This document shows positions 1 to 64,000 of a stretch of DNA of 64,000 nucleotides, piece by piece. Location: the IMG/VR virus record IMGVR_UViG_3300034651_000084; one strand, given 5' to 3'. Position 1 is the first letter of the stretch. Every line of letters starts with the position of its first letter. The stretch is from a virus. A program made the translations under genes and the position numbers. The notes below the pieces were generated by a model. It saw only the letters and a list, made by a program, of their open reading frames with translations, did not search any database and was not told the DNA's origin.

Positions 1-67
1 ACGACTAGTTAAAGAATACCTCGCTGAAAATCTCGAAGACTTTGAAAATGTCTTTGTGTTGGCCTAA
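1..67 (+). CDS. 3' end of conserved phage hypothetical protein (full copy at 37237-37974)
   Basis: Same sequence as 37908-37974. Confidence 0.85.
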   Translation, partial: RLVKEYLAENLEDFENVFVLA

Positions 68-133
68 ACGATTTGGTAGCGGTGCAGGGCACGAGCCTTG
101 CACCTTGATTGGAAAGGTATTGGTGGTGATTAA

Positions 134-1282
134 ATGGCAGATATTAAATGGATAAAGTTATCCGTAAATATGTTTGATGATGAAAAGATAAAACTGATAC
201 GCACAATGCCAGAAGGCGACTCAATCGTTATTATCTGGGTACAAATTTTATGTTTGGCCGGCAAGATTAATGATAATGGTGCTGTGTATATGGGACAAAA
301 CCTAGCATATTCGGACGAAATGTTAGCCACTATATTAGGGCATCCATTAAACATCATGAGAGTTGCACTCCAAACATTAGAACAATTCGAAATGATCGAA
401 GTGGACGAAGGCGGAGAAATTGAAATCGTCAATTGGGAAAAACATCAGAATATAGATGGCATGGAACGTATTAGAAAACAAAATCGTGAGCGTAAAAAAC
501 GGTTTGACTTAAGAAAGAAAATCGAACAATTGGGGTATGATCCAAACGCTGAAAATGTCCCTTATGAAGTAGAAAAATTAGAAGAATACGTTGAAAAAAT
601 CGAAAAATTAAGTAGTAACGCTATTGAAACGTTCGGTAACGTTACTGAAGAAAACAACAATCATAAAACTGATAAAAGTGAACAAGAACCGCACAACAAC
701 AGCGATAACGTTAGTTCAGATGGTGGTAACGTTACAGTAACGTCTGGTAACGCAACAGATAAGACTAGAATAGAAGAGAGAAGAGAAGAGAAGAATAGAG
801 AAGAAAAGAAAGAAAGCAGCAGCAAAGAAAAAAATGCAGGCGGCGGCTCTGAAAAAAATATAGAAACTTTTTCTATTTTTGAAAAATTATGGATGTTTCC
901 AAATCTCGTGCAAAAAGAAACCTTGGAAGAATTTATTGATTTGTATGGTGATGATTTAGTGGTGGCTGCGATTAAGATAGCTGGTTCTAAAGATGTGATT
1001 AAGGGTAAGGCAATTAATTTTATTGAGTCTGTCCTTAAAGAGTGGGAAAACAATAATGTTAAAACCCTTGAACAAGCTCGTGAGTACGAACGTAATCGGA
1101 AAACCAAAAAGAAAAGCTACAACAACCAAAAACAACCTGTTCAAAAAGAGAAGTTACCAGACTGGGTAAATAACGAGCAGGGTACATCAAAAGATGATGA
1201 AGTACTTGATGACACCGAAACCGAAAAACGATTAGAGCGACTGAAAAGACTTAGAGAAGAAAAGGGGTTAAGTGATGAATAA
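134..1282 (+). CDS. Phage replication initiation protein (replisome organiser N-terminus plus DnaD/DnaB_2-like domain)
   Basis: MADIKWIKLSVNMFDDEKIKLI N-terminus and AINFIESVLKEWENNNVKTLEQA C-terminal motif are typical of Firmicutes phage initiators. Confidence 0.9.
   Translation: MADIKWIKLSVNMFDDEKIKLIRTMPEGDSIVIIWVQILCLAGKINDNGAVYMGQNLAYSDEMLATILGHPLNIMRVALQTLEQFEMIEVDEGGEIEIVNWEKHQNIDGMERIRKQNRERKKRFDLRKKIEQLGYDPNAENVPYEVEKLEEYVEKIEKLSSNAIETFGNVTEENNNHKTDKSEQEPHNNSDNVSSDGGNVTVTSGNATDKTRIEERREEKNREEKKESSSKEKNAGGGSEKNIETFSIFEKLWMFPNLVQKETLEEFIDLYGDDLVVAAIKIAGSKDVIKGKAINFIESVLKEWENNNVKTLEQAREYERNRKTKKKSYNNQKQPVQKEKLPDWVNNEQGTSKDDEVLDDTETEKRLERLKRLREEKGLSDE
615..830. promoter_or_regulatory. 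Probable phage origin of replication (iterons inside rep)
   Basis: GTAACG at 615, 636, 726, 737 and 747, palindromic GTAACGTTAC at 636-645 and 726-735, TAACGTTA at 706-713, then a purine-rich tract at about 760-830. This is the lambda O-like ori arrangement. Confidence 0.7.
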
Positions 1283-1818
1283 AAAAGAACTAAAAAACGA
1301 CATATATAAATTGCACAGATACGAAGCTGAAATGCACAATCCTGTGGCTAAAGCTTTGGCGTTTACTGTAACAACAGTCCCTTTGAAGGATGTTATTGAA
1401 GTTATAGACAACTTTGAAGTGCCGAAACAAGAAAAACCGGTAATCCCACAATTTGTAGCTGATTTTGTAGAAGAGGTTAAAGATTGGGCTTTATGAAATA
1501 TTTGATGATGAATATCTACATGAAGAGCACGACGAAATAGCAAAATGGTTATACGATAACGATACAAAAATGAATAGAGAACGTGAATTGATTTTGGTGG
1601 AAGCCTTAGCTAACGGATACGAAATCGAAGAAGAGCCGAAGTATCTAGTACTTTTAGGGGACAACAAATATCTTTCAAGAACTGGAAAAATATCAAATAT
1701 AAGCGATGATTTAAAACCTATGATGAAATTAAATTGTTCTATGACCGAACAAGAAATCAAAAAACATGATGAACGCTATTGGCCATTTAGAAAGCCAGTT
1801 GAAGAGGTGGAAGAATGA
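1275..1818 (+). pseudogene. DUF1642-like phage protein split by a +1 frameshift (ORFs 1275-1496 and 1570-1818)
   Basis: KPVIPQFVADF ends the first ORF; the +1 frame is open from 1471 and reads GLYEIFDDEYLHEEHDEIAKWLYDND...EALANGYEIEEEPKY, the second half of the same family. Confidence 0.65.
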
Positions 1819-2105
1819 GACAAAAAACCGAGATACAGAGTAGGCACAATCTAAAGATACTTCCAGAGTATTTTCAAGCAATTGCTAAAGGAATTAAAAC
1901 TTTTGAAATACGTAAGAATGATAGAAATTATCAAATAGGTGATCAAATCACGCTCATGGAGCACAACGGCCGGAATTACACTGGCCGTGAGATTATTGGC
2001 TCAATCACTTATATCACAGACTATGAGCAAAAAGAGGGTTATATCGTATTTGGGTTTAGAAAGTGGAGCATTAACACGCAGAGACAACAAAGACCGGATT
2101 ATTAG
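1815..2105 (+). CDS. ASCH/DUF3850 (PUA-like) domain protein
   Basis: HNLKILPEYFQAIAKGIKTFEIRKNDRNYQIGD motif. Confidence 0.85.
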   Translation: MRQKTEIQSRHNLKILPEYFQAIAKGIKTFEIRKNDRNYQIGDQITLMEHNGRNYTGREIIGSITYITDYEQKEGYIVFGFRKWSINTQRQQRPDY

Positions 2106-2119
2106 GGGGCTGAAACAGA

Positions 2120-2275
2120 ATGAAAGAAAAAATAACTCAATTTATCAAGCAATTACTCTGCAAGCCGCATCGATTTGATACGCCGAGACATAAATACAGA
2201 CTTGGAAACATCAAACACGGTTATGAGTGCAGCAAGTGTAAGAAAGTACGGTGGTTGGGATTAATAAAATTGTGA
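2120..2275 (+). CDS. Small Zn-ribbon-like phage protein, 51 aa (absent from ORF track)
   Basis: MKEKITQFIKQLLCKPH...YECSKCKKVRWLGLIKL; an upstream AGGGGG could act as RBS. Confidence 0.6.
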   Translation: MKEKITQFIKQLLCKPHRFDTPRHKYRLGNIKHGYECSKCKKVRWLGLIKL

Positions 2276-2634
2276 TTGATAGTCCTTTGCCATCGCTTAA
2301 CGAGTACACAAACGAGAATCGCAAACATTATCACAAGGGTGCACAAGTAAAAAAACGCGCCACATACATTTGCCGCATATTTATCCAGAAGGCAATCAAC
2401 GAAGGATTAGAAGTTCCAAAATTACCAATGGACTTGAAATTTACCTGGTACGTAAAAAACAGACGGCAGGATAAGGATAATATTTCATTTGCAAAGAAAT
2501 TCATTCTCGATGGTATGGTTGATGCTCGATTGATTAAAAACGACGGATGGGGTCAAATTGGCGATTTTACAGACACGTTTAAAGTAGATAAAAATGAGCG
2601 AGTGGAAATTGAATTGATTGGGGGAAAAGAATGA
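2251..2634 (+). CDS. rusA: RusA-like Holliday junction resolvase
   Basis: LPSLNEY...RRQDKDNISFAKKFILDGMV...IKNDGW carries the RusA acidic catalytic pattern. Confidence 0.8.
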   Translation: MVGINKIVIDSPLPSLNEYTNENRKHYHKGAQVKKRATYICRIFIQKAINEGLEVPKLPMDLKFTWYVKNRRQDKDNISFAKKFILDGMVDARLIKNDGWGQIGDFTDTFKVDKNERVEIELIGGKE

Positions 2635-2783
2635 ACCAATATACAGCGTTAGTAATTGTTAGTGTCGCTTTAATTCTATTGACTGGCTTTACATTTTATT
2701 TAACAGGTAGTGCGTGGTCTTTTGCAATATTATTGTTAATTGTCGGAATGAGTGCATCAGAGGATGGTGGAGATAGTGACTAA
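2631..2783 (+). CDS. Small membrane protein, 50 aa
   Basis: MNQYTALVIVSVALILLTGFTFYLTGSAWSFAILLLIVG: two hydrophobic segments; GGGGGA RBS; overlaps the previous stop. Confidence 0.65.
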   Translation: MNQYTALVIVSVALILLTGFTFYLTGSAWSFAILLLIVGMSASEDGGDSD

Positions 2784-2925
2784 TTACAAAAATGAACAAC
2801 AAAAGCCGAAGTCTGCACCCAAACACGAATTAAATGACAAACAAGCTAAATACCTTAAAGAACTCGAAGAACGCAACAAACGCGAAATTAGTACGTATAG
2901 GGGTGGCTATAATGTTGGCGATTGA
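2776..2925 (+). CDS. Hypothetical protein, 49 aa
   Basis: GTG start after GGAG; MTNYKNEQQKPKSAPKHELNDKQAKYLKELEERNKR; coupled to its neighbours. Confidence 0.5.
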   Translation: MTNYKNEQQKPKSAPKHELNDKQAKYLKELEERNKREISTYRGGYNVGD

Positions 2926-3118
2926 TTGGTATAGAGCGCACCAAAATTTAGATGCACTGAACGAAATGAAACGAGATAGCGCAATAAAGTATATTCACAT
3001 AGTTAATGATTTTGTAGGCTTTTATGCGGACAACCCCCGCTATGAAGAAGTGGTAAAGTTTGATTTGCGTTTTGAAGTTACAGGAACGTTTGATGACTTA
3101 TGCAGTAAATATTTTTAG
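2912..3118 (+). CDS. Hypothetical phage protein (probable start 2912)
   Basis: ATG at 2912 preceded by AGGGGTG; fits operon tiling better than 2834. Confidence 0.55.
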   Translation: MLAIDWYRAHQNLDALNEMKRDSAIKYIHIVNDFVGFYADNPRYEEVVKFDLRFEVTGTFDDLCSKYF

Positions 3119-3129
3119 GAGCATACGCG

Positions 3130-3261
3130 ATGAGAAAACTTAAGAAAGGCGACAAATACCGTCCGATTGTGCACATAAAGAAAGTTAAAAAGGACGTGCC
3201 GACTGTCTTGCAGGTAAGCGGGCGAAGATATGTGTTAGAGCACAAGCACCAACATAAGTGA
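3130..3261 (+). CDS. Small basic phage protein, 43 aa
   Basis: AGGAG RBS then MRKLKKGDKYRPIVHIKKVKKDVPTVLQVSGRRYVLEH. Confidence 0.6.
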   Translation: MRKLKKGDKYRPIVHIKKVKKDVPTVLQVSGRRYVLEHKHQHK

Positions 3262-3275
3262 TTGGAGTTGATTAA

Positions 3276-3683
3276 GTGGTTAGTTATAAACAAGCAGAAA
3301 ATAAGCTAAAAGATTATTATTCGGGGAAGCACCGAAATAAAATACTTAATCGGCGATTGCAGCTTAGATACCCTTACTACTTTTTTCCGAGCGATGAAAA
3401 TATTGGCGGTGGCAAAACCAATAGCACATCCGATCCAACGGAAAGTGTCGCCAGGAAAAGAGCAGATGATGCAAAATTAAATAAGTTGCAACGTGAAGAA
3501 GAGGCCATTAAAAATTTTTTGAAGCACTTGGATTTAAAAACTGAACAAATATTGTATTATTTTTATAAAAAGAATAATACATGGGGAGAAGTTAGCGAAG
3601 TTGTTGGTTATTCAATCACTGCTTGTAAAAATAAAAGAAGCGATTCAATTAAAAAACTGGCTGAATGGCTGAAATTAGAGTGA
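3276..3683 (+). CDS. ArpU/RinA-family late transcription activator
   Basis: Position just before the packaging genes; C-terminal sigma-region-4-like HTH (TWGEVSEVVGYSITACKNKR). Confidence 0.8.
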   Translation: MVSYKQAENKLKDYYSGKHRNKILNRRLQLRYPYYFFPSDENIGGGKTNSTSDPTESVARKRADDAKLNKLQREEEAIKNFLKHLDLKTEQILYYFYKKNNTWGEVSEVVGYSITACKNKRSDSIKKLAEWLKLE

Positions 3684-3684
3684 A

Positions 3685-3738
3685 TGTCTCTTTAGTGTCC
3701 GATTAGTGTCTCTTTTGTCTGTTTTTCGGTGGTATAAT
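3685..3738 (+). promoter_or_regulatory. Late promoter with phased activator-binding repeats
   Basis: TGTC at 3685, 3696 and 3707 (11-bp period; TTAGTGTC twice, TGTCTCTTT twice), then TGGTATAAT at about 3730-3738 with no consensus -35. Confidence 0.6.
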
Positions 3739-3830
3739 GCTAATATGAAGATATTATATAATTGGCTAGGTAAGTTCCTTTTTTGGTTGTTTGTCAAAAT
3801 TTCTCCTTAGAAAATAACCTAGCCTTTTAT

Positions 3831-3903
3831 TGGAATATAGCTCAGTTGGTAGAGCACTGCACTGTTAATGCAGAGGTCACAGGTTCGAGCCCCGTTGTTC
3901 CAG
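3831..3903 (+). tRNA. tRNA-Asn (GTT)
   Basis: Acceptor TGGAATA/TGTTCCA, D arm GCTCAGTTGGTAGAGC, anticodon arm CTGCA-CTGTTAA-TGCAG, T loop GGTTCGAGCC; one A-C mismatch in the T stem; CCA not encoded. Confidence 0.93.
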
Positions 3904-4062
3904 TTGAGAGGAATCTCAAGGCCGCGGAAACGGTCAAAAATTTATACTATTTCTTAGTCTTATTTCGCAATATGTTTTACTCACTCATATTGTGATTGCT
4001 CATCAAGTGGATGTAAAACACAATTTGAATGAACGTCTGGGAATACGTTCAATGTCTAAAGG

Positions 4063-4096
4063 AAAAGCCATTCGTGTGGAAGCGGGTGGCTTTTTG
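4063..4096 (+). terminator. Intrinsic terminator-like hairpin upstream of terS
   Basis: AAAAGCCATTCG...CGGGTGGCTTTTT. Confidence 0.55.
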
Positions 4097-4124
4097 TATT
4101 ACATAAAATTATAAAGGTGGTGGG

Positions 4125-4619
4125 ATGATGGCGAGAGGCAAATATCATGATTGGTTAACAGAAGAAGGGCTTTTGAAACTCGAAGGCTGGGCTCGTGATG
4201 GTCTCACGGACGAACAAATAGCACAAAATATTGGCATTGCTGTTGCGACTTTGTACGTTTGGAAAAATAAGTATCCAGAGATATCAGAGTCCCTAAAAAG
4301 GGGAAAAGAAGTTGTTGACCGACAAGTTGAAAATGCATTGCTTAAAAGAGCACTGGGTTATCAATACTTTGAGGTTACTTATGAATTGGTCGAAGAAGAA
4401 GACGGAATGACCGTCGAACGAGTGACTAAACGTGTTTTGAAAGAGGAAAAACCAGACACGACGGCCGCTATCTTCTGGCTTAAAAACCGCAAACCAACCG
4501 AGTGGAGAGACAAACAACATACTGAAATTAGTGGTGGTATCGATGTTAATAACCCATTCGAGGACTTAACCACCGAGGAACTCCGAAAGTTAGCAAAGAG
4601 TGAAAAAAATGGTAGTTGA
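4125..4619 (+). CDS. terS: Terminase small subunit
   Basis: N-terminal HTH (LTDEQIAQNIGIAVATLYVWK), DTTAAIFWLKNRKP motif, directly upstream of TerL. Confidence 0.9.
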   Translation: MMARGKYHDWLTEEGLLKLEGWARDGLTDEQIAQNIGIAVATLYVWKNKYPEISESLKRGKEVVDRQVENALLKRALGYQYFEVTYELVEEEDGMTVERVTKRVLKEEKPDTTAAIFWLKNRKPTEWRDKQHTEISGGIDVNNPFEDLTTEELRKLAKSEKNGS

Positions 4620-6000
4620 AATGGCTGATATCCAATTAGGTGCGAAAGTAGAACTTGCAAAAAGAGACTTCTTTGAATACTGCCATTTAAAAGACCCAAA
4701 TTTTTATAAATATGACCGACAATTCTTGATTGACCTAGCAGACGAATTACAAGAATTTATTGACTCCGATGATGACGTGAACGTTATCAACGTGCCGCCT
4801 CGACATGGAAAAAGTTATTCGGGAAGTAATTTCATTGAGTGGTTACTCGGCAATGACCCAACAATAAAAACAATGATAGGGTCATATAACGAAACGCTAT
4901 CGACACGATTTTCTAAAAATGTACGAAACACGATTCAAGAAGTGAAAACATCTAGAAATCAAATAATTTACAACGATATCTTTCCAGATACCAAGATTAA
5001 ATACGGCGATGCCAGCATGACCTTATGGAGTTTGGAAGGCACAGATATGAGTTACCTGGCAACTTCTCCTGGTGGTACCGCGACTGGTTTTGGTGCGGAC
5101 ATCATTGTGATTGATGACATTATCAAAAACGCGCTGGAAGCAAATACTGCTCATGTTTTAGACGGCCACTGGGAATGGTTTACGAACACCATGCTTTCAC
5201 GGCTTGAAAAAGACGGAAAAATTATACTAATCATGACACGCTGGCATTCAAACGACTTGGCCGGAAGAGTATTAAAAGAAATGCCTGGGATGGGTTATAA
5301 AGTCCGTCATACGAATATGAAGGCTTTGCAAGATGATGGCACCATGCTCTCTGAAGATATACTTTCTAGAGAAGAATATGAGAAGAAAACAAAAGCAATG
5401 GGGTCAGATATTGCAGCTGCGAACTATCAACAAACACCAATTGACATCAAAGGTAAGCTCTATAATAAAGGCTTTAAAACATATTCCTCACTACCAACGA
5501 TTAAGCGTATCTCAAGCTACACAGATACCGCCGATAGTGGTAGTGATTATTTATGTACGGTAATTTATGGTGAAACAATGGCAAATCAAGCGTATATGAT
5601 TGATGTTGTCTATACAAAGGACGATATGACCGTTACAGAGCCATTGGTTGCACGGAAGTTTGTTGAGAATACTGTCAACGAAGCTACAATCGAAGGGAAC
5701 AATGGCGGTAAAGGCTTTGCTCGTTCGGTTGAGAAACACATGAAAGAAGATTTTAAATCAAATAAGACCTATATTGAGACATTCCATCAAACCAACAACA
5801 AACAAGCTCGAATTATATCAAATGCAACTTGGCTGATGGAGAATCTTTATATGCCAGAAAACTGGCGAGATATGTGGCCAGAATATTACGAAGCGATGAC
5901 GACTTACCAAAAAGAAGGTAAAAACATGAATGATGATGCACAAGATGCAACCACTGGTATTGCAGAGAAGATGAGCGTTAGTGATGACTGGTTATATTAA
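4600..6000 (+). CDS. terL: Terminase large subunit (start may be 4621)
   Basis: Walker A PPRHGKS, Walker B IIVIDD, C-terminal nuclease DTAD...DDAQD. Confidence 0.95.
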   Translation: MKKMVVEMADIQLGAKVELAKRDFFEYCHLKDPNFYKYDRQFLIDLADELQEFIDSDDDVNVINVPPRHGKSYSGSNFIEWLLGNDPTIKTMIGSYNETLSTRFSKNVRNTIQEVKTSRNQIIYNDIFPDTKIKYGDASMTLWSLEGTDMSYLATSPGGTATGFGADIIVIDDIIKNALEANTAHVLDGHWEWFTNTMLSRLEKDGKIILIMTRWHSNDLAGRVLKEMPGMGYKVRHTNMKALQDDGTMLSEDILSREEYEKKTKAMGSDIAAANYQQTPIDIKGKLYNKGFKTYSSLPTIKRISSYTDTADSGSDYLCTVIYGETMANQAYMIDVVYTKDDMTVTEPLVARKFVENTVNEATIEGNNGGKGFARSVEKHMKEDFKSNKTYIETFHQTNNKQARIISNATWLMENLYMPENWRDMWPEYYEAMTTYQKEGKNMNDDAQDATTGIAEKMSVSDDWLY

Positions 6001-7524
6001 TTGAGAGAGGTGATTAAACTGAGTTATAGAGACTTATTAAGTGATGATCCAACGAAAGTTGCTGAAGCTTTAGACAAAGCAATACCCGAGGACAAGACAT
6101 CAGAAGTCAAAAAGAAAGCACGAATTGGCGAAAAGTACTATAAATTTGAACATGATATTTTAGATAACCGTATTTTTTATATTGATGATAACGGGCAGCT
6201 GCAAGAAGATAAATACGCATCAAACGTTAAAATACCCCATCCGTTCTTTACGGAACAAGTCGACCAAAAAGTTCAGTATGTGTTGTCTGAGCCGATTGAA
6301 TTAATTGTTCCAGATGATAAAGAACACGAAGGGCTGCAAGACAAACTTGATGACTATTATGACGAAAACATGCAAGTATTTTTACAAGAGGCATTAGAAG
6401 GCGCTTCTAAAAAGGGACTAGAGTATGTTTATGCAAGAACAAATGCTGATGATCGACTATCTTTCCAAGTATCAGACAGTCTAAAGACATTTGAAGTCTA
6501 TGATGAAAATGGTGAAAGACAGCGAACGGTACGTTATTACAATAAAGATATTGAAAAAGATGATGAATTAAAATCAATCGAACACGCAGAAGTTTGGGAT
6601 GATGAACAGGTTTATTATTTCGTAAAAGAAGAGAACAAATACACACTCGATACTTCTAGAGAAATGAATCCAAGAAAACATGTTTTAGCTGTCGATAGTC
6701 AAGGTACTGTATTAGGGCGTTCTTATGAACGAAATCCATTTTATCGATTAAGCAACAATACGCATGAAACAACTGATTTAGAGCCAATTAAAGCGTTGAT
6801 TGATGACTATGATTTAATGGCTGCATTTTTATCAAATAACTTACAAGATTTTTCAGAAGCTATTTATGTAGTGAAAGGTTTTAAAGGTGATGATTTAACA
6901 AGTTTACGCCAAAACGTGAAATCCAAGAAAACGGTAGGCGTTGGGACTGATGGCGATTTAGATATTCGTACCGTAGAAATCCCTCATGAAGCACGAAAAA
7001 CAAAACTAGAGATTGACAAGGATGCTATTTATAAGTTTGGAATGGCGGTCGATACATCACAAATCGGTCATTCAAGCGGAACAGTTACCAATGTAGCAAT
7101 CAAAGCTGGTTATTCGTTACTTGACATGAAAGCGAACAAAGCAGAGGTACGCTTACGCTCCATGCTCAAATGGATGAACGAAATGATTATTGATGACATT
7201 AATCGACGACATAACACAAACTATATGGCCGATAACATTGAAATCACGATTACACGAACAACACCAGTCAACGAAAATGACATTGCGACCAATGAAAAAA
7301 TTCAAGCAGAAACACAACAGCTGTATATTCAAACAATTATTGCAGCTGCTCCTCGTATTGGTGATGAAGAGACATTGAAGCTTATTTGCGAGCAATTTGA
7401 ACTTGATTGGGAAGAGGTGCAAGACAAGCTAGAAAAACAAGAATATACGTCAGGTTTACAAGATGACACGGATCCACCAGAAATGGGTGATGAAGTAGAT
7501 GGCGAAATCGAGGCAACTGAGTAA
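6001..7524 (+). CDS. Portal protein, SPP1 gp6-like
   Basis: 507 aa after TerL; ALIDDYD and TNVAIKAGYSLLDMKA motifs. Start uncertain (TTG 6001, GTG 6010). Confidence 0.92.
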   Translation: MREVIKLSYRDLLSDDPTKVAEALDKAIPEDKTSEVKKKARIGEKYYKFEHDILDNRIFYIDDNGQLQEDKYASNVKIPHPFFTEQVDQKVQYVLSEPIELIVPDDKEHEGLQDKLDDYYDENMQVFLQEALEGASKKGLEYVYARTNADDRLSFQVSDSLKTFEVYDENGERQRTVRYYNKDIEKDDELKSIEHAEVWDDEQVYYFVKEENKYTLDTSREMNPRKHVLAVDSQGTVLGRSYERNPFYRLSNNTHETTDLEPIKALIDDYDLMAAFLSNNLQDFSEAIYVVKGFKGDDLTSLRQNVKSKKTVGVGTDGDLDIRTVEIPHEARKTKLEIDKDAIYKFGMAVDTSQIGHSSGTVTNVAIKAGYSLLDMKANKAEVRLRSMLKWMNEMIIDDINRRHNTNYMADNIEITITRTTPVNENDIATNEKIQAETQQLYIQTIIAAAPRIGDEETLKLICEQFELDWEEVQDKLEKQEYTSGLQDDTDPPEMGDEVDGEIEATE

Positions 7525-9211
7525 ATGGGAAAAAGAAGTTAGGCGGTTGTCCATTAATCGATTTAAAGAGACGGACAACGTGTTATTTAACCACTACAAA
7601 GATGCATTAAGAGAAATGAAAGTTGAACTCAAACGCTACATTGACACTTATGAGGAATTATCTTTCTCAAAACGTTTAGAAGCGGAACGTCAAATACAAG
7701 TGGCTAATCGAATTGATGAAATACTCATTGATTTGAATAAGTGGAGCGAATCTGACATTCGCAAGAGTATCGAACAAGAAGCGAACTTTGGGTATTACGG
7801 TTCATGGTATGAGTTAGAGGGCGCTGAAAATATCCAGTTAGATTTTGCGATGCTTCCAGAGAATTATATCGAGGAACTCACGAACAAACCGGTGGCCGGA
7901 AAGAGACTGTCAACACGCTTATATGATTATCGCAATCAATTAGCCGAAAGAACAACAACGGCTTTGATTGATGGTGCAGCAAAAGGGCGAGGGTATCGGA
8001 AAATCGCAAAAGAAATTGGTGAATTAACTGAAGCGAATTATAAACAGGCGTTACGTATTGCTCGCACTGAAGGTGGACGTGCTCAATCAACCGCCAAGCA
8101 AAGAGCTTATAAAGAAGCGCAGGATAAAGGTGTAGAAATCGAAAAGCAATGGATGTCTGTGTTGGATGATAGGACAAGACACAATCATCAAATTCTAGAT
8201 GGGCAAACAGTCGACATAGAAGAAGAATTTACTTCTCCTAGTGGCGCTAAAGCTCAGGGACCCAGGTTATTCGGCAACGCTGGTGATGACATCAACTGTA
8301 GATGTACTACAATCACGATTGTTAATGGTTTATCCCCGGAATTAAGACGAGACAATGAAACTGGTGAAGTTATTCCTTTCCAAACTTACACAGAATGGGC
8401 GGAAAACAAAGGCATTGTCCCTGAGGCGATTGAATCGGGACCAACAATCAAAATAAACGATACTATTCGAGATAAGATAACTGCCACTCAGTTTGACGAG
8501 ATCACAGAGTTATTAGGTAGAGCTCCCGACAGTATTCAAAAGATGTGGAATAAATATTCTGATAATATGAATTGGGGAAGCACTTCAGACGGAAACTATT
8601 TTAGCGCACAAACTGAATATGCTTTTATAAAACCAAGCGACTTAAAGAAAGACAACTTAGAAGATTATAAAGTATTATTTCACGAGATGGCTCATAATAT
8701 TGATAGTGTGGCTGGTTCCCAGCAATACGGCAATCGATTTAACTTTGCTTCATCTCATTATAGTGATGAATTTACGCGATTATTAAAAAAAGATGCTGAT
8801 GACTATATTAAAAAACAGCAAAAAAGAATGGGAGAATTAGTTAAGGAACAATGGGATGACGAAGGCGCCGGTGGTTATCAAAAATTTGTTCTTGACGGCC
8901 AAGAAATGTTGCTGCCCAAAAAAATCAAGAAAAGAGATGCAAAGTCTTTTGTTGCGAACGAATTAAGCGAAAAAAGTTTCAAAGATATAAGCGCTGTAGG
9001 AGATGTTTTTGAAGGTGCTACAGGTGTGTCTTCTAAAGGTGGGCACGGCAAGAAGTATTGGAAAAATAAAGATATGTTGCCGCGTGAAGCCTTTGCTCAT
9101 ATGACACAAACCACTATTAACAATGAACAATCGCTCAGAGAGATGAAACATTACTTTCCTAATGCATATGAAGAGTATTTAAATGTAGTTAAAATTATAA
9201 ACGAAATTTAA
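7499..9211 (+). CDS. MuF / SPP1 gp7-like minor head protein with C-terminal HExxH metallopeptidase-like extension
   Basis: RIARTEGGRAQ, DDRTRHNH and INCRC MuF motifs, then about 270 aa containing LFHEMAHNID and REAFAH. Confidence 0.88.
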   Translation: MAKSRQLSKWEKEVRRLSINRFKETDNVLFNHYKDALREMKVELKRYIDTYEELSFSKRLEAERQIQVANRIDEILIDLNKWSESDIRKSIEQEANFGYYGSWYELEGAENIQLDFAMLPENYIEELTNKPVAGKRLSTRLYDYRNQLAERTTTALIDGAAKGRGYRKIAKEIGELTEANYKQALRIARTEGGRAQSTAKQRAYKEAQDKGVEIEKQWMSVLDDRTRHNHQILDGQTVDIEEEFTSPSGAKAQGPRLFGNAGDDINCRCTTITIVNGLSPELRRDNETGEVIPFQTYTEWAENKGIVPEAIESGPTIKINDTIRDKITATQFDEITELLGRAPDSIQKMWNKYSDNMNWGSTSDGNYFSAQTEYAFIKPSDLKKDNLEDYKVLFHEMAHNIDSVAGSQQYGNRFNFASSHYSDEFTRLLKKDADDYIKKQQKRMGELVKEQWDDEGAGGYQKFVLDGQEMLLPKKIKKRDAKSFVANELSEKSFKDISAVGDVFEGATGVSSKGGHGKKYWKNKDMLPREAFAHMTQTTINNEQSLREMKHYFPNAYEEYLNVVKIINEI

Positions 9212-9221
9212 GGGGATCAAC

Positions 9222-9380
9222 ATGGACGAACTATTAGAGAGATACTTTGAAACTTTTGGTGAATCTTTTCCAAATTTTGTTTTTACTGGAACTGATGAAG
9301 AAATGAAAGAAGTTATAAAAGAATGCATTGAAAAAAATGAGCCTTATGAACCAGAGTACAAAGAAGGAGTAATTTATTGA
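9222..9380 (+). CDS. Small acidic protein, 52 aa; candidate immunity partner of the MuF C-terminal domain
   Basis: AAGGGG RBS; MDELLERYFETFGESFPNFVFTGTDEEMKEVIKECIEKNEPYEPEYKEGVIY; starts 10 nt after the MuF stop; absent from ORF track. Confidence 0.7.
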   Translation: MDELLERYFETFGESFPNFVFTGTDEEMKEVIKECIEKNEPYEPEYKEGVIY

Positions 9381-9399
9381 CAACAAGGTAGGTGATGAT

Positions 9400-9591
9400 A
9401 TGGCAATGACGGAATTTGAGAAAAAGATTTTGCAGGAAGTTAAGGGAATCAACAAAGAACTCCATGAGTTAAATCGTATTTTAAAAAACAAACCCGGAAA
9501 AGTTGTAATTAATGGTGAAAAAGTAGCTGAAGGTATGTTTGATGCTGCTAGAGAAGTTCGGATGGGAACGAGAAGTTTAGAAAGCAGGTGA
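9400..9591 (+). CDS. Hypothetical protein
   Basis: AGGTG RBS; 63-aa ORF. Confidence 0.65.
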   Translation: MAMTEFEKKILQEVKGINKELHELNRILKNKPGKVVINGEKVAEGMFDAAREVRMGTRSLESR

Positions 9592-9637
9592 TCGCCATGC
9601 AAGTGGCATATCTGATTTTGTATTAAGGGAGTAGAAA

Positions 9638-9937
9638 ATGATAGAGAAAATTAAAGTTGGTGGTCTGACTTATTCGGTTGAACTAGTGGAATGGGAGACA
9701 GACATAAATGGCGATATGCAGTTTGGATTAATACACAAAGATACTACACGCATAGAGCTAAACACGTTGCCTAGCGAACAAATCCAAAGTCAGACGCTCA
9801 TTCACGAGGTTATGCACGCAGTATTTATGGAAGCGGGATTAGACATAGTTAACGAAGAGGATATAGTCAATCGAGTGAGTTTGATCTTATATCAAGTGTT
9901 GCAAGATAACGATTTAAGTTTTATATATAAAAAGTAA
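9638..9937 (+). CDS. Small HExxH zinc-metallopeptidase-like phage protein
   Basis: QTLIHEVMHAVF motif; AAGGGAG RBS. Confidence 0.75.
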   Translation: MIEKIKVGGLTYSVELVEWETDINGDMQFGLIHKDTTRIELNTLPSEQIQSQTLIHEVMHAVFMEAGLDIVNEEDIVNRVSLILYQVLQDNDLSFIYKK

Positions 9938-9957
9938 AGTCATCACTCATATTAGGA

Positions 9958-10212
9958 GTGGTAAGAGTGGTAAGAGTGAAAAGAAATTTTTGCAGACATG
10001 TATGGGTAGAAGTAGACAAAAGGACATATGACCTAAAATGTGAAAAGTGTGGAGTATATGTAAGACAAGGCGCTATGAGTTGGCCAACGGTTAGCAAGGA
10101 GAATTTCACTCCTACTGTTAAACCAATGATGGTAAACCATCAAAAGGAAATTGTTGAAAGAGATTTAACTAGACATTTAACAGAAGATTTAACTAAACAT
10201 TTATATATGTAA
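9958..10212 (+). CDS. Hypothetical protein with CxH...CxxC motif
   Basis: FCRHVW...KCEKCG; AGGAG RBS. Confidence 0.55.
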   Translation: MVRVVRVKRNFCRHVWVEVDKRTYDLKCEKCGVYVRQGAMSWPTVSKENFTPTVKPMMVNHQKEIVERDLTRHLTEDLTKHLYM

Positions 10213-10343
10213 ATAACTAAGTCAGCACTTATCGGGTGGTGGCTATTTTTGCTGCTCCGAAACGAGCCTAAACTAACTCTGCTAGAGAATAATAGCAACT
10301 CTAACTGGCACCGACCAGAATAAAAAGGAATGGAGATTTAAAG

Positions 10344-10937
10344 ATGAATATTAAAGAAATAATCGAGAAACATACAGACGAAGATGGAAAAATCAATCAA
10401 GAAGAATTCGAAAAGGAATTAAAAGAAGAACAGGCAAAAGCCTATGTACCAAAAGAAGATTTCAACTCTAAAAATAAAGAGCTAAAGAGCGCGAACGAAA
10501 CTTTAGAACAGCTCAAAAAAGATAATAAAAATGTCGAAACATTACAATCACAAATCAAAGCTCATGAAACAAAAGTGACTGAACTTCAAGAAGAGTTGGC
10601 TGATGAACGCAAAACATTTGCTATCAAAGAGGCACTGCAAACAGCTGGTGCGACTGATGTTGATTATATGATGTATAAACTTGGTGATGTCGAAGTCGAT
10701 GATGAAGGAAATGTAAAAGACCTAGAGAATAAAGTGAAATCATTGCAAGAAGAAAACAAAGATTTCTTTAAAGTTAAAAAAGCAACAAAAGATGATGGCA
10801 ATGGTGGTTATCGAGTAATTGATAACAAACTGGATGATGGAAATGCAACACCGTTGACCAAAAAGGATATTTACGAAAAATATCCGAATGATAAAGAAAA
10901 ACGGATTGAATTAATCCAAAAACTAGAAGAGGAGTAA
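10344..10937 (+). CDS. Capsid scaffolding protein (GP20-like)
   Basis: YVPKEDFNSKN, coiled-coil body, GATDVDYMMYKLG; directly upstream of the capsid gene. Confidence 0.88.
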   Translation: MNIKEIIEKHTDEDGKINQEEFEKELKEEQAKAYVPKEDFNSKNKELKSANETLEQLKKDNKNVETLQSQIKAHETKVTELQEELADERKTFAIKEALQTAGATDVDYMMYKLGDVEVDDEGNVKDLENKVKSLQEENKDFFKVKKATKDDGNGGYRVIDNKLDDGNATPLTKKDIYEKYPNDKEKRIELIQKLEEE

Positions 10938-10943
10938 TAAATT

Positions 10944-11795
10944 ATGCCAGTAGAATTTAATTTAGCGCCATATAGTGTTGACTTTGCAAACCAATTTGAT
11001 TTACGCACAGAAGGGTTCTTACAATTTTTTAATTTGATGTCTGTAGGGCAAGGAACATTAATTAAAGGTAAAACAGCAAATGTTGATTTAGCAGAGGACA
11101 TGACACATGCAAAAGGTGCTGAAATTTCAGAGTCTGATATTCAACTTGATGAAATAGATATTGCTGAATTAATCTTTGAAGCCACCAAAGTTCGCGTGTC
11201 ATACCAAGATATTCAAAAATTCGGTCGAGCAACAGCGATTGACCGTAAAGACAACGAATTAATTGATGCGTTGGCTGAACACATCGAAGACACTTTAATC
11301 ACGAATATGTCTGAGTTTGCTGAAGGCGCTGTGACAGCTGAAACTTACAAGCGAGGTTTAGCAAAAGCGGCTGGAGAAGTGAAATCTGTTCGAGGATTTA
11401 AAGGAGCAAAAGTTGTTGCTTTTGTGAATACACTCGATTACTACGACCACTTAGCAGATTCAGAAGTAGCCACTGCTCAAAGCTTATTTGGTATGGAATA
11501 TGTTGAAGATTTCTTAGGATACGATGCAATTTTCATGTCAAACAAGATTGCAGAAGGTGAATTTTTAGTTACGGCACGGAACAACTTAAACTTAGCACAT
11601 ATCCCGGCAAATGGTGAAGCATTCAACTCATTAGGATTAACGCCTACAGAAAACAACTTGTTAGGTGTTAAACACTACCTAGATGACGATACAGGCGACA
11701 TCCTTACTAAAGCGCATTTTGGTCTTGAGGCCTTTGGTGAACGAGTCGATGCTGTTATTAAAGTGACGATTGGTGTAGAAACAGCGGGGGAATAA
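10944..11795 (+). CDS. Major capsid protein
   Basis: 283 aa after the scaffold; strong GAGGAG RBS; position and size typical. Confidence 0.88.
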   Translation: MPVEFNLAPYSVDFANQFDLRTEGFLQFFNLMSVGQGTLIKGKTANVDLAEDMTHAKGAEISESDIQLDEIDIAELIFEATKVRVSYQDIQKFGRATAIDRKDNELIDALAEHIEDTLITNMSEFAEGAVTAETYKRGLAKAAGEVKSVRGFKGAKVVAFVNTLDYYDHLADSEVATAQSLFGMEYVEDFLGYDAIFMSNKIAEGEFLVTARNNLNLAHIPANGEAFNSLGLTPTENNLLGVKHYLDDDTGDILTKAHFGLEAFGERVDAVIKVTIGVETAGE

Positions 11796-11938
11796 TAGGC
11801 GGTACATCCTCAACCGCAGAAATAAATAATGAGGAGTATCCACTTGCTACGGGTGGCGGTTGGTATGAATTATCCAATGGTGACAAGGCGCAAGGAAAAG
11901 AAAATGCAACAGAAGCTGAAGAAGAGTTAAAGAGGTAG
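11786..11938 (+). CDS. Putative -1 frameshift extension of the major capsid protein (49 aa)
   Basis: The -1 frame is open across GCG GGG GAA TAA and encodes GIIGGTSSTAEINNEEYPLATGGGWYELSNGDKAQGKENATEAEEELKR. It has no start codon of its own and there is a pseudoknot at 11799-11835. Confidence 0.75.
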   Translation, partial: GGIIGGTSSTAEINNEEYPLATGGGWYELSNGDKAQGKENATEAEEELKR

Positions 11939-11960
11939 GCGAGAGCCTGCCTCTTTTATT
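11931..11960 (+). terminator. Intrinsic terminator after the capsid extension
   Basis: AGAGGTAGGC-GAGA-GCCTGCCTCT followed by TTTATTT. Confidence 0.8.
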
Positions 11961-11976
11961 TGAAAGGTGGTAACAA

Positions 11977-12510
11977 ATGATTATCACATTAGGAGAAGCA
12001 AAAAAAATAAATCCGACACTCGAACAGGAAGATTTAGATGCATTTGAGCAAAGCGTTCGAGCATTGACCAACAACAACTTTCAAAATCGACATGTACGAT
12101 TTAAAAATGTTGAATTAGTAGAGCCGAATATTATTAAGGTTAATGGCACAATTCGTGGTCTGCGTGAAGGCGACACATTAGAGGTCAATTATAGCCACTA
12201 TAACGATGGATTACATGTCATTGATGAAATACTCAGTGATAGCTTAAAAGTCCAAAATGAGCCATTTTTGACTGAGGAAACAAGCGGAATCATGGTAACT
12301 AAAGTGGAATATCCAGCAGATATTAAGCAGGGTATTAAAAAGTTGATTGAATATGATAAAAAGATGGCGAAAAAGATTGGGATCAAGTCTGAAACCATTT
12401 CAAGAATGAGCACAACGTATTATGATGTGAATGCAAATGATAACGTGGACGGTTACCCTGCTGCTTTGGTTTCGTTTTTAGATAAGCACGAAAAAATGAG
12501 GTGGGGCTAA
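11977..12510 (+). CDS. Head-tail adaptor/connector protein
   Basis: Position after capsid; KIGIKSETISRMSTTY...GYPAALVSFL motif. Confidence 0.75.
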   Translation: MIITLGEAKKINPTLEQEDLDAFEQSVRALTNNNFQNRHVRFKNVELVEPNIIKVNGTIRGLREGDTLEVNYSHYNDGLHVIDEILSDSLKVQNEPFLTEETSGIMVTKVEYPADIKQGIKKLIEYDKKMAKKIGIKSETISRMSTTYYDVNANDNVDGYPAALVSFLDKHEKMRWG

Positions 12511-12836
12511 TGGCTACAAAGGAGTTTGTTATTCAGAAAAAGATCGAAACAGATGATGGCATTGGTGGGCTAATTGAAACGTGGAGTGAATTTGACACGG
12601 TAGACGGTTATTTAGACCTTGTGACAGGCACAGACCTTAATACCGTTCAGAATGCGTTTGTGGAACAATCTACGCACATTTTAATTATTCCAGAATTTAC
12701 AGAGGGTATAACAGACAGTATGCGTGTAATTGATGATGATAATCGTTATTACACGATTACGTATTCTGATGACCCGGTAGGTCAGAAACACCACAATGAA
12801 ATCTATTGTAAATATGGTGGTGTAATTAATGAGTAA
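12510..12836 (+). CDS. Head closure / head-tail joining protein
   Basis: TDDGIGGLIETWSE...THILI...DPVGQKHHNEIY, SPP1 gp16-like. Confidence 0.8.
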   Translation: MATKEFVIQKKIETDDGIGGLIETWSEFDTVDGYLDLVTGTDLNTVQNAFVEQSTHILIIPEFTEGITDSMRVIDDDNRYYTITYSDDPVGQKHHNEIYCKYGGVINE

Positions 12837-13254
12837 TTTTGAATTCGAAGACAATTCTGAAGAAGCTAAGAAACAACTGAAAAACGCTAATGAAGCGGGG
12901 ATGTTAGCCGCTTTGTTATTGGCTGAAGCTAGTGGGAAAGCACTAGCGCCTGTTGATGGTGGGCAACTTAGAGATACACTAGATCATGAAATTGAAACGA
13001 ATGGCACTGAAGTTACTGGAAAAATGGGTTCGCCCCTTGATTATGCAATTTATCCAGAGTTTGGTACAGGAGAATTTGCAGAGAATGGTGCGGGGAGAAA
13101 AGGTGGATGGTCTTATCAAGACGAGGAAGGTAATTGGCGGCACACCAAAGGTCAATTGCCACAACCTTATTTGAGACCGGCTTTTAGGAATAATAGACAA
13201 CGCATTATCGATGAATTAGGAAAAGCTTATGGCGTTCAATTCAAAGGGAAGTGA
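12829..13254 (+). CDS. HK97 gp10-like tail-completion protein
   Basis: APVDGGQLRDTL, YAIYPEFGTG and QPYLRPAF motifs. Confidence 0.85.
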   Translation: MSNFEFEDNSEEAKKQLKNANEAGMLAALLLAEASGKALAPVDGGQLRDTLDHEIETNGTEVTGKMGSPLDYAIYPEFGTGEFAENGAGRKGGWSYQDEEGNWRHTKGQLPQPYLRPAFRNNRQRIIDELGKAYGVQFKGK

Positions 13255-13260
13255 TAACAA

Positions 13261-13629
13261 TTGATTGAATTTTTAAAAGAGTTAACTTCTCAATTTAAGC
13301 GGGTAACAAGCGAAAGTTTTCATGAGAATAACCAAAAAAAAGAAGTCATTTATCCTTATTTAACCTATGACTTTGACTCAGAAGCATTAGAAAGAAATCA
13401 AGACGGCTTTTACATCGATGTGGATATATTTGATAATAATTCAAGTTACATGAATATTTTTCAACTCGAAGACGAATTAAAGAAGCACTTTAAAGACAAC
13501 CGAAAACTAACAGATAAATTGTTTATCCGTTTTAACTTTTTGAGGTCTATGAAAGTACCAACGAACGACGATAAAATAAAAAGAAGAAACTTGCAATTTT
13601 ATTGCAAAGTTGATTGGAGAGATAAATAA
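13261..13629 (+). CDS. Tail terminator protein
   Basis: VIYPYLTYD...YIDVDIFD pattern; position before the major tail protein. Confidence 0.7.
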   Translation: MIEFLKELTSQFKRVTSESFHENNQKKEVIYPYLTYDFDSEALERNQDGFYIDVDIFDNNSSYMNIFQLEDELKKHFKDNRKLTDKLFIRFNFLRSMKVPTNDDKIKRRNLQFYCKVDWRDK

Positions 13630-13630
13630 A

Positions 13631-14320
13631 ATGAGTTTACAAAAATCAGGTTACACAGAAAAATCTTCCGAAAGTTTTTTAATTGATGCAGCAGTCATTT
13701 ATTCGAACGTGGCATTCTCAGAGGCCGACGGCTTTGTTGGCGAATTATTAGGGGCAACCAGTGGTGGTGTGAATTTAACGATAGAAACAGCGTATCGTGA
13801 CCGCGAAGTGGATGGAACAGGCCACACTCGTGTTAAGGGTCTAAAAGCGTTAGAGTCCGCTGTAGGAACAGCAACAGCAAATGTCAAAGAGTTAACAGCT
13901 GAAAGTATTAGAAAGTCATTAAATGGAACAATTCGCGAGGCAAGAGAAGATGAAGCTCCATCGGGCTATCAAGTTATTGAATCAAAGCGCTATGTAGAGG
14001 GCGGCGACTTTTTGGACAATGTGGCTTTTGTAGGAGTAATAAGTGGTTCGACTAAACCAATTATCGCTATTTTAGACAATGCGTTATGCACGACAGGGCT
14101 AACTATTGAGACAGAAGATAACAATGAAGCCGTTGTTGAGCAAACATTCGAAGCACATGCGGATACAGAGCAGCTTCAAAAGGATGAGTTTCCGTGGAGA
14201 ATCTTTTATCCAAATGTAGAAGGTACTACAGAAGGCACACAAGGAGCAAGTGGTCAGACACTGAACAGAAAAGTTGCAGCACCAGTAAAAAATACTAAAG
14301 AAGCTGAAGATAAAAAATAA
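13631..14320 (+). CDS. Major tail (tube) protein
   Basis: LIDAAVIYSN...LGATSGG motif; position. Confidence 0.85.
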   Translation: MSLQKSGYTEKSSESFLIDAAVIYSNVAFSEADGFVGELLGATSGGVNLTIETAYRDREVDGTGHTRVKGLKALESAVGTATANVKELTAESIRKSLNGTIREAREDEAPSGYQVIESKRYVEGGDFLDNVAFVGVISGSTKPIIAILDNALCTTGLTIETEDNNEAVVEQTFEAHADTEQLQKDEFPWRIFYPNVEGTTEGTQGASGQTLNRKVAAPVKNTKEAEDKK

Positions 14321-14337
14321 GACTAGGGGCGATTTAA

Positions 14338-14775
14338 ATGAGTTTAGAGATGCGAGAGTTAAAAGGCGATGACCTATTCACAATATTATCAATCGTTGGA
14401 AAATTGGACATCAAAGATGAATTTGTGAAGATGTTCGAAACCAATGCGGAATCAGTTTCTACAATTCAGTTATCTGATTATAAAGATAAAGACCCAACTA
14501 AAGCTGAGCAAAAGAAAATTGAAAAACAAAAAGCTAAGGCCGAGGCAGAAACCGAGGCCCGTGGTATGGAAGCAATGGCGGGCATTATGCAAACAGTGCT
14601 CTTAAATATCAATAAAATTAAAGGAGACATTAATTCTTTATTAGCTGATTTAACTGGTGAATCGATTGAAACGATTGAACAATTAGGATTAAAAGAATAC
14701 ACCGGTTTAATTGTTGCGTTTTTCAAGAAGGAAGAACTAAAAGATTTTTTCTCATCTATCGCATCATTAATGTAA
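14338..14775 (+). CDS. Tail assembly chaperone (gpG-like)
   Basis: Between tube and tape measure genes; ends KDFFSS over a slippery T TTT TTC at 14745-14751. Confidence 0.8.
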   Translation: MSLEMRELKGDDLFTILSIVGKLDIKDEFVKMFETNAESVSTIQLSDYKDKDPTKAEQKKIEKQKAKAEAETEARGMEAMAGIMQTVLLNINKIKGDINSLLADLTGESIETIEQLGLKEYTGLIVAFFKKEELKDFFSSIASLM

Positions 14776-15086
14776 ATGGTGTCGATGAATTCAAAATAAA
14801 AGATATCTTGTTTAGAAGGTATGCGAATCCGTTAGATCTCATGGGAACTTACACCCTTGAAGGTTTAGCGGATTTTATTTTGAAATTATTTAAAGAAGAG
14901 AATGAAGAGCAATTATGGGAAGTATGGCTTAATAAACCGATTGAAGATGACTTTAAAACATTTAAAGAAGAACAAGTTAAAAAGGCTCATCAAACGAAAT
15001 ATAAAATTATTTCTATTGAAGAAGAAAAAAGAAATATTAAAAACAGTATGAAATTTATCAAACCACGACCGGAAGGCGGTGAGTGA
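14751..15086 (+). CDS. Tail assembly chaperone gpT portion, reached by -1 frameshift (gpGT)
   Basis: The -1 frame is open from the slippery site into ORF 14808-15086. Confidence 0.75.
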
Positions 15087-18000
15087 TATCGAAATTTTTA
15101 AATTATTTGGCTCGATTGGAGCAGATACAGGTGAAGCCGATAAAGCTATTGATAAAGTAACGAATAATGCAAAGAAAGCCGGTAAAACTTTAGGTAATAT
15201 CGGAACTGCAATGGCAGATGTTGGGAAAAAGATGACAGCCGCTATAACACTTCCGGCAGTCGGTGCAGTTGCAGCAAGTATCGCATCATTTGCTGATTTA
15301 GAGCAGGCTATCGGTGGTATTGAAACATTGTTCAAAGGTAGTGCCGATGCAGTTATAAAAAACTCAGAGTCTGCTTATATGCGAGCGGGTGTTTCCGGAA
15401 CACAATACATGGAGCAAGTAACTAGCTTTAGTGCAACGTTGCTTCAAGGGTTAGGTGGAGACACTGAGGAAGCTGCAAAATACGCAGACACGGCCATGGT
15501 TGACATGTCAGACAATGCCAATAAATTTGGTACAAATATAGAATCTGTGCAAGATGCTTACCAAGGTTTTGCGAAAGACAACTACACCATGCTGGACAAC
15601 CTTAAGTTAGGTTATGGCGGGACGGCGGGCGAAATGGCTCGTTTGATCAATGAATCTGGTGTTCTAGGCGATACATTCGAGGCCACAGCAGAAAACGTCA
15701 ACGAAATTCCTTTTCACGTTATGGTAGAAGCGATTCATGAAATCCAAAACGAAATGGATATTACTGGTACAACAGCGCTCGAAGCAGAAGAAACGGTTTC
15801 GGGTTCTTTCGGTATGATGAAGGCTAGTCTCCAAGATTTAGCTGCTGGTTTTGGTCAAGAAGGCGCTGATATAGAAATGTTAATGGGAAACTTAGCTGAT
15901 TCCATAGGGGTCTTTGTAGATAATATCAAACGTGTTTTAGGCAATATGTGGGACAACTTACCGCTTGCTGAATGGCAAAAATGGGTCGGTGTAATCATTG
16001 TTGCTGCAGGCCCTTTGTTAGTCATGTTTGGAACATTAATTTCAGGCCTTGGAGCAGTAGTCACCGCGTTTAGTGGAGCATCTACCATAATGGGCGGACT
16101 AGCTGCTCTTTTTCCAAACCTAGCTGCAGGATTAGGGTTATTAAAAACGGCGTTTAGTACTTTGCTTGGTCCTGTTGGTTTAGTCATAGCGGCAATCGCA
16201 GGAATCGTTGCAGTCATCGTGCACTTGTATAACACTAACGAAGAGTTTAGGACAGTTGTTCAAGAAATTTGGACAAATATTCAATCGATTTTCGAAGAAG
16301 TCACACAAATCATTTCAGAAGTATTAACAATGGCGTTTGACACTCTTGCAACGTGGTGGGCAGATAATCAACAACAGTTTTACGATGTTATAGACCGTGT
16401 ATGGTCATCTATTTCAGACTTCTTTATTACGGTGTTTACAGCCATCGGAGACATAATCATGGCGGTTTGGGGGCCGATATCTTTCTGGTATCAAAACAAT
16501 CAGGAAGAGATTAAACAAACCATTGAAACGGTTTGGAGCGCAATATCTAACACCTTTATGACGATTATGGAAACAGTCGGCGGTCACGTTAGCAGAGGGT
16601 TTGAGTTGATTTCAAGCGTGATTGAATTTGTTATGCCTCATGTTCAAACAATTATTGATAACGTGATGTTTGCGATTAGTAATGTCATAAATTTAGTCAT
16701 GGCTATCATTAATAGAGACTGGGGATCTGCTTGGGAAGCAATACAAAAGATTATAGATAGTACTTGGGTTGCGATTAAAAACATTATCAGCTTAGGTATT
16801 GATATTCTAAAAACAATTATCTCGACCGCTTGGAATGCAATAAAAGAGCTAACTTCAACCGTTTGGAATAGTATAAAAGACTTTTTCTCAGAACTTTGGA
16901 CCTCAATAACTACAAGAGCAACAGAAGCCTGGAATGGATTTAAAACATTCCTTTCAGAATTATGGATTTCCATTACTACACCATTAAAAGAAACGTGGGA
17001 AGGGATTAAAACATTCTTTTCTGATACGTGGACAAGTATTTCAACAAGTACTTCAGATACCTGGAACGGTATCAAAGAATACTTTGCTAATCTTTGGAGC
17101 GGCATCGTAGCAACCGCCCAAGAAATATGGGCGCCTATCGCTGAATTCTTTACGAATTTATGGGAAGGAGTCAAACAAGTATTTACATTTGCTTGGGATG
17201 CCATTCAATTGGTTTTAACGGCTGCTTTTGGTGCTATTATGGTTTTATTTGTAACGGTTTGGAACGCTATTGCAGATGTTATAAATACCGTCATGGGGGA
17301 AATATACAATGTCATTATGACTATTTGGAACGGTATAAAAGGCTATATAGAAACCATTATGAATACCGTAAAAGGCATCATTTCAACGATTTGGGAAAAT
17401 ATCTCATCAGCTATTACAATAGCTCTCAATAATATTAAAACAACTGTTACAAACATTTGGAATACCATTAAAGATACTACTTCAACTGTATGGAACGCTG
17501 TAAGCACAGGAATCGCAAACATATGGAATCGAATTAAAACGACTATTACAAATACCGCTAATTCGGTATGGACAACAGTAAATAACGTCTGGAATCGAAT
17601 TAAAACGACAACGCAAACAATTTGGAATAATATTTCAACAACAATTATGAATATTTGGAACCGGATTAAAGGGTTAGTTACTAGCGCGATTAATGCAGTG
17701 AAAAATATCGTTACAAATACTTGGAATTCAATAAAAAGCACCACTTCCAACATTTGGAACTCAATCAGAAACACGATTACAAATGTTTGGAACCGAATCA
17801 AAACAAGTGTGTCGAATGCTATAAACCGCGTGAAAACAACAGTTACTAACGTGTTTAATTCGGTTAAAAGCAATGTGTCAAGAATTTGGAATAATATTAA
17901 AAATGCCATCACTCGACCAATTAATGATGCGAGAGATGCAGTTAAAAGAGCTATCGATAGAATTAAAGGGTTCTTTGATTTTGAATGGAGTTTACCGAAG

Positions 18001-18420
18001 TTGAAACTGCCTAGAATTAGCATTCAAGGTGGATTTAGTCTAGCACCACCAAAAGTACCAAAATTTGGTATTGAATGGTATAGAGATGGTGGTATTTTAC
18101 AAAAGGCTATGGCATTTGGCATGAATGGTAATGACATCATGGTTGGCGGAGAAGCCGGAAAAGAAGCGGTACTACCGTTAAACCGCGAAACGCTTGGCGG
18201 TATAGGTAGAGGTATCTCCGACACAATGAACATGAGCAACGCGGAATTAATAGGATTGCTCGAAGACATTAAAGAACAACTCATTGGCTTGTTGAACAAA
18301 AACGAAACGATTGTCGTACAAGTTGATGGGCGAACAATTGCACGAGTAACACGTGATCCAATGGATAGAGAATTTGGTAAAAAAGAAAGAGATAAAAATC
18401 AAGCAAAGGGGCGTAAGTAA
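15079..18420 (+). CDS. Tape measure protein
   Basis: 1113 aa with 11-residue Trp-periodic repeats and a central hydrophobic segment. Confidence 0.95.
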
Positions 18421-19109
18421 TGTTAGATGTATTATTTGATGGCGAAAGTTTAACAGATGTTTTTGGGATTACGTTATCAGAGCGCCCAGTCATTCCTGTC
18501 GCAAACGCTGTTTATAGCGAGTACTCGGTACCTGGGCGAAATGGCGCTTTGCAAATATTTGAAAACTATGATGATGTGCCAATCAACTTAAAATTTAATT
18601 ATATTGACAAACGTGCGAAACCTAAGTTTCGTGAAATTGTAAATTGGTTAAGCGATAAAGAAACATTTAGATTGTCAGACAGTCAGAACTATCGTGTGTT
18701 AACGCAGCCATTGATTGGTATATCTGATGGCACCAATGATATTAAAGGGTGGTGCGATTTTGAACTTGATTTACTAACAGAATCTTTTGAGTATGAGGAC
18801 GTTGGAACAGAAAAAATCGAAGATGAGATAATTCTTTATAACCCCTCTCAGATTGATGCGCCAGTTATTATGCGCGTCTATGGGAATGGTGTATGTCGCG
18901 TGCGTATTAATGGCGACTTAATAGAACTCATTGATGTTCAAGAACAAACAACCATTGATGGCGTTTTAAAAATTGCGCATCGTGGCGGGGCTTCTCAGGA
19001 TAATAATATGAGTGGCCAGTATCCACTACTATTACCTGGAGAAAACACAATAAGTGTTGAAGGTAGTACGGAATATGTCGAAGTTGATGTTAGGTGGTGC
19101 TGGCGTTGA
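18420..19109 (+). CDS. Distal tail protein (Dit)
   Basis: VPGRNGAL motif, C-terminal LLPGENTISVEG; follows the tape measure gene. Confidence 0.85.
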   Translation: MLDVLFDGESLTDVFGITLSERPVIPVANAVYSEYSVPGRNGALQIFENYDDVPINLKFNYIDKRAKPKFREIVNWLSDKETFRLSDSQNYRVLTQPLIGISDGTNDIKGWCDFELDLLTESFEYEDVGTEKIEDEIILYNPSQIDAPVIMRVYGNGVCRVRINGDLIELIDVQEQTTIDGVLKIAHRGGASQDNNMSGQYPLLLPGENTISVEGSTEYVEVDVRWCWR

Positions 19110-21988
19110 TTACTTTACACCATGCAGAAGAAGAAAATTTTAATAAAAATGGCTATGGTGTTCTCGACGACCTTATTTTTGATAATGAGAAAGGCACTTG
19201 GGAGCTAAACGGCGAATTTAAAATATCGCTAGAGCTCCCGGCCATCACTCGTTTTACAGAACACATCAAAGAAAAAAACATTATCCAGGCGCCAGTGCCA
19301 TTTATGGACAGGCAGCGTTTTAGAATATATCGAGTTGAAAAAACTTTAGATTCTATTTTTGTAGAAGCAAAACATACCTTTTATGATTTATTAGATAATT
19401 GGATTGAAGACACGAACATCGTAGGTCAAAACGGCCATTTAGCTATACAACAATTATTGAACAGAACACAATACCCGCATCCTTTTACGGGGTCATCGAA
19501 TATGAACAACAGAGCCAATGCTCGTATGGTGCGAATGAACCCTGTTGAAGCGATTTTAGACGATGGTAAGGCAAATACCTTCATTAGTCGTTGGGGCGGT
19601 GAATTGGTGCGAGATAACCACTCAATTGAGATGTTAGAGCGCCGCGGGAGCGATAGAGGTATCGTTATCGAACACCGGAAAGACTTACTTGGTTACAATG
19701 CAACAATCGACACTTCAACGATTGTCACAAGGATTCACCCAGTAGGTTTTGATGGATTAACCCTTCCGGAAAAGTACATTGATAGCCCCAAAATGGATCC
19801 GCAACATCCTGTTATTAAAGAAATTAAATACAGCGATGTAAAGGCTGCTGTGGGTGAACATGCTGGTGATGAGGATGCTATTCCGTTAACACAAGCTTAT
19901 GACGAATTGCGGCGATTAGCACGCGAAGAATTTTCTGTTCATAATGCAGATGAACCAGAAACAACAATTAACGTTGACTTTGTAGCTTTACACAACACTG
20001 AACAATATAAAAAGTACAGCCATTTGCAAGAAGTTAAAGCAGGCGACACCGTTCATGTCGAAGCGCCAATGCATGAATTTGAAATTACAAGTCGTTTAGT
20101 TGCTTTTGAGTGGAGTTTATTAAGAAACAATCATTACACAAGTACCACTTTAGGAAATCATGTTTATGAATTTACATCAAACAATACACAAGTTGACGAT
20201 TTAAGGCGCGAAATTGATGAGAATAGGCAGCAGACCATCGTGGCTATTCGCTCAGCCAATAAACGAAATACAAACTATTACGGAACGATACATCCAAATG
20301 ATGCTGACATCAACGCACGTGAAGGTGACCTTTACTATTGGGAAAACGGCGAGGAAACAACATTCTTTATTTACACTGAAAAAGATGGTGAATTGTATTG
20401 GCGTGAAGTTGTCTCTACAGCCGTCAATCAAGAGATTGAAAGACGTTTGGAAGAAGCGAAAGAACTTGCTGAAAAAGCTCAAACTGCAGCAGATGATAAC
20501 CGAAAACGTGTTGATGATGCACTAGGTCGCATTGATGTAAACGTGGATGCATTAGAAACGCACGACGATTTGATTAGTGAAGCAAGAGGTATTGCAGAAG
20601 GTGCAAGAGACCAAGCTGAGAACATCATCAATAATAGCGGGACGGTCTTAGGTTTAGATGACATTAATAGTGCCATCGATGATATCAAAGACCCAACAAG
20701 CAACACTTGGCGCGATATTTTAGCCAGTAGTAGCGGTCATTTGGTGCAATACACGGAAGAAAATAACCAAGAAGTTTTAAGTAGTGCATCAACTCAAACA
20801 GCTAATCAAATAACCGATGCACTGACTAGTTACGTTGAAGAGTCTACGCTTGATGGTGAGCTTACAGAGCTTCATACAAATATAACCACTGAAACATCTG
20901 AATTAATTAATACCACACTCACAGATTACGCAAGACATACTGATTTAAATGATTTTGTTACCGAAGAAATCATGTCCAATGAAATTGAATCGACTGCTGA
21001 AGACACGCGCCAATTAATCACAAACATTAAAAATGACCCAGCAGGCGAATTGGTAGGCTACAACGAGATTATTAACACGGTGGACAAACACACGCAAACA
21101 ATCGGAAGTGACGGCGGAAGCATTGCACAAAAAGTAATGTCTGAGGAATTGTTTAGAGAAAGTGTTACAAATCCTCTGAACGAAACGTCAACAACCGTTG
21201 ATCAAATAAGTGATTCATGGGCACTGGCACTTACAAGTGGTGATGATATCGTTACAGAGATTAATGCGACAACAAGCGGTGCGCGTATCGCTGGGAAAAA
21301 TATTATCTTAGATGGTGATGTATTTGTTCGTGGTACGTTTACGGTTACGGACGAAGTGTTCGCTGAAGAAATGAATATCAGTAAATTTACAACTGGAACA
21401 CTAAATGCTGCAGAAGTTAATTTAATCAATGTGAATGCTAAAAATATTGCGGGTGAAAATGCCAACTTAATTCGAGCAAGTTTTAATGCTATGGATAGTT
21501 ATTTAACTATTGATGGTGTAGGTTTACGAATAGATTCAACGTATTCCTGGGACTTAGAACTGAATAATTATGGAATACAGGTAAAACTGGAAGATTCCTG
21601 GCGAAGTGCTATGGGGCGTTTTGGGGGCATCACTGAGTTAGTAGACCAAAATGCCGCAGTGGGCGTGGGAATGATTGCTAATCGAGGATCCAAAGCAGTT
21701 ATTGGTTTTGGTTCTACTGAAGAGGAGCCTTTTTATCATGAAGCGGCAATTAGTGTAGATGGGACTACCGGAGCTATACAAGTATTAGGTAACACTGAGA
21801 TTATTGTTGGTCCTACAACCTCTCAGGGTAATCGTTTTAGAATAGTTAACGAAGACGCTACTTATGTTGGTTTAGAAGCTGCAAATGGTCAAAGTGGTAT
21901 TTATTTAGGTGACAATGGTCAAATATTAGTTAGAGTACATGGCTCAAGAATGACGTTACAGGAATATATCTATATGCATCAGTACTAA
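19094..21988 (+). CDS. Tail-associated lysin / tail tip protein (prophage endopeptidase-tail family)
   Basis: NKNGYGVL and ELNGEFKISLE N-terminus, SRWGGELVRDN, long helical/fibrous C-terminus. Confidence 0.85.
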   Translation: MVLALITLHHAEEENFNKNGYGVLDDLIFDNEKGTWELNGEFKISLELPAITRFTEHIKEKNIIQAPVPFMDRQRFRIYRVEKTLDSIFVEAKHTFYDLLDNWIEDTNIVGQNGHLAIQQLLNRTQYPHPFTGSSNMNNRANARMVRMNPVEAILDDGKANTFISRWGGELVRDNHSIEMLERRGSDRGIVIEHRKDLLGYNATIDTSTIVTRIHPVGFDGLTLPEKYIDSPKMDPQHPVIKEIKYSDVKAAVGEHAGDEDAIPLTQAYDELRRLAREEFSVHNADEPETTINVDFVALHNTEQYKKYSHLQEVKAGDTVHVEAPMHEFEITSRLVAFEWSLLRNNHYTSTTLGNHVYEFTSNNTQVDDLRREIDENRQQTIVAIRSANKRNTNYYGTIHPNDADINAREGDLYYWENGEETTFFIYTEKDGELYWREVVSTAVNQEIERRLEEAKELAEKAQTAADDNRKRVDDALGRIDVNVDALETHDDLISEARGIAEGARDQAENIINNSGTVLGLDDINSAIDDIKDPTSNTWRDILASSSGHLVQYTEENNQEVLSSASTQTANQITDALTSYVEESTLDGELTELHTNITTETSELINTTLTDYARHTDLNDFVTEEIMSNEIESTAEDTRQLITNIKNDPAGELVGYNEIINTVDKHTQTIGSDGGSIAQKVMSEELFRESVTNPLNETSTTVDQISDSWALALTSGDDIVTEINATTSGARIAGKNIILDGDVFVRGTFTVTDEVFAEEMNISKFTTGTLNAAEVNLINVNAKNIAGENANLIRASFNAMDSYLTIDGVGLRIDSTYSWDLELNNYGIQVKLEDSWRSAMGRFGGITELVDQNAAVGVGMIANRGSKAVIGFGSTEEEPFYHEAAISVDGTTGAIQVLGNTEIIVGPTTSQGNRFRIVNEDATYVGLEAANGQSGIYLGDNGQILVRVHGSRMTLQEYIYMHQY

Positions 21989-21997
21989 ATAAGGGGT

Positions 21998-22189
21998 GTG
22001 GAAATGAACGAAACAGCAGTAAGTAGAGTAATTGAAAGTTACGCGGTTGAAAATGCACAGAATCGCGTTCAAATTGCGACGTTACAAGAAAAATTAAAAG
22101 AAGCACAAAAGGAATTAAACGAACTGAAGCAGGTTAATGAAAAAGAAGATGAAAAAAACATCAAAGAAAGCGGTCAGAAAAGAGGGTAA
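21998..22189 (+). CDS. Small coiled-coil phage protein
   Basis: 63 aa, heptad-rich, AAGGGG RBS. Confidence 0.65.
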   Translation: MEMNETAVSRVIESYAVENAQNRVQIATLQEKLKEAQKELNELKQVNEKEDEKNIKESGQKRG

Positions 22190-22193
22190 ATAA

Positions 22194-24032
22194 ATGAGTT
22201 TTAATAAGTTTAATAAAGTAGAAATCATTTTAAGGGACGCAAATGAACCGATTTTAAGAAAGCTCTTTGCCAAAGAAGGTGACTACAATGGCCGTGAATT
22301 GCAAGTAAAAATTATTGATGGGGGTGCAGTAAAAGATTTAAGTAACTTATCTTTGCGGCTGTATTGGAAACACCTAAATATGAAAAATCAAGGGATTGAA
22401 CCGTTTGATGCGACTGATGCAAGCAAAGGCGTTTTTGAAGTAACATACCCTAATAATATGATGAATGAGGGGAATGTGCTTGTTTGGATACAAATATATA
22501 ACAACGACACATTGATAGGGACTCCTAATACAATCATTGAAGTCGAGGGGTCTGGATTTGATGCAGTAGCCGCTGTAGCGAGCGATGATTATAAAGCATT
22601 GAACGATGCCTTATTGCGAGTAGAACACATTGAAGGCAATGAACAAGACCGTCAAGAAACCTTTGAAACGAATGAAACATCCAGAGAAAATACGTTCGAA
22701 AGTAACGAGGACACACGCCAAAGTAATGAAAATACCCGCATCAGTAACGAAAACACTCGCAAATCAAATGAGATTGATCGTGAACAAGCCGAGAGCCAAC
22801 GGCAATCTGATTACCAACAAGCAGAATCGGACAGAACCAGTGATTATGAACAAGCTGAAAACAATCGAGATAGTCAGTATCAAACAGCAGAAAATGCACG
22901 AGAATCTGAATTTGAACAACGCGCGAACGCTATGGAAGAACAATATCCGGAACGCTTAAATAACATTGAAGAAGAATTAAGAGCGCCAATCATGGGTGTC
23001 GAATGGGACAAATCATCCAATCCGACCATGACACGCATAGGAATTTCTGAGGGGTTAATCGCGAATATTGGCATTGGCAATGAAAGAGTACGCAATGATT
23101 TTGATAACATGCCAATTTATCGAGAAATTATTCGAGAAGTCGACAACTTGGGAAATGTGTTTGTGCGTATACCGAAGTTTTACATTAGAAAAACAATTGC
23201 ATCAGATTTTTACCGTTTAGAAATCTCAAAAGAGAAACTAAGCGGTTTTTATTTGCCTTATTTGTTTTGGGATTTTGATAAAAACCAAGAACTAAATTAT
23301 GCATATTATGGAGCACACGAAGCGAGTTTATCGTCAGATGGTCAGCGATTAGAATCAAAACCAGGCGTACAACCGCTAGCTAGTAACAACATTGTCCAGT
23401 TTAGAGATTTTGCAAGAGCAAATGGTAAGGGTTATCAACAAAATGATGTGCACGCTATTGATGTTTTACGAGCGCTTTTTCATGTTGAGTTCGCAACATT
23501 GCATTCACAATCGATTCATCCAGGATTTACTTCTGGAAATAGCGAGCCCGGCATTGCTGGAACAACAGATGACGTCGTTGCCTCAAGCGGTGCGGTGGGT
23601 ACTGGTGGAAGCGACCCGTTTATGTACCGCGGAATTGAAAATCCTTGGGGGTCTGTTTATGAATGGGTTGACGGAATTAACGTTAACAACCATCAAGCTT
23701 GGGTGGCTAAAAACGCAGAAGATTATACAAGTAATGTTTTTACATCGCCTTACGAACAACTAGGCTACGTAAATCACAATTCAAACACATGGGTTACTGA
23801 AATGGGATACGACGACACGTTGCCATTTGCCGAATTCCCGGTGGCTGGCGGCGGTAGTACTAATACTTATTACGCAGACCACTACTATCAAAACTCGGGG
23901 CAGCGTGTTGCTCGGTTCGGTGGTTACTGGTCGACTGGCTCGGCTGCTGGCCTTTCGTTATGGAACCTGTCCGCTGGCTCGGCGCGTGCGAACTCGTACG
24001 TCGGCGGGCGGCTTCTTAAAAAGCCTCTTTGA
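22194..24032 (+). CDS. Receptor-binding protein and DGR target: BppU-like N-terminus, coiled-coil stalk, C-terminal CLec (Mtd/FGE-sulfatase-like) domain
   Basis: GDYNGRELQVKI N-terminus; 7/11-residue repeats; GIENPWGSVYEWVDG and RFGGYW...GGRLLK CLec motifs; VR at the 3' end. Confidence 0.9.
   Translation: MSFNKFNKVEIILRDANEPILRKLFAKEGDYNGRELQVKIIDGGAVKDLSNLSLRLYWKHLNMKNQGIEPFDATDASKGVFEVTYPNNMMNEGNVLVWIQIYNNDTLIGTPNTIIEVEGSGFDAVAAVASDDYKALNDALLRVEHIEGNEQDRQETFETNETSRENTFESNEDTRQSNENTRISNENTRKSNEIDREQAESQRQSDYQQAESDRTSDYEQAENNRDSQYQTAENARESEFEQRANAMEEQYPERLNNIEEELRAPIMGVEWDKSSNPTMTRIGISEGLIANIGIGNERVRNDFDNMPIYREIIREVDNLGNVFVRIPKFYIRKTIASDFYRLEISKEKLSGFYLPYLFWDFDKNQELNYAYYGAHEASLSSDGQRLESKPGVQPLASNNIVQFRDFARANGKGYQQNDVHAIDVLRALFHVEFATLHSQSIHPGFTSGNSEPGIAGTTDDVVASSGAVGTGGSDPFMYRGIENPWGSVYEWVDGINVNNHQAWVAKNAEDYTSNVFTSPYEQLGYVNHNSNTWVTEMGYDDTLPFAEFPVAGGGSTNTYYADHYYQNSGQRVARFGGYWSTGSAAGLSLWNLSAGSARANSYVGGRLLKKPL
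23908..24011 (+). repeat. DGR variable repeat (VR)
   Basis: 104 nt matching 24113-24216 with 16 mismatches, all at TR adenines. Confidence 0.97.
24002..24032 (+). promoter_or_regulatory. G/C run and IMH (initiation of mutagenic homing) region
   Basis: An 11-nt G/C run (CGGCGGGCGGC) then TTCTTAAAAAG; the TR counterpart CAGACTCTTATT shows the first non-adenine differences. Confidence 0.7.
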
Positions 24033-24039
24033 GGGGGTT

Positions 24040-24061
24040 TTAGGGGGACACATCCCCCTAA
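24040..24061. other. DGR target-recognition DNA hairpin/cruciform
   Basis: Perfect 9-bp stem TTAGGGGGA / TCCCCCTAA with a 4-nt loop CACA, 7 nt after the target stop. Confidence 0.85.
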
Positions 24062-24093
24062 TAGAACTTAAACAAAAAACAACTTTCAAAAAT

Positions 24094-24365
24094 AGGGCTA
24101 TGGAGTGCGCGCTTGCTCAGTTCGGTGGTAACTGGTCGAATGGCTCGAATGCTGGCCTTTCGTTATGGAACCTGAACAATGGCTCGACGAATGCGAACTC
24201 GAACATCGGCAGGCAGACTCTTATTAATAGCATAATTTTATATTTATATTGCACTCTATAATCCTTACCCCTTGGTAAAAATTAGACCGTAAAGAGCAAG
24301 GTGTAGTAGGTTAACTCTCGAACCACCTTGAGGTTAATAAGAAAATTCAGAAAGACTGTGAGTAA
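24094..24365 (+). ncRNA. Putative DGR template RNA (5' flank, TR, spacer)
   Basis: AGGGCTATGGAGTGC (24094-24108) pairs with GCACTCTATAATCCT (24251-24265), enclosing the TR. Confidence 0.6.
24113..24216 (+). repeat. DGR template repeat (TR)
   Basis: 24 adenines, 18 of them in nine AAC/AAT codons; non-coding copy between target and RT. Confidence 0.97.
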
Positions 24366-25457
24366 ATGAAACGCATTGGTTATATTTATGAAAATATTTA
24401 TGACATAGACAATATTAAAGAAGCGATTTACAAAGCATCTGAAGAAAAGCGAGAACATGAACACGTTAAGCAAGTGTTAAGCAACATTGAGCATTACGCA
24501 TATCGAGTTCACTTGCTAATCAAGAACAAAGAATATGTTCCAACGAAGCCAAAAATAAAAACAATCCAAGATACTTCAAATGGAAAGGTTCGTGTTATTT
24601 ATCAACCAAATTTTTTCCCAGATCAAATTATCCATTGGTCGTTAATGTTACAAATCCAACCAATTATTATGCGTGGTATGTACGCTTATAGTTGTGGAAG
24701 TGTTCCGAATCGTGGAACAACATACGCACAAGATACTATTCGCAAGTGGTTAGACAATGATATTAGAAACACAAAATACTGCTTAAAAATGGATATTAAG
24801 AAGTTTTATCCGTCAATTTCAAACGAACTTTTGAAAAGGATGTTTGAGCGCAAGATAAAAGATAAAGATTGTCTTTGGCTAATCAATACTATTATTGACC
24901 ACAATGATGGTCAACCGATTGGATTTTATACAAGCCAGTGGTTTGCGAATTTCTTTTTAGAAGGAATGGACCATTATATAAAAGAGAAACTAGGTGTTAA
25001 GTATTATGTTCGATATGTGGACGATTTGGTGTTGTTTGGCAGCAATAAACGGAAATTGCACCGCGTAAGAAAAGAAGTAGATCGTTATACAAAAGGTATT
25101 GAATTGAAAATAAAAGATAACTGGCAAGTCTTTCGGGTGGATAAAAGAGATCTAGACTTTTTGGGTGTGCGCTTTTATCGCAACAAAACAACCCTCAGAA
25201 GTCGAAACGCTTTGCGAATTCGTAGGCGTGTCAAAAAGATTAAAAAGAAAGGCTACTTGAATGATAAAGATGCTGCGGCAATCTTGTCATATTGGGGGTG
25301 GATTAAGCGCACAGATAGTTATAGCTTTTACCATAAATACGTGAAGCCGGTAGTACCTATTCATTTAGCCAGAAAGGTTGTGAGTATAAATGCCAAAATT
25401 CGGAATTATAACCGATGGAATCTTGAACACAAAAGAAAATATGTCGCCCGGCTATAA
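24366..25457 (+). CDS. DGR reverse transcriptase
   Basis: LKMDIKKFYPSI, GQPIGFYTSQWFAN (DGR-type SQ motif) and YVRYVDD; no maturase X or endonuclease domain. Confidence 0.97.
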   Translation: MKRIGYIYENIYDIDNIKEAIYKASEEKREHEHVKQVLSNIEHYAYRVHLLIKNKEYVPTKPKIKTIQDTSNGKVRVIYQPNFFPDQIIHWSLMLQIQPIIMRGMYAYSCGSVPNRGTTYAQDTIRKWLDNDIRNTKYCLKMDIKKFYPSISNELLKRMFERKIKDKDCLWLINTIIDHNDGQPIGFYTSQWFANFFLEGMDHYIKEKLGVKYYVRYVDDLVLFGSNKRKLHRVRKEVDRYTKGIELKIKDNWQVFRVDKRDLDFLGVRFYRNKTTLRSRNALRIRRRVKKIKKKGYLNDKDAAAILSYWGWIKRTDSYSFYHKYVKPVVPIHLARKVVSINAKIRNYNRWNLEHKRKYVARL

Positions 25458-25635
25458 ACCATTACATTATGAAGAAATACCCAAAGATTTTGACCAACAA
25501 ACGCACTATATTGTAGAAAAAGACCCAGTCGACAAGCAAGACCACATTTTTATAGCCATCGATATCAAGGAGCTAGAAATAGATGATGAAGAAAACTTTG
25601 AATACTGGGAAGAGGGTCACGTTGGAAATCATTAG
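25390..25635 (+). CDS. Small acidic phage protein (tail-module accessory); overlaps the RT 3' end by 68 nt
   Basis: 81-aa ORF; position typical of small genes after receptor-binding proteins. Confidence 0.7.
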   Translation: MPKFGIITDGILNTKENMSPGYKPLHYEEIPKDFDQQTHYIVEKDPVDKQDHIFIAIDIKELEIDDEENFEYWEEGHVGNH

Positions 25636-25750
25636 CGAATTATTTATAACCATTGATAAGCAGAACGAACTGATTAAAGAATTAACAGAAAAAGTGATTG
25701 AGCAAGATCAAATTATTGAGCAAATGTTTGACGAAAAAGCTGCAGAGTAA
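25622..25750 (+). CDS. Small coiled-coil protein, 42 aa
   Basis: GAAGAGGG RBS, TTG start, MEIISELFITIDKQNELIKELTEKVIEQDQIIEQMFDEKAAE. Confidence 0.65.
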   Translation: MEIISELFITIDKQNELIKELTEKVIEQDQIIEQMFDEKAAE

Positions 25751-25784
25751 TCGGCTTTGCTGAAAATTTAGAAAGGAGTGAGCG

Positions 25785-26129
25785 ATGATTGGTGAAATAT
25801 TAGCAAACATGGCTTCGTGGATTACGTCATTAACAGTTATAGGTGGTGCGCTAGTTTGGATTGTAAATGTAGTAATTGTAAAGCCAGCAGAAAAGAGAAT
25901 AAATAAATTTGAGCAAAATTTGCTAAAAAAACAAGAATTAAATCAAAAACCGCTAACTGAAGCCATCGACAAATTAAACGAGCTTTTAGATGAATCCCAA
26001 CGCGACAGAAAACTGTTACATGAAATTGCGGACGAAAATGTTAAAGCCATCGACATACATGAAGAACAATTCGAAGACCACGAAATCCGCATAACTGTTT
26101 TAGAAGATAGAGGGGGAAAAAGAAAATGA
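25785..26129 (+). CDS. Single-TM plus coiled-coil lysis-cassette protein (holin-associated)
   Basis: N-terminal hydrophobic helix, then coiled coil ending HEIRITVLE; AAAGGAG RBS. Confidence 0.65.
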   Translation: MIGEILANMASWITSLTVIGGALVWIVNVVIVKPAEKRINKFEQNLLKKQELNQKPLTEAIDKLNELLDESQRDRKLLHEIADENVKAIDIHEEQFEDHEIRITVLEDRGGKRK

Positions 26130-26347
26130 ATTTTACATTAACAAATAAACAATATGACGTTTTAAAATGGCTCATTTCGGTGGTTATTCCGGCGCTGATT
26201 GTGCTTTTAAGTGTCATCATGGGCGCACTAAATTGGGAACACACCGAAGTGTTTTTGACGATTGCAGTGGCGATTGAAACGTTCCTAGGCACGATTTTCA
26301 AAGTGTCTGATCACAACTACAAAAAGGAGTTAGATAATAATGGCTAA
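26126..26347 (+). CDS. Holin, Dp-1-like
   Basis: LTNKQYDVLKW...two TM helices...TFLGTIFKVS. Confidence 0.85.
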   Translation: MNFTLTNKQYDVLKWLISVVIPALIVLLSVIMGALNWEHTEVFLTIAVAIETFLGTIFKVSDHNYKKELDNNG

Positions 26348-26468
26348 AAAAGAAGTTGAAACAGTCGAGGACTTAATCAAAGAAATCGAAAAATCTGATG
26401 AAGGCATCGCGCTAGATGGCAAAGGTGAAGAAGAGGAACAAGAAAACGAAAAAGAGGATGATAAATAA
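26340..26468 (+). CDS. Highly acidic 42-aa peptide between holin and endolysin
   Basis: AAGGAG RBS; MAKKEVETVEDLIKEIEKSDEGIALDGKGEEEEQENEKEDDK; TAATG overlap with the lysin start. Confidence 0.7.
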   Translation: MAKKEVETVEDLIKEIEKSDEGIALDGKGEEEEQENEKEDDK

Positions 26469-27601
26469 TGGTACAAATTAAACAACAGTACGTACCAAGT
26501 AATAAACGAAACGCAACGTTTGGAACCGGAAACCCTCGCAAAAAAATGGTGGTTCATCAGACCGGAAACCGTGCAACTGGGGCAAATGCTCAAATGCACG
26601 CCGACCTACAAGCAAGGGGTTGGGGAGCGAGTTGGCATATTCAATCTGATGATAAAGAGATTATTCAATCGTGGCCACTAACGTATCGCTTATACCACGC
26701 TTCGACAGGCCGCGCTTCAAATGGTGGAAACTGGGTTGGTATCGGCTGGGAAATTTGTATCAACCAAGACGGTGATTATCTCAAAGCGTTAGACCTTGCA
26801 GCAGAAGGTATCGCACAAGTCATGAAACAAGAAGGTATTCCAATGAGTGGCTTGACTACACATAACGCAGAAGACCCTCGAAATAAATGGTGTCCAGCAC
26901 AAATTTTAAATGGTAAAGATGGTGTGAATTGGGCGACATTCAGGAGCATGGTACAAAGTTACTACAACGGCAAAACACCAACTCAACCAAAATCAAGTGG
27001 TAGTTCTTCAAGCGGGTCTAGTGGGTCATCAGTAGCTGGCGCTCGACTTGTTAAAAATGAAAATGCTTATTTCTTAGCGACTGAAAACATTAAGGTGCGT
27101 AATGCACCATCTACAAACGCAAGACACACAGGCACGTTGCCTAAAGGGTCTAGCATCAATTACCACAAAGTTTACGAGGGCAATGGTTATCGTTGGCTAC
27201 AATACACTGGTAACAGCGGGAACACGTTATATGTACCTTACAGACCTTCTAACGACATTAACAACCAATGGGGAACGTTCCACAGTACACGTCCGAGCAG
27301 CACCTCACCAAAACCTAAACCAAAACCTAAAGCTAAGAAATACCCATTGCCTAACGCGACTTATTGGGTAAAAAATCCGCCTTCTGCTAGATTTAACGGC
27401 AAGGGTGTCCGACAAGTACAAACGGCATTAGCTTCAATTCATTTTTATCCGAACAAAGGTGCAAAGAACAACGGTGTCGATGGTTGGTATGGGCCAGACA
27501 CTGCGGATGCTGTTCAAAGATTTCAATCAATGCACGGCTTGAAACAAGATGGATCTTACGGACCGGCAACAAAAAAAGTATTAGATAGAGAAGTTAATTA
27601 G
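26468..27601 (+). CDS. Endolysin: N-acetylmuramoyl-L-alanine amidase (Amidase_2) + SH3b + PG-binding domain
   Basis: VVHQTGN, SWH, IGWEIC, KWCP amidase motifs; Ser/Gly and PK linkers; SH3 (NIKVRNAPST...GYRWLQY); DGWYGPDTADAVQRFQ. Confidence 0.92.
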   Translation: MVQIKQQYVPSNKRNATFGTGNPRKKMVVHQTGNRATGANAQMHADLQARGWGASWHIQSDDKEIIQSWPLTYRLYHASTGRASNGGNWVGIGWEICINQDGDYLKALDLAAEGIAQVMKQEGIPMSGLTTHNAEDPRNKWCPAQILNGKDGVNWATFRSMVQSYYNGKTPTQPKSSGSSSSGSSGSSVAGARLVKNENAYFLATENIKVRNAPSTNARHTGTLPKGSSINYHKVYEGNGYRWLQYTGNSGNTLYVPYRPSNDINNQWGTFHSTRPSSTSPKPKPKPKAKKYPLPNATYWVKNPPSARFNGKGVRQVQTALASIHFYPNKGAKNNGVDGWYGPDTADAVQRFQSMHGLKQDGSYGPATKKVLDREVN

Positions 27602-27615
27602 ACTTTAAACAAATC

Positions 27616-27650
27616 AGAGGAGCGGCCGTTGTGGCTACTCCTCTTTTTTT
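27616..27650. terminator. Terminator between lysin and the convergent gene
   Basis: AGAGGAG...CTCCTCT followed by a T tract. Confidence 0.75.
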
Positions 27651-28074
27651 ATTTGTCTAAATTTTCTAAAGTTTCTTGTAGTCTATCTAATAGTCTATCT
27701 AAATCAACCTCATTACTAATTGATTTATTATACACCTCAATATCGCCATCTTTTATATCTCCCAAAATTCCATCTTTTAATATTTTTAACTCGTTTTTAC
27801 CTGGGTCCAAATATATTTCAGTTTGTCCAAAACGACTATTAAAAACATCAATTACTTGCGTAAAATTTTTATATCTCATAATATTATCGTGAGTAAGGTT
27901 ATAACATTCTTGTAGTTTGATTAGTGTTTGGAGTTGCATTTTCATTAATTGCGTTCTTCCAGTTTTGTACATCCATACATTTTTTCTGGCAAAACCCGTA
28001 ATGTCTTGAATTTGATTCGTCGATATGTTTTCGCTGTCCAATAACTCTTGGATTTGTTCGGTATTTATAATCAT
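27649..28074 (-). CDS. XRE-like HTH domain protein (moron next to attP)
   Basis: ISTNQIQDITGFARKNVWMYKTG helix-turn-helix-like segment; AGAGGAG RBS. Confidence 0.6.
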   Translation of the reverse strand: MIINTEQIQELLDSENISTNQIQDITGFARKNVWMYKTGRTQLMKMQLQTLIKLQECYNLTHDNIMRYKNFTQVIDVFNSRFGQTEIYLDPGKNELKILKDGILGDIKDGDIEVYNKSISNEVDLDRLLDRLQETLENLDK

Positions 28075-28088
28075 AACTGATTCTCCTC

Positions 28089-28288
28089 TGGTTCTATTTT
28101 GGTTCTAAAAGCTATTTAATATGCTTAATCTTTTGTGGAATATACGAAACTAATGTTTTGTTTGGCTGAAACATCAACATTTATAAAAATAAAGCAACTT
28201 TAAATGAGTGAGTGGGAATAGAAACAAAACACTTGCTTTTATTGACATAACAACGTTTCGTTTAAGTGGTGGTTCTATTTTGGTTCTA
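28089..28288. other. attP region with integrase arm-type repeats
   Basis: 19-bp direct repeat TGGTTCTATTTTGGTTCTA at 28089-28107 and 28270-28288; inverted repeats TGTTTTGTTT/AAACAAAACA (28154/28222) and ACGAAAC/GTTTCGT (28144/28255) between them. Confidence 0.7.
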
Positions 28289-29369
28289 TTAATTTATTTA
28301 GCATATCAGCCACTTCCTGTTGCTTTGTAGGGTACAGATGACTATAAGTGTTTAAAGTGGTCTCAATATCTTGATGACCTAAACGCTCTTGAATAGCCTT
28401 AATATTCACATCCATTTCAACGAGCAGCGAAGCGTGAGAGTGTCTTAAGTCATGTACTCGTATAGGTTTAACACCGGTTGATTTAGCGGCTTCTTTTAAT
28501 TTGCGGTTTAATCGGCCTTTATTTGTATAAGCACTAAACAATCTTTCATTAGTTTCATAGTCATATAAAGAATCGATAAATTCATCTAATAAATCTAAAA
28601 TAAAAATAGGAAACGTAATTACACGATTTGAAGACTTTGTTTTTGTCGTTGTGATTGCGTTTTTTCTTTTCCTAACACCCCAGTTTTTATTGATATTAAT
28701 GGTATTTTGCTCAATATCGAAGTCATCCAATGTTAACGCAAGCATTTCGCCTTGTCTTATACCGGTATAATAAAGTAAATTATAAACTAGGTTATATAAT
28801 GGATCATCTTCAAAATAAATAATGAATTGATTAAACTCATCTAGTGTGTAAAAATCCATGTTACCCGCATGTTTTTGTCCGATGCTTCCGGTTTTATGAA
28901 TAGGATTATTAGGTAAGTTATAAAATCTAACTGCATGATTAATGATAGCTGAAAGTTCATTATTGATTGATTTAATATAAGTCTGAGCATAAGGCTCACC
29001 GTTCTTCTTTCGCAATGAAAGAATCCAATTTTGCCATTTCAATATGGATCGCTCATCGATTTCATTTAGTGGAATATCATTAAAATGAGGCAAAATTTTT
29101 GTATCAACTTTATATATTTTTCCTTCCCATGTCGTTTCTTTCAAACGATCCCTCAAATCTTCTTTGTATTCTTGCCAAAACATCCCAAAAGGCATATCGG
29201 GAGAACCTTGTTTTCTCAATTTGAAATCATTTTCCCATTCAAGAGCTTCTTTTTTAGTTCTAAAGCCTCTTTTTTTCTTCTTTTTATTCTCTCCAGTAAA
29301 TGTTTTGTAATAAAATTGTACATACCATGTTTTTGTCTCAGTGTCTTTATATGCTGGCATTCCAATCAC
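28275..29369 (-). CDS. int: Tyrosine integrase (ICEBs1/Tn916-like, with arm-binding domain)
   Basis: TGIRQGE, HDLRHSHAS and LGHQDIETTLNTYSH catalytic motifs; KRGFRTKKEA arm domain. Confidence 0.97.
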   Translation of the reverse strand: MIGMPAYKDTETKTWYVQFYYKTFTGENKKKKKRGFRTKKEALEWENDFKLRKQGSPDMPFGMFWQEYKEDLRDRLKETTWEGKIYKVDTKILPHFNDIPLNEIDERSILKWQNWILSLRKKNGEPYAQTYIKSINNELSAIINHAVRFYNLPNNPIHKTGSIGQKHAGNMDFYTLDEFNQFIIYFEDDPLYNLVYNLLYYTGIRQGEMLALTLDDFDIEQNTININKNWGVRKRKNAITTTKTKSSNRVITFPIFILDLLDEFIDSLYDYETNERLFSAYTNKGRLNRKLKEAAKSTGVKPIRVHDLRHSHASLLVEMDVNIKAIQERLGHQDIETTLNTYSHLYPTKQQEVADMLNKLIEPK

Positions 29370-29468
29370 TCCTATTATGTGTTATAATAGGGCATAGCAA
29401 ATAACCCTATCGATGGATATTTGTTCTCGCTCCACACTCTTCCACTAAGATGTAGTGTGGGGCTTTTT

Positions 29469-29735
29469 TTATTTATTTTTTATTTCAAACATAACCGTAA
29501 TTGCTTGGTCATCGTAGCGGGACATATTAACAATTCTTAAATTGAGTGTATTAGCAACATCGGCTACTTTTTCATAAACTTTTGCAGTGGCAAATCGGTC
29601 CCCAATCATATCACCCTGAACAAACATTTTGCTAATATAATTGCCGTTTGATGTCGCAACCTGTTCTTTAAACGCTTCCAATTCTTTATCTGGTTTCTTT
29701 GCTTCCTCTTCTTTTTTTCTTCCAAATAACGCCAT
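29469..29735 (-). CDS. Hypothetical protein in the lysogeny module (start 29735)
   Basis: AAAGGGGG RBS before MALFGRKKEEE. Confidence 0.65.
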   Translation of the reverse strand: MALFGRKKEEEAKKPDKELEAFKEQVATSNGNYISKMFVQGDMIGDRFATAKVYEKVADVANTLNLRIVNMSRYDDQAITVMFEIKNK

Positions 29736-29791
29736 TATGTATTCCCCCTTTTTAATTTTTAGCCACCAAATTCTCATTCAGTGGCTGTATT

Positions 29792-30454
29792 TTATAAAAC
29801 TTTTCCTAATATATTAAAGTCGTCCGTTTCTTTTATGATAATATCATCATATTTTTTGTTCAACGACCCTAAGCGAACATCGCCATTTCTTCTAAATCGT
29901 TTTATTGTAACTCCACCATTTACAGCAAAAACTCCTAGTTCACCATTTTCTAATTCAGGCTGCGGTTGATATTCAATCACATCACCAGTTGAATATTTTG
30001 GCTCCATACTGTCACCATTCACAAGTAATTTCACGGTTTCGACTCCAACAAGTGGAACAGGTTGCTGTCCATCAATTGGCTCACCAGCGGCGGCTAGACC
30101 AAGAATCTCATCAGTTTGTTCTTCTACATAATGCTGTTCTTTGAGCTCTGATTCTGCAAAATTGTAGACTTTTGTTTGCCGGGGTGGTTCGAGCTTGTTG
30201 TAAACTTCAATAATATCCTGAATGTTTTCGTTATAAAAATTACCACTTACGAGATCATCAATGCATATTCCATAAAAATCAGCAAGGATATTTACTGTTG
30301 ATAACATGGGTTCAGATTTATTGTTTTCCCATTTAGATAAGTTACCTTTATTTATATGAATAATACCTTCGTATTTTTTGTTTATTTTAGAAACAACCTC
30401 ATCCATCGTCATTTTTTTAATATTTCTTATGTTTTTTAGATTTTGTCCAAACAT
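29792..30454 (-). CDS. cI: CI-like repressor (XRE HTH + S24 peptidase)
   Basis: N-terminal HTH (LSKWENNKSEP); NGDSMEP and VTIKR Ser/Lys dyad. Confidence 0.92.
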   Translation of the reverse strand: MFGQNLKNIRNIKKMTMDEVVSKINKKYEGIIHINKGNLSKWENNKSEPMLSTVNILADFYGICIDDLVSGNFYNENIQDIIEVYNKLEPPRQTKVYNFAESELKEQHYVEEQTDEILGLAAAGEPIDGQQPVPLVGVETVKLLVNGDSMEPKYSTGDVIEYQPQPELENGELGVFAVNGGVTIKRFRRNGDVRLGSLNKKYDDIIIKETDDFNILGKVL

Positions 30455-30495
30455 ATTTTCCTCCTCCGTTCCTTCATATATAGTGTATAATATTT

Positions 30496-30882
30496 GTTGC
30501 TAAAACGCAACTTATTTTGATAAATAAAGTTAAAAAATAAAAAATAAGTTGTTAATTCGCAACAAAGTGCTTGACTTTAAATTGTAGTCCGTTATAATAA
30601 GGGTAGAAGTTGCTAATAAGCAACAAGGAAGGGGGTCGCCCTTATGGTAGCCAAAGAAAAAATAAATAGTCCATATCATCGTTTGAAATATATTATGGAT
30701 AAACAGGGAGTGAAGCAATCTGATATTGCTAGCTTATTAGATAAAAATATTTCGACGGTTAATCAAAAAATAAACCGTTCAACAGGACGAGACTTTACTT
30801 TGTCAGAAGCTCAAAAAATAGCTGTATTTTTAAATATTGATTTAGCTGATTTTTTTTAAACATCATGTTGCCTTTAAGCAAC
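30496..30882. promoter_or_regulatory. Genetic switch: four GTTGC-N6-GCAAC operators and divergent promoters
   Basis: Operators at 30496-30511, 30548-30563 (one mismatch), 30609-30624 and 30867-30882; rightward TTGACT-N16-TATAAT at 30571-30598; leftward TTGCGT-N17-TACACT overlapping the first operator. Confidence 0.85.
30644..30859 (+). CDS. cro: Cro-like HTH regulator
   Basis: Divergent from CI; VKQSDIASLLDKNISTVNQKIN...FTLSEA. Confidence 0.85.
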   Translation: MVAKEKINSPYHRLKYIMDKQGVKQSDIASLLDKNISTVNQKINRSTGRDFTLSEAQKIAVFLNIDLADFF

Positions 30883-30915
30883 AAAGAACAAACCAAATAA
30901 AAAGGAGTGAACATC

Positions 30916-31068
30916 ATGGAAAAGGAAATAAAAGATTTAGCATTACAAATTGCTGAAGAATTAAAAAACAATCATAACCCTCATGTAACTATAGTGATTA
31001 ATTCAGAAGGAATAAAAATGACTTCTGTAGATTACTTTGAACCTACAGAAGTCAACATTAAGAACTAG
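30916..31068 (+). CDS. Hypothetical protein, 50 aa
   Basis: AAAGGAG RBS; MEKEIKDLALQIAEELKNNHNPHVTIVINSEG. Confidence 0.6.
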   Translation: MEKEIKDLALQIAEELKNNHNPHVTIVINSEGIKMTSVDYFEPTEVNIKN

Positions 31069-31274
31069 ACACGTCTATAACGATGAACTTTGTCTAGTCT
31101 CGATAATTCAGAGCCTAGTGAAGGAGAATTAATGAAACGTTGGTACTGCGATTGTGACACGTCAAAGTATTGATAAACAGCACCGTCCTTGAACTCCACT
31201 TCAAGAACGTTATTATCCCAACCTACACTTGAGATTCGACTTGATGACACTGGTTGTCTAAATATAGCAATCAC
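31065..31274 (-). CDS. KTSC-domain protein
   Basis: RQPVSSSRISSVGWD...LEVEFKDGAVYQYFDV...SPSLGS matches the KTSC pattern. Confidence 0.85.
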   Translation of the reverse strand: MIAIFRQPVSSSRISSVGWDNNVLEVEFKDGAVYQYFDVSQSQYQRFINSPSLGSELSRLDKVHRYRRV

Positions 31275-31377
31275 CTCACATTCGTTTAGTTTTAGGTATC
31301 CGAAAAAACTAAATAGATACCCAAACTAATCATACCATAACTTAATAAATCGTTTACAAAAAGAAAGGAAGGTTTAT

Positions 31378-32127
31378 ATGGATAATCTAGTAATTATGAA
31401 AAATCAACAGGCAGTAACTACTAGTTTACAAGTTGCAGAAAAATTCGAAAAGAACCATCAACACATTTTAAGAGATTTAGACAACTTAAAAGAGGGTGTC
31501 CAAAATTGGACAGACCTATTCTATGAAGATTTTTATACGCATCCACAAAACAAACAAAATTACAGAATGATTTTCATGAATCGAGACGGTTTCACATTAC
31601 TGGCCATGGGTTTCACCGGAAAAAGAGCATTGCAATTCAAATTAAAGTATATCGAAGCCTTTAACGAAATGGAAAATCATATCAAGCAACAATTAGACAC
31701 TTCTCAGTTAAGTCCAGAATTGCAGATGTTTAATCAAATGTTTAACGCATTGGCCAATCAAGAAGTTCAAACAAAGCAATTAGAAAATAAAGTCGATGGT
31801 ATTTCAGATTTAATTTCAATGGATTCTAAAGACTGGCGCAAAGAAGCAGTTAAGATTTTAAGAAAAATTGCGTTTAAACAAGGTGGAAGCGATCAATACA
31901 AAGAAGTTGCAAATGACAGTTACATTCGTTTAGAGCACAAAGCACGTTGCAATTTAAATATCCGCTTGGAAAATCGCAGAAAAAACATGATTAGTCAAGG
32001 TATGGGTAAAACGGCAGTAAAGAAATTAAATAAATTAGACATTATCCAAGATGACCATCGATTAAAAGAAATTTATATGCAGGTTATTAAAGATATGGCC
32101 ATCAAATATGGGGTGTGGGATCAATGA
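31378..32127 (+). CDS. Rha-family regulatory / antirepressor protein
   Basis: TTSLQVAEKFEKNHQHILRD...MNRDGFTLLAMGFTGKRALQFKLKYIEAFNEME. Confidence 0.9.
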   Translation: MDNLVIMKNQQAVTTSLQVAEKFEKNHQHILRDLDNLKEGVQNWTDLFYEDFYTHPQNKQNYRMIFMNRDGFTLLAMGFTGKRALQFKLKYIEAFNEMENHIKQQLDTSQLSPELQMFNQMFNALANQEVQTKQLENKVDGISDLISMDSKDWRKEAVKILRKIAFKQGGSDQYKEVANDSYIRLEHKARCNLNIRLENRRKNMISQGMGKTAVKKLNKLDIIQDDHRLKEIYMQVIKDMAIKYGVWDQ

Positions 32128-32309
32128 CAAAAACAAAAGTACAGGAACCTAAATTTTACCGAGTCGATGATGTCATGCAGATGCTAGAAGTGAAAGAAAC
32201 AAAAGCGTATCAAATTATCAAAAAATTAAATGATGAGCTAGAAGAGATGGGAAAAATTACAGTGGCCGGCAGAGTTTCAACAAAATACTTTGATGAAAGG
32301 ATGTATTGA
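32124..32309 (+). CDS. xis: Excisionase-like winged-helix protein (ICEBs1 Xis-like)
   Basis: YRVDDVMQMLEVKETKAYQIIKKLNDELEEMG...GRV. Confidence 0.7.
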   Translation: MTKTKVQEPKFYRVDDVMQMLEVKETKAYQIIKKLNDELEEMGKITVAGRVSTKYFDERMY

Positions 32310-32310
32310 C

Positions 32311-32424
32311 ATGGGATGGTTACCGCACTTAGTAACGTTAGTGGTCGGAATAGCAATAGGTACGCTATATGGATCATGGGTCAATGATGAATGGCGAAAG
32401 GAGCAATCAAATGGCAGCAAATGA
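32311..32424 (+). CDS. Small single-TM protein, 37 aa
   Basis: MGWLPHLVTLVVGIAIGTLYGSW; GAAAGGA upstream. Confidence 0.5.
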   Translation: MGWLPHLVTLVVGIAIGTLYGSWVNDEWRKEQSNGSK

Positions 32425-32641
32425 TTTAGATATCAAGGTTAGAAAAGTAGCTAAACGCTATCAAGTTGACAGAGATGATTTAGTTAAAAAAGTACAAATA
32501 AATAGGCTTGAAGAGCAAGGAATAGCTTTAGATACAACGTCTATGTATGAGGATATTAAACAACCTAGCAAAGATTTAGATCTTGCGGCAGAAGAAATCG
32601 AGGAGTTTTTGAGGATAGCGCAATGGAAAAGGAAACACTGA
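32411..32641 (+). CDS. Hypothetical protein
   Basis: AAGGAG RBS before MAANDL. Confidence 0.6.
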   Translation: MAANDLDIKVRKVAKRYQVDRDDLVKKVQINRLEEQGIALDTTSMYEDIKQPSKDLDLAAEEIEEFLRIAQWKRKH

Positions 32642-32654
32642 AAGGGGTGAGTAA

Positions 32655-32903
32655 ATGAGTAAACCGTTAATAACAATGAAAGTTGAAGTCTTAGAGCTAA
32701 AAGCAGTAGTTAACTTTATTACTGGCATTCAGCTAGGGGAGCTAACTATAGAAGAATTAGAGATTTTAAACAACACGCTAAAATTTCAGAGTGTAAATGT
32801 AAATAGAGAGATGGATAGACGAAAAAAAAGCTGCCCAAGACGGCAATCTCGGACAGCACATAAACAAACTTTACTAAGGAGAGTGTACCAGAAATGGAAA
32901 TAA
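32655..32903 (+). CDS. Hypothetical protein
   Basis: AAGGGG RBS; 82 aa. Confidence 0.55.
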   Translation: MSKPLITMKVEVLELKAVVNFITGIQLGELTIEELEILNNTLKFQSVNVNREMDRRKKSCPRRQSRTAHKQTLLRRVYQKWK

Positions 32904-34906
32904 AATTAAATAGTTTAAAAATTCGAAATTTTAAAGGAATACGAGATTACACACTTGAACCAAATGGCGATTCAATCAATGTGTTCGGAGATAATGCAAC
33001 TGGAAAAACAACCTTATACGATGCTTTTCTGTGGGTGTTGTTTGGCAAAAACAGTGAAGACCAGGCAACATTTGACTGGAAGCCATTGGATGACCAAGGG
33101 AACGAAATTAATCATCTTGAAACAGAAGTCATCGCAGAAATCGAAGTGGACGGAAAAGTAACAAAATTATCTCGCATGACGGAAGAAAAATGGACTAAGA
33201 AGCGCGGTAGCGCCAACGAAGTGTTTGATGGACACACTACAACATACAAGCTAGATGATCTAACAGTTAAAAAGAAAGAATATGATGACTATCTTTCAGA
33301 CTTGATTGATGAAGACCTATTTAAGTTACTAACAAACGTGAGTTACTTCCCAGAAAAATTGAGCTGGAAAGACCGTAGACAGACCTTAATTGACATGGTT
33401 GGTGACATCACAGATGACGATGTGATTGCAGAAAACGATGAACTGGAGCCGCTCAAAGAGTTAATCGAAGAAAGACCAGCGGACGAGTTAAAACAGCTCA
33501 CAGCGCAGAAAATGAAGCAGATAAACAAAGATATTAAAGCGTTACCAGACCGTATCGATGAAGTTGATAGATCCCTGCCGGACATCTCAGACTTTAACAA
33601 AGATGACCTCTTGGAAGATAAAGAGTTTTACGAAAATCGAATTGAAAAGCTGCAAGAACAAATCGCAGAAACTAAAAATTCAGATGATGTTGTGAAACTC
33701 AAAAATGATATAGCTGATTTAAGAGTACATTATAAAGAAATGAAGTTGGAATATGAAGAAAAACAAGAAAAAGAATTAGAGGACACATTAAACGAAAAAG
33801 CTGCACTTGAGAAAGACATACGCGAACTAAACACAACCATTAATAATCTTGAAGATGATGCTGAGGAAACTAGACGAGGTGCCGAAAGAAAACAGAAAGA
33901 AGTCGCTGGTTTAGAAGCCGACAGAGAAAAATTGCGTGAACAGTTTTATGAAATTCAACAAGAACAATTACCAACCTTTGACGAGCACAGAACCACTTGC
34001 CCGACTTGTGGCCAAGATTTACCAGAAGAACAGCTGCTGAAAGTGCGCCACGATTACGAACAAGAAGTTAAGACTTTCAATACTGAGAAAGGAAAAGAAT
34101 TAGAACAGAACAAGGAAAAAGGTATTGAAATCACCGAACAAATTAACAAGTTACAAGATGAAATAAACGATTTAAAAAATAGTTATGATACAGATTTCGA
34201 GAAAATTTCAGAGTATGAAAAAAGTAAGAAAGAAGTACAAGAAAAGTTAGAAAAGGTCGAAGCTGAAGAAGAGAAAATAAGAAGCAATCAAAATCCGTTT
34301 AGTGAAACAAAAAAAGCACAAGAGATTACAAAAGAAGCCGAAAAATTACAATCACAAATCGATTCTGGACAGTCCAATGTTGATGAAGATGTTGAGGAAT
34401 TAAATAAAAAAGTTGTTGATTCTAAGGCCGAAATAAAAGAGCTTGATGGCTATTTAAACGATATTGATTTCCATGCTCGACAAAATAAACGCAAAGAAGA
34501 ATTGATTGCACAAGAACAGAACTTATCTGTTGAATACGGTGAACTAGAGCAGCGATTACATCTCTTAGAAGAGTTTACACGTACCAAGGTTAACTTGCTC
34601 ACAGACACCATAAATGACCGTTTTAAACTGGTTAAATTTAAGTTATTTGAGGAACAAATAAACGGCGGGCTAAACGAGGTGTGTGAGGTTACTGTTAACG
34701 GTGCGAATTACTCAACAGGCTTAAATAATGCAATGAAAATCAATGCAGGAATCGATATTGTCGGGACTCTTATGGACTACTACGATAAAAAAGTTCCGTT
34801 GTGGATTGACAACTCCGAAAGTGTAAACGAATTAATCGATATTGATACACAACTGATTACATTATCTGTAAGTAATCACAAGAGCTTGAGAGTAGAGGTG
34901 GCTTAG
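32894..34906 (+). CDS. Rad50/SbcC-like SMC-type ATPase
   Basis: Walker A GDNATGKTT, long coiled coils, central CPTC hook, Walker B LWIDNSES. Confidence 0.88.
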   Translation: MEIKLNSLKIRNFKGIRDYTLEPNGDSINVFGDNATGKTTLYDAFLWVLFGKNSEDQATFDWKPLDDQGNEINHLETEVIAEIEVDGKVTKLSRMTEEKWTKKRGSANEVFDGHTTTYKLDDLTVKKKEYDDYLSDLIDEDLFKLLTNVSYFPEKLSWKDRRQTLIDMVGDITDDDVIAENDELEPLKELIEERPADELKQLTAQKMKQINKDIKALPDRIDEVDRSLPDISDFNKDDLLEDKEFYENRIEKLQEQIAETKNSDDVVKLKNDIADLRVHYKEMKLEYEEKQEKELEDTLNEKAALEKDIRELNTTINNLEDDAEETRRGAERKQKEVAGLEADREKLREQFYEIQQEQLPTFDEHRTTCPTCGQDLPEEQLLKVRHDYEQEVKTFNTEKGKELEQNKEKGIEITEQINKLQDEINDLKNSYDTDFEKISEYEKSKKEVQEKLEKVEAEEEKIRSNQNPFSETKKAQEITKEAEKLQSQIDSGQSNVDEDVEELNKKVVDSKAEIKELDGYLNDIDFHARQNKRKEELIAQEQNLSVEYGELEQRLHLLEEFTRTKVNLLTDTINDRFKLVKFKLFEEQINGGLNEVCEVTVNGANYSTGLNNAMKINAGIDIVGTLMDYYDKKVPLWIDNSESVNELIDIDTQLITLSVSNHKSLRVEVA

Positions 34907-35161
34907 ATGGAAGTTGGTGTTAACGAAATTATATGCCCGCTCTGTCGTCACAAGGACTCTGATTATGATTATGCTGTTGATGAGGGTCCTATGGAAATGG
35001 AGTGGGTATGCAGTCGATGTGAAGGAGAATTCATTTTGCAATCAGATATCTACAATATCTATTGGGAATTACAGTCTATGACTTTCGAGGAAAAGGAAAC
35101 TAAAGAGCGCGAAGAACAAAAAAGAGCAGAACTATATCGAAAAAAAGCTAGAGGAGAATAA
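34907..35161 (+). CDS. Zn-finger protein
   Basis: CPLC...CSRC. Confidence 0.65.
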   Translation: MEVGVNEIICPLCRHKDSDYDYAVDEGPMEMEWVCSRCEGEFILQSDIYNIYWELQSMTFEEKETKEREEQKRAELYRKKARGE

Positions 35162-35163
35162 AA

Positions 35164-36090
35164 ATGACAAATAATCAATTAGCAAACAATAATGGTGGGA
35201 ACAGTCTAAGAGGGTTATTGAAAACCCCAGCAATCCAAAATCAATTAAATAATGTTTTAAAAGATAAATCCTCACAATTTGCATCAAGTTTAATTACTTT
35301 AGCAAGTAACGATCCACAGCTTAATGATGCAGAGCCAATGTCAATCATCTCTGGAGCATTACAAGCTGCACAATTAAGTCTGCCGCTTGAAAAACAGTTT
35401 GGGTTTGTCTATTTAATCCCTTTTAATACCAAGAACAAGCAAACAAATCAATGGGAAAAGAAAGCACAATTTATCCTTGGTTATAAAGGTTATATCCAGC
35501 TAGCTCAACGTAGCGGACAATATACCAAAATTAACGTTGGAAATGTTTATGAAGGGCAGCTAAAAAGTTGGAATCCTTTCAAGGAAGAATTGGAGTTTGA
35601 CCCTCAAGCAAAAGCTAGTAACGAAGTGATTGGATACTTTGGTTATTTCAGATTACTCAATGGCTTTGAAAAAACAGTTTACTGGACGAAAGAACAAATT
35701 GAAGATCACCGCATCCAAAATAACAAAGGAAAAAATAAGCAACAATTATCAGGTGTTTGGAAATCAAATTATGATGCAATGGCTCAAAAGACCGTAATCA
35801 GAAGTATGCTAAGTCGTTGGGGAATTTTAAGCACCGAAATGCAACAAGCAATGCTAGCTGATGTAGAACCAGAGTATGAAGACACAGAAACACAAGTCAG
35901 AAGAGATGTTAGCGAGAACGCAAACAAAGAAGTGGTTGATTTTGAACCAACGAACGAGAACACAACCAACAATAACGAAAGTCCACTTACTGATGAAGAT
36001 ATCGAAACATTAAAAGAAGGTAAACCAGAAGCAGCTGACGAACAAGGAACGATGTTTGATAACTTAAACGACCTAGACCCAGGCTATTAA
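35164..36090 (+). CDS. recT: RecT-family single-strand annealing protein
   Basis: AQLSLPLEKQFGFVYLIPF, QFILGYKGYIQLAQRSGQY and YDAMAQKTVIR motifs. Confidence 0.93.
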   Translation: MTNNQLANNNGGNSLRGLLKTPAIQNQLNNVLKDKSSQFASSLITLASNDPQLNDAEPMSIISGALQAAQLSLPLEKQFGFVYLIPFNTKNKQTNQWEKKAQFILGYKGYIQLAQRSGQYTKINVGNVYEGQLKSWNPFKEELEFDPQAKASNEVIGYFGYFRLLNGFEKTVYWTKEQIEDHRIQNNKGKNKQQLSGVWKSNYDAMAQKTVIRSMLSRWGILSTEMQQAMLADVEPEYEDTETQVRRDVSENANKEVVDFEPTNENTTNNNESPLTDEDIETLKEGKPEAADEQGTMFDNLNDLDPGY

Positions 36091-36091
36091 T

Positions 36092-36796
36092 ATGATTGAG
36101 ATTAAAGCATTTGGATCCAGCAGCGCAGGCAATAGCTATCTCCTGCAAGACGGAGATAGAGCGCTCCTGCTAGAAGCTGGGATAAGACCAAAAAAAATGT
36201 CAATCAATTGGAGCAAAGTCGATGCGCTACTCATTACACACGAACATTTAGACCATTCTAGATATGCGAAAGACTATTTAAAACGTGGCGCATTCAGTAT
36301 TTACTGCACTAAAGGCACAGCTAAAAATTTGCAAGGGGTGGCTGATCACAGAGTGATGGGTTGCGATTATTTAAAACAATTTACAGTGAAGGGCTGGCAC
36401 ATTATGGCCTTTAAGGTGGAACATGACACAGCTGAACCTAGTGGCTTTTTGATACAGACACCAAGCGGCAAAAAAGTATTATTTGCAACAGACACGTATT
36501 ACATCAGATACAAATTTAACGATATTACGCACATGATGGTCGAATGCAATTACTCGATGGACATCATCAATCAAAATCTTCAAGAGGGCAGAATCCACAA
36601 GTCTTTGAGAAACCGAGTGATTAAAAGTCACTTTGAATTAGACAACGTGATTAATTTTCTGGAAAGCAATGATTTAAGTCAATTGGAAGAAGTGCACTTA
36701 TTGCACTTGAGTGACACTAACAGCAACGCAGCAGAGTTTAAGCAAAAAATACAAGCGGCCACCGGGGTTCCGGTTTATGTCGCAGAAGGGGTATAA
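36092..36796 (+). CDS. MBL-fold metallo-hydrolase (probable 5' exonuclease)
   Basis: GSSSAGNSY, THEHLDH, HD, TDT, ECNY and HLS motifs. Confidence 0.88.
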   Translation: MIEIKAFGSSSAGNSYLLQDGDRALLLEAGIRPKKMSINWSKVDALLITHEHLDHSRYAKDYLKRGAFSIYCTKGTAKNLQGVADHRVMGCDYLKQFTVKGWHIMAFKVEHDTAEPSGFLIQTPSGKKVLFATDTYYIRYKFNDITHMMVECNYSMDIINQNLQEGRIHKSLRNRVIKSHFELDNVINFLESNDLSQLEEVHLLHLSDTNSNAAEFKQKIQAATGVPVYVAEGV

Positions 36797-36798
36797 AA

Positions 36799-37221
36799 AT
36801 GTCAGACGGAGTAAAACTTGATCTAGAAAATATGGCAGATGGAGAAGCGAAGGAACGCATACAGTACGAGTTAGAAAAGATTGCAGACAATATCCTTGAT
36901 TTGATGACGGAACCAGACAAGAAGCGGACATTAACGATAAAAATTGATTATATTCCAAACGAAAAACGGAACGCACTAGAAACACAATTACAAGTTACTT
37001 CTAAACTAGCACCGCAGAAAAAAGCAGAAACAACCACACTTATTGGCCGAGATGTCGATACTGGCTTTATTCAAATGCAGGAGTTGCAAAACGGTGGAAT
37101 ACCAGGACAAACATTTTTAGATGATGACGGCACACTCAAAACAGATGTCGGTGAGGAAATTGATGAAAAAGGAAACATCAGAGAGATGATCGACTACAAC
37201 AAAAAGAGAAATTCAAACTAA
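36799..37221 (+). CDS. Conserved phage hypothetical protein
   Basis: 140 aa, NILDLMTEPDKKRTLTIKI...VTSKLAP; paired with the next gene. Confidence 0.75.
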   Translation: MSDGVKLDLENMADGEAKERIQYELEKIADNILDLMTEPDKKRTLTIKIDYIPNEKRNALETQLQVTSKLAPQKKAETTTLIGRDVDTGFIQMQELQNGGIPGQTFLDDDGTLKTDVGEEIDEKGNIREMIDYNKKRNSN

Positions 37222-37236
37222 AAGGAGAACAATAAA

Positions 37237-37974
37237 ATGACTGAAAATATCAAAGAAGCTTTACAGTATGCGGTTGACTTGGCAGGACAAGAAGACAAGG
37301 TTATTAAGGACAAAGGTGGAAAAGAATGGTACGACAGCAATAGTCATCGACTACTTGAGTTAGAACCTAAACAATACTACCCAGAATTATTACGACTAAA
37401 TACGTTAGATAGCTTGATTAATTATTACAAGAATAATATTAACGAAATTGCAGACATGCGTACGATTGTCGTTGTTGATAACCCTCGTGAAGTCTATGTG
37501 TATACCGAAGATGATGACAGAGAAAAGCGCACAACCTTAATCAACGTTGAAGCTAGTATTCCACATATTGAGTTCGATACATTTATGCCAGCAGATACTT
37601 TTAACATCGAATTACAGTCCAAATTTTTAGATAATTATGACCGTGAAAATGTACTGGATTTTGCTTCTGCTATTGTCATTGATGAGGGCATAGATGTTGA
37701 AGATGATGGAGTAGCACAAATCACAACAGTTAAGCAAGGGGTAGCCAGCCGCTCCAAAGCCAAAGCACCAAATCCAGTTACCCTTGCACCATATCGCACA
37801 TTTTTAGAAGTGGAACAGCCACCAAGTGATTTCATCTTACGACTGAATAAAGAAGCGAACTTTGCACTATTCGAAGCAGATGGCGGCTTTTGGAAACTCC
37901 AAGCAGTACGACTAGTTAAAGAATACCTCGCTGAAAATCTCGAAGACTTTGAAAATGTCTTTGTGTTGGCCTAA
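37237..37974 (+). CDS. Conserved phage hypothetical protein
   Basis: 245 aa, PNPVTLAPYRTFLEVEQP...ALFEADGG; spans the unit junction with no interruption. Confidence 0.8.
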   Translation: MTENIKEALQYAVDLAGQEDKVIKDKGGKEWYDSNSHRLLELEPKQYYPELLRLNTLDSLINYYKNNINEIADMRTIVVVDNPREVYVYTEDDDREKRTTLINVEASIPHIEFDTFMPADTFNIELQSKFLDNYDRENVLDFASAIVIDEGIDVEDDGVAQITTVKQGVASRSKAKAPNPVTLAPYRTFLEVEQPPSDFILRLNKEANFALFEADGGFWKLQAVRLVKEYLAENLEDFENVFVLA

Positions 37975-38040
37975 ACGATTTGGTAGCGGTGCAGGGCACG
38001 AGCCTTGCACCTTGATTGGAAAGGTATTGGTGGTGATTAA

Positions 38041-39189
38041 ATGGCAGATATTAAATGGATAAAGTTATCCGTAAATATGTTTGATGATGAAAAGATAAAA
38101 CTGATACGCACAATGCCAGAAGGCGACTCAATCGTTATTATCTGGGTACAAATTTTATGTTTGGCCGGCAAGATTAATGATAATGGTGCTGTGTATATGG
38201 GACAAAACCTAGCATATTCGGACGAAATGTTAGCCACTATATTAGGGCATCCATTAAACATCATGAGAGTTGCACTCCAAACATTAGAACAATTCGAAAT
38301 GATCGAAGTGGACGAAGGCGGAGAAATTGAAATCGTCAATTGGGAAAAACATCAGAATATAGATGGCATGGAACGTATTAGAAAACAAAATCGTGAGCGT
38401 AAAAAACGGTTTGACTTAAGAAAGAAAATCGAACAATTGGGGTATGATCCAAACGCTGAAAATGTCCCTTATGAAGTAGAAAAATTAGAAGAATACGTTG
38501 AAAAAATCGAAAAATTAAGTAGTAACGCTATTGAAACGTTCGGTAACGTTACTGAAGAAAACAACAATCATAAAACTGATAAAAGTGAACAAGAACCGCA
38601 CAACAACAGCGATAACGTTAGTTCAGATGGTGGTAACGTTACAGTAACGTCTGGTAACGCAACAGATAAGACTAGAATAGAAGAGAGAAGAGAAGAGAAG
38701 AATAGAGAAGAAAAGAAAGAAAGCAGCAGCAAAGAAAAAAATGCAGGCGGCGGCTCTGAAAAAAATATAGAAACTTTTTCTATTTTTGAAAAATTATGGA
38801 TGTTTCCAAATCTCGTGCAAAAAGAAACCTTGGAAGAATTTATTGATTTGTATGGTGATGATTTAGTGGTGGCTGCGATTAAGATAGCTGGTTCTAAAGA
38901 TGTGATTAAGGGTAAGGCAATTAATTTTATTGAGTCTGTCCTTAAAGAGTGGGAAAACAATAATGTTAAAACCCTTGAACAAGCTCGTGAGTACGAACGT
39001 AATCGGAAAACCAAAAAGAAAAGCTACAACAACCAAAAACAACCTGTTCAAAAAGAGAAGTTACCAGACTGGGTAAATAACGAGCAGGGTACATCAAAAG
39101 ATGATGAAGTACTTGATGACACCGAAACCGAAAAACGATTAGAGCGACTGAAAAGACTTAGAGAAGAAAAGGGGTTAAGTGATGAATAA
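38041..39189 (+). CDS. Replication initiation protein (copy 2)
   Basis: Identical to 134-1282. Confidence 0.9.
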   Translation: MADIKWIKLSVNMFDDEKIKLIRTMPEGDSIVIIWVQILCLAGKINDNGAVYMGQNLAYSDEMLATILGHPLNIMRVALQTLEQFEMIEVDEGGEIEIVNWEKHQNIDGMERIRKQNRERKKRFDLRKKIEQLGYDPNAENVPYEVEKLEEYVEKIEKLSSNAIETFGNVTEENNNHKTDKSEQEPHNNSDNVSSDGGNVTVTSGNATDKTRIEERREEKNREEKKESSSKEKNAGGGSEKNIETFSIFEKLWMFPNLVQKETLEEFIDLYGDDLVVAAIKIAGSKDVIKGKAINFIESVLKEWENNNVKTLEQAREYERNRKTKKKSYNNQKQPVQKEKLPDWVNNEQGTSKDDEVLDDTETEKRLERLKRLREEKGLSDE

Positions 39190-39725
39190 AAAAGAACTAA
39201 AAAACGACATATATAAATTGCACAGATACGAAGCTGAAATGCACAATCCTGTGGCTAAAGCTTTGGCGTTTACTGTAACAACAGTCCCTTTGAAGGATGT
39301 TATTGAAGTTATAGACAACTTTGAAGTGCCGAAACAAGAAAAACCGGTAATCCCACAATTTGTAGCTGATTTTGTAGAAGAGGTTAAAGATTGGGCTTTA
39401 TGAAATATTTGATGATGAATATCTACATGAAGAGCACGACGAAATAGCAAAATGGTTATACGATAACGATACAAAAATGAATAGAGAACGTGAATTGATT
39501 TTGGTGGAAGCCTTAGCTAACGGATACGAAATCGAAGAAGAGCCGAAGTATCTAGTACTTTTAGGGGACAACAAATATCTTTCAAGAACTGGAAAAATAT
39601 CAAATATAAGCGATGATTTAAAACCTATGATGAAATTAAATTGTTCTATGACCGAACAAGAAATCAAAAAACATGATGAACGCTATTGGCCATTTAGAAA
39701 GCCAGTTGAAGAGGTGGAAGAATGA
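39182..39725 (+). pseudogene. Split DUF1642-like gene (copy 2)
   Basis: Same frameshift as 1275-1818. Confidence 0.65.
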
Positions 39726-40012
39726 GACAAAAAACCGAGATACAGAGTAGGCACAATCTAAAGATACTTCCAGAGTATTTTCAAGCAATTGCTAAAGGAA
39801 TTAAAACTTTTGAAATACGTAAGAATGATAGAAATTATCAAATAGGTGATCAAATCACGCTCATGGAGCACAACGGCCGGAATTACACTGGCCGTGAGAT
39901 TATTGGCTCAATCACTTATATCACAGACTATGAGCAAAAAGAGGGTTATATCGTATTTGGGTTTAGAAAGTGGAGCATTAACACGCAGAGACAACAAAGA
40001 CCGGATTATTAG
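39722..40012 (+). CDS. ASCH/DUF3850 protein (copy 2)
   Basis: Identical to 1815-2105. Confidence 0.85.
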   Translation: MRQKTEIQSRHNLKILPEYFQAIAKGIKTFEIRKNDRNYQIGDQITLMEHNGRNYTGREIIGSITYITDYEQKEGYIVFGFRKWSINTQRQQRPDY

Positions 40013-40157
40013 GGGGCTGAAACAGAATGAAAGAAAAAATAACTCAATTTATCAAGCAATTACTCTGCAAGCCGCATCGATTTGATACGCCGAGACATAA
40101 ATACAGACTTGGAAACATCAAACACGGTTATGAGTGCAGCAAGTGTAAGAAAGTACG

Positions 40158-40541
40158 GTGGTTGGGATTAATAAAATTGTGATTGATAGTCCTTTGCCAT
40201 CGCTTAACGAGTACACAAACGAGAATCGCAAACATTATCACAAGGGTGCACAAGTAAAAAAACGCGCCACATACATTTGCCGCATATTTATCCAGAAGGC
40301 AATCAACGAAGGATTAGAAGTTCCAAAATTACCAATGGACTTGAAATTTACCTGGTACGTAAAAAACAGACGGCAGGATAAGGATAATATTTCATTTGCA
40401 AAGAAATTCATTCTCGATGGTATGGTTGATGCTCGATTGATTAAAAACGACGGATGGGGTCAAATTGGCGATTTTACAGACACGTTTAAAGTAGATAAAA
40501 ATGAGCGAGTGGAAATTGAATTGATTGGGGGAAAAGAATGA
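40158..40541 (+). CDS. rusA: RusA-like resolvase (copy 2)
   Basis: Identical to 2251-2634. Confidence 0.8.
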   Translation: MVGINKIVIDSPLPSLNEYTNENRKHYHKGAQVKKRATYICRIFIQKAINEGLEVPKLPMDLKFTWYVKNRRQDKDNISFAKKFILDGMVDARLIKNDGWGQIGDFTDTFKVDKNERVEIELIGGKE

Positions 40542-41182
40542 ACCAATATACAGCGTTAGTAATTGTTAGTGTCGCTTTAATTCTATTGACTGGCTTTACA
40601 TTTTATTTAACAGGTAGTGCGTGGTCTTTTGCAATATTATTGTTAATTGTCGGAATGAGTGCATCAGAGGATGGTGGAGATAGTGACTAATTACAAAAAT
40701 GAACAACAAAAGCCGAAGTCTGCACCCAAACACGAATTAAATGACAAACAAGCTAAATACCTTAAAGAACTCGAAGAACGCAACAAACGCGAAATTAGTA
40801 CGTATAGGGGTGGCTATAATGTTGGCGATTGATTGGTATAGAGCGCACCAAAATTTAGATGCACTGAACGAAATGAAACGAGATAGCGCAATAAAGTATA
40901 TTCACATAGTTAATGATTTTGTAGGCTTTTATGCGGACAACCCCCGCTATGAAGAAGTGGTAAAGTTTGATTTGCGTTTTGAAGTTACAGGAACGTTTGA
41001 TGACTTATGCAGTAAATATTTTTAGGAGCATACGCGATGAGAAAACTTAAGAAAGGCGACAAATACCGTCCGATTGTGCACATAAAGAAAGTTAAAAAGG
41101 ACGTGCCGACTGTCTTGCAGGTAAGCGGGCGAAGATATGTGTTAGAGCACAAGCACCAACATAAGTGATTGGAGTTGATTAA

Positions 41183-41590
41183 GTGGTTAGTTATAAACAA
41201 GCAGAAAATAAGCTAAAAGATTATTATTCGGGGAAGCACCGAAATAAAATACTTAATCGGCGATTGCAGCTTAGATACCCTTACTACTTTTTTCCGAGCG
41301 ATGAAAATATTGGCGGTGGCAAAACCAATAGCACATCCGATCCAACGGAAAGTGTCGCCAGGAAAAGAGCAGATGATGCAAAATTAAATAAGTTGCAACG
41401 TGAAGAAGAGGCCATTAAAAATTTTTTGAAGCACTTGGATTTAAAAACTGAACAAATATTGTATTATTTTTATAAAAAGAATAATACATGGGGAGAAGTT
41501 AGCGAAGTTGTTGGTTATTCAATCACTGCTTGTAAAAATAAAAGAAGCGATTCAATTAAAAAACTGGCTGAATGGCTGAAATTAGAGTGA
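41183..41590 (+). CDS. ArpU/RinA-family activator (copy 2)
   Basis: Identical to 3276-3683. Confidence 0.8.
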   Translation: MVSYKQAENKLKDYYSGKHRNKILNRRLQLRYPYYFFPSDENIGGGKTNSTSDPTESVARKRADDAKLNKLQREEEAIKNFLKHLDLKTEQILYYFYKKNNTWGEVSEVVGYSITACKNKRSDSIKKLAEWLKLE

Positions 41591-41737
41591 ATGTCTCTTT
41601 AGTGTCCGATTAGTGTCTCTTTTGTCTGTTTTTCGGTGGTATAATGCTAATATGAAGATATTATATAATTGGCTAGGTAAGTTCCTTTTTTGGTTGTTTG
41701 TCAAAATTTCTCCTTAGAAAATAACCTAGCCTTTTAT

Positions 41738-41810
41738 TGGAATATAGCTCAGTTGGTAGAGCACTGCACTGTTAATGCAGAGGTCACAGGTTCGAGCCCC
41801 GTTGTTCCAG
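41738..41810 (+). tRNA. tRNA-Asn (GTT) (copy 2)
   Basis: Identical to 3831-3903. Confidence 0.93.
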
Positions 41811-42031
41811 TTGAGAGGAATCTCAAGGCCGCGGAAACGGTCAAAAATTTATACTATTTCTTAGTCTTATTTCGCAATATGTTTTACTCACTCATATTGT
41901 GATTGCTCATCAAGTGGATGTAAAACACAATTTGAATGAACGTCTGGGAATACGTTCAATGTCTAAAGGAAAAGCCATTCGTGTGGAAGCGGGTGGCTTT
42001 TTGTATTACATAAAATTATAAAGGTGGTGGG

Positions 42032-42526
42032 ATGATGGCGAGAGGCAAATATCATGATTGGTTAACAGAAGAAGGGCTTTTGAAACTCGAAGGCTGGGCT
42101 CGTGATGGTCTCACGGACGAACAAATAGCACAAAATATTGGCATTGCTGTTGCGACTTTGTACGTTTGGAAAAATAAGTATCCAGAGATATCAGAGTCCC
42201 TAAAAAGGGGAAAAGAAGTTGTTGACCGACAAGTTGAAAATGCATTGCTTAAAAGAGCACTGGGTTATCAATACTTTGAGGTTACTTATGAATTGGTCGA
42301 AGAAGAAGACGGAATGACCGTCGAACGAGTGACTAAACGTGTTTTGAAAGAGGAAAAACCAGACACGACGGCCGCTATCTTCTGGCTTAAAAACCGCAAA
42401 CCAACCGAGTGGAGAGACAAACAACATACTGAAATTAGTGGTGGTATCGATGTTAATAACCCATTCGAGGACTTAACCACCGAGGAACTCCGAAAGTTAG
42501 CAAAGAGTGAAAAAAATGGTAGTTGA
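42032..42526 (+). CDS. terS: Terminase small subunit (copy 2)
   Basis: Identical to 4125-4619. Confidence 0.9.
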   Translation: MMARGKYHDWLTEEGLLKLEGWARDGLTDEQIAQNIGIAVATLYVWKNKYPEISESLKRGKEVVDRQVENALLKRALGYQYFEVTYELVEEEDGMTVERVTKRVLKEEKPDTTAAIFWLKNRKPTEWRDKQHTEISGGIDVNNPFEDLTTEELRKLAKSEKNGS

Positions 42527-43907
42527 AATGGCTGATATCCAATTAGGTGCGAAAGTAGAACTTGCAAAAAGAGACTTCTTTGAATACTGCCATTTAAAAG
42601 ACCCAAATTTTTATAAATATGACCGACAATTCTTGATTGACCTAGCAGACGAATTACAAGAATTTATTGACTCCGATGATGACGTGAACGTTATCAACGT
42701 GCCGCCTCGACATGGAAAAAGTTATTCGGGAAGTAATTTCATTGAGTGGTTACTCGGCAATGACCCAACAATAAAAACAATGATAGGGTCATATAACGAA
42801 ACGCTATCGACACGATTTTCTAAAAATGTACGAAACACGATTCAAGAAGTGAAAACATCTAGAAATCAAATAATTTACAACGATATCTTTCCAGATACCA
42901 AGATTAAATACGGCGATGCCAGCATGACCTTATGGAGTTTGGAAGGCACAGATATGAGTTACCTGGCAACTTCTCCTGGTGGTACCGCGACTGGTTTTGG
43001 TGCGGACATCATTGTGATTGATGACATTATCAAAAACGCGCTGGAAGCAAATACTGCTCATGTTTTAGACGGCCACTGGGAATGGTTTACGAACACCATG
43101 CTTTCACGGCTTGAAAAAGACGGAAAAATTATACTAATCATGACACGCTGGCATTCAAACGACTTGGCCGGAAGAGTATTAAAAGAAATGCCTGGGATGG
43201 GTTATAAAGTCCGTCATACGAATATGAAGGCTTTGCAAGATGATGGCACCATGCTCTCTGAAGATATACTTTCTAGAGAAGAATATGAGAAGAAAACAAA
43301 AGCAATGGGGTCAGATATTGCAGCTGCGAACTATCAACAAACACCAATTGACATCAAAGGTAAGCTCTATAATAAAGGCTTTAAAACATATTCCTCACTA
43401 CCAACGATTAAGCGTATCTCAAGCTACACAGATACCGCCGATAGTGGTAGTGATTATTTATGTACGGTAATTTATGGTGAAACAATGGCAAATCAAGCGT
43501 ATATGATTGATGTTGTCTATACAAAGGACGATATGACCGTTACAGAGCCATTGGTTGCACGGAAGTTTGTTGAGAATACTGTCAACGAAGCTACAATCGA
43601 AGGGAACAATGGCGGTAAAGGCTTTGCTCGTTCGGTTGAGAAACACATGAAAGAAGATTTTAAATCAAATAAGACCTATATTGAGACATTCCATCAAACC
43701 AACAACAAACAAGCTCGAATTATATCAAATGCAACTTGGCTGATGGAGAATCTTTATATGCCAGAAAACTGGCGAGATATGTGGCCAGAATATTACGAAG
43801 CGATGACGACTTACCAAAAAGAAGGTAAAAACATGAATGATGATGCACAAGATGCAACCACTGGTATTGCAGAGAAGATGAGCGTTAGTGATGACTGGTT
43901 ATATTAA
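42507..43907 (+). CDS. terL: Terminase large subunit (copy 2)
   Basis: Identical to 4600-6000. Confidence 0.95.
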   Translation: MKKMVVEMADIQLGAKVELAKRDFFEYCHLKDPNFYKYDRQFLIDLADELQEFIDSDDDVNVINVPPRHGKSYSGSNFIEWLLGNDPTIKTMIGSYNETLSTRFSKNVRNTIQEVKTSRNQIIYNDIFPDTKIKYGDASMTLWSLEGTDMSYLATSPGGTATGFGADIIVIDDIIKNALEANTAHVLDGHWEWFTNTMLSRLEKDGKIILIMTRWHSNDLAGRVLKEMPGMGYKVRHTNMKALQDDGTMLSEDILSREEYEKKTKAMGSDIAAANYQQTPIDIKGKLYNKGFKTYSSLPTIKRISSYTDTADSGSDYLCTVIYGETMANQAYMIDVVYTKDDMTVTEPLVARKFVENTVNEATIEGNNGGKGFARSVEKHMKEDFKSNKTYIETFHQTNNKQARIISNATWLMENLYMPENWRDMWPEYYEAMTTYQKEGKNMNDDAQDATTGIAEKMSVSDDWLY

Positions 43908-45431
43908 TTGAGAGAGGTGATTAAACTGAGTTATAGAGACTTATTAAGTGATGATCCAACGAAAGTTGCTGAAGCTTTAGACAAAGCAATACCCGAGGAC
44001 AAGACATCAGAAGTCAAAAAGAAAGCACGAATTGGCGAAAAGTACTATAAATTTGAACATGATATTTTAGATAACCGTATTTTTTATATTGATGATAACG
44101 GGCAGCTGCAAGAAGATAAATACGCATCAAACGTTAAAATACCCCATCCGTTCTTTACGGAACAAGTCGACCAAAAAGTTCAGTATGTGTTGTCTGAGCC
44201 GATTGAATTAATTGTTCCAGATGATAAAGAACACGAAGGGCTGCAAGACAAACTTGATGACTATTATGACGAAAACATGCAAGTATTTTTACAAGAGGCA
44301 TTAGAAGGCGCTTCTAAAAAGGGACTAGAGTATGTTTATGCAAGAACAAATGCTGATGATCGACTATCTTTCCAAGTATCAGACAGTCTAAAGACATTTG
44401 AAGTCTATGATGAAAATGGTGAAAGACAGCGAACGGTACGTTATTACAATAAAGATATTGAAAAAGATGATGAATTAAAATCAATCGAACACGCAGAAGT
44501 TTGGGATGATGAACAGGTTTATTATTTCGTAAAAGAAGAGAACAAATACACACTCGATACTTCTAGAGAAATGAATCCAAGAAAACATGTTTTAGCTGTC
44601 GATAGTCAAGGTACTGTATTAGGGCGTTCTTATGAACGAAATCCATTTTATCGATTAAGCAACAATACGCATGAAACAACTGATTTAGAGCCAATTAAAG
44701 CGTTGATTGATGACTATGATTTAATGGCTGCATTTTTATCAAATAACTTACAAGATTTTTCAGAAGCTATTTATGTAGTGAAAGGTTTTAAAGGTGATGA
44801 TTTAACAAGTTTACGCCAAAACGTGAAATCCAAGAAAACGGTAGGCGTTGGGACTGATGGCGATTTAGATATTCGTACCGTAGAAATCCCTCATGAAGCA
44901 CGAAAAACAAAACTAGAGATTGACAAGGATGCTATTTATAAGTTTGGAATGGCGGTCGATACATCACAAATCGGTCATTCAAGCGGAACAGTTACCAATG
45001 TAGCAATCAAAGCTGGTTATTCGTTACTTGACATGAAAGCGAACAAAGCAGAGGTACGCTTACGCTCCATGCTCAAATGGATGAACGAAATGATTATTGA
45101 TGACATTAATCGACGACATAACACAAACTATATGGCCGATAACATTGAAATCACGATTACACGAACAACACCAGTCAACGAAAATGACATTGCGACCAAT
45201 GAAAAAATTCAAGCAGAAACACAACAGCTGTATATTCAAACAATTATTGCAGCTGCTCCTCGTATTGGTGATGAAGAGACATTGAAGCTTATTTGCGAGC
45301 AATTTGAACTTGATTGGGAAGAGGTGCAAGACAAGCTAGAAAAACAAGAATATACGTCAGGTTTACAAGATGACACGGATCCACCAGAAATGGGTGATGA
45401 AGTAGATGGCGAAATCGAGGCAACTGAGTAA
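43908..45431 (+). CDS. Portal protein (copy 2)
   Basis: Identical to 6001-7524. Confidence 0.92.
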   Translation: MREVIKLSYRDLLSDDPTKVAEALDKAIPEDKTSEVKKKARIGEKYYKFEHDILDNRIFYIDDNGQLQEDKYASNVKIPHPFFTEQVDQKVQYVLSEPIELIVPDDKEHEGLQDKLDDYYDENMQVFLQEALEGASKKGLEYVYARTNADDRLSFQVSDSLKTFEVYDENGERQRTVRYYNKDIEKDDELKSIEHAEVWDDEQVYYFVKEENKYTLDTSREMNPRKHVLAVDSQGTVLGRSYERNPFYRLSNNTHETTDLEPIKALIDDYDLMAAFLSNNLQDFSEAIYVVKGFKGDDLTSLRQNVKSKKTVGVGTDGDLDIRTVEIPHEARKTKLEIDKDAIYKFGMAVDTSQIGHSSGTVTNVAIKAGYSLLDMKANKAEVRLRSMLKWMNEMIIDDINRRHNTNYMADNIEITITRTTPVNENDIATNEKIQAETQQLYIQTIIAAAPRIGDEETLKLICEQFELDWEEVQDKLEKQEYTSGLQDDTDPPEMGDEVDGEIEATE

Positions 45432-47118
45432 ATGGGAAAAAGAAGTTAGGCGGTTGTCCATTAATCGATTTAAAGAGACGGACAACGTGTTATTTAACCA
45501 CTACAAAGATGCATTAAGAGAAATGAAAGTTGAACTCAAACGCTACATTGACACTTATGAGGAATTATCTTTCTCAAAACGTTTAGAAGCGGAACGTCAA
45601 ATACAAGTGGCTAATCGAATTGATGAAATACTCATTGATTTGAATAAGTGGAGCGAATCTGACATTCGCAAGAGTATCGAACAAGAAGCGAACTTTGGGT
45701 ATTACGGTTCATGGTATGAGTTAGAGGGCGCTGAAAATATCCAGTTAGATTTTGCGATGCTTCCAGAGAATTATATCGAGGAACTCACGAACAAACCGGT
45801 GGCCGGAAAGAGACTGTCAACACGCTTATATGATTATCGCAATCAATTAGCCGAAAGAACAACAACGGCTTTGATTGATGGTGCAGCAAAAGGGCGAGGG
45901 TATCGGAAAATCGCAAAAGAAATTGGTGAATTAACTGAAGCGAATTATAAACAGGCGTTACGTATTGCTCGCACTGAAGGTGGACGTGCTCAATCAACCG
46001 CCAAGCAAAGAGCTTATAAAGAAGCGCAGGATAAAGGTGTAGAAATCGAAAAGCAATGGATGTCTGTGTTGGATGATAGGACAAGACACAATCATCAAAT
46101 TCTAGATGGGCAAACAGTCGACATAGAAGAAGAATTTACTTCTCCTAGTGGCGCTAAAGCTCAGGGACCCAGGTTATTCGGCAACGCTGGTGATGACATC
46201 AACTGTAGATGTACTACAATCACGATTGTTAATGGTTTATCCCCGGAATTAAGACGAGACAATGAAACTGGTGAAGTTATTCCTTTCCAAACTTACACAG
46301 AATGGGCGGAAAACAAAGGCATTGTCCCTGAGGCGATTGAATCGGGACCAACAATCAAAATAAACGATACTATTCGAGATAAGATAACTGCCACTCAGTT
46401 TGACGAGATCACAGAGTTATTAGGTAGAGCTCCCGACAGTATTCAAAAGATGTGGAATAAATATTCTGATAATATGAATTGGGGAAGCACTTCAGACGGA
46501 AACTATTTTAGCGCACAAACTGAATATGCTTTTATAAAACCAAGCGACTTAAAGAAAGACAACTTAGAAGATTATAAAGTATTATTTCACGAGATGGCTC
46601 ATAATATTGATAGTGTGGCTGGTTCCCAGCAATACGGCAATCGATTTAACTTTGCTTCATCTCATTATAGTGATGAATTTACGCGATTATTAAAAAAAGA
46701 TGCTGATGACTATATTAAAAAACAGCAAAAAAGAATGGGAGAATTAGTTAAGGAACAATGGGATGACGAAGGCGCCGGTGGTTATCAAAAATTTGTTCTT
46801 GACGGCCAAGAAATGTTGCTGCCCAAAAAAATCAAGAAAAGAGATGCAAAGTCTTTTGTTGCGAACGAATTAAGCGAAAAAAGTTTCAAAGATATAAGCG
46901 CTGTAGGAGATGTTTTTGAAGGTGCTACAGGTGTGTCTTCTAAAGGTGGGCACGGCAAGAAGTATTGGAAAAATAAAGATATGTTGCCGCGTGAAGCCTT
47001 TGCTCATATGACACAAACCACTATTAACAATGAACAATCGCTCAGAGAGATGAAACATTACTTTCCTAATGCATATGAAGAGTATTTAAATGTAGTTAAA
47101 ATTATAAACGAAATTTAA
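45406..47118 (+). CDS. MuF with HExxH extension (copy 2)
   Basis: Identical to 7499-9211. Confidence 0.88.
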   Translation: MAKSRQLSKWEKEVRRLSINRFKETDNVLFNHYKDALREMKVELKRYIDTYEELSFSKRLEAERQIQVANRIDEILIDLNKWSESDIRKSIEQEANFGYYGSWYELEGAENIQLDFAMLPENYIEELTNKPVAGKRLSTRLYDYRNQLAERTTTALIDGAAKGRGYRKIAKEIGELTEANYKQALRIARTEGGRAQSTAKQRAYKEAQDKGVEIEKQWMSVLDDRTRHNHQILDGQTVDIEEEFTSPSGAKAQGPRLFGNAGDDINCRCTTITIVNGLSPELRRDNETGEVIPFQTYTEWAENKGIVPEAIESGPTIKINDTIRDKITATQFDEITELLGRAPDSIQKMWNKYSDNMNWGSTSDGNYFSAQTEYAFIKPSDLKKDNLEDYKVLFHEMAHNIDSVAGSQQYGNRFNFASSHYSDEFTRLLKKDADDYIKKQQKRMGELVKEQWDDEGAGGYQKFVLDGQEMLLPKKIKKRDAKSFVANELSEKSFKDISAVGDVFEGATGVSSKGGHGKKYWKNKDMLPREAFAHMTQTTINNEQSLREMKHYFPNAYEEYLNVVKIINEI

Positions 47119-47128
47119 GGGGATCAAC

Positions 47129-47287
47129 ATGGACGAACTATTAGAGAGATACTTTGAAACTTTTGGTGAATCTTTTCCAAATTTTGTTTTTACTGGAACT
47201 GATGAAGAAATGAAAGAAGTTATAAAAGAATGCATTGAAAAAAATGAGCCTTATGAACCAGAGTACAAAGAAGGAGTAATTTATTGA
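47129..47287 (+). CDS. Candidate MuF immunity peptide (copy 2)
   Basis: Identical to 9222-9380. Confidence 0.7.
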   Translation: MDELLERYFETFGESFPNFVFTGTDEEMKEVIKECIEKNEPYEPEYKEGVIY

Positions 47288-47544
47288 CAACAAGGTAGGT
47301 GATGATATGGCAATGACGGAATTTGAGAAAAAGATTTTGCAGGAAGTTAAGGGAATCAACAAAGAACTCCATGAGTTAAATCGTATTTTAAAAAACAAAC
47401 CCGGAAAAGTTGTAATTAATGGTGAAAAAGTAGCTGAAGGTATGTTTGATGCTGCTAGAGAAGTTCGGATGGGAACGAGAAGTTTAGAAAGCAGGTGATC
47501 GCCATGCAAGTGGCATATCTGATTTTGTATTAAGGGAGTAGAAA

Positions 47545-47844
47545 ATGATAGAGAAAATTAAAGTTGGTGGTCTGACTTATTCGGTTGAACTAGTGGAATG
47601 GGAGACAGACATAAATGGCGATATGCAGTTTGGATTAATACACAAAGATACTACACGCATAGAGCTAAACACGTTGCCTAGCGAACAAATCCAAAGTCAG
47701 ACGCTCATTCACGAGGTTATGCACGCAGTATTTATGGAAGCGGGATTAGACATAGTTAACGAAGAGGATATAGTCAATCGAGTGAGTTTGATCTTATATC
47801 AAGTGTTGCAAGATAACGATTTAAGTTTTATATATAAAAAGTAA
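47545..47844 (+). CDS. Small HExxH protein (copy 2)
   Basis: Identical to 9638-9937. Confidence 0.75.
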   Translation: MIEKIKVGGLTYSVELVEWETDINGDMQFGLIHKDTTRIELNTLPSEQIQSQTLIHEVMHAVFMEAGLDIVNEEDIVNRVSLILYQVLQDNDLSFIYKK

Positions 47845-48250
47845 AGTCATCACTCATATTAGGAGTGGTAAGAGTGGTAAGAGTGAAAAGAAATTTTTGC
47901 AGACATGTATGGGTAGAAGTAGACAAAAGGACATATGACCTAAAATGTGAAAAGTGTGGAGTATATGTAAGACAAGGCGCTATGAGTTGGCCAACGGTTA
48001 GCAAGGAGAATTTCACTCCTACTGTTAAACCAATGATGGTAAACCATCAAAAGGAAATTGTTGAAAGAGATTTAACTAGACATTTAACAGAAGATTTAAC
48101 TAAACATTTATATATGTAAATAACTAAGTCAGCACTTATCGGGTGGTGGCTATTTTTGCTGCTCCGAAACGAGCCTAAACTAACTCTGCTAGAGAATAAT
48201 AGCAACTCTAACTGGCACCGACCAGAATAAAAAGGAATGGAGATTTAAAG

Positions 48251-48844
48251 ATGAATATTAAAGAAATAATCGAGAAACATACAGACGAAGATGGAAAAAT
48301 CAATCAAGAAGAATTCGAAAAGGAATTAAAAGAAGAACAGGCAAAAGCCTATGTACCAAAAGAAGATTTCAACTCTAAAAATAAAGAGCTAAAGAGCGCG
48401 AACGAAACTTTAGAACAGCTCAAAAAAGATAATAAAAATGTCGAAACATTACAATCACAAATCAAAGCTCATGAAACAAAAGTGACTGAACTTCAAGAAG
48501 AGTTGGCTGATGAACGCAAAACATTTGCTATCAAAGAGGCACTGCAAACAGCTGGTGCGACTGATGTTGATTATATGATGTATAAACTTGGTGATGTCGA
48601 AGTCGATGATGAAGGAAATGTAAAAGACCTAGAGAATAAAGTGAAATCATTGCAAGAAGAAAACAAAGATTTCTTTAAAGTTAAAAAAGCAACAAAAGAT
48701 GATGGCAATGGTGGTTATCGAGTAATTGATAACAAACTGGATGATGGAAATGCAACACCGTTGACCAAAAAGGATATTTACGAAAAATATCCGAATGATA
48801 AAGAAAAACGGATTGAATTAATCCAAAAACTAGAAGAGGAGTAA
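48251..48844 (+). CDS. Scaffolding protein (copy 2)
   Basis: Identical to 10344-10937. Confidence 0.88.
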   Translation: MNIKEIIEKHTDEDGKINQEEFEKELKEEQAKAYVPKEDFNSKNKELKSANETLEQLKKDNKNVETLQSQIKAHETKVTELQEELADERKTFAIKEALQTAGATDVDYMMYKLGDVEVDDEGNVKDLENKVKSLQEENKDFFKVKKATKDDGNGGYRVIDNKLDDGNATPLTKKDIYEKYPNDKEKRIELIQKLEEE

Positions 48845-48850
48845 TAAATT

Positions 48851-49702
48851 ATGCCAGTAGAATTTAATTTAGCGCCATATAGTGTTGACTTTGCAAACCA
48901 ATTTGATTTACGCACAGAAGGGTTCTTACAATTTTTTAATTTGATGTCTGTAGGGCAAGGAACATTAATTAAAGGTAAAACAGCAAATGTTGATTTAGCA
49001 GAGGACATGACACATGCAAAAGGTGCTGAAATTTCAGAGTCTGATATTCAACTTGATGAAATAGATATTGCTGAATTAATCTTTGAAGCCACCAAAGTTC
49101 GCGTGTCATACCAAGATATTCAAAAATTCGGTCGAGCAACAGCGATTGACCGTAAAGACAACGAATTAATTGATGCGTTGGCTGAACACATCGAAGACAC
49201 TTTAATCACGAATATGTCTGAGTTTGCTGAAGGCGCTGTGACAGCTGAAACTTACAAGCGAGGTTTAGCAAAAGCGGCTGGAGAAGTGAAATCTGTTCGA
49301 GGATTTAAAGGAGCAAAAGTTGTTGCTTTTGTGAATACACTCGATTACTACGACCACTTAGCAGATTCAGAAGTAGCCACTGCTCAAAGCTTATTTGGTA
49401 TGGAATATGTTGAAGATTTCTTAGGATACGATGCAATTTTCATGTCAAACAAGATTGCAGAAGGTGAATTTTTAGTTACGGCACGGAACAACTTAAACTT
49501 AGCACATATCCCGGCAAATGGTGAAGCATTCAACTCATTAGGATTAACGCCTACAGAAAACAACTTGTTAGGTGTTAAACACTACCTAGATGACGATACA
49601 GGCGACATCCTTACTAAAGCGCATTTTGGTCTTGAGGCCTTTGGTGAACGAGTCGATGCTGTTATTAAAGTGACGATTGGTGTAGAAACAGCGGGGGAAT
49701 AA
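48851..49702 (+). CDS. Major capsid protein (copy 2)
   Basis: Identical to 10944-11795; -1 extension to 49845. Confidence 0.88.
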   Translation: MPVEFNLAPYSVDFANQFDLRTEGFLQFFNLMSVGQGTLIKGKTANVDLAEDMTHAKGAEISESDIQLDEIDIAELIFEATKVRVSYQDIQKFGRATAIDRKDNELIDALAEHIEDTLITNMSEFAEGAVTAETYKRGLAKAAGEVKSVRGFKGAKVVAFVNTLDYYDHLADSEVATAQSLFGMEYVEDFLGYDAIFMSNKIAEGEFLVTARNNLNLAHIPANGEAFNSLGLTPTENNLLGVKHYLDDDTGDILTKAHFGLEAFGERVDAVIKVTIGVETAGE

Positions 49703-49883
49703 TAGGCGGTACATCCTCAACCGCAGAAATAAATAATGAGGAGTATCCACTTGCTACGGGTGGCGGTTGGTATGAATTATCCAATGGTGACAAGGCGCAA
49801 GGAAAAGAAAATGCAACAGAAGCTGAAGAAGAGTTAAAGAGGTAGGCGAGAGCCTGCCTCTTTTATTTGAAAGGTGGTAACAA

Positions 49884-50417
49884 ATGATTATCACATTAGG
49901 AGAAGCAAAAAAAATAAATCCGACACTCGAACAGGAAGATTTAGATGCATTTGAGCAAAGCGTTCGAGCATTGACCAACAACAACTTTCAAAATCGACAT
50001 GTACGATTTAAAAATGTTGAATTAGTAGAGCCGAATATTATTAAGGTTAATGGCACAATTCGTGGTCTGCGTGAAGGCGACACATTAGAGGTCAATTATA
50101 GCCACTATAACGATGGATTACATGTCATTGATGAAATACTCAGTGATAGCTTAAAAGTCCAAAATGAGCCATTTTTGACTGAGGAAACAAGCGGAATCAT
50201 GGTAACTAAAGTGGAATATCCAGCAGATATTAAGCAGGGTATTAAAAAGTTGATTGAATATGATAAAAAGATGGCGAAAAAGATTGGGATCAAGTCTGAA
50301 ACCATTTCAAGAATGAGCACAACGTATTATGATGTGAATGCAAATGATAACGTGGACGGTTACCCTGCTGCTTTGGTTTCGTTTTTAGATAAGCACGAAA
50401 AAATGAGGTGGGGCTAA
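49884..50417 (+). CDS. Head-tail adaptor (copy 2)
   Basis: Identical to 11977-12510. Confidence 0.75.
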   Translation: MIITLGEAKKINPTLEQEDLDAFEQSVRALTNNNFQNRHVRFKNVELVEPNIIKVNGTIRGLREGDTLEVNYSHYNDGLHVIDEILSDSLKVQNEPFLTEETSGIMVTKVEYPADIKQGIKKLIEYDKKMAKKIGIKSETISRMSTTYYDVNANDNVDGYPAALVSFLDKHEKMRWG

Positions 50418-50743
50418 TGGCTACAAAGGAGTTTGTTATTCAGAAAAAGATCGAAACAGATGATGGCATTGGTGGGCTAATTGAAACGTGGAGTGAATTT
50501 GACACGGTAGACGGTTATTTAGACCTTGTGACAGGCACAGACCTTAATACCGTTCAGAATGCGTTTGTGGAACAATCTACGCACATTTTAATTATTCCAG
50601 AATTTACAGAGGGTATAACAGACAGTATGCGTGTAATTGATGATGATAATCGTTATTACACGATTACGTATTCTGATGACCCGGTAGGTCAGAAACACCA
50701 CAATGAAATCTATTGTAAATATGGTGGTGTAATTAATGAGTAA
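50417..50743 (+). CDS. Head closure protein (copy 2)
   Basis: Identical to 12510-12836. Confidence 0.8.
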   Translation: MATKEFVIQKKIETDDGIGGLIETWSEFDTVDGYLDLVTGTDLNTVQNAFVEQSTHILIIPEFTEGITDSMRVIDDDNRYYTITYSDDPVGQKHHNEIYCKYGGVINE

Positions 50744-51161
50744 TTTTGAATTCGAAGACAATTCTGAAGAAGCTAAGAAACAACTGAAAAACGCTAATGA
50801 AGCGGGGATGTTAGCCGCTTTGTTATTGGCTGAAGCTAGTGGGAAAGCACTAGCGCCTGTTGATGGTGGGCAACTTAGAGATACACTAGATCATGAAATT
50901 GAAACGAATGGCACTGAAGTTACTGGAAAAATGGGTTCGCCCCTTGATTATGCAATTTATCCAGAGTTTGGTACAGGAGAATTTGCAGAGAATGGTGCGG
51001 GGAGAAAAGGTGGATGGTCTTATCAAGACGAGGAAGGTAATTGGCGGCACACCAAAGGTCAATTGCCACAACCTTATTTGAGACCGGCTTTTAGGAATAA
51101 TAGACAACGCATTATCGATGAATTAGGAAAAGCTTATGGCGTTCAATTCAAAGGGAAGTGA
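50736..51161 (+). CDS. HK97 gp10-like protein (copy 2)
   Basis: Identical to 12829-13254. Confidence 0.85.
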   Translation: MSNFEFEDNSEEAKKQLKNANEAGMLAALLLAEASGKALAPVDGGQLRDTLDHEIETNGTEVTGKMGSPLDYAIYPEFGTGEFAENGAGRKGGWSYQDEEGNWRHTKGQLPQPYLRPAFRNNRQRIIDELGKAYGVQFKGK

Positions 51162-51167
51162 TAACAA

Positions 51168-51536
51168 TTGATTGAATTTTTAAAAGAGTTAACTTCTCAA
51201 TTTAAGCGGGTAACAAGCGAAAGTTTTCATGAGAATAACCAAAAAAAAGAAGTCATTTATCCTTATTTAACCTATGACTTTGACTCAGAAGCATTAGAAA
51301 GAAATCAAGACGGCTTTTACATCGATGTGGATATATTTGATAATAATTCAAGTTACATGAATATTTTTCAACTCGAAGACGAATTAAAGAAGCACTTTAA
51401 AGACAACCGAAAACTAACAGATAAATTGTTTATCCGTTTTAACTTTTTGAGGTCTATGAAAGTACCAACGAACGACGATAAAATAAAAAGAAGAAACTTG
51501 CAATTTTATTGCAAAGTTGATTGGAGAGATAAATAA
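51168..51536 (+). CDS. Tail terminator (copy 2)
   Basis: Identical to 13261-13629. Confidence 0.7.
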   Translation: MIEFLKELTSQFKRVTSESFHENNQKKEVIYPYLTYDFDSEALERNQDGFYIDVDIFDNNSSYMNIFQLEDELKKHFKDNRKLTDKLFIRFNFLRSMKVPTNDDKIKRRNLQFYCKVDWRDK

Positions 51537-51537
51537 A

Positions 51538-52227
51538 ATGAGTTTACAAAAATCAGGTTACACAGAAAAATCTTCCGAAAGTTTTTTAATTGATGCAGCA
51601 GTCATTTATTCGAACGTGGCATTCTCAGAGGCCGACGGCTTTGTTGGCGAATTATTAGGGGCAACCAGTGGTGGTGTGAATTTAACGATAGAAACAGCGT
51701 ATCGTGACCGCGAAGTGGATGGAACAGGCCACACTCGTGTTAAGGGTCTAAAAGCGTTAGAGTCCGCTGTAGGAACAGCAACAGCAAATGTCAAAGAGTT
51801 AACAGCTGAAAGTATTAGAAAGTCATTAAATGGAACAATTCGCGAGGCAAGAGAAGATGAAGCTCCATCGGGCTATCAAGTTATTGAATCAAAGCGCTAT
51901 GTAGAGGGCGGCGACTTTTTGGACAATGTGGCTTTTGTAGGAGTAATAAGTGGTTCGACTAAACCAATTATCGCTATTTTAGACAATGCGTTATGCACGA
52001 CAGGGCTAACTATTGAGACAGAAGATAACAATGAAGCCGTTGTTGAGCAAACATTCGAAGCACATGCGGATACAGAGCAGCTTCAAAAGGATGAGTTTCC
52101 GTGGAGAATCTTTTATCCAAATGTAGAAGGTACTACAGAAGGCACACAAGGAGCAAGTGGTCAGACACTGAACAGAAAAGTTGCAGCACCAGTAAAAAAT
52201 ACTAAAGAAGCTGAAGATAAAAAATAA
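51538..52227 (+). CDS. Major tail protein (copy 2)
   Basis: Identical to 13631-14320. Confidence 0.85.
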   Translation: MSLQKSGYTEKSSESFLIDAAVIYSNVAFSEADGFVGELLGATSGGVNLTIETAYRDREVDGTGHTRVKGLKALESAVGTATANVKELTAESIRKSLNGTIREAREDEAPSGYQVIESKRYVEGGDFLDNVAFVGVISGSTKPIIAILDNALCTTGLTIETEDNNEAVVEQTFEAHADTEQLQKDEFPWRIFYPNVEGTTEGTQGASGQTLNRKVAAPVKNTKEAEDKK

Positions 52228-52244
52228 GACTAGGGGCGATTTAA

Positions 52245-52993
52245 ATGAGTTTAGAGATGCGAGAGTTAAAAGGCGATGACCTATTCACAATATTATCAAT
52301 CGTTGGAAAATTGGACATCAAAGATGAATTTGTGAAGATGTTCGAAACCAATGCGGAATCAGTTTCTACAATTCAGTTATCTGATTATAAAGATAAAGAC
52401 CCAACTAAAGCTGAGCAAAAGAAAATTGAAAAACAAAAAGCTAAGGCCGAGGCAGAAACCGAGGCCCGTGGTATGGAAGCAATGGCGGGCATTATGCAAA
52501 CAGTGCTCTTAAATATCAATAAAATTAAAGGAGACATTAATTCTTTATTAGCTGATTTAACTGGTGAATCGATTGAAACGATTGAACAATTAGGATTAAA
52601 AGAATACACCGGTTTAATTGTTGCGTTTTTCAAGAAGGAAGAACTAAAAGATTTTTTCTCATCTATCGCATCATTAATGTAAATGGTGTCGATGAATTCA
52701 AAATAAAAGATATCTTGTTTAGAAGGTATGCGAATCCGTTAGATCTCATGGGAACTTACACCCTTGAAGGTTTAGCGGATTTTATTTTGAAATTATTTAA
52801 AGAAGAGAATGAAGAGCAATTATGGGAAGTATGGCTTAATAAACCGATTGAAGATGACTTTAAAACATTTAAAGAAGAACAAGTTAAAAAGGCTCATCAA
52901 ACGAAATATAAAATTATTTCTATTGAAGAAGAAAAAAGAAATATTAAAAACAGTATGAAATTTATCAAACCACGACCGGAAGGCGGTGAGTGA
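52245..52993 (+). CDS. Tail assembly chaperones G/GT (copy 2)
   Basis: Identical to 14338-15086. Confidence 0.78.
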
Positions 52994-55900
52994 TATCGAA
53001 ATTTTTAAATTATTTGGCTCGATTGGAGCAGATACAGGTGAAGCCGATAAAGCTATTGATAAAGTAACGAATAATGCAAAGAAAGCCGGTAAAACTTTAG
53101 GTAATATCGGAACTGCAATGGCAGATGTTGGGAAAAAGATGACAGCCGCTATAACACTTCCGGCAGTCGGTGCAGTTGCAGCAAGTATCGCATCATTTGC
53201 TGATTTAGAGCAGGCTATCGGTGGTATTGAAACATTGTTCAAAGGTAGTGCCGATGCAGTTATAAAAAACTCAGAGTCTGCTTATATGCGAGCGGGTGTT
53301 TCCGGAACACAATACATGGAGCAAGTAACTAGCTTTAGTGCAACGTTGCTTCAAGGGTTAGGTGGAGACACTGAGGAAGCTGCAAAATACGCAGACACGG
53401 CCATGGTTGACATGTCAGACAATGCCAATAAATTTGGTACAAATATAGAATCTGTGCAAGATGCTTACCAAGGTTTTGCGAAAGACAACTACACCATGCT
53501 GGACAACCTTAAGTTAGGTTATGGCGGGACGGCGGGCGAAATGGCTCGTTTGATCAATGAATCTGGTGTTCTAGGCGATACATTCGAGGCCACAGCAGAA
53601 AACGTCAACGAAATTCCTTTTCACGTTATGGTAGAAGCGATTCATGAAATCCAAAACGAAATGGATATTACTGGTACAACAGCGCTCGAAGCAGAAGAAA
53701 CGGTTTCGGGTTCTTTCGGTATGATGAAGGCTAGTCTCCAAGATTTAGCTGCTGGTTTTGGTCAAGAAGGCGCTGATATAGAAATGTTAATGGGAAACTT
53801 AGCTGATTCCATAGGGGTCTTTGTAGATAATATCAAACGTGTTTTAGGCAATATGTGGGACAACTTACCGCTTGCTGAATGGCAAAAATGGGTCGGTGTA
53901 ATCATTGTTGCTGCAGGCCCTTTGTTAGTCATGTTTGGAACATTAATTTCAGGCCTTGGAGCAGTAGTCACCGCGTTTAGTGGAGCATCTACCATAATGG
54001 GCGGACTAGCTGCTCTTTTTCCAAACCTAGCTGCAGGATTAGGGTTATTAAAAACGGCGTTTAGTACTTTGCTTGGTCCTGTTGGTTTAGTCATAGCGGC
54101 AATCGCAGGAATCGTTGCAGTCATCGTGCACTTGTATAACACTAACGAAGAGTTTAGGACAGTTGTTCAAGAAATTTGGACAAATATTCAATCGATTTTC
54201 GAAGAAGTCACACAAATCATTTCAGAAGTATTAACAATGGCGTTTGACACTCTTGCAACGTGGTGGGCAGATAATCAACAACAGTTTTACGATGTTATAG
54301 ACCGTGTATGGTCATCTATTTCAGACTTCTTTATTACGGTGTTTACAGCCATCGGAGACATAATCATGGCGGTTTGGGGGCCGATATCTTTCTGGTATCA
54401 AAACAATCAGGAAGAGATTAAACAAACCATTGAAACGGTTTGGAGCGCAATATCTAACACCTTTATGACGATTATGGAAACAGTCGGCGGTCACGTTAGC
54501 AGAGGGTTTGAGTTGATTTCAAGCGTGATTGAATTTGTTATGCCTCATGTTCAAACAATTATTGATAACGTGATGTTTGCGATTAGTAATGTCATAAATT
54601 TAGTCATGGCTATCATTAATAGAGACTGGGGATCTGCTTGGGAAGCAATACAAAAGATTATAGATAGTACTTGGGTTGCGATTAAAAACATTATCAGCTT
54701 AGGTATTGATATTCTAAAAACAATTATCTCGACCGCTTGGAATGCAATAAAAGAGCTAACTTCAACCGTTTGGAATAGTATAAAAGACTTTTTCTCAGAA
54801 CTTTGGACCTCAATAACTACAAGAGCAACAGAAGCCTGGAATGGATTTAAAACATTCCTTTCAGAATTATGGATTTCCATTACTACACCATTAAAAGAAA
54901 CGTGGGAAGGGATTAAAACATTCTTTTCTGATACGTGGACAAGTATTTCAACAAGTACTTCAGATACCTGGAACGGTATCAAAGAATACTTTGCTAATCT
55001 TTGGAGCGGCATCGTAGCAACCGCCCAAGAAATATGGGCGCCTATCGCTGAATTCTTTACGAATTTATGGGAAGGAGTCAAACAAGTATTTACATTTGCT
55101 TGGGATGCCATTCAATTGGTTTTAACGGCTGCTTTTGGTGCTATTATGGTTTTATTTGTAACGGTTTGGAACGCTATTGCAGATGTTATAAATACCGTCA
55201 TGGGGGAAATATACAATGTCATTATGACTATTTGGAACGGTATAAAAGGCTATATAGAAACCATTATGAATACCGTAAAAGGCATCATTTCAACGATTTG
55301 GGAAAATATCTCATCAGCTATTACAATAGCTCTCAATAATATTAAAACAACTGTTACAAACATTTGGAATACCATTAAAGATACTACTTCAACTGTATGG
55401 AACGCTGTAAGCACAGGAATCGCAAACATATGGAATCGAATTAAAACGACTATTACAAATACCGCTAATTCGGTATGGACAACAGTAAATAACGTCTGGA
55501 ATCGAATTAAAACGACAACGCAAACAATTTGGAATAATATTTCAACAACAATTATGAATATTTGGAACCGGATTAAAGGGTTAGTTACTAGCGCGATTAA
55601 TGCAGTGAAAAATATCGTTACAAATACTTGGAATTCAATAAAAAGCACCACTTCCAACATTTGGAACTCAATCAGAAACACGATTACAAATGTTTGGAAC
55701 CGAATCAAAACAAGTGTGTCGAATGCTATAAACCGCGTGAAAACAACAGTTACTAACGTGTTTAATTCGGTTAAAAGCAATGTGTCAAGAATTTGGAATA
55801 ATATTAAAAATGCCATCACTCGACCAATTAATGATGCGAGAGATGCAGTTAAAAGAGCTATCGATAGAATTAAAGGGTTCTTTGATTTTGAATGGAGTTT

Positions 55901-56327
55901 ACCGAAGTTGAAACTGCCTAGAATTAGCATTCAAGGTGGATTTAGTCTAGCACCACCAAAAGTACCAAAATTTGGTATTGAATGGTATAGAGATGGTGGT
56001 ATTTTACAAAAGGCTATGGCATTTGGCATGAATGGTAATGACATCATGGTTGGCGGAGAAGCCGGAAAAGAAGCGGTACTACCGTTAAACCGCGAAACGC
56101 TTGGCGGTATAGGTAGAGGTATCTCCGACACAATGAACATGAGCAACGCGGAATTAATAGGATTGCTCGAAGACATTAAAGAACAACTCATTGGCTTGTT
56201 GAACAAAAACGAAACGATTGTCGTACAAGTTGATGGGCGAACAATTGCACGAGTAACACGTGATCCAATGGATAGAGAATTTGGTAAAAAAGAAAGAGAT
56301 AAAAATCAAGCAAAGGGGCGTAAGTAA
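52986..56327 (+). CDS. Tape measure protein (copy 2)
   Basis: Identical to 15079-18420. Confidence 0.95.
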
Positions 56328-57016
56328 TGTTAGATGTATTATTTGATGGCGAAAGTTTAACAGATGTTTTTGGGATTACGTTATCAGAGCGCCCAGTCAT
56401 TCCTGTCGCAAACGCTGTTTATAGCGAGTACTCGGTACCTGGGCGAAATGGCGCTTTGCAAATATTTGAAAACTATGATGATGTGCCAATCAACTTAAAA
56501 TTTAATTATATTGACAAACGTGCGAAACCTAAGTTTCGTGAAATTGTAAATTGGTTAAGCGATAAAGAAACATTTAGATTGTCAGACAGTCAGAACTATC
56601 GTGTGTTAACGCAGCCATTGATTGGTATATCTGATGGCACCAATGATATTAAAGGGTGGTGCGATTTTGAACTTGATTTACTAACAGAATCTTTTGAGTA
56701 TGAGGACGTTGGAACAGAAAAAATCGAAGATGAGATAATTCTTTATAACCCCTCTCAGATTGATGCGCCAGTTATTATGCGCGTCTATGGGAATGGTGTA
56801 TGTCGCGTGCGTATTAATGGCGACTTAATAGAACTCATTGATGTTCAAGAACAAACAACCATTGATGGCGTTTTAAAAATTGCGCATCGTGGCGGGGCTT
56901 CTCAGGATAATAATATGAGTGGCCAGTATCCACTACTATTACCTGGAGAAAACACAATAAGTGTTGAAGGTAGTACGGAATATGTCGAAGTTGATGTTAG
57001 GTGGTGCTGGCGTTGA
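56327..57016 (+). CDS. Distal tail protein (copy 2)
   Basis: Identical to 18420-19109. Confidence 0.85.
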   Translation: MLDVLFDGESLTDVFGITLSERPVIPVANAVYSEYSVPGRNGALQIFENYDDVPINLKFNYIDKRAKPKFREIVNWLSDKETFRLSDSQNYRVLTQPLIGISDGTNDIKGWCDFELDLLTESFEYEDVGTEKIEDEIILYNPSQIDAPVIMRVYGNGVCRVRINGDLIELIDVQEQTTIDGVLKIAHRGGASQDNNMSGQYPLLLPGENTISVEGSTEYVEVDVRWCWR

Positions 57017-59895
57017 TTACTTTACACCATGCAGAAGAAGAAAATTTTAATAAAAATGGCTATGGTGTTCTCGACGACCTTATTTTTGATAATGAGAAAG
57101 GCACTTGGGAGCTAAACGGCGAATTTAAAATATCGCTAGAGCTCCCGGCCATCACTCGTTTTACAGAACACATCAAAGAAAAAAACATTATCCAGGCGCC
57201 AGTGCCATTTATGGACAGGCAGCGTTTTAGAATATATCGAGTTGAAAAAACTTTAGATTCTATTTTTGTAGAAGCAAAACATACCTTTTATGATTTATTA
57301 GATAATTGGATTGAAGACACGAACATCGTAGGTCAAAACGGCCATTTAGCTATACAACAATTATTGAACAGAACACAATACCCGCATCCTTTTACGGGGT
57401 CATCGAATATGAACAACAGAGCCAATGCTCGTATGGTGCGAATGAACCCTGTTGAAGCGATTTTAGACGATGGTAAGGCAAATACCTTCATTAGTCGTTG
57501 GGGCGGTGAATTGGTGCGAGATAACCACTCAATTGAGATGTTAGAGCGCCGCGGGAGCGATAGAGGTATCGTTATCGAACACCGGAAAGACTTACTTGGT
57601 TACAATGCAACAATCGACACTTCAACGATTGTCACAAGGATTCACCCAGTAGGTTTTGATGGATTAACCCTTCCGGAAAAGTACATTGATAGCCCCAAAA
57701 TGGATCCGCAACATCCTGTTATTAAAGAAATTAAATACAGCGATGTAAAGGCTGCTGTGGGTGAACATGCTGGTGATGAGGATGCTATTCCGTTAACACA
57801 AGCTTATGACGAATTGCGGCGATTAGCACGCGAAGAATTTTCTGTTCATAATGCAGATGAACCAGAAACAACAATTAACGTTGACTTTGTAGCTTTACAC
57901 AACACTGAACAATATAAAAAGTACAGCCATTTGCAAGAAGTTAAAGCAGGCGACACCGTTCATGTCGAAGCGCCAATGCATGAATTTGAAATTACAAGTC
58001 GTTTAGTTGCTTTTGAGTGGAGTTTATTAAGAAACAATCATTACACAAGTACCACTTTAGGAAATCATGTTTATGAATTTACATCAAACAATACACAAGT
58101 TGACGATTTAAGGCGCGAAATTGATGAGAATAGGCAGCAGACCATCGTGGCTATTCGCTCAGCCAATAAACGAAATACAAACTATTACGGAACGATACAT
58201 CCAAATGATGCTGACATCAACGCACGTGAAGGTGACCTTTACTATTGGGAAAACGGCGAGGAAACAACATTCTTTATTTACACTGAAAAAGATGGTGAAT
58301 TGTATTGGCGTGAAGTTGTCTCTACAGCCGTCAATCAAGAGATTGAAAGACGTTTGGAAGAAGCGAAAGAACTTGCTGAAAAAGCTCAAACTGCAGCAGA
58401 TGATAACCGAAAACGTGTTGATGATGCACTAGGTCGCATTGATGTAAACGTGGATGCATTAGAAACGCACGACGATTTGATTAGTGAAGCAAGAGGTATT
58501 GCAGAAGGTGCAAGAGACCAAGCTGAGAACATCATCAATAATAGCGGGACGGTCTTAGGTTTAGATGACATTAATAGTGCCATCGATGATATCAAAGACC
58601 CAACAAGCAACACTTGGCGCGATATTTTAGCCAGTAGTAGCGGTCATTTGGTGCAATACACGGAAGAAAATAACCAAGAAGTTTTAAGTAGTGCATCAAC
58701 TCAAACAGCTAATCAAATAACCGATGCACTGACTAGTTACGTTGAAGAGTCTACGCTTGATGGTGAGCTTACAGAGCTTCATACAAATATAACCACTGAA
58801 ACATCTGAATTAATTAATACCACACTCACAGATTACGCAAGACATACTGATTTAAATGATTTTGTTACCGAAGAAATCATGTCCAATGAAATTGAATCGA
58901 CTGCTGAAGACACGCGCCAATTAATCACAAACATTAAAAATGACCCAGCAGGCGAATTGGTAGGCTACAACGAGATTATTAACACGGTGGACAAACACAC
59001 GCAAACAATCGGAAGTGACGGCGGAAGCATTGCACAAAAAGTAATGTCTGAGGAATTGTTTAGAGAAAGTGTTACAAATCCTCTGAACGAAACGTCAACA
59101 ACCGTTGATCAAATAAGTGATTCATGGGCACTGGCACTTACAAGTGGTGATGATATCGTTACAGAGATTAATGCGACAACAAGCGGTGCGCGTATCGCTG
59201 GGAAAAATATTATCTTAGATGGTGATGTATTTGTTCGTGGTACGTTTACGGTTACGGACGAAGTGTTCGCTGAAGAAATGAATATCAGTAAATTTACAAC
59301 TGGAACACTAAATGCTGCAGAAGTTAATTTAATCAATGTGAATGCTAAAAATATTGCGGGTGAAAATGCCAACTTAATTCGAGCAAGTTTTAATGCTATG
59401 GATAGTTATTTAACTATTGATGGTGTAGGTTTACGAATAGATTCAACGTATTCCTGGGACTTAGAACTGAATAATTATGGAATACAGGTAAAACTGGAAG
59501 ATTCCTGGCGAAGTGCTATGGGGCGTTTTGGGGGCATCACTGAGTTAGTAGACCAAAATGCCGCAGTGGGCGTGGGAATGATTGCTAATCGAGGATCCAA
59601 AGCAGTTATTGGTTTTGGTTCTACTGAAGAGGAGCCTTTTTATCATGAAGCGGCAATTAGTGTAGATGGGACTACCGGAGCTATACAAGTATTAGGTAAC
59701 ACTGAGATTATTGTTGGTCCTACAACCTCTCAGGGTAATCGTTTTAGAATAGTTAACGAAGACGCTACTTATGTTGGTTTAGAAGCTGCAAATGGTCAAA
59801 GTGGTATTTATTTAGGTGACAATGGTCAAATATTAGTTAGAGTACATGGCTCAAGAATGACGTTACAGGAATATATCTATATGCATCAGTACTAA
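57001..59895 (+). CDS. Tal / tail tip protein (copy 2)
   Basis: Identical to 19094-21988. Confidence 0.85.
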   Translation: MVLALITLHHAEEENFNKNGYGVLDDLIFDNEKGTWELNGEFKISLELPAITRFTEHIKEKNIIQAPVPFMDRQRFRIYRVEKTLDSIFVEAKHTFYDLLDNWIEDTNIVGQNGHLAIQQLLNRTQYPHPFTGSSNMNNRANARMVRMNPVEAILDDGKANTFISRWGGELVRDNHSIEMLERRGSDRGIVIEHRKDLLGYNATIDTSTIVTRIHPVGFDGLTLPEKYIDSPKMDPQHPVIKEIKYSDVKAAVGEHAGDEDAIPLTQAYDELRRLAREEFSVHNADEPETTINVDFVALHNTEQYKKYSHLQEVKAGDTVHVEAPMHEFEITSRLVAFEWSLLRNNHYTSTTLGNHVYEFTSNNTQVDDLRREIDENRQQTIVAIRSANKRNTNYYGTIHPNDADINAREGDLYYWENGEETTFFIYTEKDGELYWREVVSTAVNQEIERRLEEAKELAEKAQTAADDNRKRVDDALGRIDVNVDALETHDDLISEARGIAEGARDQAENIINNSGTVLGLDDINSAIDDIKDPTSNTWRDILASSSGHLVQYTEENNQEVLSSASTQTANQITDALTSYVEESTLDGELTELHTNITTETSELINTTLTDYARHTDLNDFVTEEIMSNEIESTAEDTRQLITNIKNDPAGELVGYNEIINTVDKHTQTIGSDGGSIAQKVMSEELFRESVTNPLNETSTTVDQISDSWALALTSGDDIVTEINATTSGARIAGKNIILDGDVFVRGTFTVTDEVFAEEMNISKFTTGTLNAAEVNLINVNAKNIAGENANLIRASFNAMDSYLTIDGVGLRIDSTYSWDLELNNYGIQVKLEDSWRSAMGRFGGITELVDQNAAVGVGMIANRGSKAVIGFGSTEEEPFYHEAAISVDGTTGAIQVLGNTEIIVGPTTSQGNRFRIVNEDATYVGLEAANGQSGIYLGDNGQILVRVHGSRMTLQEYIYMHQY

Positions 59896-59904
59896 ATAAG
59901 GGGT

Positions 59905-60096
59905 GTGGAAATGAACGAAACAGCAGTAAGTAGAGTAATTGAAAGTTACGCGGTTGAAAATGCACAGAATCGCGTTCAAATTGCGACGTTACAAGAAAAA
60001 TTAAAAGAAGCACAAAAGGAATTAAACGAACTGAAGCAGGTTAATGAAAAAGAAGATGAAAAAAACATCAAAGAAAGCGGTCAGAAAAGAGGGTAA
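59905..60096 (+). CDS. Small coiled-coil protein (copy 2)
   Basis: Identical to 21998-22189. Confidence 0.65.
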   Translation: MEMNETAVSRVIESYAVENAQNRVQIATLQEKLKEAQKELNELKQVNEKEDEKNIKESGQKRG

Positions 60097-60100
60097 ATAA

Positions 60101-61939
60101 ATGAGTTTTAATAAGTTTAATAAAGTAGAAATCATTTTAAGGGACGCAAATGAACCGATTTTAAGAAAGCTCTTTGCCAAAGAAGGTGACTACAATGGCC
60201 GTGAATTGCAAGTAAAAATTATTGATGGGGGTGCAGTAAAAGATTTAAGTAACTTATCTTTGCGGCTGTATTGGAAACACCTAAATATGAAAAATCAAGG
60301 GATTGAACCGTTTGATGCGACTGATGCAAGCAAAGGCGTTTTTGAAGTAACATACCCTAATAATATGATGAATGAGGGGAATGTGCTTGTTTGGATACAA
60401 ATATATAACAACGACACATTGATAGGGACTCCTAATACAATCATTGAAGTCGAGGGGTCTGGATTTGATGCAGTAGCCGCTGTAGCGAGCGATGATTATA
60501 AAGCATTGAACGATGCCTTATTGCGAGTAGAACACATTGAAGGCAATGAACAAGACCGTCAAGAAACCTTTGAAACGAATGAAACATCCAGAGAAAATAC
60601 GTTCGAAAGTAACGAGGACACACGCCAAAGTAATGAAAATACCCGCATCAGTAACGAAAACACTCGCAAATCAAATGAGATTGATCGTGAACAAGCCGAG
60701 AGCCAACGGCAATCTGATTACCAACAAGCAGAATCGGACAGAACCAGTGATTATGAACAAGCTGAAAACAATCGAGATAGTCAGTATCAAACAGCAGAAA
60801 ATGCACGAGAATCTGAATTTGAACAACGCGCGAACGCTATGGAAGAACAATATCCGGAACGCTTAAATAACATTGAAGAAGAATTAAGAGCGCCAATCAT
60901 GGGTGTCGAATGGGACAAATCATCCAATCCGACCATGACACGCATAGGAATTTCTGAGGGGTTAATCGCGAATATTGGCATTGGCAATGAAAGAGTACGC
61001 AATGATTTTGATAACATGCCAATTTATCGAGAAATTATTCGAGAAGTCGACAACTTGGGAAATGTGTTTGTGCGTATACCGAAGTTTTACATTAGAAAAA
61101 CAATTGCATCAGATTTTTACCGTTTAGAAATCTCAAAAGAGAAACTAAGCGGTTTTTATTTGCCTTATTTGTTTTGGGATTTTGATAAAAACCAAGAACT
61201 AAATTATGCATATTATGGAGCACACGAAGCGAGTTTATCGTCAGATGGTCAGCGATTAGAATCAAAACCAGGCGTACAACCGCTAGCTAGTAACAACATT
61301 GTCCAGTTTAGAGATTTTGCAAGAGCAAATGGTAAGGGTTATCAACAAAATGATGTGCACGCTATTGATGTTTTACGAGCGCTTTTTCATGTTGAGTTCG
61401 CAACATTGCATTCACAATCGATTCATCCAGGATTTACTTCTGGAAATAGCGAGCCCGGCATTGCTGGAACAACAGATGACGTCGTTGCCTCAAGCGGTGC
61501 GGTGGGTACTGGTGGAAGCGACCCGTTTATGTACCGCGGAATTGAAAATCCTTGGGGGTCTGTTTATGAATGGGTTGACGGAATTAACGTTAACAACCAT
61601 CAAGCTTGGGTGGCTAAAAACGCAGAAGATTATACAAGTAATGTTTTTACATCGCCTTACGAACAACTAGGCTACGTAAATCACAATTCAAACACATGGG
61701 TTACTGAAATGGGATACGACGACACGTTGCCATTTGCCGAATTCCCGGTGGCTGGCGGCGGTAGTACTAATACTTATTACGCAGACCACTACTATCAAAA
61801 CTCGGGGCAGCGTGTTGCTCGGTTCGGTGGTTACTGGTCGACTGGCTCGGCTGCTGGCCTTTCGTTATGGAACCTGTCCGCTGGCTCGGCGCGTGCGAAC
61901 TCGTACGTCGGCGGGCGGCTTCTTAAAAAGCCTCTTTGA
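60101..61939 (+). CDS. Receptor-binding DGR target protein (copy 2)
   Basis: Identical to 22194-24032, VR included. Confidence 0.9.
   Translation: MSFNKFNKVEIILRDANEPILRKLFAKEGDYNGRELQVKIIDGGAVKDLSNLSLRLYWKHLNMKNQGIEPFDATDASKGVFEVTYPNNMMNEGNVLVWIQIYNNDTLIGTPNTIIEVEGSGFDAVAAVASDDYKALNDALLRVEHIEGNEQDRQETFETNETSRENTFESNEDTRQSNENTRISNENTRKSNEIDREQAESQRQSDYQQAESDRTSDYEQAENNRDSQYQTAENARESEFEQRANAMEEQYPERLNNIEEELRAPIMGVEWDKSSNPTMTRIGISEGLIANIGIGNERVRNDFDNMPIYREIIREVDNLGNVFVRIPKFYIRKTIASDFYRLEISKEKLSGFYLPYLFWDFDKNQELNYAYYGAHEASLSSDGQRLESKPGVQPLASNNIVQFRDFARANGKGYQQNDVHAIDVLRALFHVEFATLHSQSIHPGFTSGNSEPGIAGTTDDVVASSGAVGTGGSDPFMYRGIENPWGSVYEWVDGINVNNHQAWVAKNAEDYTSNVFTSPYEQLGYVNHNSNTWVTEMGYDDTLPFAEFPVAGGGSTNTYYADHYYQNSGQRVARFGGYWSTGSAAGLSLWNLSAGSARANSYVGGRLLKKPL
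61815..61918 (+). repeat. DGR VR (copy 2)
   Basis: Same allele as 23908-24011. Confidence 0.97.
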
Positions 61940-62019
61940 GGGGGTTTTAGGGGGACACATCCCCCTAATAGAACTTAAACAAAAAACAACTTTCAAAAAT
62001 AGGGCTATGGAGTGCGCGC

Positions 62020-62123
62020 TTGCTCAGTTCGGTGGTAACTGGTCGAATGGCTCGAATGCTGGCCTTTCGTTATGGAACCTGAACAATGGCTCGACGAATG
62101 CGAACTCGAACATCGGCAGGCAG
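62020..62123 (+). repeat. DGR TR (copy 2)
   Basis: Identical to 24113-24216. Confidence 0.97.
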
Positions 62124-62272
62124 ACTCTTATTAATAGCATAATTTTATATTTATATTGCACTCTATAATCCTTACCCCTTGGTAAAAATTAGACCGTAAA
62201 GAGCAAGGTGTAGTAGGTTAACTCTCGAACCACCTTGAGGTTAATAAGAAAATTCAGAAAGACTGTGAGTAA

Positions 62273-63364
62273 ATGAAACGCATTGGTTATATTTATGAAA
62301 ATATTTATGACATAGACAATATTAAAGAAGCGATTTACAAAGCATCTGAAGAAAAGCGAGAACATGAACACGTTAAGCAAGTGTTAAGCAACATTGAGCA
62401 TTACGCATATCGAGTTCACTTGCTAATCAAGAACAAAGAATATGTTCCAACGAAGCCAAAAATAAAAACAATCCAAGATACTTCAAATGGAAAGGTTCGT
62501 GTTATTTATCAACCAAATTTTTTCCCAGATCAAATTATCCATTGGTCGTTAATGTTACAAATCCAACCAATTATTATGCGTGGTATGTACGCTTATAGTT
62601 GTGGAAGTGTTCCGAATCGTGGAACAACATACGCACAAGATACTATTCGCAAGTGGTTAGACAATGATATTAGAAACACAAAATACTGCTTAAAAATGGA
62701 TATTAAGAAGTTTTATCCGTCAATTTCAAACGAACTTTTGAAAAGGATGTTTGAGCGCAAGATAAAAGATAAAGATTGTCTTTGGCTAATCAATACTATT
62801 ATTGACCACAATGATGGTCAACCGATTGGATTTTATACAAGCCAGTGGTTTGCGAATTTCTTTTTAGAAGGAATGGACCATTATATAAAAGAGAAACTAG
62901 GTGTTAAGTATTATGTTCGATATGTGGACGATTTGGTGTTGTTTGGCAGCAATAAACGGAAATTGCACCGCGTAAGAAAAGAAGTAGATCGTTATACAAA
63001 AGGTATTGAATTGAAAATAAAAGATAACTGGCAAGTCTTTCGGGTGGATAAAAGAGATCTAGACTTTTTGGGTGTGCGCTTTTATCGCAACAAAACAACC
63101 CTCAGAAGTCGAAACGCTTTGCGAATTCGTAGGCGTGTCAAAAAGATTAAAAAGAAAGGCTACTTGAATGATAAAGATGCTGCGGCAATCTTGTCATATT
63201 GGGGGTGGATTAAGCGCACAGATAGTTATAGCTTTTACCATAAATACGTGAAGCCGGTAGTACCTATTCATTTAGCCAGAAAGGTTGTGAGTATAAATGC
63301 CAAAATTCGGAATTATAACCGATGGAATCTTGAACACAAAAGAAAATATGTCGCCCGGCTATAA
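62273..63364 (+). CDS. DGR reverse transcriptase (copy 2)
   Basis: Identical to 24366-25457. Confidence 0.97.
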   Translation: MKRIGYIYENIYDIDNIKEAIYKASEEKREHEHVKQVLSNIEHYAYRVHLLIKNKEYVPTKPKIKTIQDTSNGKVRVIYQPNFFPDQIIHWSLMLQIQPIIMRGMYAYSCGSVPNRGTTYAQDTIRKWLDNDIRNTKYCLKMDIKKFYPSISNELLKRMFERKIKDKDCLWLINTIIDHNDGQPIGFYTSQWFANFFLEGMDHYIKEKLGVKYYVRYVDDLVLFGSNKRKLHRVRKEVDRYTKGIELKIKDNWQVFRVDKRDLDFLGVRFYRNKTTLRSRNALRIRRRVKKIKKKGYLNDKDAAAILSYWGWIKRTDSYSFYHKYVKPVVPIHLARKVVSINAKIRNYNRWNLEHKRKYVARL

Positions 63365-63542
63365 ACCATTACATTATGAAGAAATACCCAAAGATTTTGA
63401 CCAACAAACGCACTATATTGTAGAAAAAGACCCAGTCGACAAGCAAGACCACATTTTTATAGCCATCGATATCAAGGAGCTAGAAATAGATGATGAAGAA
63501 AACTTTGAATACTGGGAAGAGGGTCACGTTGGAAATCATTAG
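63297..63542 (+). CDS. Small acidic phage protein (copy 2)
   Basis: Identical to 25390-25635. Confidence 0.7.
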   Translation: MPKFGIITDGILNTKENMSPGYKPLHYEEIPKDFDQQTHYIVEKDPVDKQDHIFIAIDIKELEIDDEENFEYWEEGHVGNH

Positions 63543-63691
63543 CGAATTATTTATAACCATTGATAAGCAGAACGAACTGATTAAAGAATTAACAGAAAAA
63601 GTGATTGAGCAAGATCAAATTATTGAGCAAATGTTTGACGAAAAAGCTGCAGAGTAATCGGCTTTGCTGAAAATTTAGAAAGGAGTGAGCG

Positions 63692-64000
63692 ATGATTGGT
63701 GAAATATTAGCAAACATGGCTTCGTGGATTACGTCATTAACAGTTATAGGTGGTGCGCTAGTTTGGATTGTAAATGTAGTAATTGTAAAGCCAGCAGAAA
63801 AGAGAATAAATAAATTTGAGCAAAATTTGCTAAAAAAACAAGAATTAAATCAAAAACCGCTAACTGAAGCCATCGACAAATTAAACGAGCTTTTAGATGA
63901 ATCCCAACGCGACAGAAAACTGTTACATGAAATTGCGGACGAAAATGTTAAAGCCATCGACATACATGAAGAACAATTCGAAGACCACGAAATCCGCATA
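63692..64000 (+). CDS. Lysis-cassette TM/coiled-coil protein (copy 2, truncated by window end)
   Basis: Identical to 25785-26093. Confidence 0.65.
   Translation, partial: MIGEILANMASWITSLTVIGGALVWIVNVVIVKPAEKRINKFEQNLLKKQELNQKPLTEAIDKLNELLDESQRDRKLLHEIADENVKAIDIHEEQFEDHEIRI

Follow-up and report, generated by a model that had tools for sequence, protein, structure and literature searches.

The capsid gene and the sequence 3' of it

The sequence analysed (64,000 nt; hereafter the window) corresponds to one circular phage genome of 37,907 bp, written out approximately 1.7 times. All positions compared at that period (26093/26093) are identical, and nucleotides 1-300 equal nucleotides 37908-38207. 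The earlier note reported that the site described below recurs at 49688-49867; because the window is one genome repeated at 37,907 bp, the 49688 site is the same site as that at 11781 and not an independent copy. The phage is known from a single plant-metagenome assembly only; among sequencing runs, its sequence turned up in the probable source run alone, and a search for RNA runs containing it found none. Near-identical relatives were found neither by megablast against the phage collection nor when viral and genome contigs were scanned with a single protein. The following features were distinguished in the capsid region:

10344-10937: Phage_scaffold gene, 5' neighbour of the capsid gene
10944-11795, + strand: major capsid protein gene, 283 aa, zero-frame product ending ...VETAGE (phrog_544 major head protein, E 1.7e-21)
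11786-11792, + strand: candidate slip heptamer G GGG GAA, in phase and abutting the stop codon (sequence; NNG GGG GAR + TAR at six other capsid ends)
11793-11798, + strand: zero-frame stop codons TAA TAG, which are also the 6-nt spacer to the RNA structure
11789-11938, + strand: putative -1 frame extension including its stop codon (translation; phrog_6480 match; AlphaFold2)
11799-11840, + strand: candidate stimulator, an H-type pseudoknot or a competing hairpin (geometry, energy, background scan, MFE)
11932-11961, + strand: intrinsic terminator, a 9-bp stem (11932-11953) with a GAGA loop followed by the T tract TTTTATTT, overlapping the extension stop codon
11977-12510, + strand: next head gene (phrog_1236), the end of the variable slot, kept in all relatives

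All capsid homologues with 50-69% identity have a scaffold gene on one side and a phrog_1236 head gene on the other. The capsid gene of the window ends ACA GCG GGG GAA TAA TAG, as the earlier note had read it, and the -1 frame is open across this end, from 11762 to a TAG at 11936-11938, with ATG, GTG and TTG all absent. The same frame also lacks ATT, ATC and CTG, so that ATA is the sole near-start codon type present. Its translation is GG-IIGGTSSTAEINNEEYPLATGGGWYELSNGDKAQGKENATEAEEELKR, followed by the TAG at 11936-11938, and two parts can be distinguished in it: a flexible linker of about 17 residues (approximately 11792-11842) and a folded beta-beta-beta-alpha module of about 30 residues (approximately 11843-11932). 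The long form would comprise 331 aa in total, i.e. 48 aa (about 5 kDa) more than the short form.

In the -1 frame of the heptamer, GGG re-pairs perfectly on GGG, and GAA re-pairs on GGA with a G:U pair. The slip site had been regarded as non-canonical, but it is hardly unusual: GGGGGAA is a documented phage -1 heptamer (the 'fivetwo' motif of actinophages; phage phi16). The same seven nucleotides occur at three further places in the genome. Those at 2620-2626 and 26112-26118 lie 6-9 nt 5' of ATG starts and look like ribosome-binding sites, while that at 17295-17301 is in phase within the tape-measure gene, is followed by 45 open -1 codons and has no obvious role. A separate candidate shift site is present in the tail assembly chaperone gene (14338-14775), which contains an in-phase T TTT TTC at 14745-14751 and whose -1 frame is open from this heptamer to approximately 15086, just 5' of the tape-measure gene. 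Judged by its sequence, this is the usual G/GT-type -1 frameshift, with a slip site unlike that of the capsid gene.

The downstream RNA structure proposed in the earlier note can form. It is a 5+6 bp H-type pseudoknot with stem 1 at 11799-11803/11813-11817 and stem 2 at 11807-11812/11830-11835, and both the 6-nt spacer and the 12-nt A-rich loop lie where they had been placed. Its stacking energy is -13.9 kcal/mol; when a simple H-type pseudoknot finder (spacer 4-9 nt) was applied to 6000 random positions of the phage's own genome, an equal or better value was obtained at two of them. Nested MFE folding favours a competing long hairpin (11801-11812/11830-11840; -10.5 kcal/mol, z -2.9), which is an extension of stem 2 and starts 8 nt past the heptamer. 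Either way, as pseudoknot or as hairpin, a stable predicted structure would start 6-8 nt 3' of the heptamer. With the same simple finder, a comparable pseudoknot was absent from the six sister loci described below, whose downstream structures are plain hairpins or weak (z -1.1 in L019, +1.1 in L023 and -0.8 in L024). The pseudoknot is feasible and statistically unusual, yet not conserved.

A terminator-like hairpin with a T tract is present 3' of the extension, at 11932-11961, and no terminator was found between the capsid stop codon and the extension, in line with the earlier description.

The putative appended module

The profile search that had been suggested for the GGGWYELSNG domain gave a match to phrog_6480 (E 4e-11), spanning positions 55-91 of the 95 in the profile. 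By tblastn, the extension matches the C-terminal 32-47 residues of small genes located directly 3' of the capsid gene in four phages (Bacillus phages Athena and B13, Bacillus phage 1, and Parageobacillus phage NIIg3.2); one of these genes, gp22 of Bacillus phage 1 (L002:2399-2659), is a member of phrog_6480. The module also matches six prophage genes in a sample of 401 Bacilli genomes. In all these matches it ends a free-standing protein of 85-107 aa that has an N-terminal module as well, whereas the window carries the C-terminal module only. The 11 family-invariant positions are all retained (11/11), and the AlphaFold2 model, built from a seven-sequence alignment, has pLDDT >90 for residues 20-49, which are predicted to form three short strands and one helix.

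The name 'Arc-like repressor' attached to phrog_6480 implies a ribbon-helix-helix fold. It is probably a mis-annotation, because the members directly follow the capsid gene in the head module and their C-terminal part is predicted to be beta-beta-beta-alpha. YqbF of the B. subtilis skin element may be the same kind of two-module protein, but Pfam gave no YqbF match among the proteins scanned, and membership is not claimed here.

Assignment of the module to the HeH/LEM, SAP or Rho_N domains was rejected, as no Pfam hit (PF12949, PF07498, PF02037) was obtained up to E 1. HeH identity was further rejected on the hhalign comparison of the window module with the HeH modules of the relatives (probability 0.2%) and on the predicted fold, which is three strands and a helix and not helix-loop-helix.

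Some likeness was found to the C-terminal segment of RecA (GxWYxY...GQG(K/R)ENA). It was weak by Foldseek (E 3-6, 33-34% identity over 32-36 residues), in a targeted blastp (up to 63% over 19 residues) and by hhalign, where P was 0.0026 but the probability just 11.6%. Foldseek of the module against the PDB gave no match at E <1. A HMMER profile search of the PDB sequences returned no RecA, only chance-level matches to GGGYYE-type strings, and the best score in a wide VIA-align search was Z 2.8, with the three-strand-plus-helix DNA-binding domains of lambda Int and the GCC-box type at Z 2.2-2.3, which is not meaningful. At the level of sequence and predicted structure, the module may thus weakly resemble the RecA C-terminal motif, a likeness to be treated as a lead only.

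Contents of the slot 3' of the capsid gene in related phages

The relatives compared (designated by L numbers) were capsid homologues at 50-69% identity, together with distant members from profile searches and the phage collection; the profile scans contributed just L019, L020 and L021 as extra relatives. A candidate -1 shift was recognized in seven lineages (the window, L010, L017, L019, L023, L024 and L025), whose capsid proteins share 25-69% identity (31% for L019). Their capsid genes end NNG GGG GAR followed by TAA or TAG, and the -1 frame leads directly to a linker plus small domain, the N-terminal module being absent. The putative appended module of the six sister lineages is HeH.

This ending was found at none of the 22 other family loci examined (0/22); these have a separate gene beginning with ATG, a fusion in frame or an empty slot. 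Fisher's exact test for the association of the heptamer ending with a direct -1 domain (7 vs 22 loci) gave p ~6e-7, a value to be read with the lineages not being fully independent. The heptamer was absent from the isolated phages sampled from the capsid family: phiFL2A, P738, StB27, Ceridwen, P9, Javan383, Javan515, LfeSau, 187 and pSp_SNUABM-J.

Where the gene is separate, its ATG lies in a TAATG overlap with the capsid stop codon (L005, L008, L014 and L015, and similarly Javan515, P738 and Ceridwen), and the product has the N-terminal module followed usually by a HeH domain. The -1 frame relation is inherited from this TAATG stop/start overlap, which is common in the relatives, and for that reason is not evidence on its own. 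In L010, an ATG is aligned with the second ATA of the window, and on its sequence the plain reading at that locus would be a coupled separate gene. In L017 and L024, separate initiation cannot explain the arrangement, because the slip is followed by a GTA codon, with nothing start-like nearby. Gene calls are missing at L006, L024 and the window, and ORFs of 42-51 aa were called at L010, L017 and L023.

In P0011 (L011), the capsid protein, an acidic linker and HeH form one in-frame protein. C-terminal domains of the Big_2, cadherin-like or Rho_N/HeH-like type are present in frame in many members of the family, which makes the capsid C-terminus a natural place of attachment.

The 3' border of the slot can also be compared. 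A terminator homologous to that of the window follows the HeH ORF in L005, L008, L010, L011 and L014. When window positions 11920-11985 are set against these five loci, homology is seen in the last extension codons, in the terminator stem and in the start of the next head gene with its ribosome-binding site, the window module ending ELKR and the HeH ORFs ending KLEG. Locus L011 keeps a KLEG-stop remnant 3' of its in-frame fusion. From this alignment, modules seem to have been swapped between the slip site and the terminator.

Several other capsid ends in the family carry candidate shift sites of a different kind. The capsid gene of L006 (L006:3326-3584; 67% identity) ends ACT CCC TAG, its +1 frame is open for 85 codons encoding an acidic linker and HeH, and a hairpin lies downstream (z -2.4). 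By its sequence this looks like a +1 shift on CCC beside a stop codon, the kind reported for Listeria phage tsh genes according to a review of recoding (PMC5009743). In L021 (L021:2330-2800; RWZD01000042.1; 66% identity), translation across the end of the capsid gene in the +1 frame gives a G5-like domain, an acidic linker and HeH. The final capsid codons there include an ATG that has a GGAGA ribosome-binding site, and a separate gene or a shift are both possible. The capsid gene of Flavonifractor phage Chenonceau (L053:1570-1990; ON453904) ends GCG GGG GGT TAA, with a 14-bp stem starting from the stop codon (z -2.9). The -1 frame there leads into a beta-rich domain of >110 residues, which other family members carry in frame, and the record annotates a separate hypothetical protein with a start further downstream. 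The capsid genes of Staphylococcus phages 187 and pSp_SNUABM-J (L049:1540-1630 and L050:1590-1680) end ...TTA CCC TCG/TCA TAA. In both, the +1 frame stays open for about 20 codons and is conserved; this may be a short +1 extension on CCC similar to that of PSA, whose cps gene is listed in the same review with a +1 shift on ACA CCC UCC (PMC5009743).

Interpretation and comparison with known systems

We consider it likely, from the sequence comparisons above, that a programmed -1 frameshift at the last two sense codons extends a minority of the capsid protein molecules. This reading, which the earlier note had put forward, is supported by the occurrence of the heptamer in seven diverged lineages and by the precedent of Listeria phages A118 and A500; on the sequences compared, a -1 extension is the only reading that would explain the same arrangement in all seven. 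Most ribosomes would terminate at the UAA at 11793 and produce the 283-aa capsid protein, while a minority would slip by -1 on G GGG GAA, the P-site tRNA-Gly re-pairing from GGG to GGG and tRNA-Glu from GAA to GGA with G:U in the middle position. The slip would be aided by the RNA structure 6-8 nt 3' (pseudoknot or hairpin) and probably also by the adjacent stop codon, perhaps through slow termination there. The shifted ribosomes would translate 48 further codons, yielding the 331-aa form with the linker and the beta-beta-beta-alpha module, and the expected junction of this form is ...VETAG-G/E-IIGGTSSTAEINNEEYPLATGGGWYELSNGDK. The long form would be built into the shell as a minor capsid subunit and would tether the module to it. 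Elsewhere, the same job would be done by a separate small protein, encoded 3' of the capsid gene and composed of the N-terminal module and either this or a HeH C-terminal module.

Since the separate proteins always carry the N-terminal module, and since in its absence the C-terminal module is joined to the capsid protein, in frame or by a shift, we infer that anchoring to the capsid is the role of the N-terminal module and that the C-terminal module is the working end. The capsid C-terminus probably faces outward, by analogy with Ig-like capsid domains. The anatomy of the site, its conservation and an intact module with a confidently predicted fold are shown directly, whereas the shift itself, its efficiency, the outside position of the module and any binding partner are inferred.

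The 49 codons might instead be a dead remnant, i.e. the C-terminal half of a two-module head gene (cf. Athena gp48) that has lost its N-terminal half and start and gives no product. In its favour, the exact module ends a separate gene of 85-107 aa with its own ATG or TTG in all other genomes where it was found, and the window retains the C-terminal part alone, without a start codon. However, the full set of family-invariant residues and a confident predicted fold are kept, the 17 codons upstream of the module remain open and linker-like, the junction has the same heptamer plus stop as six lineages with intact extensions, and a strong predicted structure lies at the right spacing, so that a remnant is quite unlikely. 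We regard as very unlikely a separate mini-protein of 47 aa, made as a free peptide by re-initiation or by a fresh start at the near-cognate ATA at 11795-11797, for which GGGGG would act as the Shine-Dalgarno sequence. As a start codon ATA is very poor, and it lies just 4 nt from GGGGG; moreover, five of the lineages (L017, L019, L023, L024 and L025) keep the heptamer without a start-like codon (GTA, or ATA then ACA, GGC or GTT), and a free 30-residue module would be without the N-terminal module found wherever the gene is separate. These points are set against the coupling of the downstream gene via the TAATG overlap in relatives, the position of the L010 ATG exactly at the ATA of the window, and the use of GGGGGAA as a ribosome-binding site at two other places in the genome.

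An assembly error in the G run is a further explanation: with six G in the true sequence, the capsid gene would be fused in frame to the module. Homopolymers are error-prone, one added G does give an in-frame fusion, and such a fusion is known in the family (P0011). Nevertheless, in six unrelated assemblies a run of exactly five G likewise precedes GAR and a stop codon, and no variant is listed for the contig, whose k-mer depth is about 82; these data come from the source assembly itself and are not independent. We hold this explanation to be extremely improbable.

The site is thus most likely a well-supported, unannotated example of capsid frameshift extension, a mechanism already proven in Listeria and Lactobacillus phages. 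Two aspects appear modestly new, as judged from the sequences and the predicted fold: (i) the recurrence of the G GGG GAR-stop ending across one capsid family, and (ii) an appended module that is not the usual HeH or Ig-like domain. Gene callers miss such extensions or call tiny orphan ORFs. An annotation rule follows, by which an NNG GGG GAR-stop ending of a capsid gene, together with a -1 frame that stays open into a small domain, would point to a minor capsid species in many uncultured phages of Gram-positive hosts. Three routes to the capsid would be open to one accessory module: a separate two-module protein, in-frame fusion, or frameshift (-1, or +1 at CCC-stop). This pattern makes the function of the module easier to approach and points to the capsid C-terminus as a natural site of display. 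We also propose, as a joint claim that is rather unlikely to be right in all its parts, that G GGG GAR plus stop is a recoding cassette conserved among Firmicutes siphophages and shuffled horizontally between them, which tethers interchangeable modules (HeH in six lineages, RecA-C-terminal-like here) to some of the capsid subunits in place of a separate decoration-like protein, and that the window module is a RecA-derived polyanion- or DNA-binding motif on the capsid.

The closest parallel is found in Listeria phages A118 and A500, for whose coat gene -1 frameshifting is reported (Dorscht et al., 2009, as cited by Atkins et al., 2016; PMC5009743). In the records of both phages, the cps gene ends GCG GGA AAC TAA and is followed by a strong hairpin (z -3.3) and a -1 HeH ORF, annotated as a separate 52-aa HeH/LEM protein (PF12949, E 8e-12). 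As in the window, an in-phase heptamer (G GGA AAC) stands directly 5' of the capsid stop codon, a structure lies a few nucleotides 3', the -1 ORF is start-poor and has about 50 codons encoding a linker and a small domain, and the next gene is a head-tail adaptor. The A118/A500 heptamer is canonical and differs from the G GGG GAA of the window, their capsid protein is unrelated to that of the window by BLASTP, their extension is HeH/LEM, whereas the window module is not HeH, and their -1 ORFs contain an ATG at a TAATG overlap, whereas that of the window has no ATG.

The earlier note had cited T7 and Listeria phages as capsid precedents. According to the review (PMC5009743), the capsid proteins of A2, T3 and T7 are lengthened by -1 shifts. 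In Lactobacillus phage A2 (gp5A/gp5B) and in T7 and T3 (10A/10B), a -1 shift near the capsid end gives a minor, C-terminally extended subunit, as is proposed here, and the title of a paper on A2 calls the long major head subunit essential. The slip sites and appended domains of these phages are unlike those of the window, the extension being Ig-like in A2 and T3 (PMC5009743).

The heptamer itself has its parallel in tail genes. GGGGGAA is the invariant 'fivetwo' motif of approximately 1000 annotated -1 frameshifts in actinophage tail chaperones, where tRNA-Glu re-pairs on GGA via G:U (PMC10885494), and GGGGGAA with an H-type pseudoknot was proposed in corynephage phi16 (PMC5506516). The heptamer and the proposed G:U re-pairing are identical to those of the window, and phi16 shares the H-type pseudoknot too. 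The gene concerned is the tail chaperone G/GT of phages of high-GC hosts, whereas in the window it is the capsid gene; unlike the actinophages, the window phage has T TTT TTC and not GGGGGAA in its own tail chaperone gene.

The module is homologous (44-69% identity) to the C-terminal module GGGxYEL(S/P)NGxKxxGKxxA of Athena gp48, B13 gp6, Bacillus phage 1 gp22 and NIIg3.2 gp07. These are free proteins of 85-107 aa that begin at a start codon of their own and have an N-terminal module, neither of which the window module has. Their genes follow unrelated capsid genes encoding proteins of about 400 aa, whereas in the window the capsid protein itself would be the anchor.

Follow-up and report, generated by a model that had tools for sequence, protein, structure and literature searches.

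The window (the whole stretch of DNA that was analysed, 64,000 nucleotides from virus record IMGVR_UViG_3300034651_000084) very probably carries a genuine diversity-generating retroelement (DGR), intact by sequence, with an accessory-free target/VR-TR-RT layout (architecture A1), as part of the late operon in a temperate 37.9-kb siphovirus of Bacillota. Elements of this kind are familiar and abundant in phages and metagenomes, so the presence of another is unsurprising; the modest value of this one is that of a clean, compact and complete example (approximately 3.3 kb, one target) of the helper-free DGR class. The features of the element are given in Table 1.

Table 1. Coordinates of the DGR and adjacent features in the window
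Feature	Position	Strand	Description
Target gene	22194..24032	+	612 aa; BppU_N aa 26-139, acidic repeat stalk ~aa 150-255, CLec-fold head ~aa 262-612 with VR
Variable repeat (VR)	23908..24012	+	target codons 572-607; differs from TR at 17 sites, each a TR adenine
IMH-like 3' end of target	24013..24032	+	VR and TR diverge at non-A sites; stop codon 24030-24032
Inverted repeat	24040..24061	+	perfect 9-bp G/C-rich stem, CACA loop, 7 nt past target stop
TR-clamping stem, 5' arm (predicted)	24094..24108	+	pairs with 24251-24265 in MFE fold
Template repeat (TR)	24113..24217	+	non-coding; 25 adenines
Start of IMH*	24220..24227	+	CTTATTAA; predicted to pair with 24334-24341 (TTAATAAG), 3' tail of RT-18
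TR-clamping stem, 3' arm (predicted)	24251..24265	+	MFE fold and compensatory changes
Structured spacer RNA, Rfam RT-18 (RF03021)	24266..24344	+	70.8 bits, E 4e-13
DGR reverse transcriptase (RT)	24366..25457	+	363 aa, intact; RVT_1 E 1e-15
81-aa ORF	25390..25635	+	overlaps RT 3' end; acidic, pI 4.45; no family match
Same element seen again	60101..63364	+	window period 37,907; repeat families D2 and D3

The VR (23908-24011) and the TR (24113-24216) were aligned without gaps over 104 nt at an offset of 205 nt, reproducing the preliminary description of this DNA, and a recount again placed all 16 mismatches at TR adenines (16 of 24 A; TR base composition A24 C24 G31 T25) and none at C, G or T (hypergeometric P = 2.8e-13 for 16 of 16 mismatches on 24 A among 104 positions). 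At the 16 changed sites the VR carried G (8), C (5) or T (3). The extent of 104 nt stood as aligned but not as the end of the repeat, since TR A24217 against VR C24012 is a 17th A-site change that extends the pair by one base to 105 nt (17 of 25 A changed, 80 non-A positions identical); the first non-A mismatch with the TR is at VR position 24013. The codon design reported earlier was borne out by the codon table: mutable adenines fall in nine codons of the AAY type and in six with a single A (CAG, TTA, ACG, ATC, AGG and CAG), and a stop codon is never reachable. Recomputation of the reported diversity (4^24 DNA variants and about 6e13 peptides) returned the same DNA figure and approximately 5.9e13 peptides, or approximately 2.4e14 peptides for the extended pair. 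The VR is the sole VR-like site within the 37.9-kb unit, and lies 80 nt from the TR, which in turn is separated from the RT gene by 148 nt.

The window is periodic at 37,907 bases, with each base equal to the one 37,907 positions further on at all 26,093 comparable positions (100% identity), and the source contig of 76,101 bp amounts to approximately two such units. The recurrence of the element at the downstream position, noted before, is literally there, but is not a second copy, as the whole window repeats with this period; it thus adds no independent evidence. An integrase and a CI/S24-type repressor encoded by the unit support the earlier view that the phage is temperate. As for the host, formerly given as a member of the Bacilli, the nearest relatives place it in Bacillota, with Bacilli itself only probable. 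A megablast search of the cassette against a phage collection gave no match. The same VR-TR-RT-18-RT layout, target head domain and hairpin are found in prophage DGRs of Bacillaceae, Carnobacteriaceae and Lactobacillaceae and in Lactobacillus phage LBR48 (among the relatives, L001 is from Alkalihalobacillus, L002 from an Atopostipes MAG, L015 from Bacillus benzoevorans, and L006-L012 from Levilactobacillus/Lentilactobacillus). The layout, with A-only mismatches, was seen in 20 or more related loci. The RTs of the prophage relatives are 47-71% identical to that of the window (none above 71%), and their target head domains 38-63%; the N-terminal modules of the targets vary, with BppU_N present in only some.

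The target protein combines an N-terminal BppU_N domain (Pfam E 5.8e-6) with a region, aa 317-611, that matches PHROG 5302 ('tail protein', E 6e-56). The AF2 model of aa 255-612 had a pLDDT of 96.2, and a Foldseek search with the head retrieved TaqVP (5vf4) as best match (E 2.6e-13), followed by PvdO, Mtd, TvpA, EgtB and FGE; as is typical of DGRs, the VR lies inside an ORF, on a CLec/FGE-type fold and in stop-avoiding codons. The gene comes after those of Dit (18420-19109) and Tal (19094-21988). BppU and RBP genes typically sit right after Dit and Tal, and, among solved DGR targets, those from phages that have a CLec fold (Mtd) bind receptors. Gene position, BppU_N anchor and fold together indicate that the target is most likely the receptor-binding tip of the phage, so that rewriting of the VR would switch its tropism. 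The DGR could also be real and its target an auxiliary adhesin or decoration (a baseplate- or neck-attached carbohydrate binder), which would tune adsorption or environmental binding instead of tropism. Such a role would agree with matches of the target's N-terminal 105-256 residues to 'neck passage structure' families and lactococcal NPS proteins, and with the presence of a 964-aa Tal whose Gp58-like extension could itself bind the receptor; we nevertheless consider it rather unlikely, given the location of the gene at the usual BppU/RBP position, the receptor binding of Mtd, which shares the fold, and a search between Tal and the lysis genes (ORFs, Pfam and PHROGs) that produced no further RBP candidate.

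Immediately downstream of the VR the two repeats diverge (VR CTT CTT AAA AAG versus TR ACT CTT ATT AAT), and this 3' end of the target gene probably acts as an IMH-type boundary, a role known from BPP-1 (PMC5758913). The pair consists, as expected for a DGR, of an IMH and a non-identical IMH*, with an inverted repeat past the IMH alone; no counterpart of the hairpin was found after the TR. The hairpin has a DNA folding energy of -12.6 kcal/mol (z -2.5), and an equivalent one, with another stem sequence, lies past the target stop in 13 of the 16 loci examined (window counted). It was also considered as a canonical terminator, which was rejected upon negative terminator calling; no T-run follows the stem.

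The spacer between TR and RT gene matches RT-18 along the full model (positions 1-84 of 84) and well above the gathering score (70.8 versus 41.3 bits), and the match ends 21 nt upstream of the RT start; score, completeness and location directly upstream of an RT gene all identify it as a member of this family. RT-18 was found directly 5' of the RT in each of the 15 tested clade members, connecting an orphan Rfam motif with the region between TR and RT across an entire DGR lineage (the window spacer also matches RT-17, weakly). Judging from sequence covariation, two helices clamp or bracket the TR. Compensatory changes in relatives (for example, L017/L018 and L019) support the stem 24094-24108/24251-24265, and double changes were present at 7 of the 8 pairs of the helix between the IMH* and the RT-18 tail in the RNAalifold consensus, a helix also supported when checked sequence by sequence. 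The MFE of the whole TR-spacer RNA was no better than that of shuffled sequences (z -0.46), and the structural claims are for this reason based on covariation, not on energy.

The RT of BPP-1 (bRT) requires Avd, a basic four-helix bundle of about 110-130 aa. Searches for Avd or another accessory protein found nothing: Pfam gave no family match for any of 24 small ORFs scanned across the unit, NCBIfam and PHROGs gave none for the ORFs flanking the cassette, and the best E-value of a phmmer search with BPP-1 Avd against all ORFs was 0.27. The 81-aa ORF was evaluated as a new DGR accessory and rejected because it is acidic and limited to four Bacillaceae relatives (kept at the same position only in L001, L003, L004 and L015, and missing from L002 and the rest); it is probably a phage gene. 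According to PMC5758913, 29% of curated DGRs are without accessory genes, and one RT lineage is entirely without avd. For the Avd-less lineage described here, we tentatively propose, at somewhat less than even chance, that RNA replaces Avd: the TR-looping stem and RT-18, the conserved tail of which pairs with the first bases past the TR, may form a self-contained scaffold that positions the start of cDNA synthesis for an RT whose C-terminus bears an additional basic tail. If this were true, it would amount to Avd-independent priming and give the orphan motif RT-18 a function, and RT-17, by its position in the sister clade, would gain one too. The two covariation-supported helices bracketing the TR lead to a testable RNA model of Avd-independent retrohoming, and a minimal diversifier made up of RT plus RNA, without Avd, would be an attractive directed-evolution chassis for Gram-positive hosts.

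Related prophages offer a natural record of 'tag transfer' for the RT-18 lineage. The loci L016, L017 and L018 are almost identical, but 16-19 TR-A sites vary among their VRs, and a TR variant of L017 (GGT, where the others have TCG) was found copied in L017's own VR. L007 and L009 likewise differ in the VR at TR-A sites and carry non-A variants of their own TRs in their VRs; throughout the near-identical relatives in the lineage, VR differences fall mainly at TR-adenine sites. As VRs of relatives carry the non-A changes of their own TR, the RT-18 lineage, on this comparative sequence evidence, does retrohome in nature. The absence of any non-A difference over 105 nt, together with the relatives, suggests that the copy in the window was recently active. 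In public data, a single contig from one run (a plant metagenome, probably the source of this DNA and available as contigs only, which cannot reveal minority VR variants) covers the stretch, with an identical VR and one G>A at 23341, outside the VR; exact-match scans with the TR of viral and metagenome contig collections revealed no other copy. These data, one VR sequence from a single assembly and no variant contigs, along with the failure to find Avd, could be taken to mean that the DGR is a fossil or dormant, having been active in an ancestor and having lost retrohoming here, for example through a missing trans-acting helper or loss of expression. We regard this as improbable: identity at all 80 non-A positions argues against long decay, the RT, the target, RT-18, the clamp and the hairpin each remain intact, contigs are unable to show minority variants, and the lineage as a whole is without Avd and has nonetheless transferred TR sequence to VR between near-identical relatives.

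The RT contains both motifs previously ascribed to it, YVDD (residues 217-220) and a DGR-type SQ motif (IGFYTSQ, residues 185-191), the latter in agreement with the DGR signature [I/V/L]GxxxSQ, which takes the place of QGxxxSP (PMC7826257). R76 aligns with R74 of bRT, and I185 matches I181, the two bRT residues that promote adenine mutagenesis (PMC7826257). The closest solved structure was that of bRT (8ub7, E 6e-24), against 5e-14 for a group II RT (GsI-IIC). Phylogenetic placement, suggested earlier as a check, was done with an ML tree of 55 RTs including 8 group II and 5 retron-like RTs: the window RT fell in a DGR clade of 41 rows (SH-aLRT 99) together with BPP-1 Brt and 20 RTs whose TR/VR pairs are verified, and all 13 group II and retron-like RTs fell outside it. 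The notion of a chance or plain 105-nt duplication beside an unrelated group II intron or retron RT, to which the top NCBIfam matches of the RT (group II and retron models, all far below cut-offs) might lend some appeal, is refuted by the adenine bias, the RT tree and the 20 or more loci with the same arrangement, and its probability is negligible.

In the proposed working of the element, the late transcript would extend beyond the target gene to include TR, RT-18 and the RT gene. Covariation shows that the RNA folds such that a 15-bp stem loops the TR and base-pairing joins the IMH* to the conserved RT-18 3' tail. The RT would copy the TR into cDNA with random bases opposite adenines, as bRT does, and the cDNA would take the place of the VR at the target's 3' end, a flow from TR to VR known here from the relatives; the IMH, present at the VR only, and the G/C hairpin beyond it presumably set the direction. 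As a result, 16 surface residues on a CLec-fold head with a BppU_N anchor could vary to give up to approximately 6e13-2e14 variants.

The mechanism of Bordetella phage BPP-1 (mtd-VR, avd, TR, Sp RNA, brt), to which the element had been assigned, holds with regard to the DGR hallmarks and RT clade, but not with regard to the cassette. The two systems share an RT of the same clade with [I/V/L]GxxxSQ, YxDD and equivalents of R74/I181, A-only TR-to-VR differences and AAY codon design, a VR located at the C-terminal end of a phage tail protein with a CLec fold, an IMH-type boundary that has a G/C hairpin (4-nt loop) downstream, and a structured RNA between TR and RT. In BPP-1, however, avd separates VR from TR; here the TR comes directly after the VR (only 80 nt, no avd detected), and the spacer RNA is RT-18 as opposed to Phage_DGR of BPP-1 (RF03022, RT-10 motif; 104.7 bits); with neither Avd nor RF03022 found, the element falls outside the BPP-1-type cassettes (avd-TR-RT core, architecture B). 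Moreover, the RT is 35 aa longer than that of BPP-1, ends in a basic tail (pI 10.2) and shows low identity to it (bit score 88), the G/C-rich stretch itself includes mutable A sites, unlike in BPP-1, and the phage is a siphovirus of Gram-positives with a BppU_N anchor, compared with a podovirus-like phage of Bordetella with Mtd. The arrangement corresponds to the accessory-free architecture A1 (TR-RT core) of Wu et al. 2018 (PMC5758913). With these DGRs and the avd-lacking RT lineage of that paper it shares co-directional target/VR, TR and RT, the lack of an accessory gene and a CLec-type C-terminal VR, often in Firmicutes prophages; the text available does not describe the RT-18 association, the TR clamp or the IMH*-tail helix. 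The top structural match of the target head, the DGR variable protein TaqVP of Thermus aquaticus (PDB 5vf4, TM 0.57), has 15% sequence identity to the target and is a bacterial, non-phage protein without BppU_N anchor and stalk.

The ungapped 104-nt alignment of the variable repeat (VR) with the template repeat (TR), claimed in the preliminary description of this diversity-generating retroelement (DGR), was reproduced, with all 16 mismatches at TR adenines (16 of 24; VR bases G8, C5 and T3) and a chance probability of 2.8e-13 for the A-only pattern given base composition. Homology extended by one base to a 17th A-site change (TR A24217 versus VR C24012), and the first non-A mismatch was found at 24013. 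In the target frame, the TR contained nine AAY codons together with six that carry a single A (seven once ACT at 24217 is counted), and no A substitution could generate a stop codon. The earlier figures for the 104-nt repeat and its 24 adenines, 4^24 DNA variants and about 6e13 peptides, were likewise correct (5.9e13), and inclusion of the 25th adenine gave 2.4e14 peptides. When the TR was run against both strands, with scoring restricted to its 80 non-A positions, the VR and the TR itself were the only matches, and the target is a single one. VR and TR were separated by 80 nt, and TR and reverse transcriptase (RT) by 148 nt.

Features of the DGR and of the neighboring tail region
Feature	Position	Strand	Description
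Tape-measure protein gene (probable)	15079-18420		Based on size and position just before Dit
Target gene	22194-24032	+	612 aa; BppU_N (residues 26-139), acidic repeat stalk, C-terminal head
VR	23908-24011 (homology to 24012)	+	Ungapped alignment to TR
Hairpin	24040-24061		Perfect 9-bp G/C-rich inverted repeat, CACA loop; seven bases 3' of target stop
TR-closing stem	24094-24108 with 24251-24265		15 bp; whole TR looped; covariation
TR	24113-24216 (homology to 24217)	+	Ungapped alignment to VR
Helix after TR	24220-24227 (CTTATTAA) with 24334-24341 (TTAATAAG)		First bases past TR with conserved RT-18 3' tail; covariation
RT-18 RNA (RF03021)	24266-24344		Between TR and RT; Rfam 70.8 bits (threshold 41.3)
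RT	24366-25457	+	363 aa; RVT_1 match
Acidic ORF	25390-25635	+	81 aa, pI 4.45; overlaps RT 3' end; no family

The RT phylogeny, proposed earlier as a check, was computed by maximum likelihood from 55 RTs. Besides the window RT and BPP-1 Brt, these comprised 40 relatives taken from genome contigs, five retron-like RTs and eight group II RTs scoring higher than the TIGR04416 cut-off. The window RT was placed within a 41-row clade (SH-aLRT 99) together with Brt and 20 RTs whose A-only TR/VR pairs had been verified, and this clade excluded the RTs of both the group II and the retron-like sets. The nearest RTs were those of prophages in an Atopostipes MAG (71%), Alkalihalobacillus (68%) and Bacillus benzoevorans (67%). 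Scores against the NCBI group II, retron and defence RT models were far under the cut-offs, and the closest solved structure was 8ub7 (328-aa chain, verified as BPP-1 Brt; E 6e-24, versus 5e-14 for group II RTs). Both motifs noted previously were located, YVDD at residues 217-220 and the DGR-type SQ motif (IGFYTSQ) at 185-191, and R76 and I185 aligned with R74 and I181 of the BPP-1 enzyme, both of which have been shown to promote mutagenesis at adenines (PMC7826257).

No Avd (the accessory protein of the BPP-1 DGR) or 23S-IVP family member was detected by Pfam in any of the 24 small ORFs scanned in the unit, nor by NCBIfam or PHROGs in the cassette-flanking ORFs, and BPP-1 Avd used as a query against all ORFs gave no E better than 0.27. 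A curated survey gives accessory genes as absent from 29% of DGRs (architecture A, TR-RT core) and describes one DGR RT lineage as entirely without avd (PMC5758913). The 81-aa ORF was discounted as an accessory gene, being acidic and kept at the same position only in four DGRs of Bacillaceae prophages (L001, L003, L004 and L015). Compared with the BPP-1 RT, the window RT is 35 aa longer and carries an extra, strongly basic C-terminal tail (25327-25457, residues ~321-363; pI of residues 300-363, 10.2); the RTs of close relatives are similar in length. This tail is possibly a nucleic-acid-binding substitute for Avd.

In the study that published it, RT-18 was no more than a motif 'near RT genes'; the authors connected RT-10 with the spacer of BPP-1 and offered as speculation that further motifs of the RT series act in different DGRs (PMC5737381). 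In the present analysis, RT-18 was found directly upstream of the RT in all 15 tested members of the 22-row subclade of the window RT, RT-17 in the TR-RT spacer of four sister-clade members (L022, L027, L028 and L036), and RF03022 in BPP-1; spacer-RNA families and RT subclades appear to correspond. The minimum free energy of the fold alone was not significant (z -0.46), and both helix assignments are therefore argued from covariation: the arms of the TR-closing stem differ in sequence yet remain complementary in L017/L018 and L019, and the helix after the TR has double changes in seven of its eight pairs. The hairpin 3' of the target gene is neither followed by a T-run nor matched by a counterpart following the TR, and a same-sized hairpin with a different stem sequence occupied the same place in 13 of 16 examined loci, the window among them.

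Evidence for TR-to-VR transfer came from three near-identical elements of the RT-18, Avd-less lineage (L016, L017 and L018), the RTs of which are identical (L016/L017) or nearly so (L018). Their VRs differ pairwise at 17-22 sites, 16-19 of these being TR-A sites, against only 16-23 differences in the remaining ~1,400 nt outside the VR. Furthermore, L017 has GGT in its TR (TCG in L016 and L018) and also in its own VR, and in the Levilactobacillus/Lentilactobacillus set L007 and L009 each repeat in the VR the non-A variants of their own TR. At the level of sequence, this record amounts to a natural tag-transfer experiment showing that the RT-18 lineage retrohomes without Avd. The contigs carrying L016, L017 and L018 (RT at 1280, 6001 and 2694, respectively) had been assigned to two MAGs of Alistipes (Bacteroidota) and one of Clostridia, the likely explanation being that a phage contig was binned wrongly or that a single phage occurs in the guts of different animals.

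In the window itself, all parts are intact and no non-A VR/TR differences occur over 80 positions; together with the transfer record of the relatives, the A-only differences and intact parts provide good, if indirect, sequence-based evidence favouring activity. Exact-match scans of viral and metagenome contig collections returned no further copies of the window TR. In the only public run that contained this stretch, represented by contigs (Logan), the VR was identical and the sole difference was a G>A change at 23341, which gives G383D in the head of the target but lies beyond the VR.

What the data show directly are the components of the element and how they are conserved, the restriction of changes to adenines, and the passage of TR sequence into the VR of related elements; the remaining steps may be drawn by analogy with BPP-1. 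Transcription would run through TR, RT-18 and RT; the RNA fold would loop out the TR, with the RT-18 tail holding its 3' boundary; RNA-primed cDNA synthesis would incorporate random bases opposite A; and the VR would be replaced, the direction being set by the VR-only IMH (the 3' boundary of VR) and the hairpin. DGRs, including accessory-free ones of Firmicutes prophages, are already well described; added here are the assignment of RT-18 to this Avd-less lineage, the two helices bracketing the template, and the natural record of tag transfer. No close relative of the cassette was present in the phage collection searched, and the best RT match was 71% identical.

The target head matched no Pfam family and has at least 691 relatives in metagenomes. 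An AlphaFold model of residues 255-612 (alignment of 79 rows; mean pLDDT 96.2) had as its top PDB match TaqVP, a DGR variable protein from Thermus aquaticus (E 2.6e-13, TM 0.57), followed by PvdO, Mtd, TvpA, EgtB and FGE, and as modelled the head belongs to the CLec/FGE fold family used by DGRs. Gene order (tape-measure, Dit, 964-aa Tal, target, then holin and endolysin), the anchor domain and the fold point to the diversified head as the receptor-binding tip. An auxiliary adhesin remains a live rival, because the target N-terminus also resembles lactococcal neck-passage proteins.

The window repeats itself exactly at a distance of 37,907, without exception over the 26,093 positions that can be compared (repeat families D2 and D3), and by protein look-up its genes mapped to a 76,101-bp JGI contig of about two units plus 287 bp. 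The record therefore represents a concatemer, by assembly or by layout, of a ~37.9-kb phage genome, which suggests a circular or terminally redundant genome, and the supposed recurrence at 60101-63364 is the first copy itself, met again one period on. Of the earlier 'temperate Bacilli phage', temperate holds, since an integrase and a CI/S24-type repressor are encoded; the host is placed in the Bacillota, probably in the Bacilli, and the large terminase is 59% identical to Streptococcus prophage terminases. Within the probable tape-measure gene, a 63-nt repeat is present in four diverged copies (16813-17898; 62-100% identity), the usual tape-measure repeat pattern.

Follow-up and report, generated by a model that had tools for sequence, protein, structure and literature searches.

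A DGR without Avd in a temperate siphophage of Bacilli: possible support of reverse transcription by an RT-18 spacer RNA

How might a DGR copy its template repeat into mutagenized cDNA when neither Avd nor any other accessory gene accompanies its reverse transcriptase (RT)? The locus described here raises this question in a compact form, as only 333 nt (24033-24365) separate the stop codon of the DGR target gene from the start of the RT gene, a distance given in an earlier note on this DNA and confirmed by our own coordinates. The absence of Avd is in itself an ordinary, known and common state. In a survey of 372 DGRs, avd was present in 74% (Wu et al., NAR 46:11, PMC5758913). Architecture A, a TR-RT core with no accessory gene, made up about 29% of DGRs, and one whole RT lineage was without avd, which was also not found elsewhere in those genomes (PMC5758913). 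How reverse transcription proceeds in the roughly one quarter of DGRs that have no Avd has been open since that survey of 2017-18. To our knowledge, all mechanistic and structural work on DGRs so far has been carried out on the RT-Avd pair of BPP-1. The Avd-less layout is therefore not what is new at this locus; what is new is a spacer RNA of the RT-18 family which is tied to the TR by two covarying helices.

The phage and its DGR cassette

The 64,000-nt window, i.e., the whole stretch of viral DNA that was analysed, repeats a circular genome of 37,907 bp (37% GC) 1.7 times over, and the copies agree at every position. The genome is that of a temperate siphophage of Bacilli. It encodes proteins for lysogeny and regulation (integrase, S24 repressor, Cro-like protein, and Rha), for replication and recombination (replisome organiser, RecT, and RusA), for the virion (terminase, SPP1-type portal, MuF, scaffold, tape measure, Dit, and Tal), and for lysis (Dp-1 holin and amidase). 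The nearest relatives of its RT are found in prophages of Bacilli, namely of Alkalihalobacillus, Atopostipes, Pseudogracilibacillus, Bacillus benzoevorans, and Levilactobacillus, and a megablast search of the locus against phages returned zero matches. The sequence occurs in a single public run, labelled as a plant metagenome, from which one assembled contig with zero variants was available. Two features elsewhere in the genome may be recorded here. Rfam (67.6 bits) and ARAGORN identify a tRNA-Asn (GTT) at 3830-3904, flanked by the genes for the ArpU-like regulator and the small terminase, and the MuF-family head protein (7499-9211) has a C-terminal extension with a weak match to the metallopeptidase family Peptidase_M90.

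The features of the cassette are collected in Table 1. Residues 317-611 of the target match the tail protein family phrog_5302 (E 6e-56), and the target stop codon, TGA, occupies 24030-24032. Over their 111 nt, VR and TR differ at 18 positions; 17 of these are TR adenines, all of them falling in codon position 1 or 2, and one is of another kind. Because the differences fall in this way, we regard the cassette as a real DGR. In keeping with this assignment, the VR at the C-terminus of the target is followed by an IMH and a GC-rich hairpin. The fold of the region around the hairpin (24019-24113) has a z of -2.0. The hairpin holds the same position as the IMH-adjacent inverted repeat of BPP-1, and we infer for it, by analogy, the role described there (PMC3240598).

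Table 1. Features of the DGR locus, in coordinates of the 64,000-nt window
Feature	Position	Strand	Remarks
DGR target gene, 612-aa tail/receptor-binding protein	22194..24032	+	Pfam BppU_N at N-terminus; tail-protein C-terminal domain
VR	23908-24018	+	Inside target C-terminus; ends 12 nt short of the stop
GC-rich 9-bp hairpin, CACA loop	24040..24061	+	From sequence; 8 nt past target stop
Clamp helix, 5' strand	24094..24109	+	Ends 3 nt ahead of TR; partner 24250-24265
TR, 111 nt	24113..24223	+	From VR/TR alignment
TR 3' end, UCUUAUUAAU	24219..24228	+	Pairs with RT-18 tail; putative template side of template:primer duplex
Clamp helix, 3' strand	24250..24265	+	Directly 5' of RT-18
RT-18 RNA (Rfam RF03021)	24266..24344	+	70.8 bits (gathering score 41.3); E 8e-11
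DGR reverse transcriptase, 363 aa	24366..25457	+	RVT_1 (Pfam); bRT-like throughout
81-aa acidic protein	25390..25635	+	Overlaps RT 3' end by 68 nt; conserved family
55-aa acidic helical protein	25583..25750	+	Conserved in 11 related loci

The RT matches the BPP-1 enzyme bRT (8ub7) in sequence with an E of 6e-24, and IGFYTSQ stands opposite IGSLTSQ of bRT. We take [I/L/V]GxxxSQ to be the DGR-type RT motif. The AF2 model of the RT has a pLDDT of 93, and its residues 1-333 superpose on 8ub7_A (bRT 2-328) with a Z of 35.3 and an rmsd of 1.8 A over 324 residues. Beyond this shared fold, the RT ends in a long basic helix (aa 332-359; 25342-25457) which is absent from bRT, with conservation reaching up to about residue 350. 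The last 22 RT codons are shared, in a different frame, with the beginning of the 81-aa ORF.

We sampled 80 IMG/VR loci, with RTs 35-67% identical to this one, and about 20 prophage loci. In nearly all of them, the target stop lies about 230-370 nt ahead of the RT and the TR/VR differences are adenine-specific, i.e., the target-TR-RT layout is a property of the clade. The hosts of this clade are largely Bacilli and Clostridia, with some Bacteroidota. The closest isolated phages are Lactobacillus phage LBR48 (NC_027990) and Butyrivibrio phages Arawn/Idris, whose RTs are 51% and 43% identical, respectively. They have the same target-TR-RT-18-RT layout upstream of lysis genes, likewise without Avd, but their targets and small downstream genes are not the same as those found here, and no similarity was found at the DNA level. 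Among the architectures of the survey, the element has the layout of A1, with the same TR-RT core, one upstream target bearing a C-terminal VR, and an association with phages (Wu et al., PMC5758913). Architecture A1/Lineage 3 is likewise without avd, HRDC, MSL, and CH1 and shows few non-adenine substitutions (PMC5758913); going by gene content, the element may belong to this avd-free lineage. The structure of the RNA and a link to RT-18 are not described in that work (PMC5758913).

To look for accessory proteins in the genome itself, we ran hmmscan against all of Pfam-A with ORFs of at least 90 aa from both strands, non-nested ORFs of at least 50 aa, and all large genes. None of the ORFs of the 37,907-bp genome matched bAvd (PF22296), 23S_rRNA_IVP/Avd-like (PF05635), HRDC, or MutS, whereas BPP-1 Avd, as a positive control in the same library, matched PF22296 with an E of 7e-36. 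The earlier note, which had seen no Avd-type ORF in the 37.9-kb unit and had named Avd/bAvd, HRDC, and MutS-like families as those to search for, is borne out by this result. Nor did we find a candidate for the CH1 (acidic, 160-169 aa), HRDC, or MSL accessories beside the RT, where the flanking ORFs are only 81 and 55 aa long, CH1 being judged by its description.

The spacer RNA and its two long-range pairings

The earlier note had the 333-nt gap filled by the hairpin, TR, and spacer. The hairpin and the TR stand as described, but comparison of related sequences indicates that the spacer is a conserved folded RNA and not filler, as it contains RT-18. The match covers the full Rfam model (positions 1-84 of 84) and ends 21 nt 5' of the RT start, placing the RNA upstream of the RT gene as in the family definition. 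P1 occupies 24266-24277, the conserved UAGUAG and CGAA lie in the central stems, and the 3' tail (24333-24342) reads GUUAAUAAGA. Of 20 relatives sampled, 17, among them LBR48, have RT-18 or the related RT-17 (RF03020) immediately before the RT. We built a model, R1, from 16 of these 17; about 95 loci yielded 78 matches, each of them next to the RT on its 5' side and on the same strand. Within the 16 relatives, 85.9% of the cells in the RT-18 stems are paired, as against 67% in shuffles, and 54 cells are changed on both sides, as against 17 in shuffles; slid controls were far lower. The least supported stem is P2, with 66% of its cells paired.

The original description of the RT-1 to RT-19 RNAs did not go beyond motifs in the neighbourhood of RT genes (Weinberg et al., NAR 45:10811, PMC5737381). 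RT-10 is the TR-RT spacer of BPP-1, whereas for RT-18 the authors gave no function and only speculated that it is part of retrons or DGRs (PMC5737381). We found no later literature assigning RT-18 a role. The locus and its relatives thus probably give this orphan Rfam family a context and, by analogy with BPP-1, a proposed function in Avd-less DGRs. We would like to note that RT-17 and RT-18 match the same position in different subclades (534-634 in locus L074, for example) and that both models match locus L023 at 3956-4046. The two have the P1 hairpin, the UAGUAG box, and the CGAA box in common, and while no Rfam clan joins the pair, they look like variants of one RNA.

Relative to RF03021 as published, the RNA found here has two further pairings that lie outside the Rfam model, along with its link to Avd-less DGRs. 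The first of these pairings joins the RT-18 tail to the 3' end of the TR (24333-24342 with 24219-24228, 10 bp). This helix is present in 45 loci in at least 12 sequence versions, such as UCUUAUUA:UAAUAAGA, UUUGUUGC:GCAACAAA, UUUUAAUC:GAUUAAAA, and CUCUCAUUA:UAAUGAGAA. Pairings of tail and TR end reach 8 bp in 64% of native combinations, compared to 6% of non-native combinations from mismatched loci and 3% with shuffled tails. The native mean energy of the helix was reached in 0 of 5000 permutations, a statistic that ignores phylogenetic relatedness. In 27 of the 45 loci, the helix begins 1-2 nt 3' of the last mutated adenine, and the tail base at that point is usually A. The helix has 2 nt in common with the 3' strand of P2; it and P2 may exclude each other, or there may be no P2 at all.

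The second pairing, which we call the clamp, encloses the TR, with 11 contiguous bp between its two strands, or 16 with one mismatch. Equivalents of 8-16 bp with very different sequences are present in the same 45 loci, and pairings of at least 7 bp are formed by 93% of native combinations versus 23% of non-native ones. As judged from these comparisons, both long-range helices covary across the clade. Between the end of the TR and the 3' strand of the clamp lies an AU-rich stretch of about 7-50 nt across loci, 26 nt here, which in several loci is too short for an 11-bp Avd-binding stem-loop.

A possible RNA-based mechanism

Both pairings have counterparts in BPP-1. There, TR 117-129 forms a duplex with Sp 47-56, priming takes place from Sp A56 at TR G117, and synthesis is halted where sequence upstream of the TR is paired with sequence downstream of it; experiments have established this TR:Sp duplex, the adenosine that primes in cis, and the stop duplex (bioRxiv 10.1101/2023.10.23.563531). 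Directly after the BPP-1 TR, an 11-bp stem-loop binds the Avd pentamer, and Avd helps to position the template:primer duplex (bioRxiv 10.1101/2023.10.23.563531). When the element is set beside the BPP-1 DGR (mtd-avd-TR-Sp-brt; PDB 8ub7), the likenesses consist of the RT fold, the adenine-specific mutagenesis, the hairpin after the VR, a duplex of the TR 3' end with downstream RNA beside the last mutable base, and a helix joining sequences upstream and downstream of the TR. The differences are that there is no Avd here and no room for the Avd-binding stem-loop, that the RNA is RT-18 whereas that of BPP-1 is RT-10, that the primer strand comes only after the stems and the clamp's 3' strand, and that the RT has its added C-terminal helix. 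By this analogy, the element would work like that of BPP-1 although its RNA is not of the RT-10 family, and the sites of priming, start, and stop given below are predictions of the same kind.

A transcript of about 24094-24345 can fold with the clamp round the TR, followed by RT-18, and with the RT-18 tail paired to the TR end. In such a fold, the tail would be the primer strand, and A24342, the counterpart of Sp A56, would be the priming nucleotide. The first templated base would be C24218, as read from the TR:Sp duplex of BPP-1, and the cDNA would extend 5'-ward through the TR with mis-incorporation at adenines, until the clamp halts synthesis in the way of the BPP-1 'cPRT stop' duplex. Positioning of the duplex in the active site, a task of Avd in BPP-1, would fall to the RT-18 stems, perhaps with the help of the basic C-terminal helix of the RT. 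We would assign the small genes downstream of the RT to the tail-fibre/lysis module rather than to the retroelement.

We consider it fairly probable that the element is an intact accessory-less DGR in which Avd is not needed because the template RNA itself carries the required architecture, and we count in favour of this reading that the RT is intact and bRT-like and superposes over its full length, with one added helix. We advance with more reserve, as something that could about as easily fail as hold, the specific proposal that RT-18 and the two pairings outside it form a self-contained scaffold for priming and positioning, on which a bRT-like RT performs cis-primed, adenine-mutagenic synthesis without a protein partner. 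The locus and its relatives make this a testable model, with defined RNA bounds (about 24094-24345), two predicted nucleotides (A24342 and C24218), and two helices. Should it be true, it would describe a two-component DGR of RT and RNA, with the parts of the RNA ordered unlike those of BPP-1, and would account for the workings of the large Avd-less fraction of DGRs. If RT and RNA suffice, the Gram-positive phages would also offer a smaller diversification module for engineering.

Alternative explanations for the missing Avd

The earlier note had suggested that the RT works alone, with support from RNA only, or with a helper from the host or from an unrecognised small phage protein. RT-18 and the two covarying helices make support by RNA likely, and a small-protein helper is unlikely for the reasons set out further below. 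A dependence on the host deserves attention first. It is conceivable, though in our judgement rather unlikely, that the RT needs a host factor other than Avd, e.g., an RNA chaperone or nucleic-acid-binding protein, and that the cassette is minimal only by borrowing from the cell. The concentration of the clade in Bacilli and Clostridia, with some Bacteroidota, would suit such a dependence; for no DGR is it understood how the cDNA enters the VR, and the authors of the survey likewise left the mechanism open (PMC5758913). Against it, the RNA already has covarying equivalents of both BPP-1 features for priming and stopping, and the spread of the hosts over several phyla disfavours a narrow host factor.

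A host-encoded Avd would be a related case. In the five host genomes of the closest prophage relatives, nothing matched PF22296 above the cut-off (best E 0.015), and because no Avd homologue stands above the cut-off in any of these five, a host-encoded Avd is unlikely. The sole host match to PF05635 above the cut-off (G004:C58:242-558, 87 bits) comes from Alkalihalobacillus sp. BA299, where the contig measures 779 bp and two stops break up the match. It may be an ORF of a 23S rRNA intervening sequence rather than a DGR Avd.

A further possibility is that a new DGR accessory has taken the place of Avd, namely the 81-aa protein or else the 55-aa protein encoded behind it, with translation coupled to that of the RT through the 68-nt overlap. 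The earlier note gave the genes after the RT as 81 aa and 42 aa; the first length is correct, but the second gene encodes 55 aa, with AAGGAG 9 nt upstream of its ATG at 25583, and the 42-aa version is the same frame read from a TTG at 25622. By its sequence, the 55-aa protein is too short and too acidic for an Avd. The 81-aa protein is the more serious candidate. The ORF is real, and its N-terminus is conserved within the overlap while the RT tail there is not. It represents a conserved family of which 104 relatives were found in databases, although Pfam and PHROG gave no match. All close relatives show the overlap with the RT 3' end, and of 6 contexts sampled, 4 have the gene behind an RVT_1 gene despite differing genes further downstream (scaffold/capsid, portal, HNH, lysis).

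Nevertheless, we find an accessory role for these proteins improbable. With its acidic character (pI 4.5) and all-beta fold, the 81-aa protein resembles none of the known nucleic-acid-binding accessories; its AF2 model (pLDDT 83.6) consists of five strands and an acidic tail. The best structural matches, which are weak, are phage tail assembly chaperone and DUF4376 proteins in BFVD (E 1.5e-3 to 0.3, TM 0.36-0.56). Foldseek against the PDB gave nothing meaningful (best E 1.0), the Atlas gave no usable match, and tblastn against GenBank phages gave zero matches. In RT subclades with the same RT-18 RNA and layout, the position of the 81-aa protein is held by non-homologous genes. The protein is also retained where the RT is not. 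In a decayed relative (L084; GCA_046128275.1 contig, locus 2087-4198), the target, the TR (about 3544-3669), and RT-18 (3705-3783) are intact, only RT residues 18-60 are left (3850-3978), and an intact homologue of the 81-aa protein follows directly. In four biogas and other metagenome contigs (L085-L088), a 53-aa relative of the protein occurs with neither an RT nor a target homologue, downstream of a DUF6273 protein and two small ORFs. Taken together, being all-beta, replaced in other subclades, kept without the RT, and found without a DGR, the 81-aa protein does not behave as the unrecognised helper that the earlier note had envisaged. Its position and its retention without the RT fit a link to tail fibres, and it is probably tail-fibre associated and not an accessory of the RT.

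A different RT subclade (L022, L024, L049, L050, L056, and L058) has a gene of 121-223 aa that overlaps the 3' end of its RT, and the product has the C-terminal motif …LL..TD…YRQALRDIPQQ.GFPY.V.WP. We take this motif to be typical of tail-fibre assembly proteins. This fits a TR-RT unit that sits between a fibre gene and its chaperone. We also considered a single downstream accessory common to the whole clade and dropped it, as hhalign comparisons among eight families of the first gene after the RT gave probabilities mostly below 5% and at most 35%, without convincing homology. A related-locus search with a 114-aa protein gave one poor locus only.

Far less probable still is a highly divergent Avd, or another four-helix-bundle helper, whose gene lies elsewhere in the phage and escaped the profiles. 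The concern is a reasonable one, as Avd sequences are very poorly conserved (PMC5758913), and bAvd itself, which belongs to PF22296, has no match to PF05635 in a six-frame search of BPP-1. However, both Avd families of Pfam took part in every hmmscan, with the positive control given above, and each basic ORF of 90-140 aa is otherwise assigned, to RusA, the ArpU-like regulator, or DUF3850/ASCH; a 102-aa basic ORF has an alpha/beta model (Atlas). Avd is absent from the relatives as well. PF05635 found none in ten related phage records, several of them complete, and PF22296, with which the relatives were searched too and which recovered BPP-1 at an E of 2e-37, found none in phage LBR48, phage Arawn, or two 100%-complete relatives.

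It is hardly credible that the element is a decaying or inactive DGR whose missing Avd reflects gene loss and not an Avd-free mechanism, since, although decay is known in the clade from the locus that has lost most of its RT, the RT here is intact and close to bRT, 17 of the 18 VR/TR differences are at adenines in the first two codon positions, and dozens of divergent loci have the same gene-free layout, again with differences specific to adenines.

With regard to the later step of cDNA integration, the phage carries a recombination module (32894-36796) consisting of an SMC/AAA-like ATPase (670 aa), a zinc-ribbon ORF, RecT (35164-36090), and a metallo-beta-lactamase-fold protein. In engineered DGR systems, RecT is employed to install the cDNA. 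It is pure speculation, but the phage's own RecT may aid the integration of cDNA into the VR.
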